DNA from: Thermoplasmata archaeon
GTDB lineage: Archaea; Thermoplasmatota; E2; JACPAO01; JAHFTW01
Length of the DNA stretch: 56,687 nt
Assembly: GCA_034667725.1 (NCBI GenBank)
Contig: JAXDQS010000011.1
Span: forward strand, 1 to 56,687
Direction: 5' to 3'
Part shown: positions 1-56,687 of the stretch, in pieces
Layout of the letters: each line of letters starts with the position of its first letter
How positions within the stretch are numbered: the stretch's first letter is position 1
Position numbers and translations under genes: made by a program
Notes under the pieces: model-generated
The model's database searches: none
Told to the model about the DNA's origin: nothing
Seen by the model: the letters and a program-made list of their open reading frames with translations, nothing else

Positions 1-547
1 CCGCTGTGGCCTGCACAGCGGAGGCGCACCACACCCGATGCACCGGCCGGTCGTGCGGCAAGGTCGGCAGCCCCGCCACGACCTGGCAGTCGAACGCCAC
101 GCCCCACGACAGCCGCAGGCCCGGCAGCAGCCGGTCGTAGTGCCCGCCGCCCCGCCCCAGCCGCGCCCCGTCCGGCCCAAAGGCCACGCCTGGGACGATG
201 GCCAGGTCCACCTCGGCCGGCGGCACGCCCGGCCCCGCCGGCGGCTCCGCCACGCCGAGCGGGCCCGGCCGCAGCTCGGCCCACGACGCCACCGGCCGCA
301 GCACCAGGCGCTGGCCCTCAACGCGCGGGAACAGCACCCGCTTCCCGCCGCGCCAGGCCGCCAAGGTCAGGCCCACCACCGACAGCTCGTGGCCGAGCGC
401 CTTGTAGAGCAGCACCGTCCGCGCCGCCTGCCAGGCCGGATCCGCCTGCACGGCCGCCTGGACAAGCTCCTCCTCCAGCGCCCGCCGGGCCGGTGGCAGC
501 GCCGCCACGGCCGCCACGGCCTGCCGGCGCAGCCCCGCCTTGTCCAC
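1..547 (-). CDS. 5-formyltetrahydrofolate cyclo-ligase (3' end runs off window)
   Basis: Manual translation from GTG at 547: MDKAGLRRQ...VLFPRV...VDLAIVPGVAFGPDGARLGRGGGHYDRLL...LPHDRPV, the family signature; absent from the ORF track because there is no stop in the window. Confidence 0.9.
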   Translation of the reverse strand, partial: MDKAGLRRQAVAAVAALPPARRALEEELVQAAVQADPAWQAARTVLLYKALGHELSVVGLTLAAWRGGKRVLFPRVEGQRLVLRPVASWAELRPGPLGVAEPPAGPGVPPAEVDLAIVPGVAFGPDGARLGRGGGHYDRLLPGLRLSWGVAFDCQVVAGLPTLPHDRPVHRVWCASAVQATA

Positions 548-606
548 GGCGGCGCAACGGGGCGCGCGCCATAAGCTCAAGAGGCCGGCGCCTCCTGGAG
601 CGGCCC

Positions 607-1125
607 ATGCGCAGCGCGCTCCTCCTGCTCGGCCTCCTGCTGCTCTCCGGATGCAGCGGCGACCTCGCGACCGACGCCCCCTCCACGACGGACGGCATGA
701 CGACGGACGCGGACGGCAACGTGGTCCCCGTGGAGGACGCCCAGGAGCCGCCGGTCGAGACGGGCGAGCCCGTCGCCATCGAGGAGACCTTGGACCTCAC
801 CCAGCCGGGCAGCTACGACCAGAGCTGGGTGGTCAAGAACGGCTACCGCGTCTTCCGCGTCACCGTCGAGACCCAAGGCGCCCAAGGCACCCCCGCGCAC
901 GCCGTCAACGGCCTCGGCTACCGCCTCACCGGCGGCACCCCGGTCCAGACGGTGGCGCAGGCCGACCCCGCGACCGTGGGCCTCAACGCCGGCTCGCCGG
1001 GCTGCGTGGTCTGCTTCGACGGCGGCGGCCAGGACCCCAACGCCATGGCCGGCTCCTGGGCCTTCCACATGGAGTGGAGCGCCAGCGTGGCCTCGGCCCA
1101 GGTGCGCATCGAGGTCACGTACTAG
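607..1125 (+). CDS. hypothetical lipoprotein
   Basis: MRSALLLLGLLLLSGC lipobox, Thr/acidic linker, beta-rich body. Confidence 0.75.
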   Translation: MRSALLLLGLLLLSGCSGDLATDAPSTTDGMTTDADGNVVPVEDAQEPPVETGEPVAIEETLDLTQPGSYDQSWVVKNGYRVFRVTVETQGAQGTPAHAVNGLGYRLTGGTPVQTVAQADPATVGLNAGSPGCVVCFDGGGQDPNAMAGSWAFHMEWSASVASAQVRIEVTY

Positions 1126-1162
1126 GCGAAACCGTCATAGCGCAGGCCCAAGTCGCGGGCCC

Positions 1163-2245
1163 ATGGGACAGAACGGCGGGGACCTGTTGGCGGGCTACGA
1201 CGCCAAGGACCTCACCATCGCGACCGCGGTCAGCCACTCCAGCCTCCAGATCTTCCACGGCGCCAAGCTGGAGGGCTTCCGCACGCTCGCCATCGCGGCG
1301 GGCGACCGCGACGTGCGCTACTACGACGCCTTCCCGCGGGCCAAGCCCGACCGGATGCTCAAGCTGCCCCGCTACCACGACCTCTTGGGCCTGGCGGAGG
1401 AGCTGCGGGAGGACAACGTCGTCCTCGTCCCGCATGGTTCCCTCGTCGAATACCTGGGGCCGGACAACTACATCGACATCGGCTTGCCCATCTACGGCAA
1501 CCGCAAGGTGCTGCACTGGGAATCCAACCGCGACAAGCAGCGCGAGTGGCTGGAGGCGGCCGGCATCCGGATGCCCCGCAAGATCGACGACCCCAAGGAC
1601 ATCGTCGAGCCGGTCATCGTCAAGTACCACGGCGCCAAGGGCGGGCGGGGCTTCTTCATCGCCAAGTCCTACCACGACTTCAAGCGCCACATCCAGGAAG
1701 GGCAGCCCTACACTATCCAGGAGTTCATCCTGGGCACGCGCTACTACCTGCACTACTTCTTCAGCCCCCTCGTGCCCGGCGGGTTCGAGGTGCGCCTCAA
1801 GGACCGCGCCACCGGCCAGCTCCAGATGCTCTCCATCGACCGGCGCGACGAGTCCAACATCGACGAGATGAACCGCCTCGGCTCCCTCAAGGACATGGAC
1901 GAGATCGGCATCGCCCCGACCTTCGTGGTCACCGGCAACATCCCGATGGTCATCCGCGAGTCGCTCCTGCCCGAGGTGTTCCGCATGGGCGAGAAGGTCG
2001 TGCAGGAGTCCTACGAGCGGTTCGGCGGCCTGTGGGGCCCCTTCTGCCTGGAGACGGTCGTGACCGACCAGCTCGAGTTCCGCGTCTTCGAGATTTCCGC
2101 CCGCATCGTGGCCGGCACCAACCCGTTCGTCGGCGGCTCGCCCTACTCCGAGATGGTCGAGCCGGGCCTCAGCACGGGTCGGCGCATCGCGCAGGAGATC
2201 AAGCGCGCGGCCGCGGCGGGTCGGCTCAAGGACATCCTGACTTAG
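1163..2245 (+). CDS. purP: PurP-family ATP-grasp ligase (formate-dependent FAICAR synthetase-like)
   Basis: SHSSLQIFHGAKLEGFRT, VPHGSLVEY, KGGRGFF, DRRDESNID, GPFCLE, FEISARIVAGTN. Confidence 0.9.
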   Translation: MGQNGGDLLAGYDAKDLTIATAVSHSSLQIFHGAKLEGFRTLAIAAGDRDVRYYDAFPRAKPDRMLKLPRYHDLLGLAEELREDNVVLVPHGSLVEYLGPDNYIDIGLPIYGNRKVLHWESNRDKQREWLEAAGIRMPRKIDDPKDIVEPVIVKYHGAKGGRGFFIAKSYHDFKRHIQEGQPYTIQEFILGTRYYLHYFFSPLVPGGFEVRLKDRATGQLQMLSIDRRDESNIDEMNRLGSLKDMDEIGIAPTFVVTGNIPMVIRESLLPEVFRMGEKVVQESYERFGGLWGPFCLETVVTDQLEFRVFEISARIVAGTNPFVGGSPYSEMVEPGLSTGRRIAQEIKRAAAAGRLKDILT

Positions 2246-3345
2246 GCTGCCGTGATGGTGCCCGTCATCGACGGGTGGATGCCGCACTTCATGGTGTAGC
2301 TGCCGGCGGGCAGGCTGATGGCCGCCGGGAAGGTGTAGGTGGCGCCCGCGATGATGTTGCTGCTGGAGTGCGCCTTGCCTTCGATGAGCCAGGAGTGGGT
2401 CACGGCGTCGTTGTTGGTGATCTTGAAGGTGATGGGGCGGTCCTTCGGGACCTCCATGGCGCCGTAGAGGGTCGAGCCGGGGTCGAACGAGTTGATGCCG
2501 CCGCCGTTGTTCTCGATGCTGACCTCTAGCAGCACGCCGGTCTTCTGGGTGGCGTCCGTGGTCGAGGCGTTGTTGCACGGCGACGTCAGGAAGATGCGGT
2601 AGTGGTAGTCCTTGTTCGCGTCGAGGCCGGCCAGGGTCACGCTCTTGGCGCCAGTGCCAGTGATCTCCGGCGTGGCGGTGTCGAGGGCGGTGGTCAGGCC
2701 GTACTCGACGTGGCTCTTGGCGTCGGCCGGGCCCGCCACGGTCCAGGAGACGGTGAAGCGGTCGTGCGAGACGGCCGTGACCGCGACGCCGCTGATGCCG
2801 AGCGCGACGGTGGCGGTGCGGAAGCCGAGGGGGGCGCTCGTCACGCTGTTGCCCGACGGGTCGGCGGCCATGACGCGGAACTTGTAGTCGGTGCAGGAGG
2901 CGAGGTCGGTGAGCGGCTGGGCCTTGTCGCCGCTGCCCAGGTGGACGGCGCTCCGGAGGCTGAAGGAGGCGGGCGGGTCGGCGCCGTACTCGACGCGGCT
3001 CTGGACGCCGTCCTGGTCGTCGGTGACGTTCCAGGTGATGGTGGCGCCGTTGGCGGTGATGCCGGTGACGGCGACCAGGTCGAGCACGGGCGGCGGCGAC
3101 GGCGGCTGCACGGGGCCGGTGGAGGTGCTGGTGGACGAGGAGGAGCCGGTGACCGTGGTGGTGACGCTCTTGGTGGTCGTCTGGGTCTGCGTCTGGGTGA
3201 CGGTGGAGGTCGTGCCCCCTGCGCCGGTGGTCGTCGCCGTGGTCTCGGTCCCCGTGGTGGTGGAGGAATCGGGGTCGGAGCCGGAGCAGCCCGCGAGGGC
3301 CGTCAGCACGAGGACGCTGGCGAAAGCCAGTGCGCGCAAGGTCAT
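2242..3345 (-). CDS. lipoprotein with two FN3-like domains and C-terminal cupredoxin domain
   Basis: LAGC lipobox, Thr-rich linker, two 'ITW...VEYG...Y.FR' FN3-like repeats, H...CGIHPSM type-1 copper motif. Confidence 0.8.
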   Translation of the reverse strand: MTLRALAFASVLVLTALAGCSGSDPDSSTTTGTETTATTTGAGGTTSTVTQTQTQTTTKSVTTTVTGSSSSTSTSTGPVQPPSPPPVLDLVAVTGITANGATITWNVTDDQDGVQSRVEYGADPPASFSLRSAVHLGSGDKAQPLTDLASCTDYKFRVMAADPSGNSVTSAPLGFRTATVALGISGVAVTAVSHDRFTVSWTVAGPADAKSHVEYGLTTALDTATPEITGTGAKSVTLAGLDANKDYHYRIFLTSPCNNASTTDATQKTGVLLEVSIENNGGGINSFDPGSTLYGAMEVPKDRPITFKITNNDAVTHSWLIEGKAHSSSNIIAGATYTFPAAISLPAGSYTMKCGIHPSMTGTITAA

Positions 3346-3399
3346 GGCGGGCTTGGCGTGCCACTCAAGGCACTTAGCGTTTTCGAAGCCGCCCTTGAA

Positions 3400-3591
3400 C
3401 TATCGAAGGTTCCAGTAGGCAATCAGGCCGAAGCCCAGCGCCACCATGGCCAGCGTGATCCAGGAACCCCACTTCAGCACCAGCGCGCGCCGCCGGGCCT
3501 CGTCGGAATCCGCCGCGAGCGCGTCCGCCGGCGGCAGGTAAGGGTCGTACTTGCTCCAAGGCACGCGGCCATCGACGCCGCCGCAAGCCAA
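3400..3591 (-). CDS. small single-pass membrane protein (start uncertain)
   Basis: C-terminal hydrophobic helix WITLAMVALGFGLIAYW; fills the gap between genes. Confidence 0.5.
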   Translation of the reverse strand: MACGGVDGRVPWSKYDPYLPPADALAADSDEARRRALVLKWGSWITLAMVALGFGLIAYWNLR

Positions 3592-3605
3592 AAGGCCCCC
3601 ACCTG

Positions 3606-4307
3606 GTGCCGGGCCCTGTGCTGACGGTCATCCTGGCGGACGCCGAGGTCGAGCTGGTCCCCCAGGACATCGCGGGCCACCCGGCCATCCGCGAGCCGGC
3701 CCGCGTCGCAGGCCGCAAGCCCACCGAGATGCTGCTCGACCAGAACAGCCACGGCGCCGCCATGGGCCGGATGACGGACGGCAAGCGCCGCGGCCGCCCC
3801 GACATCGTCCACTACTGCCTCCTGACCCTGCTGGAGTCGCCCCTGTGCAAGGCCGGCGGCCTCCGGGTCTCGGTCCACACCCGCCACGGCGAGCTCGTCC
3901 AGGTCCGCAGCGACACCCGCCTGCCCCGCGGCGAGGCGCGCTTCCAGGGCCTGCTGGCGAAGGTGCTGCGCGAGGGCGCCAGCCACGACAAGCAGCCGCT
4001 TTTGTGGAGCGAAGGCCAAGCCGGCCCGGCCGACATCCTGGCGAAGATGGCGCGCGGCCCGGTGGTGCGGCTCGACGAAGGCGGCACGCCGCTTGCGCCC
4101 GCCCGCCTCGCGGAGCTGGGCCAGGACCTGACGGTGGTCCTGGGCGCGTTCCCGTCCGGCGGCTTCTCGGAGGCATGGCTGGCCGCGGCGCCCGAGGCCG
4201 TGTCTCTGTGGCCGGAGCCGCTCAACGCCTGGGCGGTCGCAGGCGAGGTCGTGGCCGCCCACCGCGCCAAGTGGGGGCCCGAGCAGCCCGCCAAGCCCCA
4301 ACCTTGA
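3606..4307 (+). CDS. nep1: 16S rRNA pseudouridine methyltransferase Nep1/Emg1
   Basis: LLDQNSH...RGRPDIVHYCLLTLLESPL, TRLPR...RFQGL, GAFPSGGF. Confidence 0.9.
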   Translation: MPGPVLTVILADAEVELVPQDIAGHPAIREPARVAGRKPTEMLLDQNSHGAAMGRMTDGKRRGRPDIVHYCLLTLLESPLCKAGGLRVSVHTRHGELVQVRSDTRLPRGEARFQGLLAKVLREGASHDKQPLLWSEGQAGPADILAKMARGPVVRLDEGGTPLAPARLAELGQDLTVVLGAFPSGGFSEAWLAAAPEAVSLWPEPLNAWAVAGEVVAAHRAKWGPEQPAKPQP

Positions 4308-4332
4308 AATCCGTCCCATCCTGGCCGCCTCC

Positions 4333-4929
4333 ATGGAGCGCCGCATCGCCCGGCTGCGCCGCCTCGGCATCCTGTGCGTGGCGGGCACGGTCCTCTTGAT
4401 GACCTTGGGCGCGTGGGTCAAGGCGACCGGCTCGGGCCTGTCGTGCCCGGACTGGCCGGCGTGCTACGGCGAGTGGCTGCCGCCGTTCCCGAGCATGGAG
4501 AACGGCGGCACCGACCCCGACGCGGCCGACCACGCGGACGGCTTCACCCAGGCCCAGGTGCTCTACGAATGGGTCCACCGCGCCGTCGCCGCCTCGCTGG
4601 GCATCCCGGTCCTGCTGCTGTTCCTGGGCACGCGCGCCCAGCCGATCCGGAGCCTGCGCGCCGACCGCCGGCTGCATCCCGGCCTGACGCGCATGGCCGC
4701 CGCCGCCCTTGGCCTCGTTCTGTTCCAGGCGACCTTGGGTGCCATCACGGTGCGCACCGGCAACGTGCCGTGGGCGACGACCGCGCACCTGGTGACGGCG
4801 ACCGCGTTCATCATCGTGCTCACGGTGGCGACCTGCTTCGCCTACCTGCGGCCGCTGGCCGGCTCTGCCCCCCTCTCGGTCTCGCGCGGCCCGGGCTTCG
4901 TCTATCCCGGCGAGGACCGCCATGGGTAG
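4333..4929 (+). CDS. ctaA: heme A synthase, short single-module (4-TM) type
   Basis: GSGLSCPDWPAC, EWVHR, second His in TAHL; overlaps the ctaB-like gene. Confidence 0.85.
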   Translation: MERRIARLRRLGILCVAGTVLLMTLGAWVKATGSGLSCPDWPACYGEWLPPFPSMENGGTDPDAADHADGFTQAQVLYEWVHRAVAASLGIPVLLLFLGTRAQPIRSLRADRRLHPGLTRMAAAALGLVLFQATLGAITVRTGNVPWATTAHLVTATAFIIVLTVATCFAYLRPLAGSAPLSVSRGPGFVYPGEDRHG

Positions 4930-5806
4930 CGTCTCGGACTACGTCCAGATCAGCAAGCCCCGCATCCTGCTGCTGCTGTTGGTGGTGGCGTGGGCCGCAA
5001 TGTTCGTCGCGGCCCAAGGCGCCCCGCCCTTTGTCGAGTTCGCCGCCGTCACGCTGGCCGGCGCCTTCAGCGTCGCCTCCGCCGGGGCGTTCAACCACGT
5101 GCTGGAGCGCCACCGCGACGCCCGCATGGGCCGCACCTCCCAGCGTCCGGTCGCCTCGGGCCGCCTGACGCCGCGCGCCGCGGCCATCTACGCCTCCGTC
5201 ATGGGCGCCTTGGCGTTCGCCAGCCTTGCCGTGCTGCAACTGTGGCTCGCGGCCGTCCTGACCCTCGGAGCCATCGCCTATTACGTCGTGATCTACACGG
5301 TGCTGCTGAAGCCCTCGACGCCGCAGAACATCGTCATCGGCGGCTTCGCGGGCTCGTTCCCCGCTCTCATCGGCTGGGCCGCCGCGACTGGAGGCCTCGC
5401 CTGGCCGGCCGTCGTCCCTGCCCTCGTCCTGGCCGCCTTGGTGTTCTTCTGGACGCCGCCGCACTTCTGGGCCCTGGCCCTCCTGTACAAGGAAGACTAC
5501 GCCAAGGCGGAGTTCCCGATGATGCCCAACGTCCGCGGCGAGGCCTCGACCCGCCGGCAGATCGTGGCCTACGCCGTCCTGACCGCGGCGTGCAGCCTCG
5601 CCCTCGTGGCCTCGCGCGACGCCGGCCTCGTCTACCTCGGCGCCGCCGTCCTCTTGGGCGCCGTCCTCGTCGTGCGCGCCGTCCGCCTGCTGCCCGGCGC
5701 GACGCCGAAGGCCTACCGGACCTTCTTCCTGTTCACCATCCAGTACCTCGGCGTGCTGCTCCTGGCCCTCATGGTGGACCGGCTGCTGCCCTACGCCGTG
5801 TTCTGA
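4922..5806 (+). CDS. ctaB: protoheme IX farnesyltransferase (heme o synthase)
   Basis: KPRI, DARMGRTSQRP, NIVIGGFAG, WTPPHFWALAL..K.DY. Confidence 0.95.
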   Translation: MGSVSDYVQISKPRILLLLLVVAWAAMFVAAQGAPPFVEFAAVTLAGAFSVASAGAFNHVLERHRDARMGRTSQRPVASGRLTPRAAAIYASVMGALAFASLAVLQLWLAAVLTLGAIAYYVVIYTVLLKPSTPQNIVIGGFAGSFPALIGWAAATGGLAWPAVVPALVLAALVFFWTPPHFWALALLYKEDYAKAEFPMMPNVRGEASTRRQIVAYAVLTAACSLALVASRDAGLVYLGAAVLLGAVLVVRAVRLLPGATPKAYRTFFLFTIQYLGVLLLALMVDRLLPYAVF

Positions 5807-6990
5807 CGCATCGCCATCGTCTCTTGCCCGGTGGCCAGCGCGTGCAGCCGGCCGAGCGTGAGGTCCACCCGCGCGGCGTCGGCCTCCAGGCGGTAGCCGT
5901 CGCCCTCTTGGCCCGGCAGCAGCACCGGCTCGAAGCGGGCGCCCGGCGCGTTGAGGTTTTCGTCGTCGCCCTTGGTGTCGTGCAGCCGGTGGAACATCCC
6001 GACCGGCACGGAGCACATCGCGTACAGCACGGGCTCGGCCACGACGCCGTGCCGGCGCAGCGAGGTCGGCACCGACTCCTGCACGATGATGGCCTCGGTC
6101 TTCTGGCTGCCCTTGCCGCGGTCCATCTCGGCGCGGTTGCGGGCGTTGAGCGACGCCAGGAAGTCGCGGCCCGAGGTCGCGGTCGTGATGGCGCGGCCGT
6201 AGGTCCCCGCGTCGGCCTTCACGAACACCGCCGGCGCCCGCCGGATGCCGTGCTCGGCCTGCTTCTCGGCCACGCGCGCCACCACGGCGTCCACCGCGTC
6301 GGCCACGGCCTCCAGGTTGCGGCGCTCGCGGAAGCCGACGCCGTCGACGGCCGCGAACTCGGCGGACAGCAGCCAGCCGTCGAGGCCGATGCGGTCGCCG
6401 AGTTCGTGCGCGAACCGGTTGGCGATGGCGAAGTGCTCCGACTTGCGGCGGCGGTGCCAGCCCATCGCGAGCGGCGGGTTCACCGGCTGCGCCAGGTCCT
6501 CCAGCTCGGGCGGCACACCGCCGGACAGGTCATGGTTCAGGATGACCAGGTCGGCGCGGCGGCCGTCGGCCCAGAGCGCGTCGCCGCGCCGCTCGACCGC
6601 GTGCAGCCCGGCCGGCACCGGCTCGCCCTGCGTCCGCATCCCGAGCAGCACCTCGTAGCCGGCCGCCTCCAGCACGCCCCGCAGCGCGGCCAGGTGCTCG
6701 TGGTAGGCCAGGTTCCTGGTGTGCGACTCGGCCAGCACGAGGATGAGCTTGGCGCCGGGATGGTTGCGGTGGAGGTAGCCGCGCGCGACGTCGCTTGCGG
6801 CGCGGCGGGCGGCGGGCACCAGGTTGTGGAAGCCGGCGGGGAAGGCGTTGGCGTCGACGATGGCGGCCTTGTCCGCGTTGTGCCGGATGTCCATGCTGGC
6901 GTAGATCGGGCACTTCAGCCGGGCGTCGAGCTCCTCCAGGTAGGCGTGGACCTCGTCGGCGTTCGCGCGCAGCGCCTCCTTCAGCTTCAC
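5791..6990 (-). CDS. gshA: glutamate--cysteine ligase, ATP-grasp-like GshA type
   Basis: PIYASMDIR...AIVDANAFPAGFHNL, LNHDLSGG, GWHRRRKSEHF, VKADAGTYG, EPVLY; GTG start overlaps the asnB stop (GTGA). Confidence 0.8.
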   Translation of the reverse strand: MKLKEALRANADEVHAYLEELDARLKCPIYASMDIRHNADKAAIVDANAFPAGFHNLVPAARRAASDVARGYLHRNHPGAKLILVLAESHTRNLAYHEHLAALRGVLEAAGYEVLLGMRTQGEPVPAGLHAVERRGDALWADGRRADLVILNHDLSGGVPPELEDLAQPVNPPLAMGWHRRRKSEHFAIANRFAHELGDRIGLDGWLLSAEFAAVDGVGFRERRNLEAVADAVDAVVARVAEKQAEHGIRRAPAVFVKADAGTYGRAITTATSGRDFLASLNARNRAEMDRGKGSQKTEAIIVQESVPTSLRRHGVVAEPVLYAMCSVPVGMFHRLHDTKGDDENLNAPGARFEPVLLPGQEGDGYRLEADAARVDLTLGRLHALATGQETMAMRQNTA

Positions 6991-8627
6991 GCCAGCCCCT
7001 CCAACGTGACGCCGCGCGCGTCGCCTTGGTTCTCGACGAAGATGGTGCGCCACAAGTCGAACAGCAGGCACTCGGCGCCGTTCTCGAACGCGCCCGCCAA
7101 CGGATGCGCCGCCACGCGGCCCGGCGGCCGCAGCCGTTCGCCCAGCGCCTCGATGCGCTGCGCGATCGCGGGCGCGGTGGCGCGGCCGGCGGGCACCTTC
7201 GGCCGCCAGGCGAAACCCGGGTGCAGGCCGACGGCGTCGGCGGCCTTCCGCAGCAGCCACTTCTCGGTGCCGTCGCGCCGCTTCTGGCTCCACGCCGCCG
7301 CGTCGCTGGCCTCCTGGAGCCCATGGCTCAGGAACGGCACGCGGACCTCCAGGCCGAACGCCATCGCGTTGCGGTCCACGAGGCGGAGCTGGAAGTGGTC
7401 GAGCTGGGCGCCTTGGTCGAACCGGGCGAGCGCCTCGCCGGAGCCGTGCGTGGCGTCGATGAGGGCCGCCAAGGCGTCGGCGTCCTGCGGCTTGGTGCGC
7501 GCCAGGCGTGCATGGCGAAGCCGCGCGCGGGCCTGCGGGTCGGCGTAGCGCGCGTAGCCGCCCCACAGCTCGTCGGCGCCCTGGCCGCACAAGCCCACCG
7601 TCACGTGCCGCCGCATCCGCTCGAACAGCGGCAGGAAGAACAGCTCGGTGTAGTTGGTGTTCTCCTGGTGGTAGGCGTGCCGGGGCAGCATCGCCGCCGC
7701 CTCGTCGAACGTGAAGGTGGACTCGTGGTGCTCGGTGCCCAGCAGGTCCGCGAGGTGGCGGGCGCGGCGCAGGTCCTCGACCTCGTCGGACTCCGCGATG
7801 GCGAACGTCGGCAGGCCGGGCGAGTTTTGGTTGGCCAAGTGCGCGACCAGGGCGGAGTCCAGGCCGCCGGAGAGGACGATGCCGAGCGGCACGTCGGACT
7901 CCTGCTGCTGCGCGACCGAAGCCTGGATGCGGCGGGAAAGCTCGTGCGCGTCCACGGGGCCGGCGGGCGCAGGCCAAGCGACCTCATGCACCACGGGCTG
8001 GCCGCCAGGCCGCAGTTGCCAGAACGTGCCGGGCGCCACTTGGCCGACGCCCGCGAACAGCGAGCCCGCGAACGGGTCGAACTCGAACACCGCCTGCCGG
8101 CGCACGGCGTCCTCGTCCACCTCGAAGCGGAAGCCCGGATGCGCCGCGAACGCCTTTGCCTCGCTCGCGAACAGCCAGTCGCCCTCGACCCGCGTCACCA
8201 AGAGCGGCTTGACGCCCCACCGGTCGCGTGCCAGCACGGCCTGGCGCTCCTGTCCGTCCCAGAGCACGAACGCATACATTCCCTCCAACAGCGGCAGCAC
8301 CGCCGGCCCCCAGCGCGCCCAGCCTTCCACGAGCACCTCGGTGTCGCTGCGGGTCCGGAACACGACGCCCTCGCGCTCCAGCCGCAGCCGCAAGCCGCGG
8401 TGGTTGTAGATCTCGCCGTTGTACACGATGGTGAAGCGGCCCGAACGGTCCTGCATCGGCTGGGCCCCGGTCGCGAGGTCCAGGACCGCGAGCCGGCGGT
8501 GGCCGAGGGTCGCGCCGGCGTCCGACCACACCTCCTCGCCGTCCGGGCCGCGATGCGCAAGCCGGCCGCACATCCGGCGGGCCAGCGCGCGGTCGTCGCG
8601 CCCGATGAGGCCGGCGATCCCGCACAT
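6987..8627 (-). CDS. asnB: asparagine synthase (glutamine-hydrolysing) family amidotransferase
   Basis: MCGIAG N-terminal nucleophile, HRGPD, HRRLAVLD, YNGEIYN, SDTEV, RDRWGVKPL, LSGGLDS, GQGADE. Confidence 0.92.
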   Translation of the reverse strand: MCGIAGLIGRDDRALARRMCGRLAHRGPDGEEVWSDAGATLGHRRLAVLDLATGAQPMQDRSGRFTIVYNGEIYNHRGLRLRLEREGVVFRTRSDTEVLVEGWARWGPAVLPLLEGMYAFVLWDGQERQAVLARDRWGVKPLLVTRVEGDWLFASEAKAFAAHPGFRFEVDEDAVRRQAVFEFDPFAGSLFAGVGQVAPGTFWQLRPGGQPVVHEVAWPAPAGPVDAHELSRRIQASVAQQQESDVPLGIVLSGGLDSALVAHLANQNSPGLPTFAIAESDEVEDLRRARHLADLLGTEHHESTFTFDEAAAMLPRHAYHQENTNYTELFFLPLFERMRRHVTVGLCGQGADELWGGYARYADPQARARLRHARLARTKPQDADALAALIDATHGSGEALARFDQGAQLDHFQLRLVDRNAMAFGLEVRVPFLSHGLQEASDAAAWSQKRRDGTEKWLLRKAADAVGLHPGFAWRPKVPAGRATAPAIAQRIEALGERLRPPGRVAAHPLAGAFENGAECLLFDLWRTIFVENQGDARGVTLEGLA

Positions 8628-8857
8628 TACCCGAACGTCGCCTCGATGTGCTTGCAGATGGCTTGCAGGTCGTTGGAGCGGAACGGCCCATGCACCAGCA
8701 CGGGGACGGAGTCGCTGCCGAACTTGGCGCGCACCAGGCTGCGGTCCCCGGCCGGCACCACGACAGACTCGAACGGGACGTCATGGGTGCGCAGCAGGCG
8801 CCGGACCAGCCCGCACTCATGGCACTCCAAGGCGTGGTAGAGGATTGGCTGGGCCAT
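8627..8857 (-). CDS. glutaredoxin-like protein
   Basis: 76 aa with CHEC (CxxC) and SVPVL cis-Pro motif; stop overlaps the asnB start. Confidence 0.75.
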   Translation of the reverse strand: MAQPILYHALECHECGLVRRLLRTHDVPFESVVVPAGDRSLVRAKFGSDSVPVLVHGPFRSNDLQAICKHIEATFG

Positions 8858-8880
8858 CAGGGGCGGCGATGGAAATCCGG

Positions 8881-8886
8881 CTTAAG
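8881..8886 (-). promoter_or_regulatory. TATA-like box CTTAAG for the grx-asnB-gshA operon
   Basis: CTTAAG 23 nt upstream of ATG 8857; the same hexamer at similar spacing precedes several genes in the window. Confidence 0.5.
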
Positions 8887-9586
8887 AGGGACGGGATGGG
8901 AGCAGGGCCGGCTTCGGCTCGACGTGCCAGGCCTGGACCGTCCAGGTCGCCCGGCTCGCGGTCGCGACCACGTCGGCGGCGTCCACCACGAGGCGATGCC
9001 CGTAGGCGGGGCTGTCCAGCACGAGGGTCTCGTACTCGCCGCCCTCGCCGGCCACGTGGGGACGGGCGGAGTGGTGGCGCATCGCGTCCAGCTTGGCGGC
9101 GTCGAGGCGGGCGCCCGCCCAGGCGTTGGGGACCCCGTCGGCGGCGGTGCGGCTGAACCGGATGTCCCAGCCGCCGGCCAGCATGGTGCGGACGTAGTGG
9201 GCGGCGTCCTTGTGCCACAGCGGCGTGAAAGACTTGAGGCCAAGCCGATGGCAGGCCAGCTCGATGCGGGTCCGTTGGTACTCGGAGGCCAAGGCGCCCG
9301 ACACCACCCCGTCGAGCCGGAACGCGGCGTGGGCCTGCGCGAGCGCCGCCTGCAAATCCTCGACCTCCTCCTCGGCGCCCTCGCGGACGGGGGCCTCCAA
9401 GAGAGGCAAGCCCAGGCAATGCGCGACGCCCCGCACCACCGGCAGGTTCGGGGTGTGGAACATCCAGGCGTCGTCCGCTGCCGGATGGAGCGCGAGGCCC
9501 GCCACCACCTCCCAGCCGAAGCCGCGCACGGTCTCGACGGCGCACACCGAGTCCTTGCCGCCCGACAGGAGAGCAAGGACGCGCAT
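8882..9586 (-). CDS. dph6: diphthine--ammonia ligase (Dph6 family)
   Basis: MRVLALLSGGKDS PP-loop, MFHTPN, SGALASEYQRTR, PLWH, GEGGEYETLV. Confidence 0.9.
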   Translation of the reverse strand: MRVLALLSGGKDSVCAVETVRGFGWEVVAGLALHPAADDAWMFHTPNLPVVRGVAHCLGLPLLEAPVREGAEEEVEDLQAALAQAHAAFRLDGVVSGALASEYQRTRIELACHRLGLKSFTPLWHKDAAHYVRTMLAGGWDIRFSRTAADGVPNAWAGARLDAAKLDAMRHHSARPHVAGEGGEYETLVLDSPAYGHRLVVDAADVVATASRATWTVQAWHVEPKPALLPSRPS

Positions 9587-10368
9587 CAGGGCAGGTCCTC
9601 GAGGCGGCCGTCGCGCAGCGTGGGCCGGAACTCGCGGGCGGGGGCCAGGTCGTCCAGGTCCATGTCCACGACGATGCGCCCCGGCTCCATGCCAGGCGTG
9701 CGGCCCATCAGGGTCCCGCGGGGGCTGTGCGCCTGGGCGCCGCCCCAGAACACCAAGGCGTCCTGCGGGCCGGCGACGTTGCTGTAGCCGACGAAGCAGG
9801 CGTTCTCGATGGCGCGGGCGGCCAGCAGGGCCTCGAAGAAGCGCTGGCTGGTGCTTGGGCTGGCGCTGATGTTCAGCAGGATGTCGGCCCCCGCGAGGGT
9901 CTGCGCGCGCGAGAACTCGGGGAAGAACAGGTCGTAGCAGATGCCGATGCCCACCTTGCCGACGGGCGTGTCCCAGACCGGGCTGCCGCGTCCAGGCCGG
10001 AAGAACAGCCCCTCCTGGAACGTGGTGAAGGTCGCCAGCGCCCGCTTGTCGTAGGCCGCCTCGACGCCGTCGGGGCCCACCAGGAACGCGCTGTTGGCCG
10101 TGACGCCCGCCCGCAGCTTGCGCGGCCCGCCGACGATGGCGTGCGCCTTCGCCTTCTTGCAAGCCTTCGCGAGTGGCGCCCAGCGCTCGTCGTCGTCCGT
10201 GAGCGCCAGCCGCTGGACGTCGTCGCCGATGGCGTAGCCCGACGCGAACATCTCGGGGAACACCACCAGTTCGGCCTCCTTGGCGGCCACCGCGTTGGCG
10301 ACGGCCCCAAGGTTCGCGGCCACGTCGCCGAGCCGCGGCGTCGCGGCGTGCAGGGCGATGCGGGCCAC
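9586..10368 (-). CDS. carbon-nitrogen hydrolase (nitrilase superfamily), likely glutaminase partner of NadE
   Basis: VVFPEM, YDK, GICYDLFFPE catalytic E-K-C triad; NISASP; RAIEN. Confidence 0.88.
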   Translation of the reverse strand: MARIALHAATPRLGDVAANLGAVANAVAAKEAELVVFPEMFASGYAIGDDVQRLALTDDDERWAPLAKACKKAKAHAIVGGPRKLRAGVTANSAFLVGPDGVEAAYDKRALATFTTFQEGLFFRPGRGSPVWDTPVGKVGIGICYDLFFPEFSRAQTLAGADILLNISASPSTSQRFFEALLAARAIENACFVGYSNVAGPQDALVFWGGAQAHSPRGTLMGRTPGMEPGRIVVDMDLDDLAPAREFRPTLRDGRLEDLP

Positions 10369-10404
10369 GCTCGCCTTCAAGTGGCAGGCATACTTGGGCG
10401 CTTC

Positions 10405-11232
10405 GTGGCCTTCGGCCTGCCTGCGGAGCCCGAAGTGTGGGAGGCGACCATCCAGGCGTTCCTGCGGCGCCACGTCGAGGCCGCGCACGCCGCCGGCGTC
10501 GTGGTCGGAGTGTCCGGCGGCCTCGACTCGGCCGTGGTCGCAGCACTCGCGGCCCGTGCGCTCGGGCCCGGCAAGGTCCACGCCGTCATGCTGCCGGCGC
10601 CCGACTCCAACCCGCAGGACGCCGAGCACGCCATCCTCGGCTGCAAGCCCTACGGCCTGGCGCCGGCGCGCATCGAGATCGGCCCGGCGCTCGCAGGCCT
10701 CCGGGAAGCGCTCGGCCACCAGCCGGAGCCGCGCACCTGGGGCAACGCCAAGTCGCGCACCCGGATGCTGTCGCTCTACGCCATCGCCCAGGAGCGCGGC
10801 GCCTTGGTGTGCGGCACGGGCAACAAGTCGGAGCTGCTCACCGGCTACTTCACCAAGTGGGGCGACGGCGCCGCCGACATGATGCCCATCGGCGACCTCT
10901 ACAAGACCCAAGTCCGCGACCTGGGCCGCCACCTGGGAATCCCGGCGCCCATCCTGGACAAGCCGCCGAGCGCCGGGTTGCATCCGGGCCAGACCGACGA
11001 GGGCGACATGGGGCTGCGCTACGAGGAGCTGGACGCCGTGCTGCGCGGCATGGAGCTCAACCTGGACCTGCCCACCATCGCGCGCAAGACGGGAGTGGCC
11101 CTGGAGAAGGTGCAGAAGGTGGACGGCATGGTGCGCAAGACCGAGCACAAGCGCCGGCTGCCGCTCGTCCCGAAGCTGGGCGCGCGGACGGTCGGCATCG
11201 ACTGGCGGCGGTCGGTCCACTGGGACGCTTGA
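10405..11232 (+). CDS. nadE: NAD+ synthetase (NH3-dependent domain)
   Basis: GVSGGLDS, GNAKSRTRM, GTGNKSE..GYFTKWGDG, DLYKTQV, PSAGL..GQTDE. Confidence 0.95.
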   Translation: MAFGLPAEPEVWEATIQAFLRRHVEAAHAAGVVVGVSGGLDSAVVAALAARALGPGKVHAVMLPAPDSNPQDAEHAILGCKPYGLAPARIEIGPALAGLREALGHQPEPRTWGNAKSRTRMLSLYAIAQERGALVCGTGNKSELLTGYFTKWGDGAADMMPIGDLYKTQVRDLGRHLGIPAPILDKPPSAGLHPGQTDEGDMGLRYEELDAVLRGMELNLDLPTIARKTGVALEKVQKVDGMVRKTEHKRRLPLVPKLGARTVGIDWRRSVHWDA

Positions 11233-11249
11233 CGCGCCCAGGGACCAAC

Positions 11250-11301
11250 CACGGATCACACGGATTTCACGGACCTTTGGTCTCCGTGAAATCCGTGTTT
11301 T
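11250..11301. terminator. 16-bp inverted repeat built from CACGGAT units between convergent genes
   Basis: ACACGGATTTCACGGA (11258-11273) / TCCGTGAAATCCGTGT (11283-11298), followed by TTT. Confidence 0.7.
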
Positions 11302-11305
11302 GAGG

Positions 11306-13498
11306 TCAAGCCAGCGGCTTGCCGAACTGCCCCGCCAGGCGCGAGCCTGCGGGCCAGCCGGCGGAGGTGGCCTTGTCCTCGATGCCGGGCCGGATGGCGC
11401 CTGTCGGGCAGGCGTCGAAGCAGGCGCCGTCGGCGATGCACAGGTCGCGGTCGACGCGGGCCGTGTCGGTCACGATGGCGGCGTTGGTCGGGCAGGCGGC
11501 CTCGCAGCCGTTGCACACGATGCAGTCGGCGGCCAGCACCCAGGCTTTCTTGGGCTCGGGCGTCGCGGCGGCCTGCTTCTTGACCTCCTCGACGTTGACG
11601 GTCTTGCTTGCGACCTTGGCGACGTCGTGGCTGTGGTCCACCTTGGCCTCGACCTTGACCTCGACGGCCTTGACGTTGAGCTCGACGCCCTCGGTGGCGA
11701 CTTGGCGGCGGAACGCGTCCAGCACTTTCTGGACCTGGGCGTAGTCGGGCGCGGCCTTGGCCTCCTCCACGGAGGGGTCGGCGACATCGAGCGCGGGCTT
11801 GAGGCTCCACGGGTCGACGATCTTGCCCTCGACGTAGAGGCGGGCCAGCACCATCTTGCCGCGCACCGTCTGCGTCATCGGCAGGCTGCCCGGGTTGGGG
11901 ATGGCCTGGAGCGACGGCAGGTCCGCGCCCCAGATGTCCTCCGACAAGAGCGCGAGGTCGGCGCCGCCGCGGCTGGCGTCGGCGGCGTAGTCGGCGGCCT
12001 TGACGCCGAGCGACTTGTGGCGGCGGTAGGGCTGGCTGGGGCCGACGAGCTTGAGCATCGGGTTGCCGGCGGCCAGCTGGAAGCCGAGGCTCGGGGCGGG
12101 CGTCGGCTGCGTGACCTTCATCTTGTAGACGAACTCGGGGATGGGCGCCGGCAGCGGGAACACCATGCCGGGGTTCATGATGTTCCGGTAGTCGGCGGCC
12201 TTCTTGTAGCGGCGGAGGCGGTGGTAGCGCGCCGCGCCGAGGGCGTGCTTTGCCTCCCATTGCAGCCAGACGCCAGGGTGGTAGACCGAGCCGCCGAGGT
12301 GCTTGGCCTGGGTCACGATGTGCGCCGAGGTGTACCACGCCAGCGGGTAGTTGGGGCGGCGCTCGTCGTCCAGCGTGTAGATGAAGAAGTAGACGCGGCC
12401 GTCGTCGGTGAGGTGCCCTTCGACCGACAGCTCGGCCACCTTGCACTTGTCGCCGAGGCGGCGCAGGTAGTCCGCCATCCGGGACAGCGGCACGAAGGTC
12501 TCGCCGGCCACCAGGCTGGGGCCGAGCTTCTTGGCGCGGATCGGGTAGAACCGGGCGGCCCACTCGTCGGCCGCGACCTTGTCGTCCGCGATCTCGCCGC
12601 CGTGCCGGGCCGCCATGCGCTCGAAGTCGGCCTTGGCGCCCGCCCAGTCGGCCTCGCGGAACACCACGATGGCGACCTGCTTGTTGGCGAACGGGTTCTT
12701 GCGGACGCCCATCGCCTCCGAGCGGAGCGCGTAGAAGTCCGCGTTGTGGAGCATGATGTGCTTGGGCTTCCAGCGCGTCCGGGTCTCCTCCAACAGGGCC
12801 TGCAGCGCGCGGATGTCCTTGACCGCCACCAGGACGGGCTTGTCGGGGCTGGCCTCGATGACCTTGAGCTGGATGCCCGTGATGACGCCGGTGCTGCCGC
12901 CCAGGCCGGTGAAGAACTCGACCTGGTCGTGGTCGCGCACCGCGAACCGGGTGCCGTCCGGGTTGACGCCGGTGAGCTCGATGACATGCCGGCCGATGCT
13001 GCCGCTGCGGGTCGAGTGGATGCCATGCCCGTCCATCGCGACGAAGCCGCCGATGGTGGCCGCCAGCGCCGAGGTCGGGTAGCAGGGCAGCTCCAGGCCC
13101 ACGTCGTTGAGGCGCTTCTGGAGGTCCCAGATCACGACACCCGCGTCGACGCTCACGGTCATCGCCTTCTCGTCGATCGTGACGTTCTTGTTGAGCGGCG
13201 TCAGGTCGAGCACGATGCCGGCGCGCTTCGGGACGGCGCCGCCGAGAGCACTCGTGGCCGCCGCGCGCGGGGTCAGCGGGATGCGGCGGAAGTTCGCGAA
13301 CTGGACGACGGTCTCGACGTCCTCGATGCTGTGGCAGCGCACGACGGCGTCCGCCTTGCGCTTGACCAGGAGGTTGACGATGGCCGGCGGCGCGCCGATG
13401 TCCGTCGAGTACACCAGCCGGTCGGCCTCGGACGTAAGGACGTTGTCGCGTCCGACGCGGGCCGCCAGCTGCTCCAGGTCGCGGGCCTTGATGGCCAT
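11306..13498 (-). CDS. FAD-linked oxidoreductase (GlcD/D-lactate dehydrogenase-like) with C-terminal 2x[4Fe-4S] ferredoxin
   Basis: TPRAAATSALGGAVP, ATIGGFVA, STGVIT, IMNPG; CIVCNGCEAACP and CIADGACFDACP. Confidence 0.85.
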   Translation of the reverse strand: MAIKARDLEQLAARVGRDNVLTSEADRLVYSTDIGAPPAIVNLLVKRKADAVVRCHSIEDVETVVQFANFRRIPLTPRAAATSALGGAVPKRAGIVLDLTPLNKNVTIDEKAMTVSVDAGVVIWDLQKRLNDVGLELPCYPTSALAATIGGFVAMDGHGIHSTRSGSIGRHVIELTGVNPDGTRFAVRDHDQVEFFTGLGGSTGVITGIQLKVIEASPDKPVLVAVKDIRALQALLEETRTRWKPKHIMLHNADFYALRSEAMGVRKNPFANKQVAIVVFREADWAGAKADFERMAARHGGEIADDKVAADEWAARFYPIRAKKLGPSLVAGETFVPLSRMADYLRRLGDKCKVAELSVEGHLTDDGRVYFFIYTLDDERRPNYPLAWYTSAHIVTQAKHLGGSVYHPGVWLQWEAKHALGAARYHRLRRYKKAADYRNIMNPGMVFPLPAPIPEFVYKMKVTQPTPAPSLGFQLAAGNPMLKLVGPSQPYRRHKSLGVKAADYAADASRGGADLALLSEDIWGADLPSLQAIPNPGSLPMTQTVRGKMVLARLYVEGKIVDPWSLKPALDVADPSVEEAKAAPDYAQVQKVLDAFRRQVATEGVELNVKAVEVKVEAKVDHSHDVAKVASKTVNVEEVKKQAAATPEPKKAWVLAADCIVCNGCEAACPTNAAIVTDTARVDRDLCIADGACFDACPTGAIRPGIEDKATSAGWPAGSRLAGQFGKPLA

Positions 13499-13530
13499 GA
13501 GGCGGCCGACAGGAGGGCGGCTCTTAAGGC

Positions 13531-14652
13531 CTACCCGAACAGCCCACGCTTCTTCCTGGGCGACGCTGGCGCGGCGCCGTCGAGCTCCTTGCCCAGCTCC
13601 TGCAAGAGCTCGCGCGCCCGGGCCGACAGCTTGGTCGGGACCTGGATGCGCAGCTCGACGTGCAGGTCGCCGCGCCCGGAGCCGCGCAAGAACGGCATGC
13701 CGCGGCCGCGCAGCCGGAGCACCTTGCCGGCCTCGCTGCCGGCGGGGACGTCCAGCGTGGCCTTGCCGTCGAGGGTCTCGAGCTCGACCTGGGTGCCGAG
13801 GACGGCCTGGGGAATCGAGATCTGCTGCTCCGTGTGCAGGTCGGCGCCGTCGCGCTCGAACCGCCTGTGGGGCTGGACCTGGATCTGGACGTAGAGGTCG
13901 CCGGGCGGGCCGCCGCGGTGGCCGACCTCGCCCTGCCCCGCGACGCGGAGGCTCTGGCCGGTCTCGATGCCGGCGGGGACCGCGACCGTGACCTTGCGGC
14001 GGTGGCGCTCGTGGCCGGAGCCGCGGCAGGCACGGCAGGGCGACTCGATGCGCTTGCCCTCGCCGCGGCAGTCCGGGCAGGTCGAGACCTGGCTCATGGT
14101 GCCGAACGGGGTGCGGACCAGGCGCTGGACCTGGCCTTGGCCGCGGCAGGTCGGGCAGGTGTCCACCTTGCTGCCGGGCTCGGCGCCCGTGCCTTTGCAG
14201 GCGGCGCAGCTTTCGAGGCGGGCGTACTCGATGGCGGCATCGACGCCGCTGAACGCCTGCTCCAGCGTGATGGCGTGGGCGACCTGGAGGTCGCGTCCGC
14301 GGCTGGGGCCGGAGGCGCGGCCGCCGAACCCGAACATCTGGTTCAGGATCGACTCGAAGCCCATGCCGCCGAACAGGTCGCTGAAGTCGATGTTGCGGTA
14401 CAGGTCGTCGCTGGAGTATTGCTGGTCGATGCCGGCGTGGCCGAGCTGGTCGTAGCGGGCCTTCTTCTCCGGGTCGGACAAGACGGCGTAGGCCTCCGAG
14501 AGCTCCTTGAACTTCTCCTCGGCGCCCGCCTCCTTGTTGCGGTCGGGATGGAGCTGGATGGCCAGCTTGCGGTAGGCCTTCTTGATGGCGTCGGGGGCGG
14601 CGTCCCGGCCGAGGCCGAGCACCTCGTAGTAGTCGCGCTTGCCCGAGGCCAC
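13531..14652 (-). CDS. dnaJ: chaperone DnaJ
   Basis: RDYYEVLG, HPD motif, four CxxCxGxG repeats, C-terminal substrate domain. Confidence 0.97.
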   Translation of the reverse strand: MASGKRDYYEVLGLGRDAAPDAIKKAYRKLAIQLHPDRNKEAGAEEKFKELSEAYAVLSDPEKKARYDQLGHAGIDQQYSSDDLYRNIDFSDLFGGMGFESILNQMFGFGGRASGPSRGRDLQVAHAITLEQAFSGVDAAIEYARLESCAACKGTGAEPGSKVDTCPTCRGQGQVQRLVRTPFGTMSQVSTCPDCRGEGKRIESPCRACRGSGHERHRRKVTVAVPAGIETGQSLRVAGQGEVGHRGGPPGDLYVQIQVQPHRRFERDGADLHTEQQISIPQAVLGTQVELETLDGKATLDVPAGSEAGKVLRLRGRGMPFLRGSGRGDLHVELRIQVPTKLSARARELLQELGKELDGAAPASPRKKRGLFG

Positions 14653-14691
14653 GGGTGGGGCACAAAAGCCCGCGACAAAAGGCGTGCGGGC

Positions 14692-15168
14692 CTAGACCAG
14701 GGCGATGAACAGGCCTGCCGCCAGCAGCGCGACGAGGTAGTAGCCGGCGTTCACGAAGAACAGGCTCCACGGCTTGCGCTCGAAGGCGATGGCGTTGAGC
14801 TGGACCGGCACGATGAACCCGAGCCAGGTGAAGAAGCCGCCTATGAGGCCGTCCATCACGGTGAGTTGGTAGCGTGCCTTGCCACCGGTGGCCAGGTTGC
14901 TGAAGGCGTCCTGGTACACCGCGTTGGTGTGGGTGAACACGAACATCATGAGGGCGACGCCGACCAGCATCAGCCCCATGCTCATCGCCATGGCGGCGCC
15001 GGCCGGCTTGGGCATGTTGTCGGGGTCCATGCCCTGGTGGCGCATCCAGATGCGTCCCGTCGGCGAGAACTTCGCGTACCACACGAAGCCCAGGACGATG
15101 TTGAACAGGATGGCAAGCCCGAAAGCGAGCCAGTTGAAGTTGTCGAAGCTCATGGCGCCGGGATCCAT
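14692..15168 (-). CDS. DUF1761-like membrane protein
   Basis: NWLA...LGFVWY...GRIW; WLGFIVP...FERKPWSLFFVNAGY; 4 TM helices. Confidence 0.8.
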   Translation of the reverse strand: MDPGAMSFDNFNWLAFGLAILFNIVLGFVWYAKFSPTGRIWMRHQGMDPDNMPKPAGAAMAMSMGLMLVGVALMMFVFTHTNAVYQDAFSNLATGGKARYQLTVMDGLIGGFFTWLGFIVPVQLNAIAFERKPWSLFFVNAGYYLVALLAAGLFIALV

Positions 15169-15264
15169 GGGGTTGCACCGCCCGCTTTGGGGCGTGCATG
15201 ATTCCCTGGCCTGCTATTCAAGGGAGCCGAATTGCTTTTGGCAAGCGGCCCTAGTGGGGGCGGC

Positions 15265-16410
15265 ATGGTCGGCCGTTGCCTCGCCTTGCTTGCTGTTGCC
15301 GTCGCGTTCCTGCCGCTTGCCCTCCCGGCCAGCGCCCAGTCGGCGAACCCGCCCCACCTGGACACCCAGAACAACATCCTGTACGGCCACTGGGACGGCG
15401 GCGACCTGACCTACATGAACACGCTCGCGGTCGACAGCGACGACGCCAACTACGGCTCCGGCACCGTCGTCGGCGGCATCCCCACCGTCGTCACCGAGAT
15501 GACCTGGGACTTCGTGCTGACCCCCGCGCTGGCCGCCAACGTCAAGCTGGACACCTCGAAGGACGCGACCGCCACCATGTACATCGGCGGCAACGCGGCG
15601 GCCGGCCAGATGAGCATCGAGACCTCGCTGGTCTCCGACACCACCGTCGTGTGGACCGGCACCTCCGACGACTTCGAGATGACGCCGGGCACGGCCACGG
15701 ACTACACCACCGTGGTCGTGAGCGCCAAGCCCTCGGCCGACACCCTCCCCGTCGGCAAGCCGCTGCACTGGATCATCACCGCCAGCGGCGCCTCGACGGC
15801 AAGCTTCCTCGGCATGAGCGAAGGCCGCGGCCGCACCAACCTCGAGCTGCCCGTCACCAGCGCCGCCCCCGACCAGGTCGCCTCCGCCGACATCAAGTAC
15901 GGCACCTTGCCCGCCGGCCCCGTCAACCTCGACCTGTCCATCCTCAACAAGACCACGGCGACCTACCACTACAACTGGACCGCGCCCGCCGGCGAGCAGT
16001 CGATCAAGGTCGGCGCCACCGTCAAGGGCGGCTCCGTCCAGGTCCTCGTCACCGACAACGCCAACAAGACCCAGTTCGACCAGACCCTGACGGCCTCCGG
16101 CAACAAGACCGCCCAGACCAAGGGCGCCGCCAGCGGCCTGTGGCGCATCACCCTCCGCCTCGTCGACTACGAGGGCGGCCTCGACCTCGCCATCGACCCC
16201 GTCAGCAAGGCCGGCGGCACCACGGGGCCGTTCGGCGGCACCAGCGGCACCGGCGGCTCGACGGCCGTGGTCGGCGGCACCGGCGGCACGGGCGGCGCGG
16301 CCCCCGGCTCGACCGAGCAGCAAGGCACCAGCAACAACGCGCCCCACCTCGGGGTGGCGGCGCTGGCGTTGGGCCTTGCGCTCGCCGCGGCCCGCCGGCG
16401 GATTCACTGA
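15265..16410 (+). CDS. secreted/cell-surface protein with C-terminal sorting signal
   Basis: Signal peptide, Thr-rich beta body, G/T linker, APHLG + TM helix + RRR tail. Confidence 0.8.
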   Translation: MVGRCLALLAVAVAFLPLALPASAQSANPPHLDTQNNILYGHWDGGDLTYMNTLAVDSDDANYGSGTVVGGIPTVVTEMTWDFVLTPALAANVKLDTSKDATATMYIGGNAAAGQMSIETSLVSDTTVVWTGTSDDFEMTPGTATDYTTVVVSAKPSADTLPVGKPLHWIITASGASTASFLGMSEGRGRTNLELPVTSAAPDQVASADIKYGTLPAGPVNLDLSILNKTTATYHYNWTAPAGEQSIKVGATVKGGSVQVLVTDNANKTQFDQTLTASGNKTAQTKGAASGLWRITLRLVDYEGGLDLAIDPVSKAGGTTGPFGGTSGTGGSTAVVGGTGGTGGAAPGSTEQQGTSNNAPHLGVAALALGLALAAARRRIH

Positions 16411-16459
16411 CCCCCACCGGACCTGCTAAGTCCCCCTGGGACCAATCTATGGTTGTCCT

Positions 16460-17010
16460 GGGACGAGGTCCCGGGGCTTCCGTCTTCGGACGGCGACATG
16501 TGCAGGAAGGGCATGCATCGACCGCCCTTCAGGGTCTCCAACGTAAAGCGGGAGAGCCTCAACCTGGAATCCAGGCGCAAGCCGGGAACATGGGTTGGAT
16601 GGACTTGTCGTCCCTGCCTGCGGGCGGGGAAACCTGTCACCCGGGCCACGGTCCGGTGACTGTCCCGTGGGTGCGAAACCAGCGGGACACCCGGCTTCGG
16701 CCGGGATTCCTGTCACCAAGCCACCACGGCTTGCGTGGCGACCTGAGGGCGTTGAGCCCAAAGGCCTGTCCAGAAACGGGTGCAAGCCCGAGGATGGACA
16801 ATCATGCGCAAGCATGATTTCCTCGTAGCAATGCGAGGATTCCCGGTCACGGGCTTCGGCCCATGACGATGCCAGGCAGCAATGCTTGGCGCTGTGTCCA
16901 AAGAACGGGCTTCGGCCCAGGATTTGGACTGCCGCGTGGACGCAAGAAAGCGCGGCATCCCTGGCGCAAGCCGGGGTATCCCTATCCAACCGGGGGCTGC
17001 GCCCCGCTCA
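16460..17010 (+). ncRNA. large highly structured ncRNA of unknown class (ends approximate)
   Basis: About 18 hairpins; four C(UUCG)G loops and six GCAA loops; G-U wobbles consistent with the + strand; 10-bp long-range helix 16593-16602/16982-16991; no credible ORF. Confidence 0.85.
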
Positions 17011-17018
17011 ACACTCCA

Positions 17019-17047
17019 ACCAAAAAGGGAGAGAGAAAGGAAGAGGA
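17019..17047 (-). terminator. pyrimidine/U-rich archaeal terminator of dnaG
   Basis: Minus strand reads CCTCTTCCTTTCTCTCTCCCTTTTTGG just after the dnaG stop. Confidence 0.6.
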
Positions 17048-17063
17048 CTGAACGCGGGACTGC

Positions 17064-18524
17064 TTACTGCAAGTCGTCGCGGGTCAGGATTTCCACGGTG
17101 TCGGGCACCTTGGTGACGTTGCCCATCTTGACGCCGACGACGGTCGCGATCTTCTTCTCGGACGCGATGTCCAGCAGGCGCTGGGTGATGACGCCGTCGA
17201 ACACGACCGCGTGCACGCCGTCCTTGGAGCCCTTGAGGGTGTCGGCCAGCTCGCGCACGGCCAGCTCGCCCTGGAGGGTCTTGCCGGTGTCGTCCAGCAG
17301 GACCGCCTTCAGGGAACCCGACAGGTCGCCCAGGATCTGCTTGAACTGGACGCGGGGGTCGCCCTCGCGCGGCGCGGTGGTCGCCACCGGCTCGGTCGCC
17401 TCGGCGCCCTCGCCTTCGGCGGCGCCCTCGTCGCCCTCGCGGCCACGGCCGCGTCCGCGCCCGCGGCCACGGCCGCCGCGGCGGTCGTCGTCGCGGCCGC
17501 CCTCGCGCTCCTGGCGGGGCTCGCGCTCGGCGCGCTCGGGGCGGGCCGCGCCCTCGGGCTCGCGGGCCGGGCGCTCGCCGCGGTGCTCGCGGCCTTCGCC
17601 GCGGCCGCCGTCGCGGCCGTCGCGGCCGCCCTCGCGGCGCTCGCCGCCGGACTGGCGGGGCGACTCGGCGCCCTCGGCCGGCTTCTTGAGGACGATGCCC
17701 ATCTGGGAGGTGAACTGCTCGGCGGTGACCTTGTTCTTGAGGCACTTCATGACGAGCTTGTGGGGGAGCTCCTCGACCTCGCGGGTGGGCGGGGCGCGGG
17801 CGACGAAGTCGACCTCGCAGGTCTGGAGGATCTCCTTGGCGATGAGCTCGCCGCCGCGGTCGCCGTCGACGAAGATGATGGTGGTCTTCTCCTTCGTCAG
17901 CTCCTTGATCTCCTCGGGGATGTTGGTGCCCTCGACGGCAACAGCGTTCTTGATGCCGCACTTGAGGAGGTTGACGACGTCGTTGCGGCCCTCGACCAGG
18001 ATGACGGAGTCGCTGGAGTCGACGTTGGGGCCGGCGGGCAGCTTGGTGTTGCGGAACTTCGTGACCTCGGCGACCTGGACGGCGGCGCGGACCTCGTCGG
18101 CGATCTTCGAGGAGTCCTGGCCGGACGACTCGTTGATGGTGGCCAAGAGCTCCTTGGCGCGGTCGATGACCGACTTGCGGCGGGCCTCGCGGGTGTCCTC
18201 GAGGGCCGTGACGCGGATGGTCGCCTTGCAGGGGCCGATGCGGTCGATGGTCTCGATGCCGGCGGCCAGGATGGCCGACTCGACCTTGTCCAGGGCGGAC
18301 GGGAGCAGGATGGTGCCGGAGGTCTTGCCGCCGCGGGTCTCGACGTCGACCTCGACGCGGCCGATGCGGGCGGACTTCTGGAGGTCGCGCAGGTCGAGCT
18401 CGTTGCCGAGCAGGCCCTCGGTCTGGCCGAAGACGGCGCCGATGATGTCGGGCTTCTCGACCACGCCGTCGGCTTGGACGGTGGCGCGGATCAGGTACTT
18501 GGTTGTGCTAGGGTCAACGACCAT
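17064..18524 (-). CDS. dnaG: archaeal DnaG (primase-like, exosome-associated)
   Basis: GVVEKPDIIGAVFGQTEGLLG, LQKSARIGR, TOPRIM VEGRNDV and DGDRGG, FDGVITQRLLD. Confidence 0.97.
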   Translation of the reverse strand: MVVDPSTTKYLIRATVQADGVVEKPDIIGAVFGQTEGLLGNELDLRDLQKSARIGRVEVDVETRGGKTSGTILLPSALDKVESAILAAGIETIDRIGPCKATIRVTALEDTREARRKSVIDRAKELLATINESSGQDSSKIADEVRAAVQVAEVTKFRNTKLPAGPNVDSSDSVILVEGRNDVVNLLKCGIKNAVAVEGTNIPEEIKELTKEKTTIIFVDGDRGGELIAKEILQTCEVDFVARAPPTREVEELPHKLVMKCLKNKVTAEQFTSQMGIVLKKPAEGAESPRQSGGERREGGRDGRDGGRGEGREHRGERPAREPEGAARPERAEREPRQEREGGRDDDRRGGRGRGRGRGRGREGDEGAAEGEGAEATEPVATTAPREGDPRVQFKQILGDLSGSLKAVLLDDTGKTLQGELAVRELADTLKGSKDGVHAVVFDGVITQRLLDIASEKKIATVVGVKMGNVTKVPDTVEILTRDDLQ

Positions 18525-18719
18525 GGAAATCAGGTTCCGTGGAGGCTGGACTGCCTGGGTTCACGCGGCGCCCACGAGGTGGGCCTGGCGCTTGCCGTCC
18601 AAACGGGGAGGGCGGCGCCGGGAGGGCAAGACCAGCTTGCCGAAGGAACGTGAGGGAATGGCCGGTTCTGGCCAAGAGACACCCAGGGGGTCCGTCTCCA
18701 TTCCATCGGAACCCATGGT
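18520..18719 (-). promoter_or_regulatory. candidate structured 5' leader of dnaG
   Basis: Nested complementary blocks GGTTCCG/CGGAACC, TGGAG/CTCCA, GGAC/GTCC, CCTGGGT/ACCCAGG plus internal hairpins; TTTAAG box at 18723-18728. Confidence 0.55.
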
Positions 18720-18764
18720 CGGCTTAAACGTTCCCAACCGGCCGCACCCAGGAGGGCAACAGGG

Positions 18765-19892
18765 TCAGGCGGCGCCCGGCGTCCCGGTCCTCGGGTCGTC
18801 CACCTTCAGCAGCCGCTCGACCTCCTGCTCGATGCCCTTTGCCTCGTCCTCCGCCAGGCCCAGTTCGGCGCGCAGCCGGTGCAGGAACGCCCATTCGCGG
18901 TCGGTGACGGCGGCGTCCCGCAGCACATGGGCGACCTGGGCGTGGTAGACCTCGCGGGCGCGGCGCCGGGCGTACGCCTCGGGGCCCACGGCGGCGTCGG
19001 GGAACAGCTTGTCGGTGACGCGGGCGGCCAGTTTCTCCACGGGCTTGAACAGCAGCATCCCCGCCAGCCCGGTCAGCACGGCGGTGCCGTCCTTGCCCGC
19101 GAACGCGAACAGGCGGTCCTGGAGGACGTAGTTGGAGACGTAGGTCGAGAGCAGGAACAGCACGGCGCCGGCCACGAACGTCATGGCCGCGTACTTGACG
19201 CCGCCCTTGACCTTGAGCTCGAACCCCAGGAGGCGGTACTTGAGCAGGGCATACGCCACCGCCAGGCAGGCTAGCAGTTCCAGCGCGGGCGAGACGTAGG
19301 CGACCAGGACCCGCTCGGTGGCGGTGTCGGGCGCGACCAGGGCCAGGCCCACCAGCGTCCATGTCAGCGCGAACGAGGGCAGCATCCCCAGCAGCAGGAT
19401 CCCGGTCTGGCGGCGCTCCAGCGGGTCCTCGGTCTGGCGGCGGCCGCGGGCCAGCATCGCCGTCGCCCACAGGGTGCAGGCCACCGCGAACAGCCCGAAC
19501 GCCTGCGCCACCGCGGCGTAGGAGGGGCGCACGGGGCCGAACAGCAGGAGGGCGAACAGCGCGCTCACGCCCAGCGGCGCCCAGGCCAGCCACGCCCATC
19601 GTCCCGCCATGGGGCGGGGGAACGCCCGCACGAACCGCACCAGCACGGCCGGCATCGCAAGGCCGCACAGCAGGCCGATGAGTCCCCACGCGTGCGCGTC
19701 CGGGAACAGGACCGCCTGGGCGTGCAGGCCGTCGGCGACGCCCGCCAGCCCCTCGGCAAGGCTCTTGGTGCCGGACAGGAGGTAGAGCACCGCGAACGCC
19801 CGGTGGGCGGACCGGTCGGCGCCGTGGCGCAGCACCAGCGCCGCCACGGCCCAGAGCGCGAGGCCGACCGCGACGGGCAGGACGCCTTCCAT
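18765..19892 (-). CDS. polytopic membrane protein (7TM sensor-like) with short cytoplasmic helical tail
   Basis: About 9 hydrophobic segments, YALLKYRL motif, C-terminal 'DAAVTDRE..FL..LRAELGL' helical domain. Confidence 0.75.
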   Translation of the reverse strand: MEGVLPVAVGLALWAVAALVLRHGADRSAHRAFAVLYLLSGTKSLAEGLAGVADGLHAQAVLFPDAHAWGLIGLLCGLAMPAVLVRFVRAFPRPMAGRWAWLAWAPLGVSALFALLLFGPVRPSYAAVAQAFGLFAVACTLWATAMLARGRRQTEDPLERRQTGILLLGMLPSFALTWTLVGLALVAPDTATERVLVAYVSPALELLACLAVAYALLKYRLLGFELKVKGGVKYAAMTFVAGAVLFLLSTYVSNYVLQDRLFAFAGKDGTAVLTGLAGMLLFKPVEKLAARVTDKLFPDAAVGPEAYARRRAREVYHAQVAHVLRDAAVTDREWAFLHRLRAELGLAEDEAKGIEQEVERLLKVDDPRTGTPGAA

Positions 19893-19907
19893 CCGCGGCC
19901 TGCCGCG

Positions 19908-21080
19908 CTACGCCTGCCGGCGGCGCAAGGCTAGCGCGAGGGCGGCCAGCAGCGCGCCGGCCGCGACCCAGGGCGCAAGCGGCGTGTCGGCGTGCTCGCC
20001 GCCGCTGGGCGCCGTGGTGGGGTCCTCGATGGCGAGGGCGTAGCTGCTGAAGTGCTCGAACCGGAGCGCCACGAACACCTGGCCGCCGGCCGTGCTGGTG
20101 ACGACGGCGTCGCGCGCCTCGTCCACCAGGGCCTCGGCGTTGGCCGCGCGCGGCAGCGCCTCGCCGTCCAAGAGGACGCGGAGCTGGTCGGCGCGCTCGG
20201 CCGGGAAGGTGCCGGCGTCGAACACCAGCGTCACGAGCTTGCCGGCGTGCTCCTCGGAGCCGATGGTGAGCTCGACGGTGCCGTTCCCGATGGCCGTCGG
20301 GGTCGCCTCGACCTCGCCGCCGTCGGTCTCCTGCAGCGCCTCGCCGCCGCCGTCGACGATGCGGACGGTGGCGCCCATCAGGCCCTTGGTGATGGCGCGG
20401 TTCTCGGCGTGCAGCAGCGTGCCGTCCATCTTGCCGGGGTGGGCGCGGAACATCGCCATGCCGCCGGGCTGGAGGGTCACGGTGACGGTGCCGTTGCCGG
20501 CCACCAGGGTGCCGTTGTGCGCCAGGACGTGGCCGTGGATGCCGCCGGCGTTGACGCGGGCCTCCTGCTTGCCGGTGGCGGTCGCGTTGGCCCCGCCGGC
20601 CAGGGTGAAGGTGACGGTGGCGCCGCCGTCGGCGTGCAGCTGGAGCTGCGCCGTCGGGTTGTTGTGCAGCATCCCCGAGACCGCGTCGCCCGGCATGTGC
20701 AGGACCGAGCCCAAGACCTCGCCTTCGACCGGGCTGCCCCAGGCGATGGCGGAGAAGAACGGGATGGAGGCGTTGCCGTCGTGGACCGTGAAGGCGTGCA
20801 GCGTGTCGGCCGCCAGGTGGGCCGTGACGAACCGCCCGGCGACGTTGCCGGCGGCGTCCAAGGTGAGCTTTGCGAACAGGCCGCGCTCCTCGGCGCGCGC
20901 CATGCCCTTCTCGCGGGCCGCCGGGCTGGTGGCGTTCCACTTCAGGTGGGCGTTCTCCAGGTGGGCCTTGCCCTTGCCATGCTCGGCGCGCTCGTCGGCG
21001 CCCCGGGCGTGGTCGGAGGCCGCCAGCACGGCGGCGGAGGCAACGAGGAGGGTGGCGGCGGCCAAGGCGAGCAAACGCAT
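19908..21080 (-). CDS. secreted surface protein with C-terminal anchor
   Basis: MRLLALAA signal peptide, late FEHFS motif, TPLAPW + TM + RRR tail. Confidence 0.75.
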   Translation of the reverse strand: MRLLALAAATLLVASAAVLAASDHARGADERAEHGKGKAHLENAHLKWNATSPAAREKGMARAEERGLFAKLTLDAAGNVAGRFVTAHLAADTLHAFTVHDGNASIPFFSAIAWGSPVEGEVLGSVLHMPGDAVSGMLHNNPTAQLQLHADGGATVTFTLAGGANATATGKQEARVNAGGIHGHVLAHNGTLVAGNGTVTVTLQPGGMAMFRAHPGKMDGTLLHAENRAITKGLMGATVRIVDGGGEALQETDGGEVEATPTAIGNGTVELTIGSEEHAGKLVTLVFDAGTFPAERADQLRVLLDGEALPRAANAEALVDEARDAVVTSTAGGQVFVALRFEHFSSYALAIEDPTTAPSGGEHADTPLAPWVAAGALLAALALALRRRQA

Positions 21081-21299
21081 CGGGCAGGCGACAGGGGGCC
21101 GGCTTGAAAACCGCGCGGCCCCGCCAGGACGAAACTGGCTGCCATGGGGCCTGGCAGGAACGCCGGACCCCATGGCAGCCGAACCGACCACCAACAAAGA
21201 GAAACCGCAGGAGCTATTTCATCTTGGCCAGGCGCCACCTTGCGGCAGGCCCGGCGCGACGGAAGCTTCATCCCGACCCCCCCAGTCGGCCGCGCGTCC

Positions 21300-21941
21300 A
21301 TGGCTGCCCAGAACGTCACCCCGACGCGCTCTGAGCTCATCAACGTCAAGCGCAAGATCGCGCTGTCGAAGTCGGGCTACAACCTGCTGAAGAAGAAGCG
21401 GGACGGCCTGATGTACGAGATCTTCGCCATCCTGCCGAAGGTCAAGTCGATCCGCAGCGACCTGGTCCAGCGGTACGCCGCCGCCCAGCAGTCCATCCAG
21501 GTGGCCGCCGCCGTCGAGGGCGCCATCACCGTCCGCAGCGTCGCCATGACCGCCGCGAACCCGCCCAAGGTGACCCTGAAGGAGCACAACATCATGGGCG
21601 TCCGGGTCCCCAAGATCTCGGCCACCAGCGTCCGCCACCCCCTGTCGGAGCGCGGCTACGGCCTCATCGGCACCTCCCCTGCAATCGACGACGCCGTCGG
21701 CTCCTACGAGGCCTTGGTCGAGCAGCTCCTGTTGGCCGCCGAGCTGGAGACCGCCATCAAGCGCCTGTTGGACGAGGTCGAGAAGACCAAGCGCCGCGTC
21801 AACGCCTTGGAGTTCAAGGTGCTGCCCGAGCTGGACGAGATCAAGAAGTTCATCGCGCTGCGCCTGGAAGAAATGGAGCGCGAGTCGCTCTTCACCATGA
21901 AGCGCATCAAGGGCAAGGCCAAGGCGAAGGCAAACGCTTGA
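21300..21941 (+). CDS. atpD: A/V-type ATP synthase subunit D (stand-alone)
   Basis: PTRSEL, GYNLLKKKRDGL, NIMGVRVP, KTKRRVNALE, LEEMERE. Confidence 0.95.
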   Translation: MAAQNVTPTRSELINVKRKIALSKSGYNLLKKKRDGLMYEIFAILPKVKSIRSDLVQRYAAAQQSIQVAAAVEGAITVRSVAMTAANPPKVTLKEHNIMGVRVPKISATSVRHPLSERGYGLIGTSPAIDDAVGSYEALVEQLLLAAELETAIKRLLDEVEKTKRRVNALEFKVLPELDEIKKFIALRLEEMERESLFTMKRIKGKAKAKANA

Positions 21942-21956
21942 GCCACGTCCCGCGCC

Positions 21957-22175
21957 CTGGCGAGGACGACCGGGGGCGGCCGGTTCGCGAAGCATGAGGT
22001 CCATGGCAAGCCGCTCGTCTGCCCCGTCTGCCAAGGCCGGCGGTTCGAATCCCGCCGCGGCGTCATGGACACCCGCGGCTTGACGTTCCTGGGCTATTCC
22101 TGGCTGAACCGCGGCTGCACGGAGTACGTCTGCGAGGGCTGCAACTACGTCATGACCTTCGCGGACCCGACGTAG
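21957..22175 (+). CDS. small zinc-ribbon protein without a canonical start codon
   Basis: Manual translation: ...GKPLVCPVCQGRRFESRRGVMDTRGLTFLGYSWLNRGCTEYVCEGCNYVMTF; in frame with atpD; only CTG (21957) precedes the first CxxC. Confidence 0.65.
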   Translation: MARTTGGGRFAKHEVHGKPLVCPVCQGRRFESRRGVMDTRGLTFLGYSWLNRGCTEYVCEGCNYVMTFADPT

Positions 22176-22232
22176 CCGCGAAAGGCGTGGTCTTGGCTTC
22201 AGCCTGAGCCACGGCCGGCACGAGCCCCCGCC

Positions 22233-22646
22233 CTATTCCGTCGCGAACGCCCCGCCGGGGTCCCGGGTCACGCCGTCCCAGTGGGCCACGACCGCGCCGG
22301 CCTGGTCGAAGGCGACCACGGTGCGCCGCTCGGGGTGCGCTTCGACCTCCGGAAGGGTCTGCCACTTGCCGTCCCACGCCGCCTGGAGCGTCCACGCGTC
22401 GCCCCCGTCCACGACTTGGCAGGTGTCGCCTGCTTCGTGCGCCCCGTCCTCGTAGGCCGTGCAGGAGCGCGGGGGCGGGGCGGCCGCGACGGGCTTCAGC
22501 TCGAAGGTCTCGTCGGCGGCGTGGGTCTTGGTCCCCGCGATGGCGGTCAGGGCGACGCCGTCCTGCCAGTCGTCCGGGCGCGACGGGCCGCGGTGGCCGC
22601 AGCCGGCCAGGAGCAGGAGGGCGGTGGCGAGGGCGAGGACGCGCAT
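22233..22646 (-). CDS. hypothetical lipoprotein
   Basis: MRVLALATALLLLAGC lipobox. Confidence 0.7.
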   Translation of the reverse strand: MRVLALATALLLLAGCGHRGPSRPDDWQDGVALTAIAGTKTHAADETFELKPVAAAPPPRSCTAYEDGAHEAGDTCQVVDGGDAWTLQAAWDGKWQTLPEVEAHPERRTVVAFDQAGAVVAHWDGVTRDPGGAFATE

Positions 22647-22650
22647 CGCC

Positions 22651-24093
22651 TCAGGCCTGCGGAGCCGTGAACCGGATCGCGGCGACCCCTTGCGTCTCGT
22701 CGGCCGAGTAGACCACGCCGTTGCGCACCGCGACGTCGAACACCATGGGCGCGCCGTTGAGGTCGAAGCCGATGCAGCAGCCTTCGGGCGCCTGGACGGC
22801 GTCCTCCAGGACCGGCATGGCGTAGCCGAACGCCGTCGGCTCGCGCTGGGCGGCCGGGGTCCGGAGGTCGATGGCCCAGACGCCGCCGTGGTAGTGGCTG
22901 ACGTAGAGCAGGCCGCCCTCGAGGCGGAAGAAGTGGACGGACAGGCCGAGGTTGCCGGCGGGGGCATCGCTGGGGTTTCGCCAGGTGCCGAGGAGCACCG
23001 GGTCGGGGCCGAGGCCAGGGAGGCCGGTGCCGGCGGGGCCGCCGATGGTGGCGGTGGCGTCGAGCACCCAGAGCGGGCTGGCGATGCCCTGGTTCTCGGG
23101 CTCGAAGGTCTCGGCGCCGACGACGGCGAGCAGGGTGCCGTCCTGCTGGCGCTCGACCTCGACGCTGTGGGTGTAGTGCTTGTGCGCGGTGTCGGCGGGC
23201 GGCATCCAGCGGCCGATGGTGGTGGGCGCGGACGGGACCGTGACGTCGACGACCTTGAAGCCGTCGTAGGCGTAGGCGACGAACAGCAGGCTGCGGCCGC
23301 CTTCCTGGAGGTCGTTGTAGAACGTCATGTCATGGCCGTAGAGGCTGCGAAGGGCGTACCTGTCGGGGCCGGTCTGGGAGCCGGGGGCGTCCAGGAACGC
23401 GAGCTGGTCGGCGGTGAGGTACTTGCCGACGAGGACGAGCCGGTCGCCGTCGTCGCGCAGGATGTTGACGCCCAAGGCGAGGGAGAAGACGTAGCGCTCC
23501 CCGGCGATGGTGCCGGCGGCGACGGTGTGGCTGCCGTAGTCCTGCGGGTCGCTCCAGAAGGCCCGTTCGCGGGGGTTGCGCGGGTCGCTGACGTCGATGG
23601 CCGCCACGCCGACCTTGGTGGCCTCGTAGCCGAGGTACACGGTCTTGCCGTCGTCGCTGAAGGCGATGGTGCGGTCGCCGCCGACGGGCTCCGCGGAGTC
23701 GTAGTAGGCCAGGTGCTCCAGCGTGCCGTTGGCGGTGGAGAACAGGTGGAAGCCCTGCTGGCCGTCGTCGGTCTCGCCGGCGTTGACGCCGACCGCGAGC
23801 AGGTCGCCCGCGACGTCCACGGCGTGGGCCCCGACGACGCGGCCGTCGCCCCAGCCGAACTCCCGCAGGTTGTGGTGCGCCAGCAGCTCGGCGCCGCACG
23901 CCGCGCGGTGCTGGGCCGGGTCGCGGTGGTCGTGGTCGCCGCCGTGCGGGATGGCCTGCTCCTGCGGCAGGCAGGGGCCTAGCGTGAACGCCGGCGCCGC
24001 CTCCTCTTGGCCGGGGCCCGGCGGGGTGGGGGTCACGCAGCCGGCCAGGACGGCCAGCGCCAGAAGGGCAGACAGGGCGGAGGAACGCCTCAT
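22651..24093 (-). CDS. LVIVD-repeat (beta-propeller) lipoprotein
   Basis: LAGC lipobox; AIDVSDPRNP, FVAYAYDGFKVVDVTVPSAP, YVSHYHGGVWAIDL repeats. Confidence 0.8.
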   Translation of the reverse strand: MRRSSALSALLALAVLAGCVTPTPPGPGQEEAAPAFTLGPCLPQEQAIPHGGDHDHRDPAQHRAACGAELLAHHNLREFGWGDGRVVGAHAVDVAGDLLAVGVNAGETDDGQQGFHLFSTANGTLEHLAYYDSAEPVGGDRTIAFSDDGKTVYLGYEATKVGVAAIDVSDPRNPRERAFWSDPQDYGSHTVAAGTIAGERYVFSLALGVNILRDDGDRLVLVGKYLTADQLAFLDAPGSQTGPDRYALRSLYGHDMTFYNDLQEGGRSLLFVAYAYDGFKVVDVTVPSAPTTIGRWMPPADTAHKHYTHSVEVERQQDGTLLAVVGAETFEPENQGIASPLWVLDATATIGGPAGTGLPGLGPDPVLLGTWRNPSDAPAGNLGLSVHFFRLEGGLLYVSHYHGGVWAIDLRTPAAQREPTAFGYAMPVLEDAVQAPEGCCIGFDLNGAPMVFDVAVRNGVVYSADETQGVAAIRFTAPQA

Positions 24094-25499
24094 GCCGGCG
24101 CGAGTCCAGGGTCGCCACGAAGACTTTGTGGTGAGCGGCGGGCCGCCAGCACCAGCATCAGGCAGCCAAGGGCGGCGACCGCGGCCGCGAACAGGTAGCT
24201 CCAGCGGTAGTCGGCGGCGCGCAGCAGCACGAAGGCCGACAGCGCTCCCAGCAAGGTCCCGGCGCCCACGGCGGCGTGGTAGGTCCCGACGCCTTGCCCC
24301 CGCCCGCCCGGATGGACCTCCGCCAGCAGCACCGGGCCGTTGACCTGGATCAAGGCGAAGCTGAGGCCCATGAGGCCATGCAGCAGCAGGATGGCCGGGT
24401 AGCCCGCCGCGCCCCAGAAGGCCACGGTCAGGCACAGCAAGGGCAGCGCGCCGGTGCGCAGGTAGGCCCCCGCCAGCACGCCACGGGCCTCGCCGATGCG
24501 GGCCCCCCAGCGCCCGGCGTGCGGGTAGGTGATCGGGGTCACCAGGTTGCTCGGGAACTGCGCGAGCAGCACCAGACCGGCCGGCAGCAGCAGGTGCTCC
24601 GCCAGGATGCCGGTGTAGCTCGCGAAGAAGCACACCGAGCCCATGAAGGTGAGCGCGTAGCCGATGGGCCACAGGCGATGCTGCGGCGTGAGCGCGCCCC
24701 GGATCCCCGCGAACGTCGGGCCGTGCCGCAGCCGGCCCAGGAAGAACACCGGCCGCTCGAACCGCCGCGCCGACGCCTGGATGAGGCGGGTGTCGAAGCC
24801 GGCCTCGTGCGGCAGCGGCGGCTGCCACGGCGGCACCAGGCGGGCGGCGGCCAGGGCGGCCCCCAGCGACAGCACGGCCGCCACCGCGAAGTTGGCGGAG
24901 AAGTGCGGGAACCCGACGAACCCGAGGTCGGCCACCGCCGCCCCCCAGCCCCCGGCCGCCCGCCAGTAGTCGCCCGGCATCGCGACCAGGATGGACGCGG
25001 CCATGCCCGTCAGGTAGGCGAACCCCGTGCGGCGCGACAGCGCGCCGGTGGTCCGGCCCCAGCGGGCGCGCGGCACCTTCTGGAGCACCATCGTGGAGGC
25101 GGCCGGGCTGGTGGCGACGCCGAACGCGGTGTAGGAGACGGCGGCCAGGACGAACAGCCAATAGTCGGGCAGGGTCGCGAGCACGAGCATCGAGGCGGCC
25201 GCCACCGCGAAGCCGGCCACCACGAGCGGGCGCCGCCGGATGCCGCGGTCCATCAGGGCCCCCCACAGGAACGTGGCCGGCACGCTCGCAAGGTTCTGCG
25301 CCGCCGTCGTCAGCGCCAGCACCCAGACGGGCATGTCGTAGTGCAGCACGATCGCCAAGGGGATGAGGGCGCTCGACAGGCCGTCGCCGAGGCGGAAGGT
25401 GACGTAGGCCCACGTCCACGCGGGAAGCGCGATGCGGCCGTGGGGCTCCGCCACGCGCGCGCCGACCCGCGCCACACCAAAAGCCCCTTTGCCGCGCAT
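24090..25499 (-). CDS. MFS transporter (start uncertain)
   Basis: About 12 TM helices, WGALMDRGIRRR motif A, second motif GRWGARIGE. Confidence 0.85.
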   Translation of the reverse strand: MRGKGAFGVARVGARVAEPHGRIALPAWTWAYVTFRLGDGLSSALIPLAIVLHYDMPVWVLALTTAAQNLASVPATFLWGALMDRGIRRRPLVVAGFAVAAASMLVLATLPDYWLFVLAAVSYTAFGVATSPAASTMVLQKVPRARWGRTTGALSRRTGFAYLTGMAASILVAMPGDYWRAAGGWGAAVADLGFVGFPHFSANFAVAAVLSLGAALAAARLVPPWQPPLPHEAGFDTRLIQASARRFERPVFFLGRLRHGPTFAGIRGALTPQHRLWPIGYALTFMGSVCFFASYTGILAEHLLLPAGLVLLAQFPSNLVTPITYPHAGRWGARIGEARGVLAGAYLRTGALPLLCLTVAFWGAAGYPAILLLHGLMGLSFALIQVNGPVLLAEVHPGGRGQGVGTYHAAVGAGTLLGALSAFVLLRAADYRWSYLFAAAVAALGCLMLVLAARRSPQSLRGDPGLAPA

Positions 25500-25513
25500 C
25501 CCGTGGGACGAAC

Positions 25514-27805
25514 ATGGACGCCGTGGAGGTGCTGACGAACCTCAGCCTCCTGGCGACCGCGCTCGCGGCGGCCGGCTGGTTGAGCCATCGCCTGCGCCTG
25601 CCCCCGGCCCTCGGCTACCTCCTGGTGGGCGCCGCCTCCGCCTCCGCGCTCGGCCGCTTCCCCGGCGTCCAGACCCTGCTGCCGCCGGCCGCCGAGATCT
25701 CCGTCCTGTTCCTGCTGTTCGCCATCGGGTTGGAGCTGGACCTCAAGCGCCTGCGGGAAATCCTCCGCAAGGGCGCCGTCACGCTCCCGTTGGACGTGCT
25801 GGTCCCCGCACTCCTGGTCACGGGGGCCGCCCGCCTGGCCGGCTGGGAGCCCCTCCAGTCCATCGCGCTTGGCCTGGCCCTGAGCCTCAGCTCCACCCTG
25901 TTCGGCGAGCGCCTCGCCGGGTCGGCCAACTTCCCGCTGCCGGCCCGCCAACGCACCTTGGGGGTCCTCCTGGCCGAAGACGTGGCCGCGGTCGCCTTGG
26001 TCGCGATTATCGCCATCCTTGGCAACCCGACGACCGGCGGGGGCGGCGCCGACTGGCTGGTCCCCCTCACGGACATCGGGCTGCTGCTGTTCCTGTTCGT
26101 GCTGCTGACCGCCGGCGCGCTGCTGGTGGTCCCGCGCGTCCTGGACGCCGTCGCCCGCACCCACGCCCACGACCTGCTGGTGCTGGTCGGCACCGCCCTC
26201 GTCATCGCCTTCGGCGCCCTCGGCCTGCGCGCCGGCTCCGCCGAGCTGGGCGCCCTGGTGGCTGGCGTCGCGGCGGCCGAGGCCGGCTCGCGCTTCGTGC
26301 TGCGCAACAGCCTGCAGAGCATCCGCGAGATCGGCCTGGCCGTGTTCTTCTTCGTCTCCGGCGTCGGCACCGACCTCGGCACCGTCGCCCAGCATCCGTT
26401 CCTGGTGCTGGCGCTCGGCGCGATGTTCCTGGCGTCCAAGCTGGTGGTGCACGTCCCGGCCGCCCTGGCCTCCGGCCTCAGCGTGGACGCGGCGCTGCGG
26501 GGCGGCCTGGCGTTGGGCACCGTCGGCGAGTTCAGCCTTATTATCGCCGCCACCGCCGCCCAGCACGGCTTGGCCCACCCGCTCATGATCCACGCCGTCG
26601 TCGGCACCATGCTCCTGCTGCTGGTGGTGGCGCCCGTCCTGCTCCAGGTGGCGCCGGCCCTGGTGCGCGTCCTCGGCCGCACGCCGGAGCGCTTCCGCCG
26701 CCCCTTGGGCATCATGGTGCACGGCCTGCGGCACAGCAAGACCGGCGTCCGCGACCGCGCCGCGTTGCAGCAGCCCGCCCGCCTGCTCGCGGCCAACCTC
26801 ATCCTGCTCGCTGCGCTCCTTCTCCTGGGCGTGACCCTGGGCCCCACCGCCGTCGAGCGCTTCCCCGACCACCCGTTTTTGGCCCCCGTGCTGGCCTTCG
26901 GCGTCCCCGCCGCCGTCGCCGTCCCGCTGGTCTGGGGCACCTACCGCAACTACCGCGAGCTGGTGCACCGCATCGTCGGCCTCGAAAAGGGCGGCCAGGA
27001 CTCCGGCGCCCGGCTGCGCGCCCGCCTCATGGACGCCTGGGTCGCCCTGACCATCGGCGTCCTCTTGATCCCCGTCGGCCTGCTGGCCCCGCGCGCCCTG
27101 CCCGTCCTGCTGGGCGGCATGTTCGTCGCCATCATCATCGCCACCTTGGCCTGGCGCCAGCTCGCCCGCTTCCACCTCGCCCTGGAGTCCACCGTCACCC
27201 GCGTGCTGGGCCAAGACCCCGAGGCCTCCGCCCTGCTGGACCGCGTCATGGAGCGCTACCCCTGGGGCGTCCGGTTCGCCGCCGTCGCCATCCCCACCGG
27301 CTCGCCCCTGGCCGGCCAACGCCTGCGGGAGGCCCGCGTCTCCGAGCTCACCGGCGCAAGCGTTGCCATGCTGCAACGGCGCGGCCGCGAGACCATCAAC
27401 CCCAGCCCGGACCTGGTGCTGCACGCCGGCGACACGCTGGTCCTGATGGGCGACGTCCACCAGCTCGAGAAGGCCGAGACCCTGGTGGTGGCCCACGGCG
27501 AGGCCATCCGCCTGTCCGCCCAGAGCCGCCTCGCCGCCGTCGCCGAAGTGGACGTCCGCACCGGCAGCAGCCTGGTCGGCACCCGCCTCGGCGAGGCCGA
27601 CTTCCGCGGCCGCACCGGCACGCTCGTGATCGGCGTCTGGACCGGCGGCGCCGAGCACCCGATGCCCTACCGCGGCGACCTGGTGCTGGCCGAAGGCGAC
27701 CGGCTCATCCTGCTGGGGGCCCCGCTGCAGGTGGAGCGCGCCCGGCTCTTGGCCGAGGGCGTGGAGCACACCTCCACCGTCGAGGCCGTGCCTGAGCCTG
27801 TTTAG
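25514..27805 (+). CDS. CPA2 cation:proton antiporter with two TrkA-C (RCK-C) domains
   Basis: LFLLFAIGLEL, LSSTL, LLAED, VGEFS; C-terminal SPLAGQRL...NPSPD..L.AGD repeats. Confidence 0.9.
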   Translation: MDAVEVLTNLSLLATALAAAGWLSHRLRLPPALGYLLVGAASASALGRFPGVQTLLPPAAEISVLFLLFAIGLELDLKRLREILRKGAVTLPLDVLVPALLVTGAARLAGWEPLQSIALGLALSLSSTLFGERLAGSANFPLPARQRTLGVLLAEDVAAVALVAIIAILGNPTTGGGGADWLVPLTDIGLLLFLFVLLTAGALLVVPRVLDAVARTHAHDLLVLVGTALVIAFGALGLRAGSAELGALVAGVAAAEAGSRFVLRNSLQSIREIGLAVFFFVSGVGTDLGTVAQHPFLVLALGAMFLASKLVVHVPAALASGLSVDAALRGGLALGTVGEFSLIIAATAAQHGLAHPLMIHAVVGTMLLLLVVAPVLLQVAPALVRVLGRTPERFRRPLGIMVHGLRHSKTGVRDRAALQQPARLLAANLILLAALLLLGVTLGPTAVERFPDHPFLAPVLAFGVPAAVAVPLVWGTYRNYRELVHRIVGLEKGGQDSGARLRARLMDAWVALTIGVLLIPVGLLAPRALPVLLGGMFVAIIIATLAWRQLARFHLALESTVTRVLGQDPEASALLDRVMERYPWGVRFAAVAIPTGSPLAGQRLREARVSELTGASVAMLQRRGRETINPSPDLVLHAGDTLVLMGDVHQLEKAETLVVAHGEAIRLSAQSRLAAVAEVDVRTGSSLVGTRLGEADFRGRTGTLVIGVWTGGAEHPMPYRGDLVLAEGDRLILLGAPLQVERARLLAEGVEHTSTVEAVPEPV

Positions 27806-27840
27806 CCAAAAAAACGAGGAGAAGGAAGGGAAAAGGAAGC
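27806..27840 (-). terminator. pyrimidine/U-rich terminator
   Basis: Minus strand CTTCCTTTTCCCTTCCTTCTCCTCGTTTTTTTGG, same style as the dnaG terminator. Confidence 0.6.
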
Positions 27841-27849
27841 TTCGAAGGC

Positions 27850-28515
27850 TTACTTGGCCAGCTTGCGGCGGGCCGCGAATGCCAGGACGAGCGCCAGGCT
27901 GGCGACACCCAGGTGGGGGGCCGCCTCGGAGCCGGTGCCGTCGGTGCCGGAGTCCGTGCCGGTGCCGTTGCCCGTGCCGCTGCCCGAGGTGCTGGAGCCG
28001 CCGATCTGGAGGGTGGCCTCCTTGCTGACGGAGCGCGACGGAATCTGGGTCGAGCTCAGGGGGCTGCAGCCGTCGATGCTGCCGTCGAACTTGGCGGTGA
28101 AGTTGAACGCGTGCGGGTGGTTCGGCGTCACGTTCGGGCTGGCGGTGACGTTGAACTGGACCGTCTGGGCGGCGCCGGTGAAGCCGTTGGGCTGGGGGCC
28201 GGCCTGGCCGGCGACGGTGAAGGTCACCGTGGTCTTGGCGAGGGTGCCCGTGAGGCCGGCGAGGGAGCTGGGCTTGTCGGCCGCCTCCAGGGTGACGTCG
28301 GCGGAGGCCGCGGCGGTGCAGACGAGGGGCTGGGCCATCGAGAGCGAGACGCTGAGCTGGTAGCTGGTCGAGCCGCCCGGGTTGACGGTGCCGGCGGCAG
28401 GGGTGACGGTCAGGGTCAGGACGGGGTTGGGGTCGACCTGCGAGGCTTGGGCCGCGACCAAGGGGGCGGCGAGGAGGCTGGCAAGGGCAGCCAGCACGAT
28501 GGCACGGGGCACCAT
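27850..28515 (-). CDS. secreted protein with C-terminal sorting signal
   Basis: Signal peptide, single beta-sandwich with a Cys pair, G/T linker, APHLG + TM + RRK tail. Confidence 0.8.
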   Translation of the reverse strand: MVPRAIVLAALASLLAAPLVAAQASQVDPNPVLTLTVTPAAGTVNPGGSTSYQLSVSLSMAQPLVCTAAASADVTLEAADKPSSLAGLTGTLAKTTVTFTVAGQAGPQPNGFTGAAQTVQFNVTASPNVTPNHPHAFNFTAKFDGSIDGCSPLSSTQIPSRSVSKEATLQIGGSSTSGSGTGNGTGTDSGTDGTGSEAAPHLGVASLALVLAFAARRKLAK

Positions 28516-28568
28516 GGCGATTGCCACAAGGCCTGTGCTTTATCACGTTTCTCGCCAACGCCTCAGAC

Positions 28569-29774
28569 TCATCCCGCGCTCCAAAGCGGATGCAACCCCA
28601 AGAGGAGCAACGGGAGAATCCACACGGCCGTCCGGGCAAACGGCAGGAACCGGACCTCGACGCCAGCCCGCCGCGCCTGGTCGGCCGCCAGCAGCGACGC
28701 CGCCGAGCCGGACAGCAGCAGCGCGCCGCCCAAGGTGCTCACGAACACCAGGAAGTGGGCGTGCGCCGCCGTCCACGACGGGTCGAGCGCGCGGAACGCC
28801 AGCATCGCGGGCACGTTGCCGGCCGTGTTCGACAGCAGGACCGTGGCGCCCGCCGCCGACCACGGGCCTTCCAGCCACGCCAGGTCGGGCACCGGCAGCC
28901 AACGCGGCAGGCCGGCGGTCAGCAGGTAGAGGCCGACGAACAGCAGCAGCACGTTGAGGTCGATGCTGCGCGCCGCCGCCCGGTCCGCCGCCCGCCCCAG
29001 CACCACCCGCATCCCCGCGTAGGCGGCCAGCCCCGCCGCCGCGGCCGCCCAGCCCAAGCCGGGGCCCCCCGGCCAGCAGGCCAGCGCCAAGAACACGGCC
29101 AGGCAGAGCAGCAGCCACGGCCGGCCCTTCGCCTGCACCGGCTCGGGCGCGGCCGCCGGCGCGTGCGCGCGCCGGGCGGCGAGCCAGCACGGGGCGGCGA
29201 GGAGGGCCAGGCCGAGGGCGACCCAGGGGCCCTGCACCCGCAGGAACTCCAGGACCCCAAGGTTGGCGTCCGCGGCGAGCACGGCGTTCTGCGGGTTGCC
29301 GAACGGCGTCAGCAGGCTGCCCAGGTTGGCGGCGACGGCCAGCAGGCTGACGGCCGGCACCGGCGGCAGGCCACGCGCCAGAAAGAGCGGCACCAGGAAC
29401 GGGACCAGCACCACGACGGCGGCGTCGTTGAGCACGAGGGCGCTTGCCACCGCGGTGCCGGCGACGCACAGCCACAGCAGCAGGGGGCCGGGGAGGCCGA
29501 GGAGGCGCCGCCGCAGGCCGCCCAGGACGCCGCCGGCCTCCGCCAGCCCGGCCAGGAGCATGAGGCCGGCCAGCAGCAGCAGGATCTGGGGGTCCACGAG
29601 GGTCCAGGCCGTCCAGGGGACGTCCCCGTTCGCGGCAAGGACGAGCCAGGAGAGCGCGCCGCCGGCCAAGGCCACGGGGCCGCGGCGCAGCGGGGTCTTG
29701 CCGAGCCGGCCGAGGGCGAGCAGCAGGAAGGTGACGCCGAACAGCAGGGCGGCGACGGCGTGCGCGGCCTGCAC
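28569..29774 (-). CDS. ArsB/NhaD/CitMHS-family permease
   Basis: SALVLNDA, AANLGSLLTPFGNPQN, SNTAGNVPA, STLGGALLLSGSAA. Confidence 0.88.
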   Translation of the reverse strand: MQAAHAVAALLFGVTFLLLALGRLGKTPLRRGPVALAGGALSWLVLAANGDVPWTAWTLVDPQILLLLAGLMLLAGLAEAGGVLGGLRRRLLGLPGPLLLWLCVAGTAVASALVLNDAAVVVLVPFLVPLFLARGLPPVPAVSLLAVAANLGSLLTPFGNPQNAVLAADANLGVLEFLRVQGPWVALGLALLAAPCWLAARRAHAPAAAPEPVQAKGRPWLLLCLAVFLALACWPGGPGLGWAAAAAGLAAYAGMRVVLGRAADRAAARSIDLNVLLLFVGLYLLTAGLPRWLPVPDLAWLEGPWSAAGATVLLSNTAGNVPAMLAFRALDPSWTAAHAHFLVFVSTLGGALLLSGSAASLLAADQARRAGVEVRFLPFARTAVWILPLLLLGLHPLWSAG

Positions 29775-29784
29775 GCGGGTCGCC

Positions 29785-30234
29785 TCAGAGCCTCTTGGTC
29801 ATCCGGACGGCGCCGCAGCCCTTGTGGTAGAAGTCCTTGAGCCGGTCCACCACCTGGTAGCCCTGCGACTCGTACCAGCCGACGAGGCGCGGGTCCTGCT
29901 CCTCCGCCTCCAGCGTCATCCAGTCGCAGCCGGCCTTCCGGGCGAGAGCCTCCGCGTGGTGCATCAGGTCCCGGCCGTGGCCGTGGCCGCGGGCGTCGGG
30001 ATGGGTGCAGACGTCGTACACCCGCAGGCGGTGCGGGAAATGCCACAGCACCAGCAGGCTCCACAACGACTTGCGGTCGGGCGCGTCGATGACCCACACC
30101 GACTGATGGGGGCTCGACAGGCTGCGCTTGAGGCTCGCGGCCGACGCCTGGCGGTACTCCTCGAAGCAGGCAAGCTCCAGCTCCTGGATGGCCGGCAGGT
30201 CGGACGGCTTGGCGCGGCGGATGCCGTGGGCCAC
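29785..30234 (-). CDS. GNAT acetyltransferase (RimI-like)
   Basis: VCTHPDARGHGHG acetyl-CoA motif, WYESQGY. Confidence 0.85.
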   Translation of the reverse strand: MAHGIRRAKPSDLPAIQELELACFEEYRQASAASLKRSLSSPHQSVWVIDAPDRKSLWSLLVLWHFPHRLRVYDVCTHPDARGHGHGRDLMHHAEALARKAGCDWMTLEAEEQDPRLVGWYESQGYQVVDRLKDFYHKGCGAVRMTKRL

Positions 30235-30299
30235 GCTCGGGCTAAGCCAGGCGTCGCCATGGAGCTTGCGTTCAAGACCAGGCCGCGCATCCCGCCCCG

Positions 30300-30752
30300 A
30301 TGGCGTTCACCCTCCTGTCCTCCGACTTCAAGGACGGCGAGCCGATCCCGGCCCGGTTCACCTGCCAGGGCCGCGGCAAGTCGCCGGCCCTCACCTGGAG
30401 CGGCGAGCCCCACGGCACCCACTGGTTCGCCTTGGTGATGGACGACCCGGACGCGCCCGGCGGCACCTGGACCCATTGGACCTGGTGGGACCTCCCCCTG
30501 GACGAGGATGGCGTGGCCGAGGGCGCCGACGTGGCCAGGCTGGGCGCCGTGCAGGGCATGACGTCCGCCAAGAGCGTGGGCTGGCATGGGCCCTGCCCGC
30601 CCTCCGGCACGCACCGCTACGTGTTCACGCTGCACGCCCTGCGCGGACGGCTCGGGCTGGCGGCGGGGGCGACGGTCGAGGAGGTCCACGCCGCCCTCAA
30701 GGCCAAGAGCCTCGGGTCGGCGCGGCTCATGGGCACGTACCAGAAGTCGTAA
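30300..30752 (+). CDS. YbhB/YbcL (PEBP) family protein
   Basis: SPALTW, DDPDAP..TWTHW, GPCPPSGTHRYVF. Confidence 0.92.
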   Translation: MAFTLLSSDFKDGEPIPARFTCQGRGKSPALTWSGEPHGTHWFALVMDDPDAPGGTWTHWTWWDLPLDEDGVAEGADVARLGAVQGMTSAKSVGWHGPCPPSGTHRYVFTLHALRGRLGLAAGATVEEVHAALKAKSLGSARLMGTYQKS

Positions 30753-30784
30753 ACTATGAAACCGCGGGCATTTTTGTGGACGCG

Positions 30785-31174
30785 ATGCGGACCCTTGCCT
30801 TCGCCTTCGTCGCCGTCGCCGCCCTGCTCTTGGCCGGCTGCGCCGCCAACTCCACGCGCACCGTGACCAAGACCGTGACGACGACGGTGTTCCCGGACGA
30901 ACCGACGCAGGAGCAGTCGCCGTCGATCGCGTTCAACAAGCAGTCCAACCCCAGCGCCCAAGGTGGCACGCTGACGGTCGTGGCCGTGCAGGGCCCGGAC
31001 CCTTGGGACATCCCGTGGAGCGACATCCGGGTCCGGGACGCGGACGGAGAAGCCCGCTGCACCGTGCCGACCGGGATGGTCCGGGCAGGCGACGTCCTCA
31101 CCTGCACGACGGACGGGCCGCACTCCATCACGTATGTTCCCCAGAACACGCTGCTGTACGTGGGGGAGTTCTAG
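30785..31174 (+). CDS. lipoprotein with archaeal pilin-like globular domain
   Basis: LAGC lipobox; PSIAF..LTVV..IPWSDI..VRAGD..ITYVPQNTLL. Confidence 0.65.
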   Translation: MRTLAFAFVAVAALLLAGCAANSTRTVTKTVTTTVFPDEPTQEQSPSIAFNKQSNPSAQGGTLTVVAVQGPDPWDIPWSDIRVRDADGEARCTVPTGMVRAGDVLTCTTDGPHSITYVPQNTLLYVGEF

Positions 31175-31178
31175 CCGC

Positions 31179-32345
31179 TCAGGTCACGATCGCCTTCACG
31201 CAATCCGCCTCGACCGCCCGCTTCACTTCCAGCGCCACGCGGCGGCCCGTGCTCATGTTGGTGCGCCATAGCGCGTTCCCATACGGATGCCCAGTGGCGA
31301 CGTGGACGTTGGTGCCGCCGCCAATCCGAGGGGCGACGTCGTAGATCCAGAAGTTCATGTCCTTGTCCACGCAGGTCTGCAGGCAGAACGGCCCGATGAT
31401 GCCGGGGTCGTAGTGCTCCTTGGCGGCGGCGACCCACTTCTCGCCCATCTCGAACACCTTGCCGAGCAGGGACTCGCGAACCGTCGCGGTGTTGTGCCCG
31501 ACCACGGTCATCTCGGGGACCAGCTGGTGCGCGGGCAGGGTCATCTGCTGCGGCGCCGGGATGCGGACGTGGCCGTCCAGGCTGGACTCGAACCGCCAGT
31601 CGATGCCAAGCAGCTCCAGGGGCTCCGCCGTGCGGGTCTTCTTGCTGACGGGGCTGTGGAAGAAGTTGAGGTTGAACACGGGGCCGATGACGTACTTCTC
31701 GATGCGGGCCTTGGCGAGGCTCTCCGCGTCGATGACGCCGTCCTTCAGCAGGCGGCCGGACTTGGCGTGGAACTCCTTGGGGCTGGCGCAGGTGAAGAAG
31801 CCGCGCTCCAGCTTCTTCTGGGCGTGGTGCAGCTTGACGATGACCAGCTCGTCGATGTCGTCGGGCGACTTGACCTTCGGCGGCGACGGCAGCCCGGCCT
31901 GCTTCAGCAGCCAGTAATAGTCCTTCGGCACGCCGCGGTCCTCGCTGCGCAGCATGGAGCGCGACCCGACGACGGGCACCTCGAACGCGTCCTCGACGCC
32001 GTCGATGCCACAGTAGCTCGTCCACGCCCGGTTCGGCACCCACAGCGCGTTGGCCGCCTTCAGCCTCGCCTGCTCCTTCGGCGCCATCACGGCGTCGTAC
32101 TTCGGGTACACCCAGGCGTCGTCCACGCAGCCGCGCACCCGCCGGCCGTTGCCGTCCCGGAGGGTCTTGAAGTAGCGGCGGTAGACGTCGTCGCGGCCCT
32201 TCTGCGCCACCGCGATGCTGCGCAGGCCCTCGTCCACCGCGCCGTCGTAGACGTCGAGGCCGGAGTGGCTCGCGATGCAGGCCAGCGCCAGCGCCTTCGG
32301 GTCGTAGGCCTCGGCGGCGGCCTGCATCGCCTTGCGGCTGATCAT
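31179..32345 (-). CDS. second PurP-like (DUF1246/DUF1297) ATP-grasp ligase
   Basis: ASHSGLDVYDGAVDEG, VPNRAW, KLERGFF, DWRFESSLDG, RESLL, YDVAPRIGGGTN. Confidence 0.9.
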   Translation of the reverse strand: MISRKAMQAAAEAYDPKALALACIASHSGLDVYDGAVDEGLRSIAVAQKGRDDVYRRYFKTLRDGNGRRVRGCVDDAWVYPKYDAVMAPKEQARLKAANALWVPNRAWTSYCGIDGVEDAFEVPVVGSRSMLRSEDRGVPKDYYWLLKQAGLPSPPKVKSPDDIDELVIVKLHHAQKKLERGFFTCASPKEFHAKSGRLLKDGVIDAESLAKARIEKYVIGPVFNLNFFHSPVSKKTRTAEPLELLGIDWRFESSLDGHVRIPAPQQMTLPAHQLVPEMTVVGHNTATVRESLLGKVFEMGEKWVAAAKEHYDPGIIGPFCLQTCVDKDMNFWIYDVAPRIGGGTNVHVATGHPYGNALWRTNMSTGRRVALEVKRAVEADCVKAIVT

Positions 32346-32373
32346 CGCGTCGGCCGAGCCAGGAGACCCGCAT

Positions 32374-32489
32374 AATGCCAACGCCCGCCTGGGGGAGGGT
32401 GGCTCCGTCGGGCGCCCGCCGAGCGCGAAGCGGAGGCGCCAGCCACCCGCCAGGGGGTCCCAGGGGCGAAGCCCCTGGAATGCCAACGC
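32374..32489. mobile_element. small hairpin element flanked by 11-bp direct repeats
   Basis: AATGCCAACGC at 32374-32384 and 32479-32489; internal GGGTGGCT/AGCCACCC inverted repeat and CCAGGGGC-GAA-GCCCCTGG hairpin. Confidence 0.5.
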
Positions 32490-32517
32490 TCATCCGGCCG
32501 ACGCCGTTGCGGAGGCG

Positions 32518-33087
32518 ATGATGCGCTTGGCAGTGCCGCTGCCGCCGCTGCTCCTGCTCTTCGGGCTCCTCTTGGCCGGCTGCGCCCTGCCCGAGGAGGA
32601 CGGCGCCGACCCGCTGTTCGGCCTGTGCCCCCAGTGGGAGCCGGGCCGAGGCCAGGTCGCGGGCACGGCCTACCTGGACGCGGGCGCGCCCCAGTCGCGC
32701 CAACTGGTCGGCCCCGACGGCTCCGCCTACGCGATGGACGGCCATCCGCTCGACATGCTGCGGCTGCGCATCGACGCGGCGACGGTGCCGCGCGACGGCC
32801 GCGTGTCCCTCAAGGCCTACGCCGAGGCCAACAACGAGACGGTGCAGCGCAACTGGCGCGACCTCCGCGAGGGCTCCGCCGAGATCAACTGGGTGCCGGC
32901 GCTGGTGTTCACCTCCGAGGACGCGGTCGCCGGCCAGGAGTTCGAGGCCTACCTGACCTCTGTCGACCACGACGAGCAGCCCCGCGCCGGCCCGGTCCGG
33001 CTGGAATGGACGCTGGCCGGCAGCGAGCCGGCGGAGTTCACCTACACCCTCACCTGGCACTACAAGGTGTGCGGCGTCCCCGGCTGA
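32518..33087 (+). CDS. hypothetical lipoprotein (paralog 1)
   Basis: LAGC lipobox; CPQWEPG...GHPLD...DGRV...RLEW...YKVC. Confidence 0.75.
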   Translation: MMRLAVPLPPLLLLFGLLLAGCALPEEDGADPLFGLCPQWEPGRGQVAGTAYLDAGAPQSRQLVGPDGSAYAMDGHPLDMLRLRIDAATVPRDGRVSLKAYAEANNETVQRNWRDLREGSAEINWVPALVFTSEDAVAGQEFEAYLTSVDHDEQPRAGPVRLEWTLAGSEPAEFTYTLTWHYKVCGVPG

Positions 33088-33128
33088 CCCGCAAGCCACA
33101 AGACGGGGCCGCTCCATTGCCCGCCCGC

Positions 33129-33704
33129 ATGCGCGTCGCCGCCGCCCTCCTCCTCACGCTGCTTTTGGCCGGCTGCATGGGCACGGGCCCGTCCTCCACC
33201 ACCGACGCCACCGGCTCCGCCACCTGCCCCCGCTGGATCCCCGGCCTGAGCAAGTTCGTCGGCCACCAGGTCTTCGACAGCAACTTCACCTCGGTCCCGA
33301 CCGACTCCGACACGTTCCCGGTGGCCTCCTCGGCGCTCTACGACGAGGGCCGGCCGCTCGACCGCATCAACCTCGACTTCTTCGCGCCCAACGGCATCCA
33401 GGCCCGCGACGGCCGCGTCGAGATGCGCTTCCACCGCGCCGACGACAACGCCACGCTGCGCGCCTACGACCTCTCCAAGGGCGAGCCCGGCCGCTCCAAC
33501 GCCGGCCAGGAGATGTTCTCCTACGGGCCCGGCACCCACAACAACTTCACGCTGCAGGTCCACCTGGTCCCGGCAGGCCAGCCGGCCCGGCCCACGGCCA
33601 TCCGCCTCGAGTGGCTGTTCGTGCCCAACGTGGACGGCAACCCGCTCACCAGCAGCCGCGTCGAGGTCGACCTGGTCGGCAAGTTCGCCTACCGCGCCTG
33701 CTGA
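33129..33704 (+). CDS. hypothetical lipoprotein (paralog 2)
   Basis: LAGC lipobox; CPRWIPG...GRPLD...DGRV...RLEW...YRAC. Confidence 0.75.
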   Translation: MRVAAALLLTLLLAGCMGTGPSSTTDATGSATCPRWIPGLSKFVGHQVFDSNFTSVPTDSDTFPVASSALYDEGRPLDRINLDFFAPNGIQARDGRVEMRFHRADDNATLRAYDLSKGEPGRSNAGQEMFSYGPGTHNNFTLQVHLVPAGQPARPTAIRLEWLFVPNVDGNPLTSSRVEVDLVGKFAYRAC

Positions 33705-33715
33705 CGGTTGAAGAA

Positions 33716-34045
33716 TCAGCCCAGCTCGACGAACCCGCGCGACACCATGGCCCCCAGGAACTTCCCCAGCCGCGCAGCCAGGTCCGCCTCGCCCGGGAAC
33801 TTTCCTTGCAGCTGCGCCTTGATGTCGCCGGCCGTCCGCCTGCCGTCGATGAGTCGCCACGCCGCCGAGCCCAACGGGTCGAGGTGGATGGTCAAGGTCG
33901 GGGGGATGCCGAACACGCCCAGCACGCGGCGCCGCACCGGGCCGTAGCGCACGCGCACGACCGTCACGCGGCCGTTGGCCTCCTCGCGCGACTCGACGTC
34001 GGCGCGGCGCGGCACCAGTCGCGAGACGTCCGGGATGCGCTCCAT
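33716..34045 (-). CDS. PqqD-like (RRE-fold) protein
   Basis: LDPLGSAAWRLIDGRRTAGDI...L..FL..M..RGFV. Confidence 0.75.
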   Translation of the reverse strand: MERIPDVSRLVPRRADVESREEANGRVTVVRVRYGPVRRRVLGVFGIPPTLTIHLDPLGSAAWRLIDGRRTAGDIKAQLQGKFPGEADLAARLGKFLGAMVSRGFVELG

Positions 34046-34049
34046 CGCC

Positions 34050-34319
34050 TCAGGCAGCCTTGCGGCGGCGCACGAAGTCGAAGCCCCAGAGCGCGCCCCA
34101 CAGGACCACGAGGCCGCCGAACAGGAACAGCAGCTCGTTCGAGGGGCCCTTGCCGTCGGCGTTCGACAGGAACATCGCGAGCACGATCATGCCGACGATG
34201 ATGGCGACCGCGGCGATGCCCATCATGGTGAGGCGGAGGCCCGTGCCCTTGGGCTGCTCGCCCTCCTCGACCTCGGGCTCCACCTGGCGGGGCTTCGACT
34301 TGCGCTCAATGGTTGCCAT
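34050..34319 (-). CDS. small two-TM membrane protein
   Basis: Two hydrophobic helices, basic tail, CTTAAG box at 34347-34352. Confidence 0.7.
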   Translation of the reverse strand: MATIERKSKPRQVEPEVEEGEQPKGTGLRLTMMGIAAVAIIVGMIVLAMFLSNADGKGPSNELLFLFGGLVVLWGALWGFDFVRRRKAA

Positions 34320-34442
34320 GGACGAGCGGCCGAGCCCGCCCTCTTTCTTAAGCGCTTGCGGATGCAGGAGTCCGACCCCTCCTCTGTTGCGTTCGCGCAC
34401 CGCTTAAATGGACCCCTGGCTTGGGCGCAAACCGTGGCCCTG

Positions 34443-35183
34443 ATGTCGGGTGTCCGCGGCCCCCGCCGCAACTGGTTCGTGCTGGCCTTCGTCGCCCTGG
34501 TGGCCGCCGCCGTCGTGGCCCCCACCGGCCTGGGCTTCAGCACCGGCATCACCTCCGACAACGCCGGCGTCGGCGACTTCGAGGCGTTCGGCTGCACGGC
34601 CTGCCACGGCGAGCAGCACAAGTTCCAGCCGCTGGACAACACGGCCATCACGTTCCGGGTCGTGGGCGCCGACGGCGCGCCCGTCAACGGCCCCTACACC
34701 AAGGAGGCGACCTACACCATCGCCATCGCGCTCGCCGAGGCCAACGCCCCCACCGAAGCCAACCACGCCGGCTTCAACCTGCGCGCCAGCGGCGGCACCC
34801 TGTCCGCGGTCGAGGGCCAGTCCAAGGTCGCCGGCGACGGCACCCAGGCAACCCACGTCGGCCCCGGCCGCACCTCCTGGAACGTCACCTGGAAGGCCCC
34901 GGCCAGCGGCGCCGTCAGCTTCCGCCTGTTCGTCAACGACGTCGACGGCGACGGCAGCCCCTCCAAGACCGACCAGGTCCGCCAGGCGTTCTTCGGCCTC
35001 ACCGACGAGGCCGGCGCGGCCCTGGGCGCCCCCGAGGAGCCCAAGGAGGTCCTCTACGGCATCTCCCTCCAGCAGTACTGGATCGGCCTCATCGCGCTGG
35101 CCGGGATGCTGTTCATCATGCTCGCGGGCTACGTCTACCTGAAGTACGGCAGCCCCCACAACACGGACGCCAAGGACCGGTGA
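34443..35183 (+). CDS. membrane-anchored c-type cytochrome candidate with Reeler-like domain
   Basis: Signal peptide, GCTACH heme motif, GFNL...WNVTWKAP...NDVDGDG, C-terminal TM; first gene of the bc cluster. Confidence 0.75.
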   Translation: MSGVRGPRRNWFVLAFVALVAAAVVAPTGLGFSTGITSDNAGVGDFEAFGCTACHGEQHKFQPLDNTAITFRVVGADGAPVNGPYTKEATYTIAIALAEANAPTEANHAGFNLRASGGTLSAVEGQSKVAGDGTQATHVGPGRTSWNVTWKAPASGAVSFRLFVNDVDGDGSPSKTDQVRQAFFGLTDEAGAALGAPEEPKEVLYGISLQQYWIGLIALAGMLFIMLAGYVYLKYGSPHNTDAKDR

Positions 35184-35187
35184 CCAG

Positions 35188-35595
35188 GTGTCCGGCCTCG
35201 AGATCCAGACCGGGAAGGTCCCCGGCACCGAAGTCCGGCGCACCCCCGCGCCCCGCCCCGCCGTCGTCGGCCTCATGATCCTGGGCCTGGTCGCGGTGCA
35301 GTTCCTGTTCCTCGGCCTGGTCGGCATGGCCCTCTGGCAGAACCTCATCGCCGACGAGAAGGCCGGCATCCCGCACGCCAACAACGCCGCCGCGCACGAC
35401 CCCGCCATCACCGACGCCCCGCTCGGCACCATGCTGATCAACGAGCAGACCATCGTCTCCTTCTGGATCGCGGGCATCTTCTTCAGCCTCAGCGCCGCGC
35501 TGTTCCTCTACCAGCGCTACTTCCGCGACCACGTCACCATCGTCAAGAAGCGGTTCCGCAAGTGGGAGGACGAGGGGGTGCAGCTCCATGGCTGA
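35188..35595 (+). CDS. two-TM membrane protein in bc-complex cluster
   Basis: Two TM helices; GTG start 4 nt after the upstream stop. Confidence 0.7.
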   Translation: MSGLEIQTGKVPGTEVRRTPAPRPAVVGLMILGLVAVQFLFLGLVGMALWQNLIADEKAGIPHANNAAAHDPAITDAPLGTMLINEQTIVSFWIAGIFFSLSAALFLYQRYFRDHVTIVKKRFRKWEDEGVQLHG

Positions 35596-35699
35596 GCGAG
35601 CGGCGCGAGCGAAGACGGGGGCTGCAGCCCAGGCGCGCGCAGCGCGGGCCGGACCTTGCGGGCCGCAGGCCCGCAACGGGGGGGTGCAGCTCCATGGCT
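35574..35699. repeat. 20-bp direct repeat flanking an 86-nt hairpin insert
   Basis: GGGGGTGCAGCTCCATGGCT at 35574-35593 and 35680-35699; internal TTGCGGGCC-GCA-GGCCCGCAA. Confidence 0.85.
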
Positions 35700-36473
35700 A
35701 AGGGCCCCTATCCCTACGAGCCGACGCCGCCCCACCCGGGCGAGCGCCAGCCGGGCAGCGAGTCGCTGCTGTCCCGCCGCAGCTTCATCCGCAACATCGT
35801 GCGCATCGGCGTCGCGGGCGCCGTCATCCCCGGCACGCTGACCCAGCTGCTGCCCGCCGTCGCCCCCGCCGGCGCCGGCGCGGGCGCCGCCGGCCCCGTC
35901 ATCAAGCGCGACCCCAAGACGAACGCCAAGACGCCCATCACCATCAAGGACCTGGGCAACGACCCCGTCGTCGGCGAATGGGGCTTCCTGCCCGCCATCA
36001 TCTACCGCGTCAAGGCCTCCAAGCTGGAAGGCTCGACCAAGCAGCGCGGCTACAACACGGGCCAGTTCGCGGTCGCGGACCCCGTCGACCCCAGCTTCGC
36101 GATCATGGTCTACCGCGGCAAGTGCAAGCACCTCGGCTGCACCGTCGGCTGGAACGGCGGCCTCGGCGCCTCCAAGGACATCGAGGACTACGACGGCGAC
36201 GGCGTGCCCGACGGCCGCATCCTCTGCCCCTGCCACCAAGGCCAGTACGACATCTACGACCTCGCCAAGAACGTCCCCGGCACCCCGCCGCCGGCGCCCT
36301 TGGACGTCATCCGCATCACCATCGGCGACTTCAACGACCCAGACGGCAAGATCGCGTCCGCGACCGGCGCCATCATCGGCACCGAGGTCCTGGTGCAAGG
36401 CGCCTACCTCGACGCCAACCAGGAAGGCAAGGGCGGCGCCTACGTGCTCGGCTCCCAGGCGGGCGTGGTCTGA
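35694..36473 (+). CDS. Rieske [2Fe-2S] subunit of bc-type complex
   Basis: Tat motif SRRSFIR, CKHLGC and CPCHQG. Confidence 0.93.
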   Translation: MAKGPYPYEPTPPHPGERQPGSESLLSRRSFIRNIVRIGVAGAVIPGTLTQLLPAVAPAGAGAGAAGPVIKRDPKTNAKTPITIKDLGNDPVVGEWGFLPAIIYRVKASKLEGSTKQRGYNTGQFAVADPVDPSFAIMVYRGKCKHLGCTVGWNGGLGASKDIEDYDGDGVPDGRILCPCHQGQYDIYDLAKNVPGTPPPAPLDVIRITIGDFNDPDGKIASATGAIIGTEVLVQGAYLDANQEGKGGAYVLGSQAGVV

Positions 36474-37309
36474 TGGCCGACCCCGTTCCCCCCGCACCGG
36501 CGGCCCCCGCGGACCCGCGCCAGCACAAGAAGGGCAAGCGCGCCTACGAGCAGCTTGCCAAGGAGAAGAAGCTCGGCCTGTTCGCGCGCGTCTACCTGAT
36601 GACGCTGGCCTACCTCGACGACTCCATCCGCATCCGGAACCACATCGACGCGGCCAAGGCGGCGTCGCTGTCGATCCAGCGCCAGCTGCCCCGCAGCCAC
36701 ACCGAACGCTACAAGCTGCGCACCATCTGGTACTGGTACCCGCTCTACTGCCTCGGCGGCCTCGCCTTCATCTCGTTCCTGATCCTCACGATCTCGGGCG
36801 TCGTCCTCGCGCTCTACTACATCCCGCACTACGAGCCGCAAGAAGTGTTCGCGGCCCGCGACTCGGTGCAGTTCATCATGGACAAGGTCACGCTCGGCTA
36901 CGTGCTGCGCGGCGTCCACCACTGGGGCGCCCACCTCATGGTCGCCTGCGTCTTCCTGCACATGATGCGCGTCTACTTCGTGGGCGCCTACAAGAAGCCC
37001 CGCGAGCTGAACTGGGTGCTGGGCGTCGCCCTCATCGGCATCACGTTCTTCTTCGCCTACTCGGGCTACCTGCTCCCCGCCGACCAGCTCGCCATCGCGG
37101 CCGCCACCATCGGCCAGAACATGTTCGGCAGCATCCCCGTCCTAGGAGAAACGCTCGCCAAGATCATGTTCGGCGGCACCGACATCAACGCCGGCCTCAT
37201 CCCCCGCATGTACGTCCTCCATGTGTGGATCCTGCCGTTCGTCCTGTTCGGCCTCATGGTCCTCCACATGTTCATCGTCTGGCTCCAAGGCATGGCGGAG
37301 CCCCACTGA
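36473..37309 (+). CDS. cytochrome b (b6-like N-terminal part)
   Basis: LGGLA..SGVVLALYY, RGVHHWGAHLM..LHMMR, RELNW, SGYLLP, YVLHVW..LH. Confidence 0.95.
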   Translation: MADPVPPAPAAPADPRQHKKGKRAYEQLAKEKKLGLFARVYLMTLAYLDDSIRIRNHIDAAKAASLSIQRQLPRSHTERYKLRTIWYWYPLYCLGGLAFISFLILTISGVVLALYYIPHYEPQEVFAARDSVQFIMDKVTLGYVLRGVHHWGAHLMVACVFLHMMRVYFVGAYKKPRELNWVLGVALIGITFFFAYSGYLLPADQLAIAAATIGQNMFGSIPVLGETLAKIMFGGTDINAGLIPRMYVLHVWILPFVLFGLMVLHMFIVWLQGMAEPH

Positions 37310-37318
37310 GGTGCAACC

Positions 37319-38038
37319 ATGGGCAAACTCGCGGACCTGACCAACCTCTACGTCGCCACCAAGGTCAAGCTCGAGACCTCGCGCCCCGTCAAGCGCCAGA
37401 AGGCCGTCGAAGGCACCACCCTCGGAGACGAACTCATCCGCGACGGCGTCCTCATCGCCTTCATGGTCGGCGCCATCTTCCTGCTCATCGCCATCGTGCC
37501 GCCGCCGCTCCACCACGGCTACGACATGACCAAGCCGCCCAAGTACGTCAAGCCAGACTGGTACCTGCTCTGGTCGCTCGGCCCCATCTTCTTGGCAAAG
37601 TGGGCCATCCCCAACCCCGGCATCCCGTTCCTGCCCGACCCCTTGATCAACACGAAGTTCCTGGGCACGATCTTGGTGAACGTGGCCTTCATCGCCTTGA
37701 TGCTCGTGCCCTTCATCGCGAAAGGCAAAGCAAGGCGTCCCATCGAATCGCCCTTGAATGCCGCCATGGGCGTCTTCGGCCTGGCGTTCATCTGGTGGAT
37801 GTCCATCGTCGGCATCGCCGACATCCTGTTCGCCTACGAAGTCCAGCCTTACCACGGGCACGTGCATTGGCTGCTCGAGACGCAGAAAGTCCCCGACCCA
37901 GGCGAACTGATCAATTGGTTGGGTGTGCTGAGCTTACAGCAGACTTTGTTGTGCACGTTCTTGACATACTGGTTGATCAAGAGGCACAGGCCGAAGTACG
38001 AAAGCAAGCTGAATGCGACGTATTTCAAGGTCCGGTAG
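37319..38038 (+). CDS. cytochrome b C-terminal / subunit IV-like protein
   Basis: KPDWY (PEWY variant), LVPFI, several TM helices. Confidence 0.85.
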   Translation: MGKLADLTNLYVATKVKLETSRPVKRQKAVEGTTLGDELIRDGVLIAFMVGAIFLLIAIVPPPLHHGYDMTKPPKYVKPDWYLLWSLGPIFLAKWAIPNPGIPFLPDPLINTKFLGTILVNVAFIALMLVPFIAKGKARRPIESPLNAAMGVFGLAFIWWMSIVGIADILFAYEVQPYHGHVHWLLETQKVPDPGELINWLGVLSLQQTLLCTFLTYWLIKRHRPKYESKLNATYFKVR

Positions 38039-38099
38039 CGCCCCCGCTCCCGCTCGCGTCTGACAAGTCTGAAGTGCAACTCATTGGGTGCGTGTTTCC

Positions 38100-38555
38100 A
38101 TGACGCGAACCCTGGAGCACGAAGCCGAGTACCCGCACCCCATCGACAAGGTCTGGCGCGCCCTCACCGAGCCTGAGTTGATGGGCCTGTGGATCATGAA
38201 CTTCGACCAAGACCCGGGGGAAATGAAGACAGATTTCCGTCCCGTCGTCGGGGCGGCGTACCGGATGGATGCGAAGCGCGGCCGTGGCTGGCGCGGCTAC
38301 GTCGTCGGCAACGTGCTCGAGGTCGTCTCGGACCAGCGCCTCGTTTACACCTGGGCCCACAGCCCCTACCAGGACGCGAACCCGGCGCGCGTCGAGTTCA
38401 CGCTCCAGCCCACCTCGAAGGGCACCCGCGTCCGAATGATCCAGACCGGATTCCCAGGCGTGAAAGGCTGGTTCGTCCTCAAGGGCGCGCAGCTGGGGTG
38501 GAAGAAGATGCTCGGCTCTGGGCTGCTGGCCGTGCTCGACAAGCAAGGAAAGTGA
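38100..38555 (+). CDS. SRPBCC/AHSA1 domain protein
   Basis: HPIDKVWRALTEPELM..W, RLVYTW, GTRVRMIQTGF, GW. Confidence 0.85.
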   Translation: MTRTLEHEAEYPHPIDKVWRALTEPELMGLWIMNFDQDPGEMKTDFRPVVGAAYRMDAKRGRGWRGYVVGNVLEVVSDQRLVYTWAHSPYQDANPARVEFTLQPTSKGTRVRMIQTGFPGVKGWFVLKGAQLGWKKMLGSGLLAVLDKQGK

Positions 38556-38558
38556 CCC

Positions 38559-39233
38559 GTGCGGAAGATCACCGTAGGCGCGATGGTCTCCATGGACGGC
38601 GTCATGCAGGCGCCCGGCGGGCCCACCGAGGATCCGTCCAAGGGCTTCAGGTTCGGCGGCTGGCAGATGCCCTACTTCGATGCGGAGTTCGGCGAGGAGC
38701 TGGACCGCCTCTTCAAGGAGGAGTTCGACCTCCTGCTGGGCCGCAGGACCTACGAGATTTTCGCCGCGTACTGGCCGTACGCCGACGAACATGCGCCCCA
38801 CGGCGGCATCGCGAAGCTGTTCAACGGAATCAAGAAGAACGTGGTGTCGCGGTCGGGCGAGGTCGACACGGGCTGGCAGGGCTCGGTGCTGCTTCGCGAC
38901 ATCGCCGCCGTGAAGCGCCTGAAGCGCGAGGATGGCCCCAACCTCGTCACGCAGGGGAGCACGGAACTCGTGCACGCGCTGCTTGCCGACGACCTGGTCG
39001 ACGCGATGAGCATCTTCACGGTGCCGGTGGTTCTCGGCGGCGGCAAGAGGCTGTTCGCGGACGGCTCGGCGCCGCATTCGTTCAAGCTGGCCCGTTCGCG
39101 CGTCTCGTCCACCGGCGTCATGATCGGCCACTACGAGCGCGACGGCGAGGTCAAGGTCGCCGACGGCACGCTCGGCGTCGACCCCAGCAAGCGTGAGGTC
39201 GCCCGTCGGCAGCGGATGAGGCGCGAAGGCTAG
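38559..39233 (+). CDS. dihydrofolate reductase / RibD C-terminal family protein
   Basis: SMDGVMQAPGGP.ED, LLLGRRTYEIFAAYWP, GSTELV, PVVLGGGKRLF. Confidence 0.9.
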   Translation: MRKITVGAMVSMDGVMQAPGGPTEDPSKGFRFGGWQMPYFDAEFGEELDRLFKEEFDLLLGRRTYEIFAAYWPYADEHAPHGGIAKLFNGIKKNVVSRSGEVDTGWQGSVLLRDIAAVKRLKREDGPNLVTQGSTELVHALLADDLVDAMSIFTVPVVLGGGKRLFADGSAPHSFKLARSRVSSTGVMIGHYERDGEVKVADGTLGVDPSKREVARRQRMRREG

Positions 39234-39330
39234 CCCGCATCCAAGGAGCGCATTCCATCCGCTTTGGCCGCCCTTGGTCCCGTCAGCCCCCCTCGACAAT
39301 CCTTAAGCGTCCCTTCGACCCCCCGGCCCT

Positions 39331-40752
39331 ATGCACCCGTTGCGTCCCTTCGCCGCGCTTCTGCTTCTGGGAGCCTTGGCTTTCGCTGGCTGTGTCACCC
39401 CCGACCCGGAGCCCACGCCCGACTTGCCGTCCAAGCCGTTCACGCCCTACGTGCCCTTCGTGACCATCGTCCCCGAGGACGTCATGTCGTTCACGCAGTC
39501 GGTCGTCACCCCTGCCCAGGGCATCGCGTCAGACCTGTACGAGCCGACGATGGAGGTCTCGCAGACCGGCACCATCTACGTGGCGGGCCACGTCATCGGC
39601 GCGGCCACCACCGGCACGCCGGCCTACTTCAGCAACGACGGCGGCGCCACCTGGGCCCCGCTGCCGTTTGCCGGCCCCGCCGCCGCCCCGCCCCCGCTGC
39701 AGGGTTCCCAGCCGCCGCCTGGCGACGAGGGCTTCCTCGTGGCTGGCGACAACGGCGAGGCCTGGATGGCGGACATCTACGCCGCCGGCTTCTCGGTCAC
39801 GGGCTGGTGCAACGACGGTGGCGAGCAGTGCTACGACAACCGCTACGCCTACGACCGCACCGCCGCCGTGGACGCGCCGTGCCGGCCGGTCACGAGCCTC
39901 AACGACCGCCCCTGGGCGGCCTACGCCAACGGCACGCTGCTGCTGGTCAACAACCCTGGCGGCGGCCCGATGCAGATTGGCGTCATGCAGGTCCCGCCCG
40001 CGACACCGGTCGGCCTGTTCGACCCTGTCACCGGCCCCGTCTGGAACCTGTGCGCCAGCCCTGACGGCTGGATTCCGGGCGTCCCCGCCATGCGCGGCGA
40101 CGGCTTCTTCGCCGTGCCCCAGATGACCGGCAGCGGCGCGCAGGAGCGCCTCACCGTCGTCACGGGCAACGCCGCCGACATCTTCGACGTCCAGGTCCGC
40201 GACGTGTTCCACGTCTCGAGCGCCTACGGCGGCACCAGCAACGGTGGCCGCACCGCGTTCGGCACGGACGGCACGCTGTTCGTCGGCGCCTACAACAACA
40301 CCAAGGGCGCCAGCGTGGACAAGATGGAGGGCCGCTTCATCCTGGCCGCCACCACCGACGACGGCGAATCGTTCGTCAACGTGACCTTCGTCACGGGCCG
40401 CCCGGTGCGCTCGCTCTACCTCGACAGCAACATGAACGGCCCCGGCGCCCTCGTGACCTGGTCGCAGCTCGGCGACACCGCGGACACCAGCGACTGGTTC
40501 GTCGCCCACGTCTTCGTCGGCCCGAACGGCGAGCCCGTGCTGAAGAACATCAGCCTCGCCGTCAACGAAGGCCCGCACTCCTCGGCCCACGTCATGGGCG
40601 CCTCCGCCGGACCCGACGGCCGCGCCTACTTCGTGAACTTCCAGGACTCGGCGGACCCCGCGGAGTACCTCGGCAGCAACCCGATCAGCGTGTGGATCCA
40701 GAAGGACGGCCCGACGCTGCCGGTCGCGATGGACGCGGTGGCTGCGGCCTAG
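39331..40752 (+). CDS. lipoprotein with Asp-box (BNR/sialidase-like) beta-propeller
   Basis: FAGC lipobox; SNDGGATW and TTDDGESF; NDRPW; CTTAAG box at 39302-39307. Confidence 0.75.
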   Translation: MHPLRPFAALLLLGALAFAGCVTPDPEPTPDLPSKPFTPYVPFVTIVPEDVMSFTQSVVTPAQGIASDLYEPTMEVSQTGTIYVAGHVIGAATTGTPAYFSNDGGATWAPLPFAGPAAAPPPLQGSQPPPGDEGFLVAGDNGEAWMADIYAAGFSVTGWCNDGGEQCYDNRYAYDRTAAVDAPCRPVTSLNDRPWAAYANGTLLLVNNPGGGPMQIGVMQVPPATPVGLFDPVTGPVWNLCASPDGWIPGVPAMRGDGFFAVPQMTGSGAQERLTVVTGNAADIFDVQVRDVFHVSSAYGGTSNGGRTAFGTDGTLFVGAYNNTKGASVDKMEGRFILAATTDDGESFVNVTFVTGRPVRSLYLDSNMNGPGALVTWSQLGDTADTSDWFVAHVFVGPNGEPVLKNISLAVNEGPHSSAHVMGASAGPDGRAYFVNFQDSADPAEYLGSNPISVWIQKDGPTLPVAMDAVAAA

Positions 40753-40929
40753 TTCCAGCCGATCGGCGCCAGGACCTGGGTCCAGCCCATAGTTGAACCG
40801 CGTGTCCGGTGCGGGCGTGGCTTGCAAGGTCCCGCGACGATTCCTCCTCCTCTTTCTTCCTGGTTCCTCGCCGCCGATGGCGCCTGCACGCCGCCGTCCT
40901 TGGCCCATGTCCCCTCGAAGACCGGGGGC

Positions 40930-42042
40930 ATGGCCTTCGTGCTGGGAACCGTCCGCCTTGCGGCCTTGCGGTTCAAGTCGCACCGCTTCAACCCGCGCGA
41001 GCCGAGCGAGCAGCGCGTCCTCGAGCTTATGGACAGCGTGCGGCGGCTGTCGCTGTTGAACCCGCTCGTCTGCGCTTACTTGGCTCCCGACGAGCGCGGC
41101 GCGGACGACGACCTGGTGGTGCTCATCGATGGTCGCCACCGCCACGAGGCGCTGGTCCGCCTGGCCCAAGAAAACCCCGAGTGGGCGGCGCGGGCCCGCG
41201 TGGACGTCAAGGTCTACCTCGGCCTGTCGCGCAGCCAGCTCCTGGTGCTGGCGACCTACCTCAACCGCAACCGGGCGGCGCTGAAGAAGGGCGAATACTA
41301 CCAGAGTGTCGCGCGCATCTACGACGAGCGCGCGCGGGAGCTTGCCCGCCGCGGCGCGCCGCCCACCGAGCGCGCGGTCTTCCGCGACCTGCATGGCCGC
41401 GAATTGGCCAACCGCGACTTCGACCTCAGCATCGGCCGGCTGGTCGGGCTGGCGGCGTTCGCGCGCCAGCCGCAGCCGTCGTGGTGGCCGCTCGTGGGCA
41501 GCCACCAGAACCAGTTGCTCGGCCCCGAGTCCAGGATGCAGGGCTTCGCGCCGCTGACGGCCGGCAACCTGGCCGAGCTGCTGCGGCCGCTGTGCCGCGA
41601 CCGGCCGTACGACGACACGGGCGCGTCGCGGCGGCAGGAGCTGCGCAACGTCCTGCGGCTCGGCACCGTGTTCCGGCGGCATTGCCTGGCGCCGTTGGCC
41701 GACCGCGCCGCCAGCCGCACGAGCGTCGCGTGCAAGCACTGGATGGTGGCCGCGTTCGGGCGCATCCTCGCGGCCTCCAGCCTGTTTCCGGCCGCGCCCG
41801 CCGTCGCGCCGTTGGCGGGGCGGTTCGTGGACTGGGGCGCGGTCGACCTCGTCGTCCAACACTATGGCGACGTCGCGGAGGAGCAGGCGGCCGTCGTGGC
41901 GAACTACCGCGCCACCAGCCGGGACGAGTTCCTCGCCAAGGCCTGGAGCCACCAGACCCAGCGCGACCAGGTGGCGGTGCCGTTGCTGCGGGAACTGCAG
42001 CGGCGCGTGCCGCCCGACCGGGTGGCGTTCAGGTCGCCTTGA
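40930..42042 (+). CDS. DGQHR/ParB-like domain protein (DndB/DpdB-related)
   Basis: NPLV...LVVLIDGRHRHEAL...VKVY...LN pattern of the DGQHR/ParB-Srx fold. Confidence 0.65.
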   Translation: MAFVLGTVRLAALRFKSHRFNPREPSEQRVLELMDSVRRLSLLNPLVCAYLAPDERGADDDLVVLIDGRHRHEALVRLAQENPEWAARARVDVKVYLGLSRSQLLVLATYLNRNRAALKKGEYYQSVARIYDERARELARRGAPPTERAVFRDLHGRELANRDFDLSIGRLVGLAAFARQPQPSWWPLVGSHQNQLLGPESRMQGFAPLTAGNLAELLRPLCRDRPYDDTGASRRQELRNVLRLGTVFRRHCLAPLADRAASRTSVACKHWMVAAFGRILAASSLFPAAPAVAPLAGRFVDWGAVDLVVQHYGDVAEEQAAVVANYRATSRDEFLAKAWSHQTQRDQVAVPLLRELQRRVPPDRVAFRSP

Positions 42043-43642
42043 CCATGAGCCGCGGGACTTGGGCGAGGTCGTCGACCACGTTGTCCGAGAACGACTGCAC
42101 GACGGGCCCGAAGACGTTCATGTACGGCTTGTTCGGCAGGTAGGCGATGCTGCGCGCGTACTTCTTGTGGATCACGTTGAGCACGTTCGCGGTGCGCAGC
42201 TTGAGCTGGTTGCGGTGGATGTCGCTGACCAGCCGCCCGAGCTGGAAGTCGTAGGCCATGATCGCCGGGTGGCTCTCGTGGGTCCAGTGGACGGGTCCGT
42301 AGAGGCCGCTCAGGGTGATGCGGTCGAAGTCGCGCCCCTCAAGGAGCCCTTCGTCGGCAAGCTGCTGGAGGACCAGGCGGTGGGTGCGGCTGTCCTTGTA
42401 GGGTCGCGTCTTGGAGCAGCCGAGGATCAGGAGGTTCTCGGAGCGCGGCTTGTATTGGCGCACCGGGAAGTCGTAGGTGGTCGCGGCCGGCGCCTGGATC
42501 GTGGGAGCGGTCGTCGGCGCGCGGGCCCTCATGCGCGCCGGCGGGATTTCCAGCCGCAGCCGCCAGGAGCCAAGGTTGTGCAGCCCGACCAGGGCGAGGA
42601 TGTCGGAGCGGTTGACGCGCTCGCCGGCCTTCGCGGACGGACGGTAGGCGGGCTTGGTCATGAGCTCGTGCACGAAGTCCGGCTCCAGCTGCTCAAGCCG
42701 GTGGCACGCGGCGCACGCGCACGCCAGCCGCTGGTGCGGGTCGTACTCCTGCCACCGCATCGTCTCGGGGTCGAAGACGCGCATCCGGAACGCCTTCTGC
42801 ACCCAGCTCGAGTTGTCGAACGAGACGGCGCGCGGCTTCCGGAGGCCCGCCGCGATGCGGCCGGTGACGCCCTCGCCGATACCGAAGGCGTGGAACGGCA
42901 CGTCGTCGCCGGCCTTGCGGTCGAGCCACGCCAGCACCTTGTTGGCGTTGGCCGCGACCATCTCGGGCCGCGACGCCAGCGGCACTTGGCTGCCGAGCGC
43001 GATGCCGACGTCGTCGCGCTTGAGCCAGCCCTTGGGCAGGGCGGCCTCCAGGCGCTTGAGATAGGCGGCCACCTCGTCCGGGTTGCGGCCGTGCACGACG
43101 GCGTACGCCCGGGTGCGGAAGCCGATGCTGTCGGTGTGCTTGGCCAGCCATGCCGCGTTGCCGATGCTCACCTTCCGGAGCCGCTGGGCGTCGGCGGGCC
43201 CGACCTTGGGCCCGATGGGGCTGTCGAGGCTGGCAAGCCGTTGCGGCCGGTACTTGGCCTGCAATTCCAGGATGTGCTCCGGCTTGACCTCCAGGCCCCA
43301 CTTGCTGAGGTCCATCTTGTCGGCGTGCAGCAGCTGGAAGCCGCCGCTGTCCACGAACACGTCGCGCCGCTCGCCGAAGGTCTGCCGAATCTCGTGGGCC
43401 AGGCGGGTGGCGTCGCCGTGGTCCTCGCACCAGTCGTCCCACGCCGCCAGGCTCAGGTTGTAGGTCGTGAAGTGGAGGCACTGCACCATGACGCGCGGGG
43501 CGTCGCTGACCGAGGCCAGGTGGCGCTTGACGAGCTTCCAGACGCCGCCGTTGCGCGCCAGCCCGGGCGGGCCCGTGAGCAGGTGGACGACGGGGAAGAA
43601 CGCGACCGGCGCGTCGGCGGCTTCGGCCTGCGTCCCTCCCAT
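42029..43642 (-). CDS. tRNA-guanine transglycosylase-fold protein fused to an ArcS/DUF5591-like domain
   Basis: VDSGGFQ, SLD.P, VVHG, IALG, HAFG, SFDNSS, CACAAC...HNL zinc site; C-terminal LGCSKTRPYKDSRTH...LSGLYGPV...YD. Confidence 0.85.
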   Translation of the reverse strand: MGGTQAEAADAPVAFFPVVHLLTGPPGLARNGGVWKLVKRHLASVSDAPRVMVQCLHFTTYNLSLAAWDDWCEDHGDATRLAHEIRQTFGERRDVFVDSGGFQLLHADKMDLSKWGLEVKPEHILELQAKYRPQRLASLDSPIGPKVGPADAQRLRKVSIGNAAWLAKHTDSIGFRTRAYAVVHGRNPDEVAAYLKRLEAALPKGWLKRDDVGIALGSQVPLASRPEMVAANANKVLAWLDRKAGDDVPFHAFGIGEGVTGRIAAGLRKPRAVSFDNSSWVQKAFRMRVFDPETMRWQEYDPHQRLACACAACHRLEQLEPDFVHELMTKPAYRPSAKAGERVNRSDILALVGLHNLGSWRLRLEIPPARMRARAPTTAPTIQAPAATTYDFPVRQYKPRSENLLILGCSKTRPYKDSRTHRLVLQQLADEGLLEGRDFDRITLSGLYGPVHWTHESHPAIMAYDFQLGRLVSDIHRNQLKLRTANVLNVIHKKYARSIAYLPNKPYMNVFGPVVQSFSDNVVDDLAQVPRLMVKAT

Positions 43643-43678
43643 CGAGGCGTCCGAGCCGGTCGCGGGATTTAGCCGCCG

Positions 43679-44737
43679 CTACAACGCCGCCAGCACCGAC
43701 TCGACCGCGGGCTTGACGTCGCCGGCCACCATGTAGGAGGCGCGCTTGGCGATGGGGTCGTTGGCCTCGCCGCCGATCGCGCAAATGGTGGGCTGGCCGT
43801 CGATGGCCTCCAGGAAGTCGAGGGCGCCGCGGACGCCGACGGCCACCAGCAGGCGCGGGGCGATGCGGTTGTAGTGCTCGCCGACGATGGGGGCCGTGGT
43901 GTCGTCCGCGAGGCCGCGTTCGACGATGCCGATGGTGACGGCGAACACGGCGTCGAGGCGCTGCGCGAGCCTGCGCGCCAGCTCCAGCTCGTCGCGGTCG
44001 CGGATGCGGGCGCCGGCCACCAGGACGCGCTCGGCCTTGGCGATCTTCGGGGCGGGCGGGGCGCGGCGGCCCAGCACCTCGATGGGCGCCAGCTTGCCGG
44101 CGTCGACCGCGAGGTCGTGCACCTTCGCGTTGCCGTAGGGGTCCTCCATCGGGGCGCGGAACAGGCCGGTCTGGACGGAGATGAACTGGGGCGCCTGCTG
44201 CATCGCGGTCACGACCTGGAGGCGGGAGGCGCCGCCGGACTCGTGCGCGACCTGGGCGAGGCGGCGGCTGGTGTCCACCTCGATCTTGGCGGCCCCGAGG
44301 CAGAAGCCGGTGGCGAGCCGGCTCGCGGCGTAGGCGGTGATGGCGTCGCCGGTGCGGCTCTGGAACACCAGCACCATCTCGGGGCGGCGCTTGCGGACGG
44401 CGGCCTCCAGGATGCGGGCGGTGTGGTCGATGGGCGCGTAGTCGGGCGCCTGGACGCGGTAGATGGTGTCGATCGGGAACTTCTTGAGCGCCGCGGTGGC
44501 CGGCTCCAGGTCGTCGCCGATCAAGAGCACCTCGACGCGGCAGCCAAGCTCGTCCGCGATGTAGCGGGCGCGGCCGACGAGCGCCAAGGTCTCGGGGTGG
44601 ACGCCGGCGGGGGTCGCGCGGCCGAGCACCAGGACGTTGCGCCAGTCGCTCGACTTGACGTCCTCCAGCGCCGCCGCCTTGTCCTCGCGCGGCGCCATCG
44701 TCTCGTAGATACCCGCCAGCCCGAGGTCGTCGCTCAC
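43679..44737 (-). CDS. etfA: electron transfer flavoprotein alpha-like (divergent)
   Basis: AERVLVAG, IAPRLLVAVGVRGA, NDPIAKRASY..GD; GTGA overlap with etfB. Confidence 0.75.
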   Translation of the reverse strand: MSDDLGLAGIYETMAPREDKAAALEDVKSSDWRNVLVLGRATPAGVHPETLALVGRARYIADELGCRVEVLLIGDDLEPATAALKKFPIDTIYRVQAPDYAPIDHTARILEAAVRKRRPEMVLVFQSRTGDAITAYAASRLATGFCLGAAKIEVDTSRRLAQVAHESGGASRLQVVTAMQQAPQFISVQTGLFRAPMEDPYGNAKVHDLAVDAGKLAPIEVLGRRAPPAPKIAKAERVLVAGARIRDRDELELARRLAQRLDAVFAVTIGIVERGLADDTTAPIVGEHYNRIAPRLLVAVGVRGALDFLEAIDGQPTICAIGGEANDPIAKRASYMVAGDVKPAVESVLAAL

Positions 44738-45524
44738 GCCTGCACCTCCTTCTCCAGCACCGGGCTGGGCGCGGCGCCGCGCTCGCCGATAAGGCTGCGG
44801 CTGCGCATCCGGCGCACCAAGGTCGCGCCGTCCACCTGCTCGAGGGTCCGGCTCTCGGTCGGCTGCTGCTCGATGCGGACCCGCTTGGTGGCGGGCTTGC
44901 CGCGGTCGAGCTCGTCGGCGGGCACCCGCAGCAGGCCGCGCGTGGCCCAGGCGTCGTGGATGCCGCCGGCGGGCGGCTGGCCGGCCTGGATGTCGCCCGC
45001 CGTCACGACGCATGGCCGCGGGATGCGCAGGTCGTAGTCGCCGAACGGGCTGTGGTACTGGATGCGGAAGCCGGCGCCTTCGGGCTTGATGCTGCGGACG
45101 CCGACGACGCACGGCAGCTCCAGTTGGCCGGCGAGGGCGGCGAGCGCGCCGGTGAAGCCGCTGAACTCGCTGCGGGCTGGGCCGAGGATGGCGTCGAACG
45201 GGCCGTTCTCGCGGTACACGCGGGCGATGGTGGCGGCGCGGGCGAGCGCGTCGGCCTCGACGTCGTGGGCGCCTTCGATGAGGATGCCTTGGTCGACGCC
45301 GTGCGCGAGCGCCTCGCGCAGCACCTCCTCGCCGGCGCCCTTGTCGACGTGGACGGCGACCAGCTCGGCGTCGGGCCGCAGCTGCAAGGCGAGCGTGATG
45401 GCGCGCGCCGACGGCTCCGACAGGACGCGGTCGAGGCCTTCGGTGTCGAGGGTGCCGCTGCTGCGGCGCAGTCGGATGCGCCCGAAGAAGGCGCCCGTGA
45501 CGGGGATGAGGATGCGCAGGCGGC

Positions 45525-45528
<4 letters not shown>
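44734..45528 (-). CDS. etfB: electron transfer flavoprotein beta-like (divergent)
   Basis: LREALAHGVDQGILI, DALARAATIA, LAGQLELPCV, PCVVT. Confidence 0.8.
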
Positions 45529-46739
<1,211 letters not shown>

Positions 46740-46750
46740 TGGACTCGCTC

Positions 46751-47575
46751 TTACTTGCCCTTGAACTCGGGGCTGCGCTTCTCGATGAAGGCGGTGACGC
46801 CCTCGACCAGGTCCTCGGTGGCGGCCAGGCGCTTGGCGGCCTCGGCCTCGACCTTGAGGGAGGCGGCGCGGTCGCTGGCGCGCATGGTGGCGTTGATGGC
46901 GGCCTTGGCCTCCTCGACCGCGAGCGGGGCGCCTTTGTGGATGATGGCGCGGGCGATGTCGATGGCGGCGCGGACCTCCTCGCCGTCGGGGACGATCTTC
47001 TGCACCAGGCCGATGCGCTGGGCCTCCTGGGCGTTGATCATCTGGCCGGTGAAGATGAGCTCCTTGGCCTTGGCGGCGCCGACGAGGCGGGGCATGCGGG
47101 TGCTGCCGCCCCAGGCCGGGATGAGGCCGATCCACACTTCGGGCTGGCCGTAGCGGGCGCGGTCGCTGGAGATGCGGATGTCGGCCGCCATGGCGAGCTC
47201 GCAGCCGCCTCCGAGCGCGAGGTTGTTGACCGCGGCGATGACGGGCTTGCGGCAGTCCTCGACGGCGTTGAACGCCTCGTGGCCGAGCTTGACCAGTTCC
47301 GCGGACTCGGAGGCGCCGACGCCGGCGAACGCCTTGAGGTCGGCGCCGGCGCAGAAGGCGTGGTTGCCGGCACCCGTGAGGACGACGGCGCGGACCTCGG
47401 GGTTCTTGGAGAGCGCCTCGAAGGTCGCCTTGATCTCCTTGAGGACGGCCGGTGACAGCGCGTTCACTGGCGCGTGGTCGAGGGTCACGATCGCGGTCTT
47501 GTTGTCGATCTTGACCTTGACGAACTCTCCTTTCTGCTGCTCGGTGGTGGTGGCTTGGGGGCTGCTCATGGTCAT
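46751..47575 (-). CDS. enoyl-CoA hydratase
   Basis: NALS, FCAGADL, ALGGGCEL, GQPEV.IGLIP. Confidence 0.95.
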   Translation of the reverse strand: MTMSSPQATTTEQQKGEFVKVKIDNKTAIVTLDHAPVNALSPAVLKEIKATFEALSKNPEVRAVVLTGAGNHAFCAGADLKAFAGVGASESAELVKLGHEAFNAVEDCRKPVIAAVNNLALGGGCELAMAADIRISSDRARYGQPEVWIGLIPAWGGSTRMPRLVGAAKAKELIFTGQMINAQEAQRIGLVQKIVPDGEEVRAAIDIARAIIHKGAPLAVEEAKAAINATMRASDRAASLKVEAEAAKRLAATEDLVEGVTAFIEKRSPEFKGK

Positions 47576-48558
47576 TCCTTCCTGTAGTCGTGAAAGCCGC
47601 GGCCGGACTTCTGGCCGAGGCGCCCGGCCGCGACCAGCTGCCGGACGATCTGGACGGGACGCTGCGGCACGACGCCGCCGTGCTGGGAGCGGATGGAGTC
47701 GCCGGCGTGCAGGATGACGTCGAGGCCGACGAGGTCCGCGAGCGCCAGGGGGCCCATCGGCATCCCGGCGCCGGCCTGCATGGCGAGGTCGATGTCCTTG
47801 GGCTTGGCGACCCCTTCCTCGTAGCAGGCGAACGCCTCGTTGAGCATGGGCGCCAGGATGCGGTTGACGAGGAAGCCGGGCCCCTCCTTGACCTGGACGG
47901 GCAGCAACGGGTAGCGGTGGTTGCGCATGGGCGCGAAGAAGTTGACCACGTCGTCCACGATGTCGGGGCGGCTCTCGATGCCGGGGATGACCTCGATGAG
48001 CGGCAGCGTCGTGGGCGGGTTGAAGAAGTGGACGCCGAGGAAGCGGCCGCGGCGGTTGGGCGGGACGGCGGTGGCCAGCTCGGAGACGGGCAGCGTGCTG
48101 GTGTTGGTGGCGAGGATGCAGTGCTCCGGCACCTTGTCCACCAGGTCGCCGAAGACCTTCTTCTTGAGCTGGAGGCTCTCGGGCGCCGCCTCGATGACAA
48201 GCTCCACCTTGTCGAAGCCGTCGAACGTCGTGGTCGGCGTGATCTTCTTCAAGAGGCGCTCGGCCCGGCCGGCGTCGAAGCTGGGCTTCAGGGTCGCGCG
48301 CGCCTTGGCCTTCTGCTCGTCGGTGAGCTGCACGCCGCTGCGCGACTCGAACTCGGAGATGGCGCGGTCGGCCTTGCCGGCCTGGAACGCCACCAGCTCG
48401 TCCAGGTCCTTGCGGATGGTTGCCATGCCCCGGTCGAGCGCGGCCTGGTCGATGTCCTTGAGGACGACGTTGACGTTGTTGAGGGCCAGCACCTCGGCGA
48501 TGCGGGCGCCCATGACCCCCGCCCCCAGGACTGCGGCACGGTCGACGAACAGCACCAT
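47572..48558 (-). CDS. 3-hydroxyacyl-CoA dehydrogenase
   Basis: GAGVMG, IEAAPE, TNTSTL, HFFNP, PGFLVNR, PMGP..LAD..GLD, GQKSGRGF. Confidence 0.95.
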   Translation of the reverse strand: MVLFVDRAAVLGAGVMGARIAEVLALNNVNVVLKDIDQAALDRGMATIRKDLDELVAFQAGKADRAISEFESRSGVQLTDEQKAKARATLKPSFDAGRAERLLKKITPTTTFDGFDKVELVIEAAPESLQLKKKVFGDLVDKVPEHCILATNTSTLPVSELATAVPPNRRGRFLGVHFFNPPTTLPLIEVIPGIESRPDIVDDVVNFFAPMRNHRYPLLPVQVKEGPGFLVNRILAPMLNEAFACYEEGVAKPKDIDLAMQAGAGMPMGPLALADLVGLDVILHAGDSIRSQHGGVVPQRPVQIVRQLVAAGRLGQKSGRGFHDYRKE

Positions 48559-48628
48559 CAGGACTCGGCAGCGGAACGTTTGCGGTGGGGATAACGGTAT
48601 CGCGGCGTTGCCCTCCGCCGGTCGGCCC

Positions 48629-48646
48629 ACCTGAACCTGTTCAGGT
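48629..48646. promoter_or_regulatory. perfect palindromic operator candidate
   Basis: ACCTGAAC-CT-GTTCAGGT in the divergent region upstream of the beta-oxidation operon. Confidence 0.55.
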
Positions 48647-48777
48647 TGGGTTGGAACACGGCAAAGGGCCGCAAAAGCCCCTCGATGCACCGGGAGGGGC
48701 CAAAAGGAGCGCCGCGGATTTCCCTATTTGATGGTTTTGCCATCCACGGAAATAGCGGGAGGGGCAAAATCCGGCTC

Positions 48778-49464
48778 ATGGCCCAACTGACGCCCCGGCC
48801 GCTCGCCGCCGGGCCGCACCCCACCGCCTCCCGCCGCCTCCCCGCTCACCCCACGGCCTCCACGCCCCGCCCGCCGGCCCTCGTGGCCAAGCCACGGGGC
48901 CTGGCGGGGTGGCTGCGCGCCCACCAGTTCGGCGCCGCCCTGACGGGCGGCCTGCTGGTGCTGGCATCGGTCGCCACCGCCGTCCTCATCATCCGCCAGG
49001 ACGTCGCCACCACCGCGGTCGCCAAGACGCCTTACGTCGTCTTCGAGAACGGCGCCGACTACTCCGGCATCAACACGGCGGGCTTCGCCACGTTGACCAT
49101 TGGCACCTCCAAGACCTCGGCGACGCTGTCGCTCTCCGGTGTCCCCGGTGCTGCCCAAGTGTCGCTCGGCAACGTCCTCAAGCTCACCAACGACGACGCC
49201 ACCCACCCGAACACCGTCTCGCTGGCCCGCAGCACCACGCTGCCGGCCGCCGTCACGAGCTTCATCGTGACCGTGAAGGACGGCACCGGCGGCGGCGCCG
49301 CCACGCTCTTGACCTGGAACGCGGCCACCACCGCCTCCAGCGCCGAGTTCACGCTGCCCGTGTCGAGCTCCGTGCACGTCTCGGTCGTGGTCGTCATCAC
49401 CGACGGCACCGCCGCGGGCTCGCTCGGCTCGTTCGGGATGCAGTTCAGCCTGACGCCGACCTGA
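48778..49464 (+). CDS. exported Thr/Ser-rich beta-sandwich protein (filament-subunit-like)
   Basis: N-terminal TM/signal then an all-beta body ending in a beta strand (MQFSLT). Confidence 0.7.
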   Translation: MAQLTPRPLAAGPHPTASRRLPAHPTASTPRPPALVAKPRGLAGWLRAHQFGAALTGGLLVLASVATAVLIIRQDVATTAVAKTPYVVFENGADYSGINTAGFATLTIGTSKTSATLSLSGVPGAAQVSLGNVLKLTNDDATHPNTVSLARSTTLPAAVTSFIVTVKDGTGGGAATLLTWNAATTASSAEFTLPVSSSVHVSVVVVITDGTAAGSLGSFGMQFSLTPT

Positions 49465-49475
49465 ACGTGAGGGCC

Positions 49476-50015
49476 ATGGCCGCCTCGCCCCCGTCGCTTC
49501 GTTGGCTGCCCGCCCTAGCGGTGGCCATCCTGGTGGTCTCGGGCGTGGCGGGGGCTTTGGTGCAGCGCAGCGACATCACCGCGACACCGGTCTCGAAGGC
49601 CCCGCCCGTCACCTTGGCGGCGGGCACCTCCGGCACCACCACCTTGGGCGCCAGCGCGACCTCGGCGGCCACGACGGTCTCGATCGTCGTCGGCGCCGTC
49701 AGCCCGCTCAAGGTCCACAAGGTCTCGGGCAACTGGGACGTGTCGTTGGCGCTGGTGTCCGCCACCGGCTTCTCCGCCTTGGAGTCGGTCACGGTGAACC
49801 TGGTGGGCAGCTCGACCCAGACCCAGGTCGTCGTCGTGCTCGGCACCGCCACCCAGACCCAGGGCATCCCGATCACCCTGAGCGGCGCCGACCTCACGGT
49901 GACCGCCACCGGCACGGCCGGCGTCACGGGCGTCCTCAACCTCCAGGTGCGCATGGTGCCCAACGGCCAGTCCATCCCGCTTGTCACCTACACGTACACG
50001 CTGACCTTTGCCTAG
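49476..50015 (+). CDS. exported Thr/Ser-rich beta-sandwich protein (paralog-like)
   Basis: Signal peptide, similar N-terminus, terminal strand YTYTLTF. Confidence 0.7.
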   Translation: MAASPPSLRWLPALAVAILVVSGVAGALVQRSDITATPVSKAPPVTLAAGTSGTTTLGASATSAATTVSIVVGAVSPLKVHKVSGNWDVSLALVSATGFSALESVTVNLVGSSTQTQVVVVLGTATQTQGIPITLSGADLTVTATGTAGVTGVLNLQVRMVPNGQSIPLVTYTYTLTFA

Positions 50016-50053
50016 GGCAAAGCTGTTCAAGTGGAAGCCGCCAATGCCGGCGC

Positions 50054-50485
50054 ATGACCTCCGCCGCGCGGAAGCCTGCCGCAGGGGCTGGCCCGAAGAA
50101 GAAGACCGCCGCCAAGAAGGCTGCCCCGAAGAAGGCCGCCCCCAAGAAGGCCGCCAAGCCAGCCAAGGCGACCAAGCCGAAGGCGGTCGCGAAGGCCACC
50201 CTGACGCGCGACGACGCGCCGGCCGAGCGCGGGCCCGCCCCCATGGCCGCCGGCGCCGGCGAGCGCGAGGCCGAGGAGGCCCGCCAGGCCGAGGCCATCC
50301 GAAAGGCGGAGGCCGCCGAGCACGAGCACCAGGACCCCCGCGGCGGCTCCGCCCGCTTCGACAAGCACTCGAAGGAGCACAAGGACCCGCGCAAGATCCA
50401 GGACAACATCAAGTCCCGCGGCATCCCGCGCATGAACCCGATCGTCAACTGGTTCCGCCGCGCGCCCAAGCGCCCCCAAAAGTAG
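50054..50485 (+). CDS. Lys/Ala-rich histone H1-like repeat protein
   Basis: KKTAAKKAAPKKAAPKKAAKP repeats, basic C-terminus. Confidence 0.7.
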   Translation: MTSAARKPAAGAGPKKKTAAKKAAPKKAAPKKAAKPAKATKPKAVAKATLTRDDAPAERGPAPMAAGAGEREAEEARQAEAIRKAEAAEHEHQDPRGGSARFDKHSKEHKDPRKIQDNIKSRGIPRMNPIVNWFRRAPKRPQK

Positions 50486-50522
50486 CCGGCAAGCCTTAGC
50501 CCTGGGCGGCGGTCGCGACCTC

Positions 50523-51824
50523 GTGGCCAGCCTGCGCATCCGCGACGCGACCATCCTGACTCAGGATGACCACCGCCGCGTCGTGCAGGGCGACGTGCTG
50601 GTGGAGGACGGCCGCGTCACGCACGTCGGCGCCATCCCCGGCAGCCGCGAGGCCGACCGCACCATCGACGGCCGCGGCCAGGTCCTGCTGCCCGGCCTGA
50701 TCAACCTGCACACCCACCTCGCGATGACGCTGCTGCGCGGCTACGCGGACGACATGCACCTGGAGGCGTGGCTGCGCGACCGGATCTGGCCCGCCGAGGA
50801 CCGCATCCAGGAGCGGCACATGCGCGCCGGCGTCGAGTTGGCCCTGCTTGAGTTGATCGCGTCGGGCACCACCTCGTTCCTGGACATGTACTGGATGGAG
50901 CAGGAGGTCGTCGCCCCGTGCGCGAGCAAGGCGGGCGTCCGCGCCTGGGCCGGCGAGGGCATGGTGGACGTCGGCCAGACCGCCGCCGGCGAGCCCAACC
51001 GCAAGGTCGCCGTGGTCGAGCGCAGCCTGAAGGCCAACCGCGACCCCCTCGTCACCTTCTGCCCGAGCCCGCACGGCACCTACACCTGCCACGCCGAGAC
51101 CTACGCCGAGTCGGCGCGCCTGGCCCACGAGCACGGCGTCCCGCTGCACACCCACTGCGGCGAGACCCGCACCGAGGTCTACGACGTCCAGGCGCGCACC
51201 GGCTTGCGCCCCGTTGGCCGGCTCGCGGCGGCCGGGGCCCTCATGGACCGCACCGTCCTGGCCCACTGCGGCTGGACGACCAAGGAGGAGGTGCGCCAAG
51301 TGGCCGCGGCGGGGGCGGCGGTCGCGCACTGCCCCGTCTCGAACCTCAAGCTCGCCACCGGGTCGTTCGCGCCCGTCCCCGAGTTCCACGCCGCCGGCGT
51401 CAAGGTCGGGCTCGGCACCGACGGCGCCGCCAGCAACAACACCCTCGACCTGTTCGAGACCATGAAGTTCGCGGCCCTCCTGCAGAAGACCCACCGCTGG
51501 GACGCCACCGTGCTGCCCGCCCAGCGCGTCCTCGACATGGCGACCCGCGACGCCGCCGACGCGCTGCGCCGTCCGGACCTGGGCCGCATCGTGCCCGGCG
51601 CCACCGCCGACCTCGTGATGGTCGACTTCCGCCGGCCCCATCTGGTGCCGCGCCACGACGCCGTGAGCCACCTCGTCTACGCTGCCTCCGGGCGCGACGT
51701 GTCCACCACCATCGTCGCCGGCCGCGTGCTGAAGGCCGACCACCGCGTCGAGAGCATGGACGCCCAGGCCGTCATGGACGCCGCCGAGAACGCCGCCCGC
51801 GACCTCGTCCAGGCGTCGGCCTGA
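50523..51824 (+). CDS. amidohydrolase, MTA/SAH deaminase (MtaD/DadD) family
   Basis: PGLINLHTH, HTHCGET, AHCPVSNLKLATG, GTDGAASNN. Confidence 0.92.
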   Translation: MASLRIRDATILTQDDHRRVVQGDVLVEDGRVTHVGAIPGSREADRTIDGRGQVLLPGLINLHTHLAMTLLRGYADDMHLEAWLRDRIWPAEDRIQERHMRAGVELALLELIASGTTSFLDMYWMEQEVVAPCASKAGVRAWAGEGMVDVGQTAAGEPNRKVAVVERSLKANRDPLVTFCPSPHGTYTCHAETYAESARLAHEHGVPLHTHCGETRTEVYDVQARTGLRPVGRLAAAGALMDRTVLAHCGWTTKEEVRQVAAAGAAVAHCPVSNLKLATGSFAPVPEFHAAGVKVGLGTDGAASNNTLDLFETMKFAALLQKTHRWDATVLPAQRVLDMATRDAADALRRPDLGRIVPGATADLVMVDFRRPHLVPRHDAVSHLVYAASGRDVSTTIVAGRVLKADHRVESMDAQAVMDAAENAARDLVQASA

Positions 51825-51902
51825 ACCACCCTGGCAAACTCCTTCACCCCGTTCGATGGTCTGCCCAATCGTCCCTTAAGGAAGGGGTCGATGGTCTTGG
51901 CC

Positions 51903-54002
51903 ATGCGCCGCATTGTCGCCCGCATCCTCCCCGCCGCCGTCGGCGCCCTTGCCTTCGTGCTGGTGCTCGCCGCCTTCTCGGTCGCCGACGACGGCCCGTT
52001 CGCCCCCCAGCCGGCCCCGCCCACCCTCACCATGCCCGTCGCCAAGGCCGGCGACCGCGCGCTCTACTCGCAGGAGATCGTCGGCCACAACGACCGCACG
52101 CCCCCGAGCCACTACACCACCATCGAGCACGGCCCCGCCCCGTGGATGGCCTTCGAGATGCTCGACGTCGCCCTCCGGGACGCCGACGACGGCCCGCACC
52201 GCGAGTACGCCGCCCGCGTCACGCAGTACGACATGGCCAAGCACGACGGCACGCCGCTGCGCGCCAGCACGGTCGTCCTCGATGGCGGCCGCGTCGCCGA
52301 CCCGTTGCCGGCGCCCGAGCGCCACCCGGAGCACCCCTTCGACGGCACGCTGTCGGCCAACTGGGACTGCATGTTGTGGAGCCTCGCCAACGGCCGCACG
52401 GTGGACTTGGCCGAGCGCGTCGTCCTCTACGACGACTGCGACGTCTGGACCGGCGGCGCCGACGCGGCCGGCGGCGTTGGGCTGAGCGGCTCCGGCGGCC
52501 TCGACCGCGGCGAGGCGTTCCGCGCCCTCGGCCTCGACACCGTCGGCGGCGTGCCCGCCGTCGTGCTGCGCTACGACTGGGCCGGCTCCTACGCCCTGGT
52601 ATGGATGAGCGAGCAGGTTCCGTACCCGCTCATCGTCGTCATGGGCGAGAAGCCGCCGCCCGCCGGCGAGGGCCCGCAGATGATCACCTACCGCCTGGAG
52701 CGCTACGAGGCGGGCGACGGCGTCCCGCGCGCCGCGGAGCTGGCCGCCGCCAAGCAGCTCATGCAGAGGCTTCCGGCCGGCGTCGCGCTGGCGCCCCGCC
52801 AACCCTGGGGGCTCGACGAGGACGGCGTCCAAGACCTGGGGCCGTTCCCCGCCTCCGCCGCCTGGACGGCCGCCTTGGGCGACGACGGCGAGGTTGGCGC
52901 CTGGCTGCGCAGCCACCCGGAAGCCGCCGCGACCACGACCTACGCCTTCCACGACGTGGTGCCCGGCCCCGCCCTGCGCACCGAGCGCTACATCTGGGAC
53001 TTCGTGGCCGACGACGGCGCCGACGCCCTATACTTCCGGGTCACCCGCGAGTCGCGCGCGCTGGAGGGCGTCGCGGTCGTGCCGCCCGTGCCCGAGACCA
53101 CCTTCGAGGCCCTCGAGGCACGCGCCCCGCTTGGGCTGCCGCTGCCCGAGCAGGTGCCCTCCCTCGCCAGCATGGAGCCGCTGTGGCACGAGCGGCTTGC
53201 GCCCGACGCGGACCACGCCACCCTCGACCACTGGGAGCTGCGCATCGGCGGCGGCCCGGAGACCGCGCGCTGGGACGTCGCCGTCGGCCACGACCGCTTG
53301 GTCCACGCCACCCCGGGCCAGCCGGAACGCCAGGAGACCAGCGTGCTGCGGCTGGAGGACTCGGGCGCCGTCCTGGCCGAAGGCGGCACCGACCCGTCCG
53401 GCCCGGAGGCGGGCGCCCCGCCGTTCGACACCACGGGCGCCGACCTCCAAGGCGCCACCATCGACGAAGCCTCCTGGCGCGCGCCCGTCGCGGTCGCCGC
53501 CGCCGGCGGCGCGGGCCTCCTGGCCGCGGCCGTCACGGCGTGGCTGGCGTGGAAGCCCAGCGTCCTCGGCGTCGCGCTGTTCTCGCGCATCCAGGAGCAG
53601 CGGCTCCTCGACCACCCGGTGCGCCGCCGCATCCTGGACGTGGTCGCCGGCCAGCCCGGCATCCACGGCGCCGAGCTGGTGCGCCGCGTCGGGGCCGCGC
53701 GCGGCAGCGTCGCGCACCATGTGGCCAAGCTGGTCGATGCCGGGCAACTGGTGGCGACCCAGGCCGGCAAATACGCCTGCTACCGCCTGCCGGCCGCCAA
53801 GACCGCAGGCCCGCCGGGCTCGATGCACGTGCTGGAGGCGCTGCGCGGGGTGCCGGGCGCCTCCGCGTCGCAGCTGGCGCGCGTGCTCCAGCTGTCGCCG
53901 GCCACGGTCCACTACCACCTCCAGAAGCTGCGCGCGGCGGGCTTGCTGGACCCGCACGCGGGCCCCGGCCTGTGGCCGACGGGCGTCCGGGCCGCGGCCT
54001 GA
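51903..54002 (+). CDS. membrane-anchored one-component regulator: extracellular domain, TM, tandem wHTH
   Basis: N-terminal signal; TM then LFSRI...LLDHPVRRRI...PGIHGAEL...HHVAKL and a second HTH ATVHYHLQKL; CTTAAG at 51875-51880 supports this start. Confidence 0.8.
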   Translation: MRRIVARILPAAVGALAFVLVLAAFSVADDGPFAPQPAPPTLTMPVAKAGDRALYSQEIVGHNDRTPPSHYTTIEHGPAPWMAFEMLDVALRDADDGPHREYAARVTQYDMAKHDGTPLRASTVVLDGGRVADPLPAPERHPEHPFDGTLSANWDCMLWSLANGRTVDLAERVVLYDDCDVWTGGADAAGGVGLSGSGGLDRGEAFRALGLDTVGGVPAVVLRYDWAGSYALVWMSEQVPYPLIVVMGEKPPPAGEGPQMITYRLERYEAGDGVPRAAELAAAKQLMQRLPAGVALAPRQPWGLDEDGVQDLGPFPASAAWTAALGDDGEVGAWLRSHPEAAATTTYAFHDVVPGPALRTERYIWDFVADDGADALYFRVTRESRALEGVAVVPPVPETTFEALEARAPLGLPLPEQVPSLASMEPLWHERLAPDADHATLDHWELRIGGGPETARWDVAVGHDRLVHATPGQPERQETSVLRLEDSGAVLAEGGTDPSGPEAGAPPFDTTGADLQGATIDEASWRAPVAVAAAGGAGLLAAAVTAWLAWKPSVLGVALFSRIQEQRLLDHPVRRRILDVVAGQPGIHGAELVRRVGAARGSVAHHVAKLVDAGQLVATQAGKYACYRLPAAKTAGPPGSMHVLEALRGVPGASASQLARVLQLSPATVHYHLQKLRAAGLLDPHAGPGLWPTGVRAAA

Positions 54003-54050
54003 GGTCGCCAGCACGACAACCGTTATCCCGCGCCCGCCCTCAAGCCGGGC

Positions 54051-54836
54051 GTGGCCGAAGCCCGCCGCCCGCCCGCCCCCGCCAAGGCCGTCGGCGCGGT
54101 CGCGGCCAAGCCCGGACCCATCGTGGAGGCCCGCGGCCTCTCCAAGGTCTACGAGACGGGCCGGCTGCGGGTCGAGGCGCTCGCGGACGTCCACCTCGCC
54201 GTCCAGAAGGGCGAGATGGTCGCCATCATGGGCCCGAGCGGCTGCGGCAAGACGACGCTCCTGAACTGCCTCTCCGGCCTGGACGACCTCACCGCCGGCG
54301 CCGCGCTGGTCGAGGGCAAGGACCTTGCCAAGATGAGCGACCTGGAGCGCACCCGCCTCCGCAGCCGCCGCACGGGCTTCGTGTTCCAGTCGTTCAACCT
54401 CCTGCCCGTGCTGTCCGCGCTCGAGAACGTCGAGCTGCCCCTCCTTGTCTCCGGCGTCGGGCCGGACGAGGCCGAGAAGCGCGCCCTGGCTGCCCTCGCG
54501 CAGGTCGGGCTCGCCAAGTTCATCGACCACAAGCCCCGCGAGCTCTCCGGCGGCCAGCAGCAGCGTGTCACCGTCGCCCGCAGCCTGGTCAACGAGCCCG
54601 CCATCGTCTGGGCCGACGAGCCCACGGGCAACCTCGACACCAAGCACGGCCAGGACATCCTGGACCTGCTGCACAAGCTCAACCAGGAGCGCGGCCAGAC
54701 CTACGTCATCGTGACGCACGACCCCGGCATCGCCCGCAGCTGCCACCGCATCGTCCACATGGAGTCCGGCCGCATCCGCAAGGTCGAGCCCGGCGCCGGC
54801 CGCAGCGTCCCGCTGGCGGAGTTCCGCCGGTTGTGA
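54051..54836 (+). CDS. ABC transporter ATP-binding protein (LolD/MacB type)
   Basis: [38 protein letters not shown]. Confidence 0.95.
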
Positions 54837-54837
54837 C

Positions 54838-56687
54838 ATGGACCTCCTGACCCTCGCCCTCGTCGTTTTGGCTGGCGCCACCGCCGTCGCCATCGCGGCC
54901 GAGGCCATCCGCCGCCCCATCCTGTGCCAGATGGCGGCCCGCAACGCGCTGCGCCGCCCCAAGCAGACCGTGACCGTGGTGGCCGGCCTCCTGATCGGCA
55001 CCGCCATCATCAGCTCGGCCCTGGTCGCGGGCGACTCGGCGCGCGGCGCCATCCGCGGCTACGTGTACCAGTCGCTCGGCGAGGTCGACGAGTCGGTCGC
55101 CATCCCCGCCTACCCGTTCTTCCCCGAGGCCATCCACCGCCTGTTCGCGACCGACCCGGCGCTGCGCGGGGACTTCGACGCCGTGGCGCCGCACGTGATT
55201 TGGCAAGGCGCCGCCGAGGAGCCGGAAAGCGGCCTGTTCGAGCCGAACGTCGCCGTCGTCGGCTACGACCTCGACGCGGACGCCGGCTTCGGCGTGTTCG
55301 AGACGGACGCCGGCAGCCTCGACGGCCGCGGCTTGCGGCCCGGCCAAGCCATCGTGACCGAAGTGCTCGCCAAGGCGCTGGAGGCCGGGCCCGGCGACAC
55401 CGTCCGCCTGAGCTACGTCGCCCCCATCGACCCGCTGCTGCCGCGCCTCCACTTCCTCAACGGCACCGCCGGCCCGGGCACGCCGGCGCCGCTGCCGCTG
55501 CCGTTGCCGCCGCAGGCCCCCAAGGTCGCGGCCGGCAACCACGCCATCCCCGTCGGGCCCGGCGCGACCCGCATCGTGCTCGCCTTGGGTTGGCAGCTCG
55601 CGCCGGCGCCGCCGCTGCCTGCCACCGCGAGCGTCACGGCCACGCTGACGGCGCCGTCGGGCACTAGGTTCGAGGCAGCCGGCGGGTATCCGCTCTGGCT
55701 CAACGTCACGGCCGCGCCGGACGCCGTGCTGGAGGAGGGCAACTGGACGCTGGCGGTCGCGGCGGACCTCCCCGACACGCCCTACTCCGGCGTGGTCATC
55801 GTGCTGCACCCGGTCTACGACTTGGCCCTGCTGCAAGAGCGCGCGGAGGCGTTGCAGAAGGAGTTCGGCGACCTCAAGGACGCCATCGAGGGCCTCACCG
55901 GCTTCTCGGAGCGCCGCACCGTCGAGTTCACGGTCGCCGCCGTCACCACCGGCGGCCGCGGCGACCTGTTCGACCTCCGCAACGTGCTGTTCATCGGCAT
56001 CGGCGAAGCGCAACAGTTGTTCGGCCGCGAGGGGCAGATCAACGTCCTCAAGTTCAGCAACCCCGGCGACGCCAAGCAGGGCGAGGCGGGCAGCGCGGCC
56101 GCCATGCAGCTGCTGAACCAGACGCTGGAGAAGGTGCGCGGCCGCTACCCCGGCGTCCCGAGCGTCCAGGCGCTCCAGGCCAACAACCTCAAGCACGACT
56201 CCCTGGCCACCGCGGACAACGCCGGCCAGACCCTCACCAACCTGCTGGTGTTCGCCGGCAGCCTCAGCATCATCACCGGGCTCCTCTTGATCCTCAACAT
56301 CTTCACGATGCTCGCCGAGGAGCGCCGCAGCGAGCTTGGGATGGCGCGCGCCGTCGGCCTCACCCGCTCCGACCTGGTGCGGATGTTCCTGTTCGAGGGC
56401 TTCCTCTACGCCATCGCCGCGGCCATCATCGGCGCGCTCCTGGGCATGGCGCTCGCGTTCCTGATGATCGAGGTCATGAACGCCATCGTGTCGCAGCTGG
56501 CCTCCGACCTCAGCTTCCCGCCCATCGAGTACCGGCCCAGCCTCGACGCGTTCCTCGCCGCCGCCTCCACCGGCGCCCTGCTGACCTCGCTGACCATCCT
56601 GTTCGCGAGCCTCCGCCAGAGCCGCCTCAACGTCGTGCGCGCCATCCGCCGCCTCGAGGAGCCGGAGCACCTCGGCAGCCGCCTCGC
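54838..56687 (+). CDS. FtsX/MacB-type ABC permease (runs off window)
   Basis: Manual translation from ATG 54838: MAARNALRRPKQT..GL.IGTAIISSALV.GDS...NIFTMLAEERRSELGMARAVG..FLFEG. Confidence 0.9.
   Translation, partial: MDLLTLALVVLAGATAVAIAAEAIRRPILCQMAARNALRRPKQTVTVVAGLLIGTAIISSALVAGDSARGAIRGYVYQSLGEVDESVAIPAYPFFPEAIHRLFATDPALRGDFDAVAPHVIWQGAAEEPESGLFEPNVAVVGYDLDADAGFGVFETDAGSLDGRGLRPGQAIVTEVLAKALEAGPGDTVRLSYVAPIDPLLPRLHFLNGTAGPGTPAPLPLPLPPQAPKVAAGNHAIPVGPGATRIVLALGWQLAPAPPLPATASVTATLTAPSGTRFEAAGGYPLWLNVTAAPDAVLEEGNWTLAVAADLPDTPYSGVVIVLHPVYDLALLQERAEALQKEFGDLKDAIEGLTGFSERRTVEFTVAAVTTGGRGDLFDLRNVLFIGIGEAQQLFGREGQINVLKFSNPGDAKQGEAGSAAAMQLLNQTLEKVRGRYPGVPSVQALQANNLKHDSLATADNAGQTLTNLLVFAGSLSIITGLLLILNIFTMLAEERRSELGMARAVGLTRSDLVRMFLFEGFLYAIAAAIIGALLGMALAFLMIEVMNAIVSQLASDLSFPPIEYRPSLDAFLAAASTGALLTSLTILFASLRQSRLNVVRAIRRLEEPEHLGSRL

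Follow-up and report, generated by a model that had tools for sequence, protein, structure and literature searches.

The window analysed here, a 56,687-nt stretch of DNA from a Thermoplasmata archaeon, contains a gene-free gap in which two predicted hairpins, arms 1 and 2, carry nearly the same purine-rich internal loop. The question that this locus raises is what these loops are, and what kind of RNA would present them more than once. A preliminary description had read them, together with a third arm, as repeated loop E/sarcin-ricin-like docking modules of an RNA that grew by arm duplication. Its observation is largely right; the duplication holds, and the loop E identity does not. The explanation that we favour, and to which we give about an even chance, is that arms 1 and 2 would be duplicated rods of a young, lineage-specific plus-strand RNA and would share, by inheritance, a patch of stacked purines of the tandem-G.A type.

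The gap extends from 16411 to 17063 (653 bp) and hosts all three arms. It is flanked by convergent genes, namely a surface-protein gene on the plus strand (stop codon at 16408-16410), whose product is C-terminally anchored, and dnaG on the minus strand (17064-18524), the archaeal primase/exosome gene with Toprim domains. Public gene calls annotate nothing within 16411-17063. Among 5.8 billion protein clusters, the surface protein stands as a singleton, and its gene occurs in two public contigs only; the RNA there is 100% identical, so these contigs offer no population variation. A T5 run on the minus strand at 17018-17026, about 40 nt past the dnaG stop as read from the sequence, is likely the dnaG terminator, and 17010-17063 is therefore probably part of dnaG and not of the RNA. 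In the closest relative, a T-rich tract also lies immediately past dnaG.

The gap has one of two similar hairpins at each end, CUCC-AACGUAAAGCG-GGAG at 16536-16556 and CUCC-AACCAAAAAG-GGAG at 17014-17033. Both have A-rich loops of 10-11 nt, and the copy at 17014-17033 overlaps the presumed dnaG terminator. Regarding dnaG itself, the gene is split across two contigs near residues 330-380 in four congeners (G002, G005, G007 and G012), and query coverage in BLASTP is only about 60% in many close DnaG homologs, which suggests that assemblies break at a linker of variable or repetitive sequence.

The host RNA candidate covers about 16470-17010 on the plus strand, with unmapped ends, and consists of 18 predicted hairpins in series. 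Seven of the 18 caps are GCAA and four are UUCG, whereas neither tetraloop occurs in any cap predicted on the reverse strand. The fold of 16411-17063 reaches -339 kcal/mol (z -9.9) on the plus strand, compared with a z of -4.7 on the minus strand. Counting GNRA- or UUCG-capped hairpins with a stem of at least 4 bp, the gap has 10 on the plus strand and 1 on the minus strand. The mean over the 2.32-Mb genome (71% GC) is 0.41 such hairpins per 600 nt, and the gap is the densest site genome-wide. Its GC content is 63%, against 71% for the genome. Codon periodicity is absent (GC of 0.61, 0.63 and 0.66 by phase, compared with 0.97 at third positions of the neighbour genes), and A makes up 34% of unpaired bases but only 12% of paired bases in the host RNA fold. 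The host RNA is thus convincingly structured and non-coding, specifically on the plus strand. Moreover, the strand asymmetry of the tetraloops, the A-rich loops and the z of -9.9 together provide good evidence for RNA-level selection on plus-strand structure.

The RNA is presumably transcribed. A clear promoter was not found for it, the sole AT-rich box being CAATCTATG at 16443-16451, and the plus strand of the gap has no T-run. An Rfam scan of the window gave no match at the gathering score. With E up to 10, the only match was P24, a chance match that scored 14.5 bits where the gathering score is 100.

The second-densest site of tetraloop hairpins in the genome, C3:320492-320996 on the minus strand (L039), is a GGC/GAC-rich coding repeat that specifies a Gly/Asp/Ala-rich protein. 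It was rejected as an RNA candidate and illustrates a false positive of plain hairpin counting in DNA of 71% GC.

Arm 1 (16767-16800, plus strand; UGUCCA-GAAA-CGGGU-GCAA-GCCCG-AGGA-UGGACA) has a 6-bp outer stem, a 4x4 loop GAAA/AGGA, a 5-bp inner stem whose last pair is U.G, and a GCAA cap. Arm 2 (16896-16929, plus strand; GUCCAAA-GAAC-GGGC-UUCG-GCCC-AGGA-UUUGGAC) has a 7-bp outer stem, a 4x4 loop GAAC/AGGA, a 4-bp inner stem and a cUUCGg cap. Arm 3 (16930-16957, plus strand) comprises an 8-bp stem, a 3x3 loop GGA/AAA and one C-G pair beneath GCAA. The positions and letters given for the arms in the preliminary description are exact, and the GAA(A/C)/AGGA loop that it saw in arms 1 and 2 agrees with the isolated folds. 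Specifically, the minimum free energy (MFE) fold of each isolated arm is the structure drawn, at -16.4 kcal/mol (z -4.9) for arm 1, -16.1 kcal/mol (z -3.5) for arm 2 and -14.0 kcal/mol (z -2.6) for arm 3.

Arms 1 and 2, each of 34 nt, align with 27 identical columns and a score of 13.5, over a background with a mean of 3.3 and a standard deviation of 1.6. This score was reached by none of 2000 mononucleotide shuffles of arm 2 and by none of the 3286 other 34-nt windows of the 56.7-kb sequence, among which the best score was 12.5. Near-identical copies of the arms are excluded. Judged by sequence, arms 1 and 2 are clearly true paralogs. In contrast, arm 3 scores 4.0 against both, which is the background level. 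Its fold with the GGA/AAA loop is as drawn, but its grouping with the other two arms does not extend to sequence kinship; as far as the alignment tells, it is no paralog of arms 1 and 2 and resembles them only in its style of purine-rich symmetric loop.

The two paralogs have 15 helical steps each and differ by a 2-bp extension of the arm 2 outer stem, to which the 5' strand contributes AA and the 3' strand UU. This extension preserves both pairing and the length of 34 nt, and is the sole two-sided compensation between the arms. The exchange of GCAA for UUCG, which had been taken as internal covariation, is an exchange of caps only. Because the shared loop was inherited through the duplication, its two copies count as one observation. 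MAFFT places the AGGA strands of the arms out of register.

Duplication is not confined to this pair. A further hairpin at 16846-16867 on the plus strand (GUCA-C-GGGC-UUCG-GCCC-A-UGAC; -13.4 kcal/mol alone) is the closest paralog of the arm 2 core, and the direct repeat D2 matches 16849-16866 with 16905-16922 at 17 of 18 positions (94%). In this hairpin, UCA/UGA Watson-Crick pairs replace the purine oppositions GAA/GGA of arm 2, which indicates that the arm 2 loop is in helical register. Additionally, other units of hairpin plus linker are repeated across the RNA (direct repeats D1, D3 and D4). Growth of the RNA through duplication, as first proposed from the arms, is therefore well supported. 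A supposed family of UGUC...GACA hairpins was discarded, as GUC..GAC hairpins of at least 5 bp occur 1.8 times per kb per strand genome-wide.

The sarcin-ricin or bulged-G motif (eukaryal loop E) has the signature tHH-cSH-tWH-tHS-cWW (PMC3854523), and its highly conserved bulged G forms a cSH/tWH triple together with a U and an A that are conserved as well (PMC3854523; PMC8450098). A survey of the motif found UA and CC to be isosteric at the tWH place and non-isosteric changes to destroy the motif (PMC8450098). The arms resemble it in that a GAA strand faces A-G-N-A and an A.G pair next to the flanking helix is possible; the tHS A.G beside the outer stem could be supplied by A16794/G16773 and A16922/G16903, a match of sequence compatibility only. 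However, both arms read AGGA and not AGUA. G16793 and G16921 occupy the position of the conserved U of the tWH U.A pair, so the bulged-G/U.A triple cannot form. Furthermore, both loops are symmetric 4x4 in the MFE folds, compared with 4x3 in the motif, and have no bulged or extra nucleotide on the AGGA strand. With these two defining features missing, the loops should not be filed as loop E/sarcin-ricin, contrary to the identity first assigned to them.

The opposed bases are G16773.A16794, A16774.G16793, A16775.G16792 and A16776.A16791 in arm 1, and G16903.A16922, A16904.G16921, A16905.G16920 and C16906.A16919 in arm 2. Such a loop reads better as stacked purine pairs led by a tandem sheared G.A beside the outer stem, with a geometry that we infer from these oppositions. 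The likeness is to the tandem sheared G.A loop of the RNA 3D Motif Atlas (cWW-tSH-tHS-cWW): in both arms, 5'-GA-3' faces 5'-GA-3' beside a Watson-Crick pair (G16773 A16774/G16793 A16794 in arm 1; G16903 A16904/G16921 A16922 in arm 2). The catalogued loop is 2x2 and closed by Watson-Crick pairs on both sides, whereas the arms add an A.G and then an A.A or C.A opposition to make 4x4. The tandem G.A is missing in arm 3 (GGA/AAA).

The non-canonical stem of the Kt-7 K-turn is GAA/GGA, and the arms share with it this purine stack opening with G.A and A.G. The K-turn is defined by a 3-nt bulge plus G-A and A-G pairs (PMC5435971). The arms have the tandem GA but lack the 3-nt bulge on either strand in all registers tried. 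A kink is hence not expected, and the K-turn was rejected as an identity for these loops.

The predicted fold of 16470-17010 contains five symmetric internal loops of at least 2x2 (GAA/ACA, GA/AA, GAAA/AGGA, GAAC/AGGA and GGA/AAA), and every one of them opens, next to the outer stem, with a G on the 5' strand facing an A on the 3' strand. Such an opening is typical of natural RNA internal loops.

The pairing of the arms was also predicted within longer segments, with different assumed transcript ends. Arm 3 pairs as drawn with a probability of about 0.96 in each of the three segments folded, 16411-17063, 16470-17010 and 16760-16980. The corresponding values are 0.98, 0.85 and 0.19 for arm 2, and 0.09, about 0.7 and 0.19 for arm 1, with a range of 0.09-0.74 for arm 1 across the assumed ends. 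Both arms 1 and 2 can pair with themselves, and their sequences are nearly the same; the 5' half of arm 1 can therefore also pair with the 3' half of arm 2, and this cross-pairing is predicted for 16760-16980 (p 0.81). In the fold of 16411-17063, 16778-16798 pairs instead with 16985-17004 (p 0.77-0.87), and 16766-16771 pairs with 16488-16493, closing a 5' domain. According to these models, arm 1 is not secure in context and has two competing pairings.

The predicted alternative partner of arm 1 includes a palindromic 18-mer, CCGGGGGCTGCGCCCCGC, at 16990-17007. Six other exact copies occur in the genome (G000; C2:79410, C2:110166, C3:192769, C9:737, C10:110871 and C10:248926), and all six continue into a common GGG(N)CG(N)CCGCGC segment, which the RNA locus lacks. 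At least four of the six head a longer hairpin element between direct repeats of the flanks, and the RNA locus has only the first hairpin of the dispersed repeat. By its sequence features, the element looks like a small mobile (MITE-like) insert. Since 16990-17007 belongs to a repeat dispersed through the genome, the fact that it can pair with arm 1 is probably fortuitous.

Relatives of the RNA were sought at several levels. BLASTN with the 653-nt gap as query, run against 40 relatives of which 12 are congeners, gave only chance matches of 20-30 nt, and the RNA is missing from all 12 other genomes of the genus. The power of BLASTN was checked with a different structured RNA, C2:1987-2355, which was recovered in congener G004. 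The covariance model R1, built from a single sequence (16767-16978, 69 bp), returned nothing below an E of 0.03 from 31 other genomes of the family and 150 other genomes of the class; the best match was inspected and is unrelated. A loops-only pattern had 0 matches in metagenome and genome collections, and an exact 23-mer had 0 in a viral collection. The region downstream of dnaG in 24 relatives has neither a hairpin-dense stretch nor similarity, and the RNA is absent in the closest DnaG relative (93% identity). The names of the DnaG relatives assign the genome to Thermoplasmata within Thermoplasmatota, and not to Poseidoniia. What comes after dnaG in the closest relatives (L083 3608-3931, L010 and L012) is a T-rich terminator, with the promoter of a UPF0058 gene behind it. 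Their loci also lack a match to the 738-aa open frame that lies upstream of dnaG here. Synteny thus breaks at dnaG, which here faces the RNA and the singleton surface-protein gene. Since the RNA lies at this break beside a species-specific gene, it appears young or recently acquired. Within the collections searched, it is apparently an orphan of one species only.

Other hairpin-rich RNAs were encountered in the lineage. A separate candidate non-coding RNA of about 370 nt lies at C2:1987-2355 (G000) and at about 1000-1640 of L060 (G004:C1), on the minus strand; the two are 74.5% identical over 377 nt, and the candidate has no Rfam match at the gathering score. G021, from another genus of the family, has a hairpin-dense gap of about 700 nt (L073 930-1660, minus strand, G021:C10; z -5.3) with many UUCG/GNRA caps, flanked by the gene for a class II aminoacyl-tRNA synthetase and, in convergent orientation, a cupredoxin gene. 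No homolog of this gap was found in 31 family genomes, and it scores only 11.6 bits with R1, as an unrelated orphan. The RNAs of G004 and G021 are by-products of a scan for a triple cUUCGg pattern, the matches of which were mostly coding DNA. This lineage may be prone to orphan ornate gaps.

Several other explanations have to be weighed against duplicated rods with an inherited purine patch. The loops could be S-turn modules of the loop E/sarcin-ricin kind that dock protein or RNA, in which case the RNA might be a scaffold, a sponge or a self-assembling multimer. The GAA strand facing A-G-x-A does recall AGUA/GAA, both arms allow an A.G beside the flanking Watson-Crick pair, and seven GCAA caps in the RNA are potential docking partners; multimerisation is also known for large ornate RNAs (bioRxiv 10.1101/2024.12.08.627333). 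We nevertheless regard this explanation as very unlikely, since the G in place of the conserved U blocks the triple in both arms, the loops are 4x4 and not 4x3, and non-isosteric changes at the tWH place destroy the motif (PMC8450098); homologs that would show conservation of the loops were not found in the collections searched. It is somewhat less improbable, but still unlikely, that the arms as drawn are not native, and that arm 1 pairs through its 5' half with the 3' half of arm 2 or joins 16985-17004 instead. If arm 1 is paired elsewhere, its internal loop does not exist. Cross-pairing of the arms is lower in energy in the 212-nt fold (-116.1 kcal/mol for the cross-paired MFE structure and -112.1 kcal/mol for the all-local one), and the cross-pairing and long-range helices have the high probabilities given above. 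On the other hand, local hairpins form first in transcription, the all-local fold is the MFE structure with ends at 16470-17010, and the long-range partner is a dispersed repeat with a hairpin of its own. Moreover, the two-sided AA/UU change keeps arm 2 self-paired.

A more serious rival, although we still hold it to be less probable than the favoured explanation, is that the region is structured without a specific RNA function. It might be a recent pile of hairpins, or a 3' tail or insulator between the surface-protein gene and dnaG, with purine loops that are merely tolerated mismatches. Several features of the locus fit this possibility. The RNA begins 8 nt past the stop of a singleton gene, between convergent genes at a synteny break where the closest relatives have a T-rich terminator and the UPF0058 gene. 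It is missing in 12 congeners, though another non-coding RNA is detectable in a congener at 74.5% identity. Internal duplications and part of a mobile hairpin element occur within it, and another genus of the family has its own orphan gap, unrelated to this one and dense in hairpins. The strand asymmetry of the tetraloops, the A-rich loops and the z of -9.9 weigh against it by pointing to RNA-level selection. Likewise, a PHLG/PWLG-type anchor motif terminates three other open frames of the genome, and none of these is followed by a structured tail.

Under the favoured explanation, one hairpin would have been duplicated to give arms 1 and 2, with the internal loop passed on with the copy. The loop would consist of a tandem sheared G.A at the outer stem plus two more mismatches, with GAA/GGA as in a K-turn yet unkinked, and this purine patch would leave each arm a continuous rod of 15 steps with a non-A-form surface. 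From such a rod and surface, the most likely role suggested by the sequence would be structural or in recognition, through a patch on each of the two rods and with binding as a conjecture, and not that of an S-turn docking module. The two competing pairings of arm 1 and the orphan state of the RNA in the collections searched count against the favoured explanation. The absence from 12 congeners and the synteny break do so as well, in so far as they also fit neutral, recently made hairpin DNA. A bolder extension seems distinctly improbable to us: the RNA would be a functional gene newly born via serial hairpin duplication, and GAA(N)/AGGA would be a recognition site in two copies, for a protein or for its own GCAA caps, which it would recognise within or between molecules.

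As it stands, the shared element is a purine-rich internal loop of a common type, which was passed on by duplication within an RNA of one species. Should the purine patch prove to be a genuine recognition site, the locus would exemplify the way in which a new structured RNA acquires repeated binding surfaces by the duplication of arms, and if the newborn-gene extension were true, a rare orphan structured RNA would have been caught early in its evolution in Thermoplasmata. Two negative results are useful in themselves: the loops should not be annotated as loop E/sarcin-ricin, and paralogous copies provide neither independent support nor covariation. The host RNA is more interesting than the loop module, as it forms the densest cluster of stable tetraloops in its genome and is free of relatives in the collections searched. 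Large ornate RNAs such as OLE, GOLLD, ROOL and raiA are conserved across many species. The host RNA differs from these in that it was found in a single species, and it has no genuine match to them, to HEARO or to any other Rfam family even at an E of 10. It is nevertheless like OLE, GOLLD, ROOL and raiA in that it is about 0.5 kb long, non-coding and built of many tetraloop-capped hairpins, and lies between convergent genes.

Follow-up and report, generated by a model that had tools for sequence, protein, structure and literature searches.

A TGT–DUF5591 fusion gene and a ParB-like partner gene in a Thermoplasmata archaeon as parts of a predicted DNA 7-deazaguanine modification module

Genes and features of the A/B locus

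Two convergent genes, termed A and B, lie side by side in the window (the whole 56,687-nt stretch of DNA that was analysed), and their features are collected in Table 1. The tail-to-tail overlap of the two genes and the LIDGRHR sequence of B, both pointed out in the initial annotation, were confirmed, and an A/B overlap of 14 bp is also present in L009, the locus of the closest relative, at positions 9583-9596. The neighbours in the window are etf genes, acyl-CoA genes and a gene for a secreted protein; A follows the etf genes immediately and in the same orientation, and the flanks are ordinary metabolic genes, not mobile-element genes. A TAAAT box just past the etfA stop codon is possibly the archaeal TATA box of a leaderless A transcript. 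As previously noted for this locus, no dpdC, que gene or nuclease adjoins A and B in the window. The upstream 473-aa gene (39331-40752) was considered as a homolog of C, the third gene of related loci (see below), and was rejected; it encodes the secreted protein, which weakly matches the BNR repeat, and is unrelated to the system.

Table 1. Positions of the genes, domains and other features at the A/B locus of the window.
Feature	Position	Strand	Basis or remark
Gene A, TGT-type base-exchange domain + ArcS-type DUF5591 fusion	42029..43642	-	ORF, 537 aa
TGT (TIM-barrel) domain of A	42527..43615	-	aa 10-372
DUF5591 (ArcS C1 core) domain of A	42032..42481	-	aa 388-537, motif GC-X3-RPY-X2-S-X2-H
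Candidate TATA box (TAAAT)	43667..43671	-	25-29 nt 5' of A ATG; read from sequence
14-bp tail-to-tail overlap of A and B	42029..42042	.	ORF ends
Gene B, N-terminal ParB/sulfiredoxin-fold domain + helical C-terminal part	40822..42042	+	406 aa
ParB/Srx-like domain of B	40897..41286	+	about aa 26-155
DGRHR motif of B	41128-41142	+	aa 103-107

All the motifs that had led to the description of A as a protein with a TGT catalytic set, no PUA domain and an ArcS-like C-terminal domain were found. The TGT half contains DSGGFQ (aa 98-103), LDSP (aa 139-142), HAFG (aa 251-254) and SFD (aa 274-276), together with the zinc-site motif CACAAC (aa 308-313) and the His of HNL (aa 355). The catalytic residues are D98 and D276, the base-binding residues D140 and H184, and the zinc ligands C308, C310, C313 and H355. 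The catalytic and zinc residues line up with the motifs of the ArcTGT of the same genome, and D98, D276, D140, C308/C310/C313 and H355 are unchanged in all 55 relatives aligned, including distant bacterial ones. The DUF5591 motif, GCSKTRPYKDSRTH (aa 408-421), keeps the C1 motif PC-X3-KPY-X2-S-X2-H as GC-SKT-RPY-KD-S-RT-H, with Gly for Pro and Arg for Lys, and C409, P414, Y415 and S418 are invariant in the 55 relatives. About 80 full-length relatives of A were found. The sole Pfam match in A was a marginal one to DUF5591 (PF17884; E = 5e-6, 26.8 bits against a cut-off of 26), the domain that forms the end of the protein. Neither a PUA nor a C2 domain was detected in the Pfam search, and PF01702 (TGT) gave no Pfam match to A at E <= 1; a precomputed PF01702 match exists for about a third of the A relatives listed. 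The AlphaFold model of A (pLDDT 91.8, pTM 0.90) has a TIM-barrel TGT fold in the TGT half. The scores of A against the DpdA model NF041059 (13 bits, E = 0.034) and the ArcS model NF040592 (22.3 bits) were below the respective cut-offs of 200 and 440 bits, and neither the fold nor the HMM scores tell DpdA-like from ArcTGT-like ancestry of the TGT domain.

Gene B most likely starts at TTG 40822 and not at ATG 40930, since the N-terminal 'LP..L..W(L/F)' conserved in B relatives is encoded 5' of ATG 40930 in the window copy (W14 counted from TTG 40822). The predicted structure of B (pLDDT 91.6) has an N-terminal domain of ParB/Srx fold, and an NPR motif is present at aa 57-59. The NCBIfam search of the window B returned no match. 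Among 24 B relatives, six matched DGQHR (TIGR03187; best E = 0.0097), while Noc and ParB were each matched by five, with somewhat better E-values, and the PADLOC DndB model matched B with E = 0.01. By its sequence, B belongs to the ParB/Srx superfamily, but it is not recognisable as a member of DpdB, DndB or DGQHR. The earlier view of B as a DGQHR/DpdB-like protein was therefore upheld at the superfamily level, but the DpdB, DndB and DGQHR models themselves gave only marginal matches, about as weak as those of ParB and Noc. Similarly, among the profile searches suggested for the pair, DUF5591 came out just over its cut-off and the TGT, DpdA, DGQHR and DndB models were not passed. Most inner branches (12 of 21) stayed open in the maximum-likelihood tree built for the B family, and B1 was set against B2 from pairwise identities only.

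Gene C, the second locus and distribution

The product of C, the third gene of the A/B loci, has a domain that resembles DAC, the diadenylate-cyclase fold. The DAC assignment was obtained from the family profile against PDB sequences, from Atlas look-alikes and from profile matches to ordinary DAC genes; the Pfam search of two C proteins gave no match at E <= 0.1. B and C adjoin A in all seven metagenome loci and in all seven Thermoplasmata/Micrarchaeota loci of species-representative genomes, the two sets having at least two contigs in common. In one locus (L012/L034), C was called as a 216-aa gene, and a longer open frame there matches the C profile. B also adjoins A in G092 and in G405, the latter maybe the same contig as L038. 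The orientation of A, B and C differs between loci and the gene set is constant. Only these three genes are common to the related loci, with no nuclease, helicase or restriction partner conserved with them. The conserved Thermoplasmata-type unit is the trio A, B and C, and not the minimal two-gene system initially proposed. The expected co-occurrence of A and B was found in every related archaeal locus of Thermoplasmata type examined, so the convergent orientation, formerly thought to weaken the link between the two genes, is no argument against it. The role in defence that was also considered is no more than possible, the trio having no restriction nuclease as a conserved companion. No paper describing the trio was found in the literature.

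C is absent from the window locus. In this genome it is located on another contig (C3), where its neighbours are a further paralog of B and the decayed remains of an A gene, in which an in-frame TGA is present, the TGT domain is lost and invariant Gly residues are replaced. The intact copies in the genome are one of A, one of C and two of B.

None of the 31 other genomes of the family gave a match to A or B, and the C profile met there only small DAC proteins of the ordinary kind, through their DAC region. Of 400 other genomes sampled in the phylum, three had a match to A. Positions 40823-43643 of the window had no match in any genome of the same genus, and the flanking blocks lie apart there. 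A and B sit in a species-specific insert and are accessory genes; horizontal acquisition is the best explanation for the patchily distributed A/B system. The related loci lie among methyltransferases, resolvase, transposases, Vsr/BglII and SIR2/TIR genes, and more distant TGT-DUF5591 fusions are found in Dpd/BRIGADE-like islands with PLD nuclease, DEAD helicase, QueC, DUF6884, GmrSD_N and HEPN. A tblastn search of A against 50,697 phage records gave no match, and the same search against plasmids retrieved only two haloarchaeal megaplasmids (26-28% identity).

Comparison with known 7-deazaguanine enzymes and systems

The genome has a separate canonical ArcTGT, with TGT, C2 and PUA domains (PF01702 E = 2e-76), and a separate canonical ArcS, with C2 and PUA in addition to DUF5591 (E = 7e-44). 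queC and queD lie on contig C4 and provide the preQ0 supply. The initial annotation had proposed to look for que genes and a separate canonical tgtA, and A is not the sole TGT. The TGT half of the genome's ArcS is devoid of the DSG Asp, the LD motif and the Cys cluster, whereas A keeps all three. Judged from these motifs, A, in which neither catalytic set is damaged, is the third TGT paralog of the genome and not a housekeeping enzyme. Canonical ArcS requires a radical-SAM partner (RaSEA) to finish G+.

The hallmark of DpdA is a His at the Watson-Crick edge and the lack of an N-terminal beta lid (PMC10164549), and A agrees with DpdA in its active site and in the lid. His184 is invariant in the 55 relatives of A, and the genome's ArcTGT has Gln at this position; the structural alignment of A starts at DpdA residue 2 as against ArcTGT residue 23, which fits a missing N-terminal beta lid in A. 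The archaeal tRNA archaeosine pathway, ArcTGT plus ArcS (with RaSEA), likewise starts from preQ0 and works with the two domain families that make up A (PMC11298593), and the ArcS motif C-X3-(K/R)PY-X2-S-X2-H is kept in A. However, canonical ArcTGT has the Gln, the N-terminal lid, C2 and PUA, whereas A has His and none of the other three, and the degenerate TGT half with C2 and PUA that characterises canonical ArcS is likewise not found in A. For ArcS, a preQ0 nucleoside 5'-phosphate is sufficient as substrate, so the core does not depend on the shape of a tRNA (PMC11298593).

A close functional parallel comes from viruses. The DpdA2 of Vibrio phage nt-1 and its DUF5591 protein (ArcS2) gave dPreQ0 and then dG+ in DNA when placed in E. 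coli (PMC10516641), and both halves of A structurally match these two proteins. The viral DpdA and ArcS2 (nt-1; Sulfolobus virus STSV2) have the same activities as predicted for A, with a PUA-less DNA transglycosylase of the TGT family and a DUF5591-only core (PMC10516641, PMC6884629). In viruses these are two proteins, with ArcS2 a stand-alone DUF5591 protein beside a separate DpdA, whereas A is a cellular gene in which DUF5591 is fused to the TGT domain and one polypeptide would hold both activities. Additionally, a ParB-like protein always accompanies A of the Thermoplasmata type and a DAC-like protein usually does so, neither of which has been reported in viruses, and the sequence likeness of A to viral DpdA and ArcS2 is too low for BLAST.

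The bacterial Dpd system (DpdA/DpdB/DpdC, PMC10164549) has DGQQR in DpdB, in contrast to DGRHR in B, and includes dpdC and the restriction genes dpdD-K (helicase, nuclease), which the A/B loci do not have. Since tailoring would be performed by DUF5591 and not by DpdC, the product is expected to differ from dADG. The haloarchaeal BRIGADE and other Dpd-like islands (bioRxiv 10.1101/2025.09.15.676423) hold distant TGT-DUF5591 fusions (25-28% identity to A) with PLD nuclease, helicases, QueC and DUF6884. These islands have restriction-type partners and no B or C, whereas in the clade of the window B and C are present and neither a nuclease nor a helicase is conserved.

Proposed function and alternative readings

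A and B are probably parts of a DNA 7-deazaguanine modification module of a type found in Thermoplasmata archaea, in which preQ0 would be inserted and then tailored towards dG+ or a lysine adduct. The basis of this reading is the domain architecture, the intact catalytic residues, the paralogy with housekeeping enzymes, the gene linkage, the patchy distribution and the preQ0 pathway. What is inferred beyond these observations is that DNA is the substrate, which product forms, that B acts as a helper and what purpose the mark would serve (self-marking, anti-restriction or defence). The DpdA-like traits of A, its match to the nt-1 pair, the Dpd-like islands around distant fusions and the independence of the ArcS core from tRNA shape also speak for the reading. 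On the other side stand the poor likeness of B to DpdB and DndB, the missing C and the metabolic flanks of the window locus, the marginal DUF5591 match and the RaSEA requirement of canonical ArcS. The initial annotation had allowed for either DNA or a non-canonical RNA as the target; a Dpd-like reaction on DNA is the best fit, with the DNA target itself still an inference.

In the proposed mechanism, the host QueC/D(/E) pathway would provide preQ0, and the TGT domain of A would flip out a guanine and swap in preQ0 by a two-aspartate mechanism, with D98 as acid/base and D276 as nucleophile. B, a presumed NTPase of ParB/Srx fold, may help to load or open the DNA, by analogy with DpdB for DpdA. 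The nitrile of the newly placed preQ0 would then receive an amine through the fused DUF5591 domain, and the product would be dG+ or an amidine adduct of lysine type. C would belong to the full system, probably as a sensor or regulator, and would here be supplied from the second locus.

In DNA, 7-deazaguanines are already known from bacterial Dpd islands as well as from phages and archaeal viruses, where DpdA occurs alone or together with ArcS2. If the proposed function is true, cellular archaea own a compact version in which a single polypeptide both inserts and tailors the base, with a helper that is a ParB-like protein bearing no sequence relation to DpdB and with coupling to a DAC-like protein. 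Archaeosine-type chemistry would then extend from tRNA to archaeal chromosomes, a single-gene tool to write dG+-type marks would be at hand, and the question would arise of what part a cyclase-like protein plays in a DNA-modification system.

It is less likely, though the strongest of the alternatives, that A modifies RNA as a mobile, PUA-less ArcTGT-ArcS hybrid, forming archaeosine, or a base akin to it, at a non-canonical site in a tRNA, an rRNA or an element-encoded RNA, with B as an RNA or nucleotide helper. The genome already holds a complete ArcTGT and ArcS, and A departs from these in the DpdA-type His in place of Gln and in having no N-terminal lid, C2 or PUA. The constant partner B has a ParB fold, typical of DNA-handling proteins, and the patchy distribution, frequently within islands that carry DNA methyltransferase and restriction genes, also argues against an RNA target.

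An improbable alternative is that the trio serves nucleobase-protein conjugation and signalling, as a DAC-based analogue of type IV CBASS. DUF5591 would add an amine of C or B (a Lys side chain or the N-terminus) to the preQ0 nitrile. The protein so tagged with deazaguanine would be held by the TGT domain or passed on by it to a target, and the DAC-like enzyme would be controlled in this way. The trio has a DAC-like protein where the cyclase of type IV CBASS is a CD-NTase, and the TGT-like Cap10 is far more distant from A than DpdA or ArcTGT (bioRxiv 10.1101/2025.04.06.647259); a gene like QueC, the Cap9 of type IV CBASS, is not found in the trio, which thus does not count as CBASS. In a variant of equally low probability, DUF5591 would link the amine of C (or B) to the preQ0 nitrile and the TGT domain would insert the protein-bearing base into DNA, so that a signalling enzyme would be tethered or switched at marked sites, and archaea would have, based on DAC, a counterpart to the deazaguanylation of type IV CBASS.

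There is also only a slight chance that A and B of the window are an inactive remnant, the two cassettes having been acquired independently and both decaying. The dead A copy of the second locus would agree with such decay, as would the lack in the window of C, a gene found with A at every other archaeal locus of Thermoplasmata type. However, A and B of the window are full-length open frames in which every family-invariant residue is kept, and A has a plausible promoter box and its place right behind the etf genes. The two loci could complement each other, given the intact copies that remain in the genome, which presents a natural dissection of the DNA-modification module, its parts being split over two loci with one intact A and one intact C.

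Gene A as a TGT-DUF5591 fusion

Two converging open frames, genes A and B, occupy positions 40822-43642 of the window, the G+C content of which is about 71%. The initial annotation had proposed a two-gene 7-deazaguanine modification system here, and its observations were confirmed: all the motifs listed for gene A were present (DSGGFQ, LDSP, HAFG, SFD, CACAAC...HNL and GCSKTRPYKDSRTH), as were LIDGRHR in gene B, which additionally carries NPR, and the 14-bp overlap between both genes. Its interpretation was supported in part, the association of A with B being upheld and the family assignment of B and the two-gene extent being abandoned. The ATG at 40930 is probably not the start of B, since a conserved N-terminal segment is encoded upstream of it; this segment, with a nearly invariant Trp, is conserved among B relatives and the family profile matches the window from 40834 onwards, so that, judged from sequence comparison, a TTG codon is the most likely start. 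Gene A shares its strand with etfA and begins 36 bp past the etfA stop codon; a TAAAT box (region 43667-43681) directly follows that stop codon and precedes the ATG of A by 25-29 nt. The gene may be transcribed from a leaderless promoter of its own or by read-through from the etf operon.

Features of the window, of the second locus and of distant fusion loci
Feature	Position	Strand	Remarks
Gene A	window 42029-43642	minus	537 aa
Gene B	window 40822-42042	plus	406 aa; revised, most likely start at TTG 40822
Second copy of the system	contig C3 ~209,400-212,650 (L015:7401-10652)		same genome; between AsnC-type regulator and uvrA
Gene C	contig C3, L015:8705-10042		open reading frame intact
Haladaptatus sp. 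YSMS36 plasmid locus (L032)	NZ_CP119784.1, 38026-63714		three TGT-like genes (352, 654 and 673 aa)
Cyanobacterial loci, examples	L059:15857-16978; L071:5387-6061		nine loci among L040-L071
Poribacteria loci, examples	L066:14106-15248; L082:12075-13358		nine genomes among L062-L086

The sole Pfam domain in A was DUF5591 (residues 396-518, 26.8 bits versus a cut-off of 26); Pfam recognised no TGT, C2 or PUA domain, and NCBIfam scores for ArcS, TgtA and DpdA (a TGT-paralog DNA transglycosylase) were negligible. The AlphaFold model, built with an alignment of 55 relatives, was confident (pLDDT 91.8, pTM 0.90) and placed a TGT barrel at residues 7-372, and in a viral structure library A matched two proteins of Vibrio phage nt-1, its DpdA2 and its DUF5591 protein. 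Across the 55 relatives, distant bacterial ones included, the TGT residues D98, S99, G100, G101, D140, H184 and D276, the Cys/His residues C308, C310, C313 and H355, and C409, P414, Y415 and S418 of the DUF5591 part are invariant, so both catalytic centres look intact.

Gene A is a non-housekeeping gene and not the sole TGT of its genome, which also encodes the canonical tRNA archaeosine enzymes ArcTGT (TGT, C2 and PUA) and ArcS (degenerate TGT half, strong DUF5591, C2 and PUA), as well as queC and queD. In alignments, the DSG aspartate, the LD motif and the Cys cluster are kept in A and missing from the genome's own ArcS, and His184 corresponds to Gln in its ArcTGT; DpdA carries His181 at the equivalent site (PMC10164549). 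In structural alignments with A, the aligned part starts at residue 2 in DpdA, against residue 23 in ArcTGT.

Partner genes B and C

Genes A and B were adjacent in all seven metagenomic contigs carrying A relatives and in 7/7 Thermoplasmata/Micrarchaeota loci (35-47% identity to A), at least two of the latter being the same contigs as metagenome loci. The unit is not restricted to two genes, since a third conserved gene, C, directly adjoins A and B in the seven metagenomic contigs; it is likewise beside A in the seven Thermoplasmata/Micrarchaeota loci. These loci came from a scan of one genome per species (185,579 species), in which the best 80 of 142 A relatives were kept; neither B nor C was found in the 73 bacterial and haloarchaeal loci among these 80 (23-31% identity). 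B also lies beside A in two further genomes sampled from the phylum, one of which (G405) may be the same contig as locus L038. Gene orientation varies among the metagenomic contigs, two of which carry two B paralogs, and C is about 440-520 aa long in them, being called as only 216 aa in locus L012.

Window B had no Pfam match, and its only PADLOC match was DndB (E 0.012). Among 24 members of the B family, Pfam ParB_N touched six and GmrSD_N four, NCBIfam gave marginal matches only (DGQHR 6, Noc 5, ParB 5), and the family profile matched the solved structures of Noc (E 0.0034) and sulfiredoxin. On these matches B is assigned to the ParB/Srx superfamily; they are too marginal for it to be filed as DndB or DpdB, the partner of DpdA.

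The C family profile matched the DAC structures 7dfx/7dg0 (E 0.0033) over the stretch that holds DGA and RHR, and in 13 related genomes it matched ordinary DAC proteins, which are about 285 aa long. Bacterial DAC clusters are found among the ESM Atlas look-alikes; some carry DACNH or DACNG domains, and proteins of this kind have recently been linked to phage defence. C thus has a DAC-like domain at its C-terminus, with uncertain cyclase activity, given that the RHR motif is unconserved within the family. The ordinary DAC genes were detected with the C profile in 13 of 19 other-genus genomes and in none of the 12 other same-genus species (G002-G013); the window's genus may have no canonical diadenylate cyclase, or one too divergent for this profile.

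Accessory distribution and the second locus

Neither A nor B was found in the 31 other genomes of the family, 12 same-genus species included, where the only matches to C were ordinary small DAC proteins, aligned in their DAC region; A was present in 3/400 other genomes sampled from the phylum. The same-genus genomes gave no match to window 40823-43643, and blocks 36000-38040 and 43669-48000 are conserved in them, but at different places; the insertion behind the etf genes is species-specific. Positions 38040-43668 form a synteny break against the 12 same-genus genomes, in which the cytochrome b and etf/acyl-CoA dehydrogenase blocks are located apart and the SRPBCC, DHFR-like and 473-aa secreted-protein genes have matches at scattered places. 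Related loci are neighboured by N6/N4 methyltransferases with a resolvase, a C5 methyltransferase with Vsr and BglII, SIR2 and TIR genes, and transposases.

C is absent from the window, although A and B are there. On contig C3, a second, intact B paralog (45% identical to window B) lies before C, which converges with a fragment of a second A, of which only the DUF5591 part is left, with an in-frame TGA, further stops upstream and two invariant Gly replaced by Arg and Asp (SGLYGPV to SRLFDPV). Taken with the window pair, the genome therefore holds one intact A, one C and two B, over two loci. Locus L009 is the one most closely related to the window pair (64% and 59% identity); its A and B also overlap by 14 bp, and a B2-C operon flanks A on the opposite side. 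The window locus looks like this arrangement without the B2-C part.

Proposed activity and the wider superfamily

The system is probably a kind of 7-deazaguanine DNA modification, for which we infer the DNA target, the product and the roles of B and C. The TGT domain of A would place host preQ0 in DNA, with B as an NTP-dependent helper, much as DpdA needs DpdB (PMC10164549), and the fused DUF5591 domain would add an amine to the nitrile of the inserted base. Canonical ArcS transfers lysine to preQ0, the preQ0 nucleoside 5'-phosphate sufficing as substrate (PMC11298593), and ArcS2 of phage nt-1 gives dG+ in E. coli (PMC10516641), so the product would be dG+ or a lysine-type adduct. An RNA target is a less likely alternative, conceivable because A resembles ArcTGT and DpdA equally in fold. 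By analogy with type IV CBASS, where deazaguanine is joined to a cyclase by QueC-like and TGT-like enzymes (bioRxiv 10.1101/2025.04.06.647259), the trio might instead conjugate deazaguanine to the DAC-like protein C. The window pair may also be a remnant in decay, although both A and B are intact. No TGT-DUF5591 fusion with ParB-like and DAC-like partners was described in the phage papers, Dpd structure paper and BRIGADE preprint found.

With the TGT domain alone as query, 110 clusters were retrieved among 1.84 billion cluster representatives, 58 of them with DUF5591. The lineage-specific neighbours of distant fusions speak for a DNA-directed and conflict-related role of the superfamily. Large DEAD helicases occur beside these fusions at 11 loci from several phyla, and the haloarchaeal ones are neighboured by QueC, DUF6884, a HATPase-type protein and a second TGT-like gene. 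On a Haladaptatus plasmid (L032), a PLD nuclease and a DEAD/DEAH helicase accompany DUF6884, an ATP-binding protein and a 1493-aa AAA protein; this locus resembles published BRIGADE/Dpd-like islands and looks like one with TGT-DUF5591-type fusions. In the cyanobacterial loci, the fusion occurs with HEPN and GmrSD_N/DUF262 proteins; GmrSD_N is another ParB-superfamily domain, and the protein with it may correspond to B in function. In the Poribacteria genomes, the neighbours of the fusion are a radical-SAM enzyme resembling lysine-2,3-aminomutase and an aminotransferase of class III, which may represent a different tailoring chemistry for deazaguanine.
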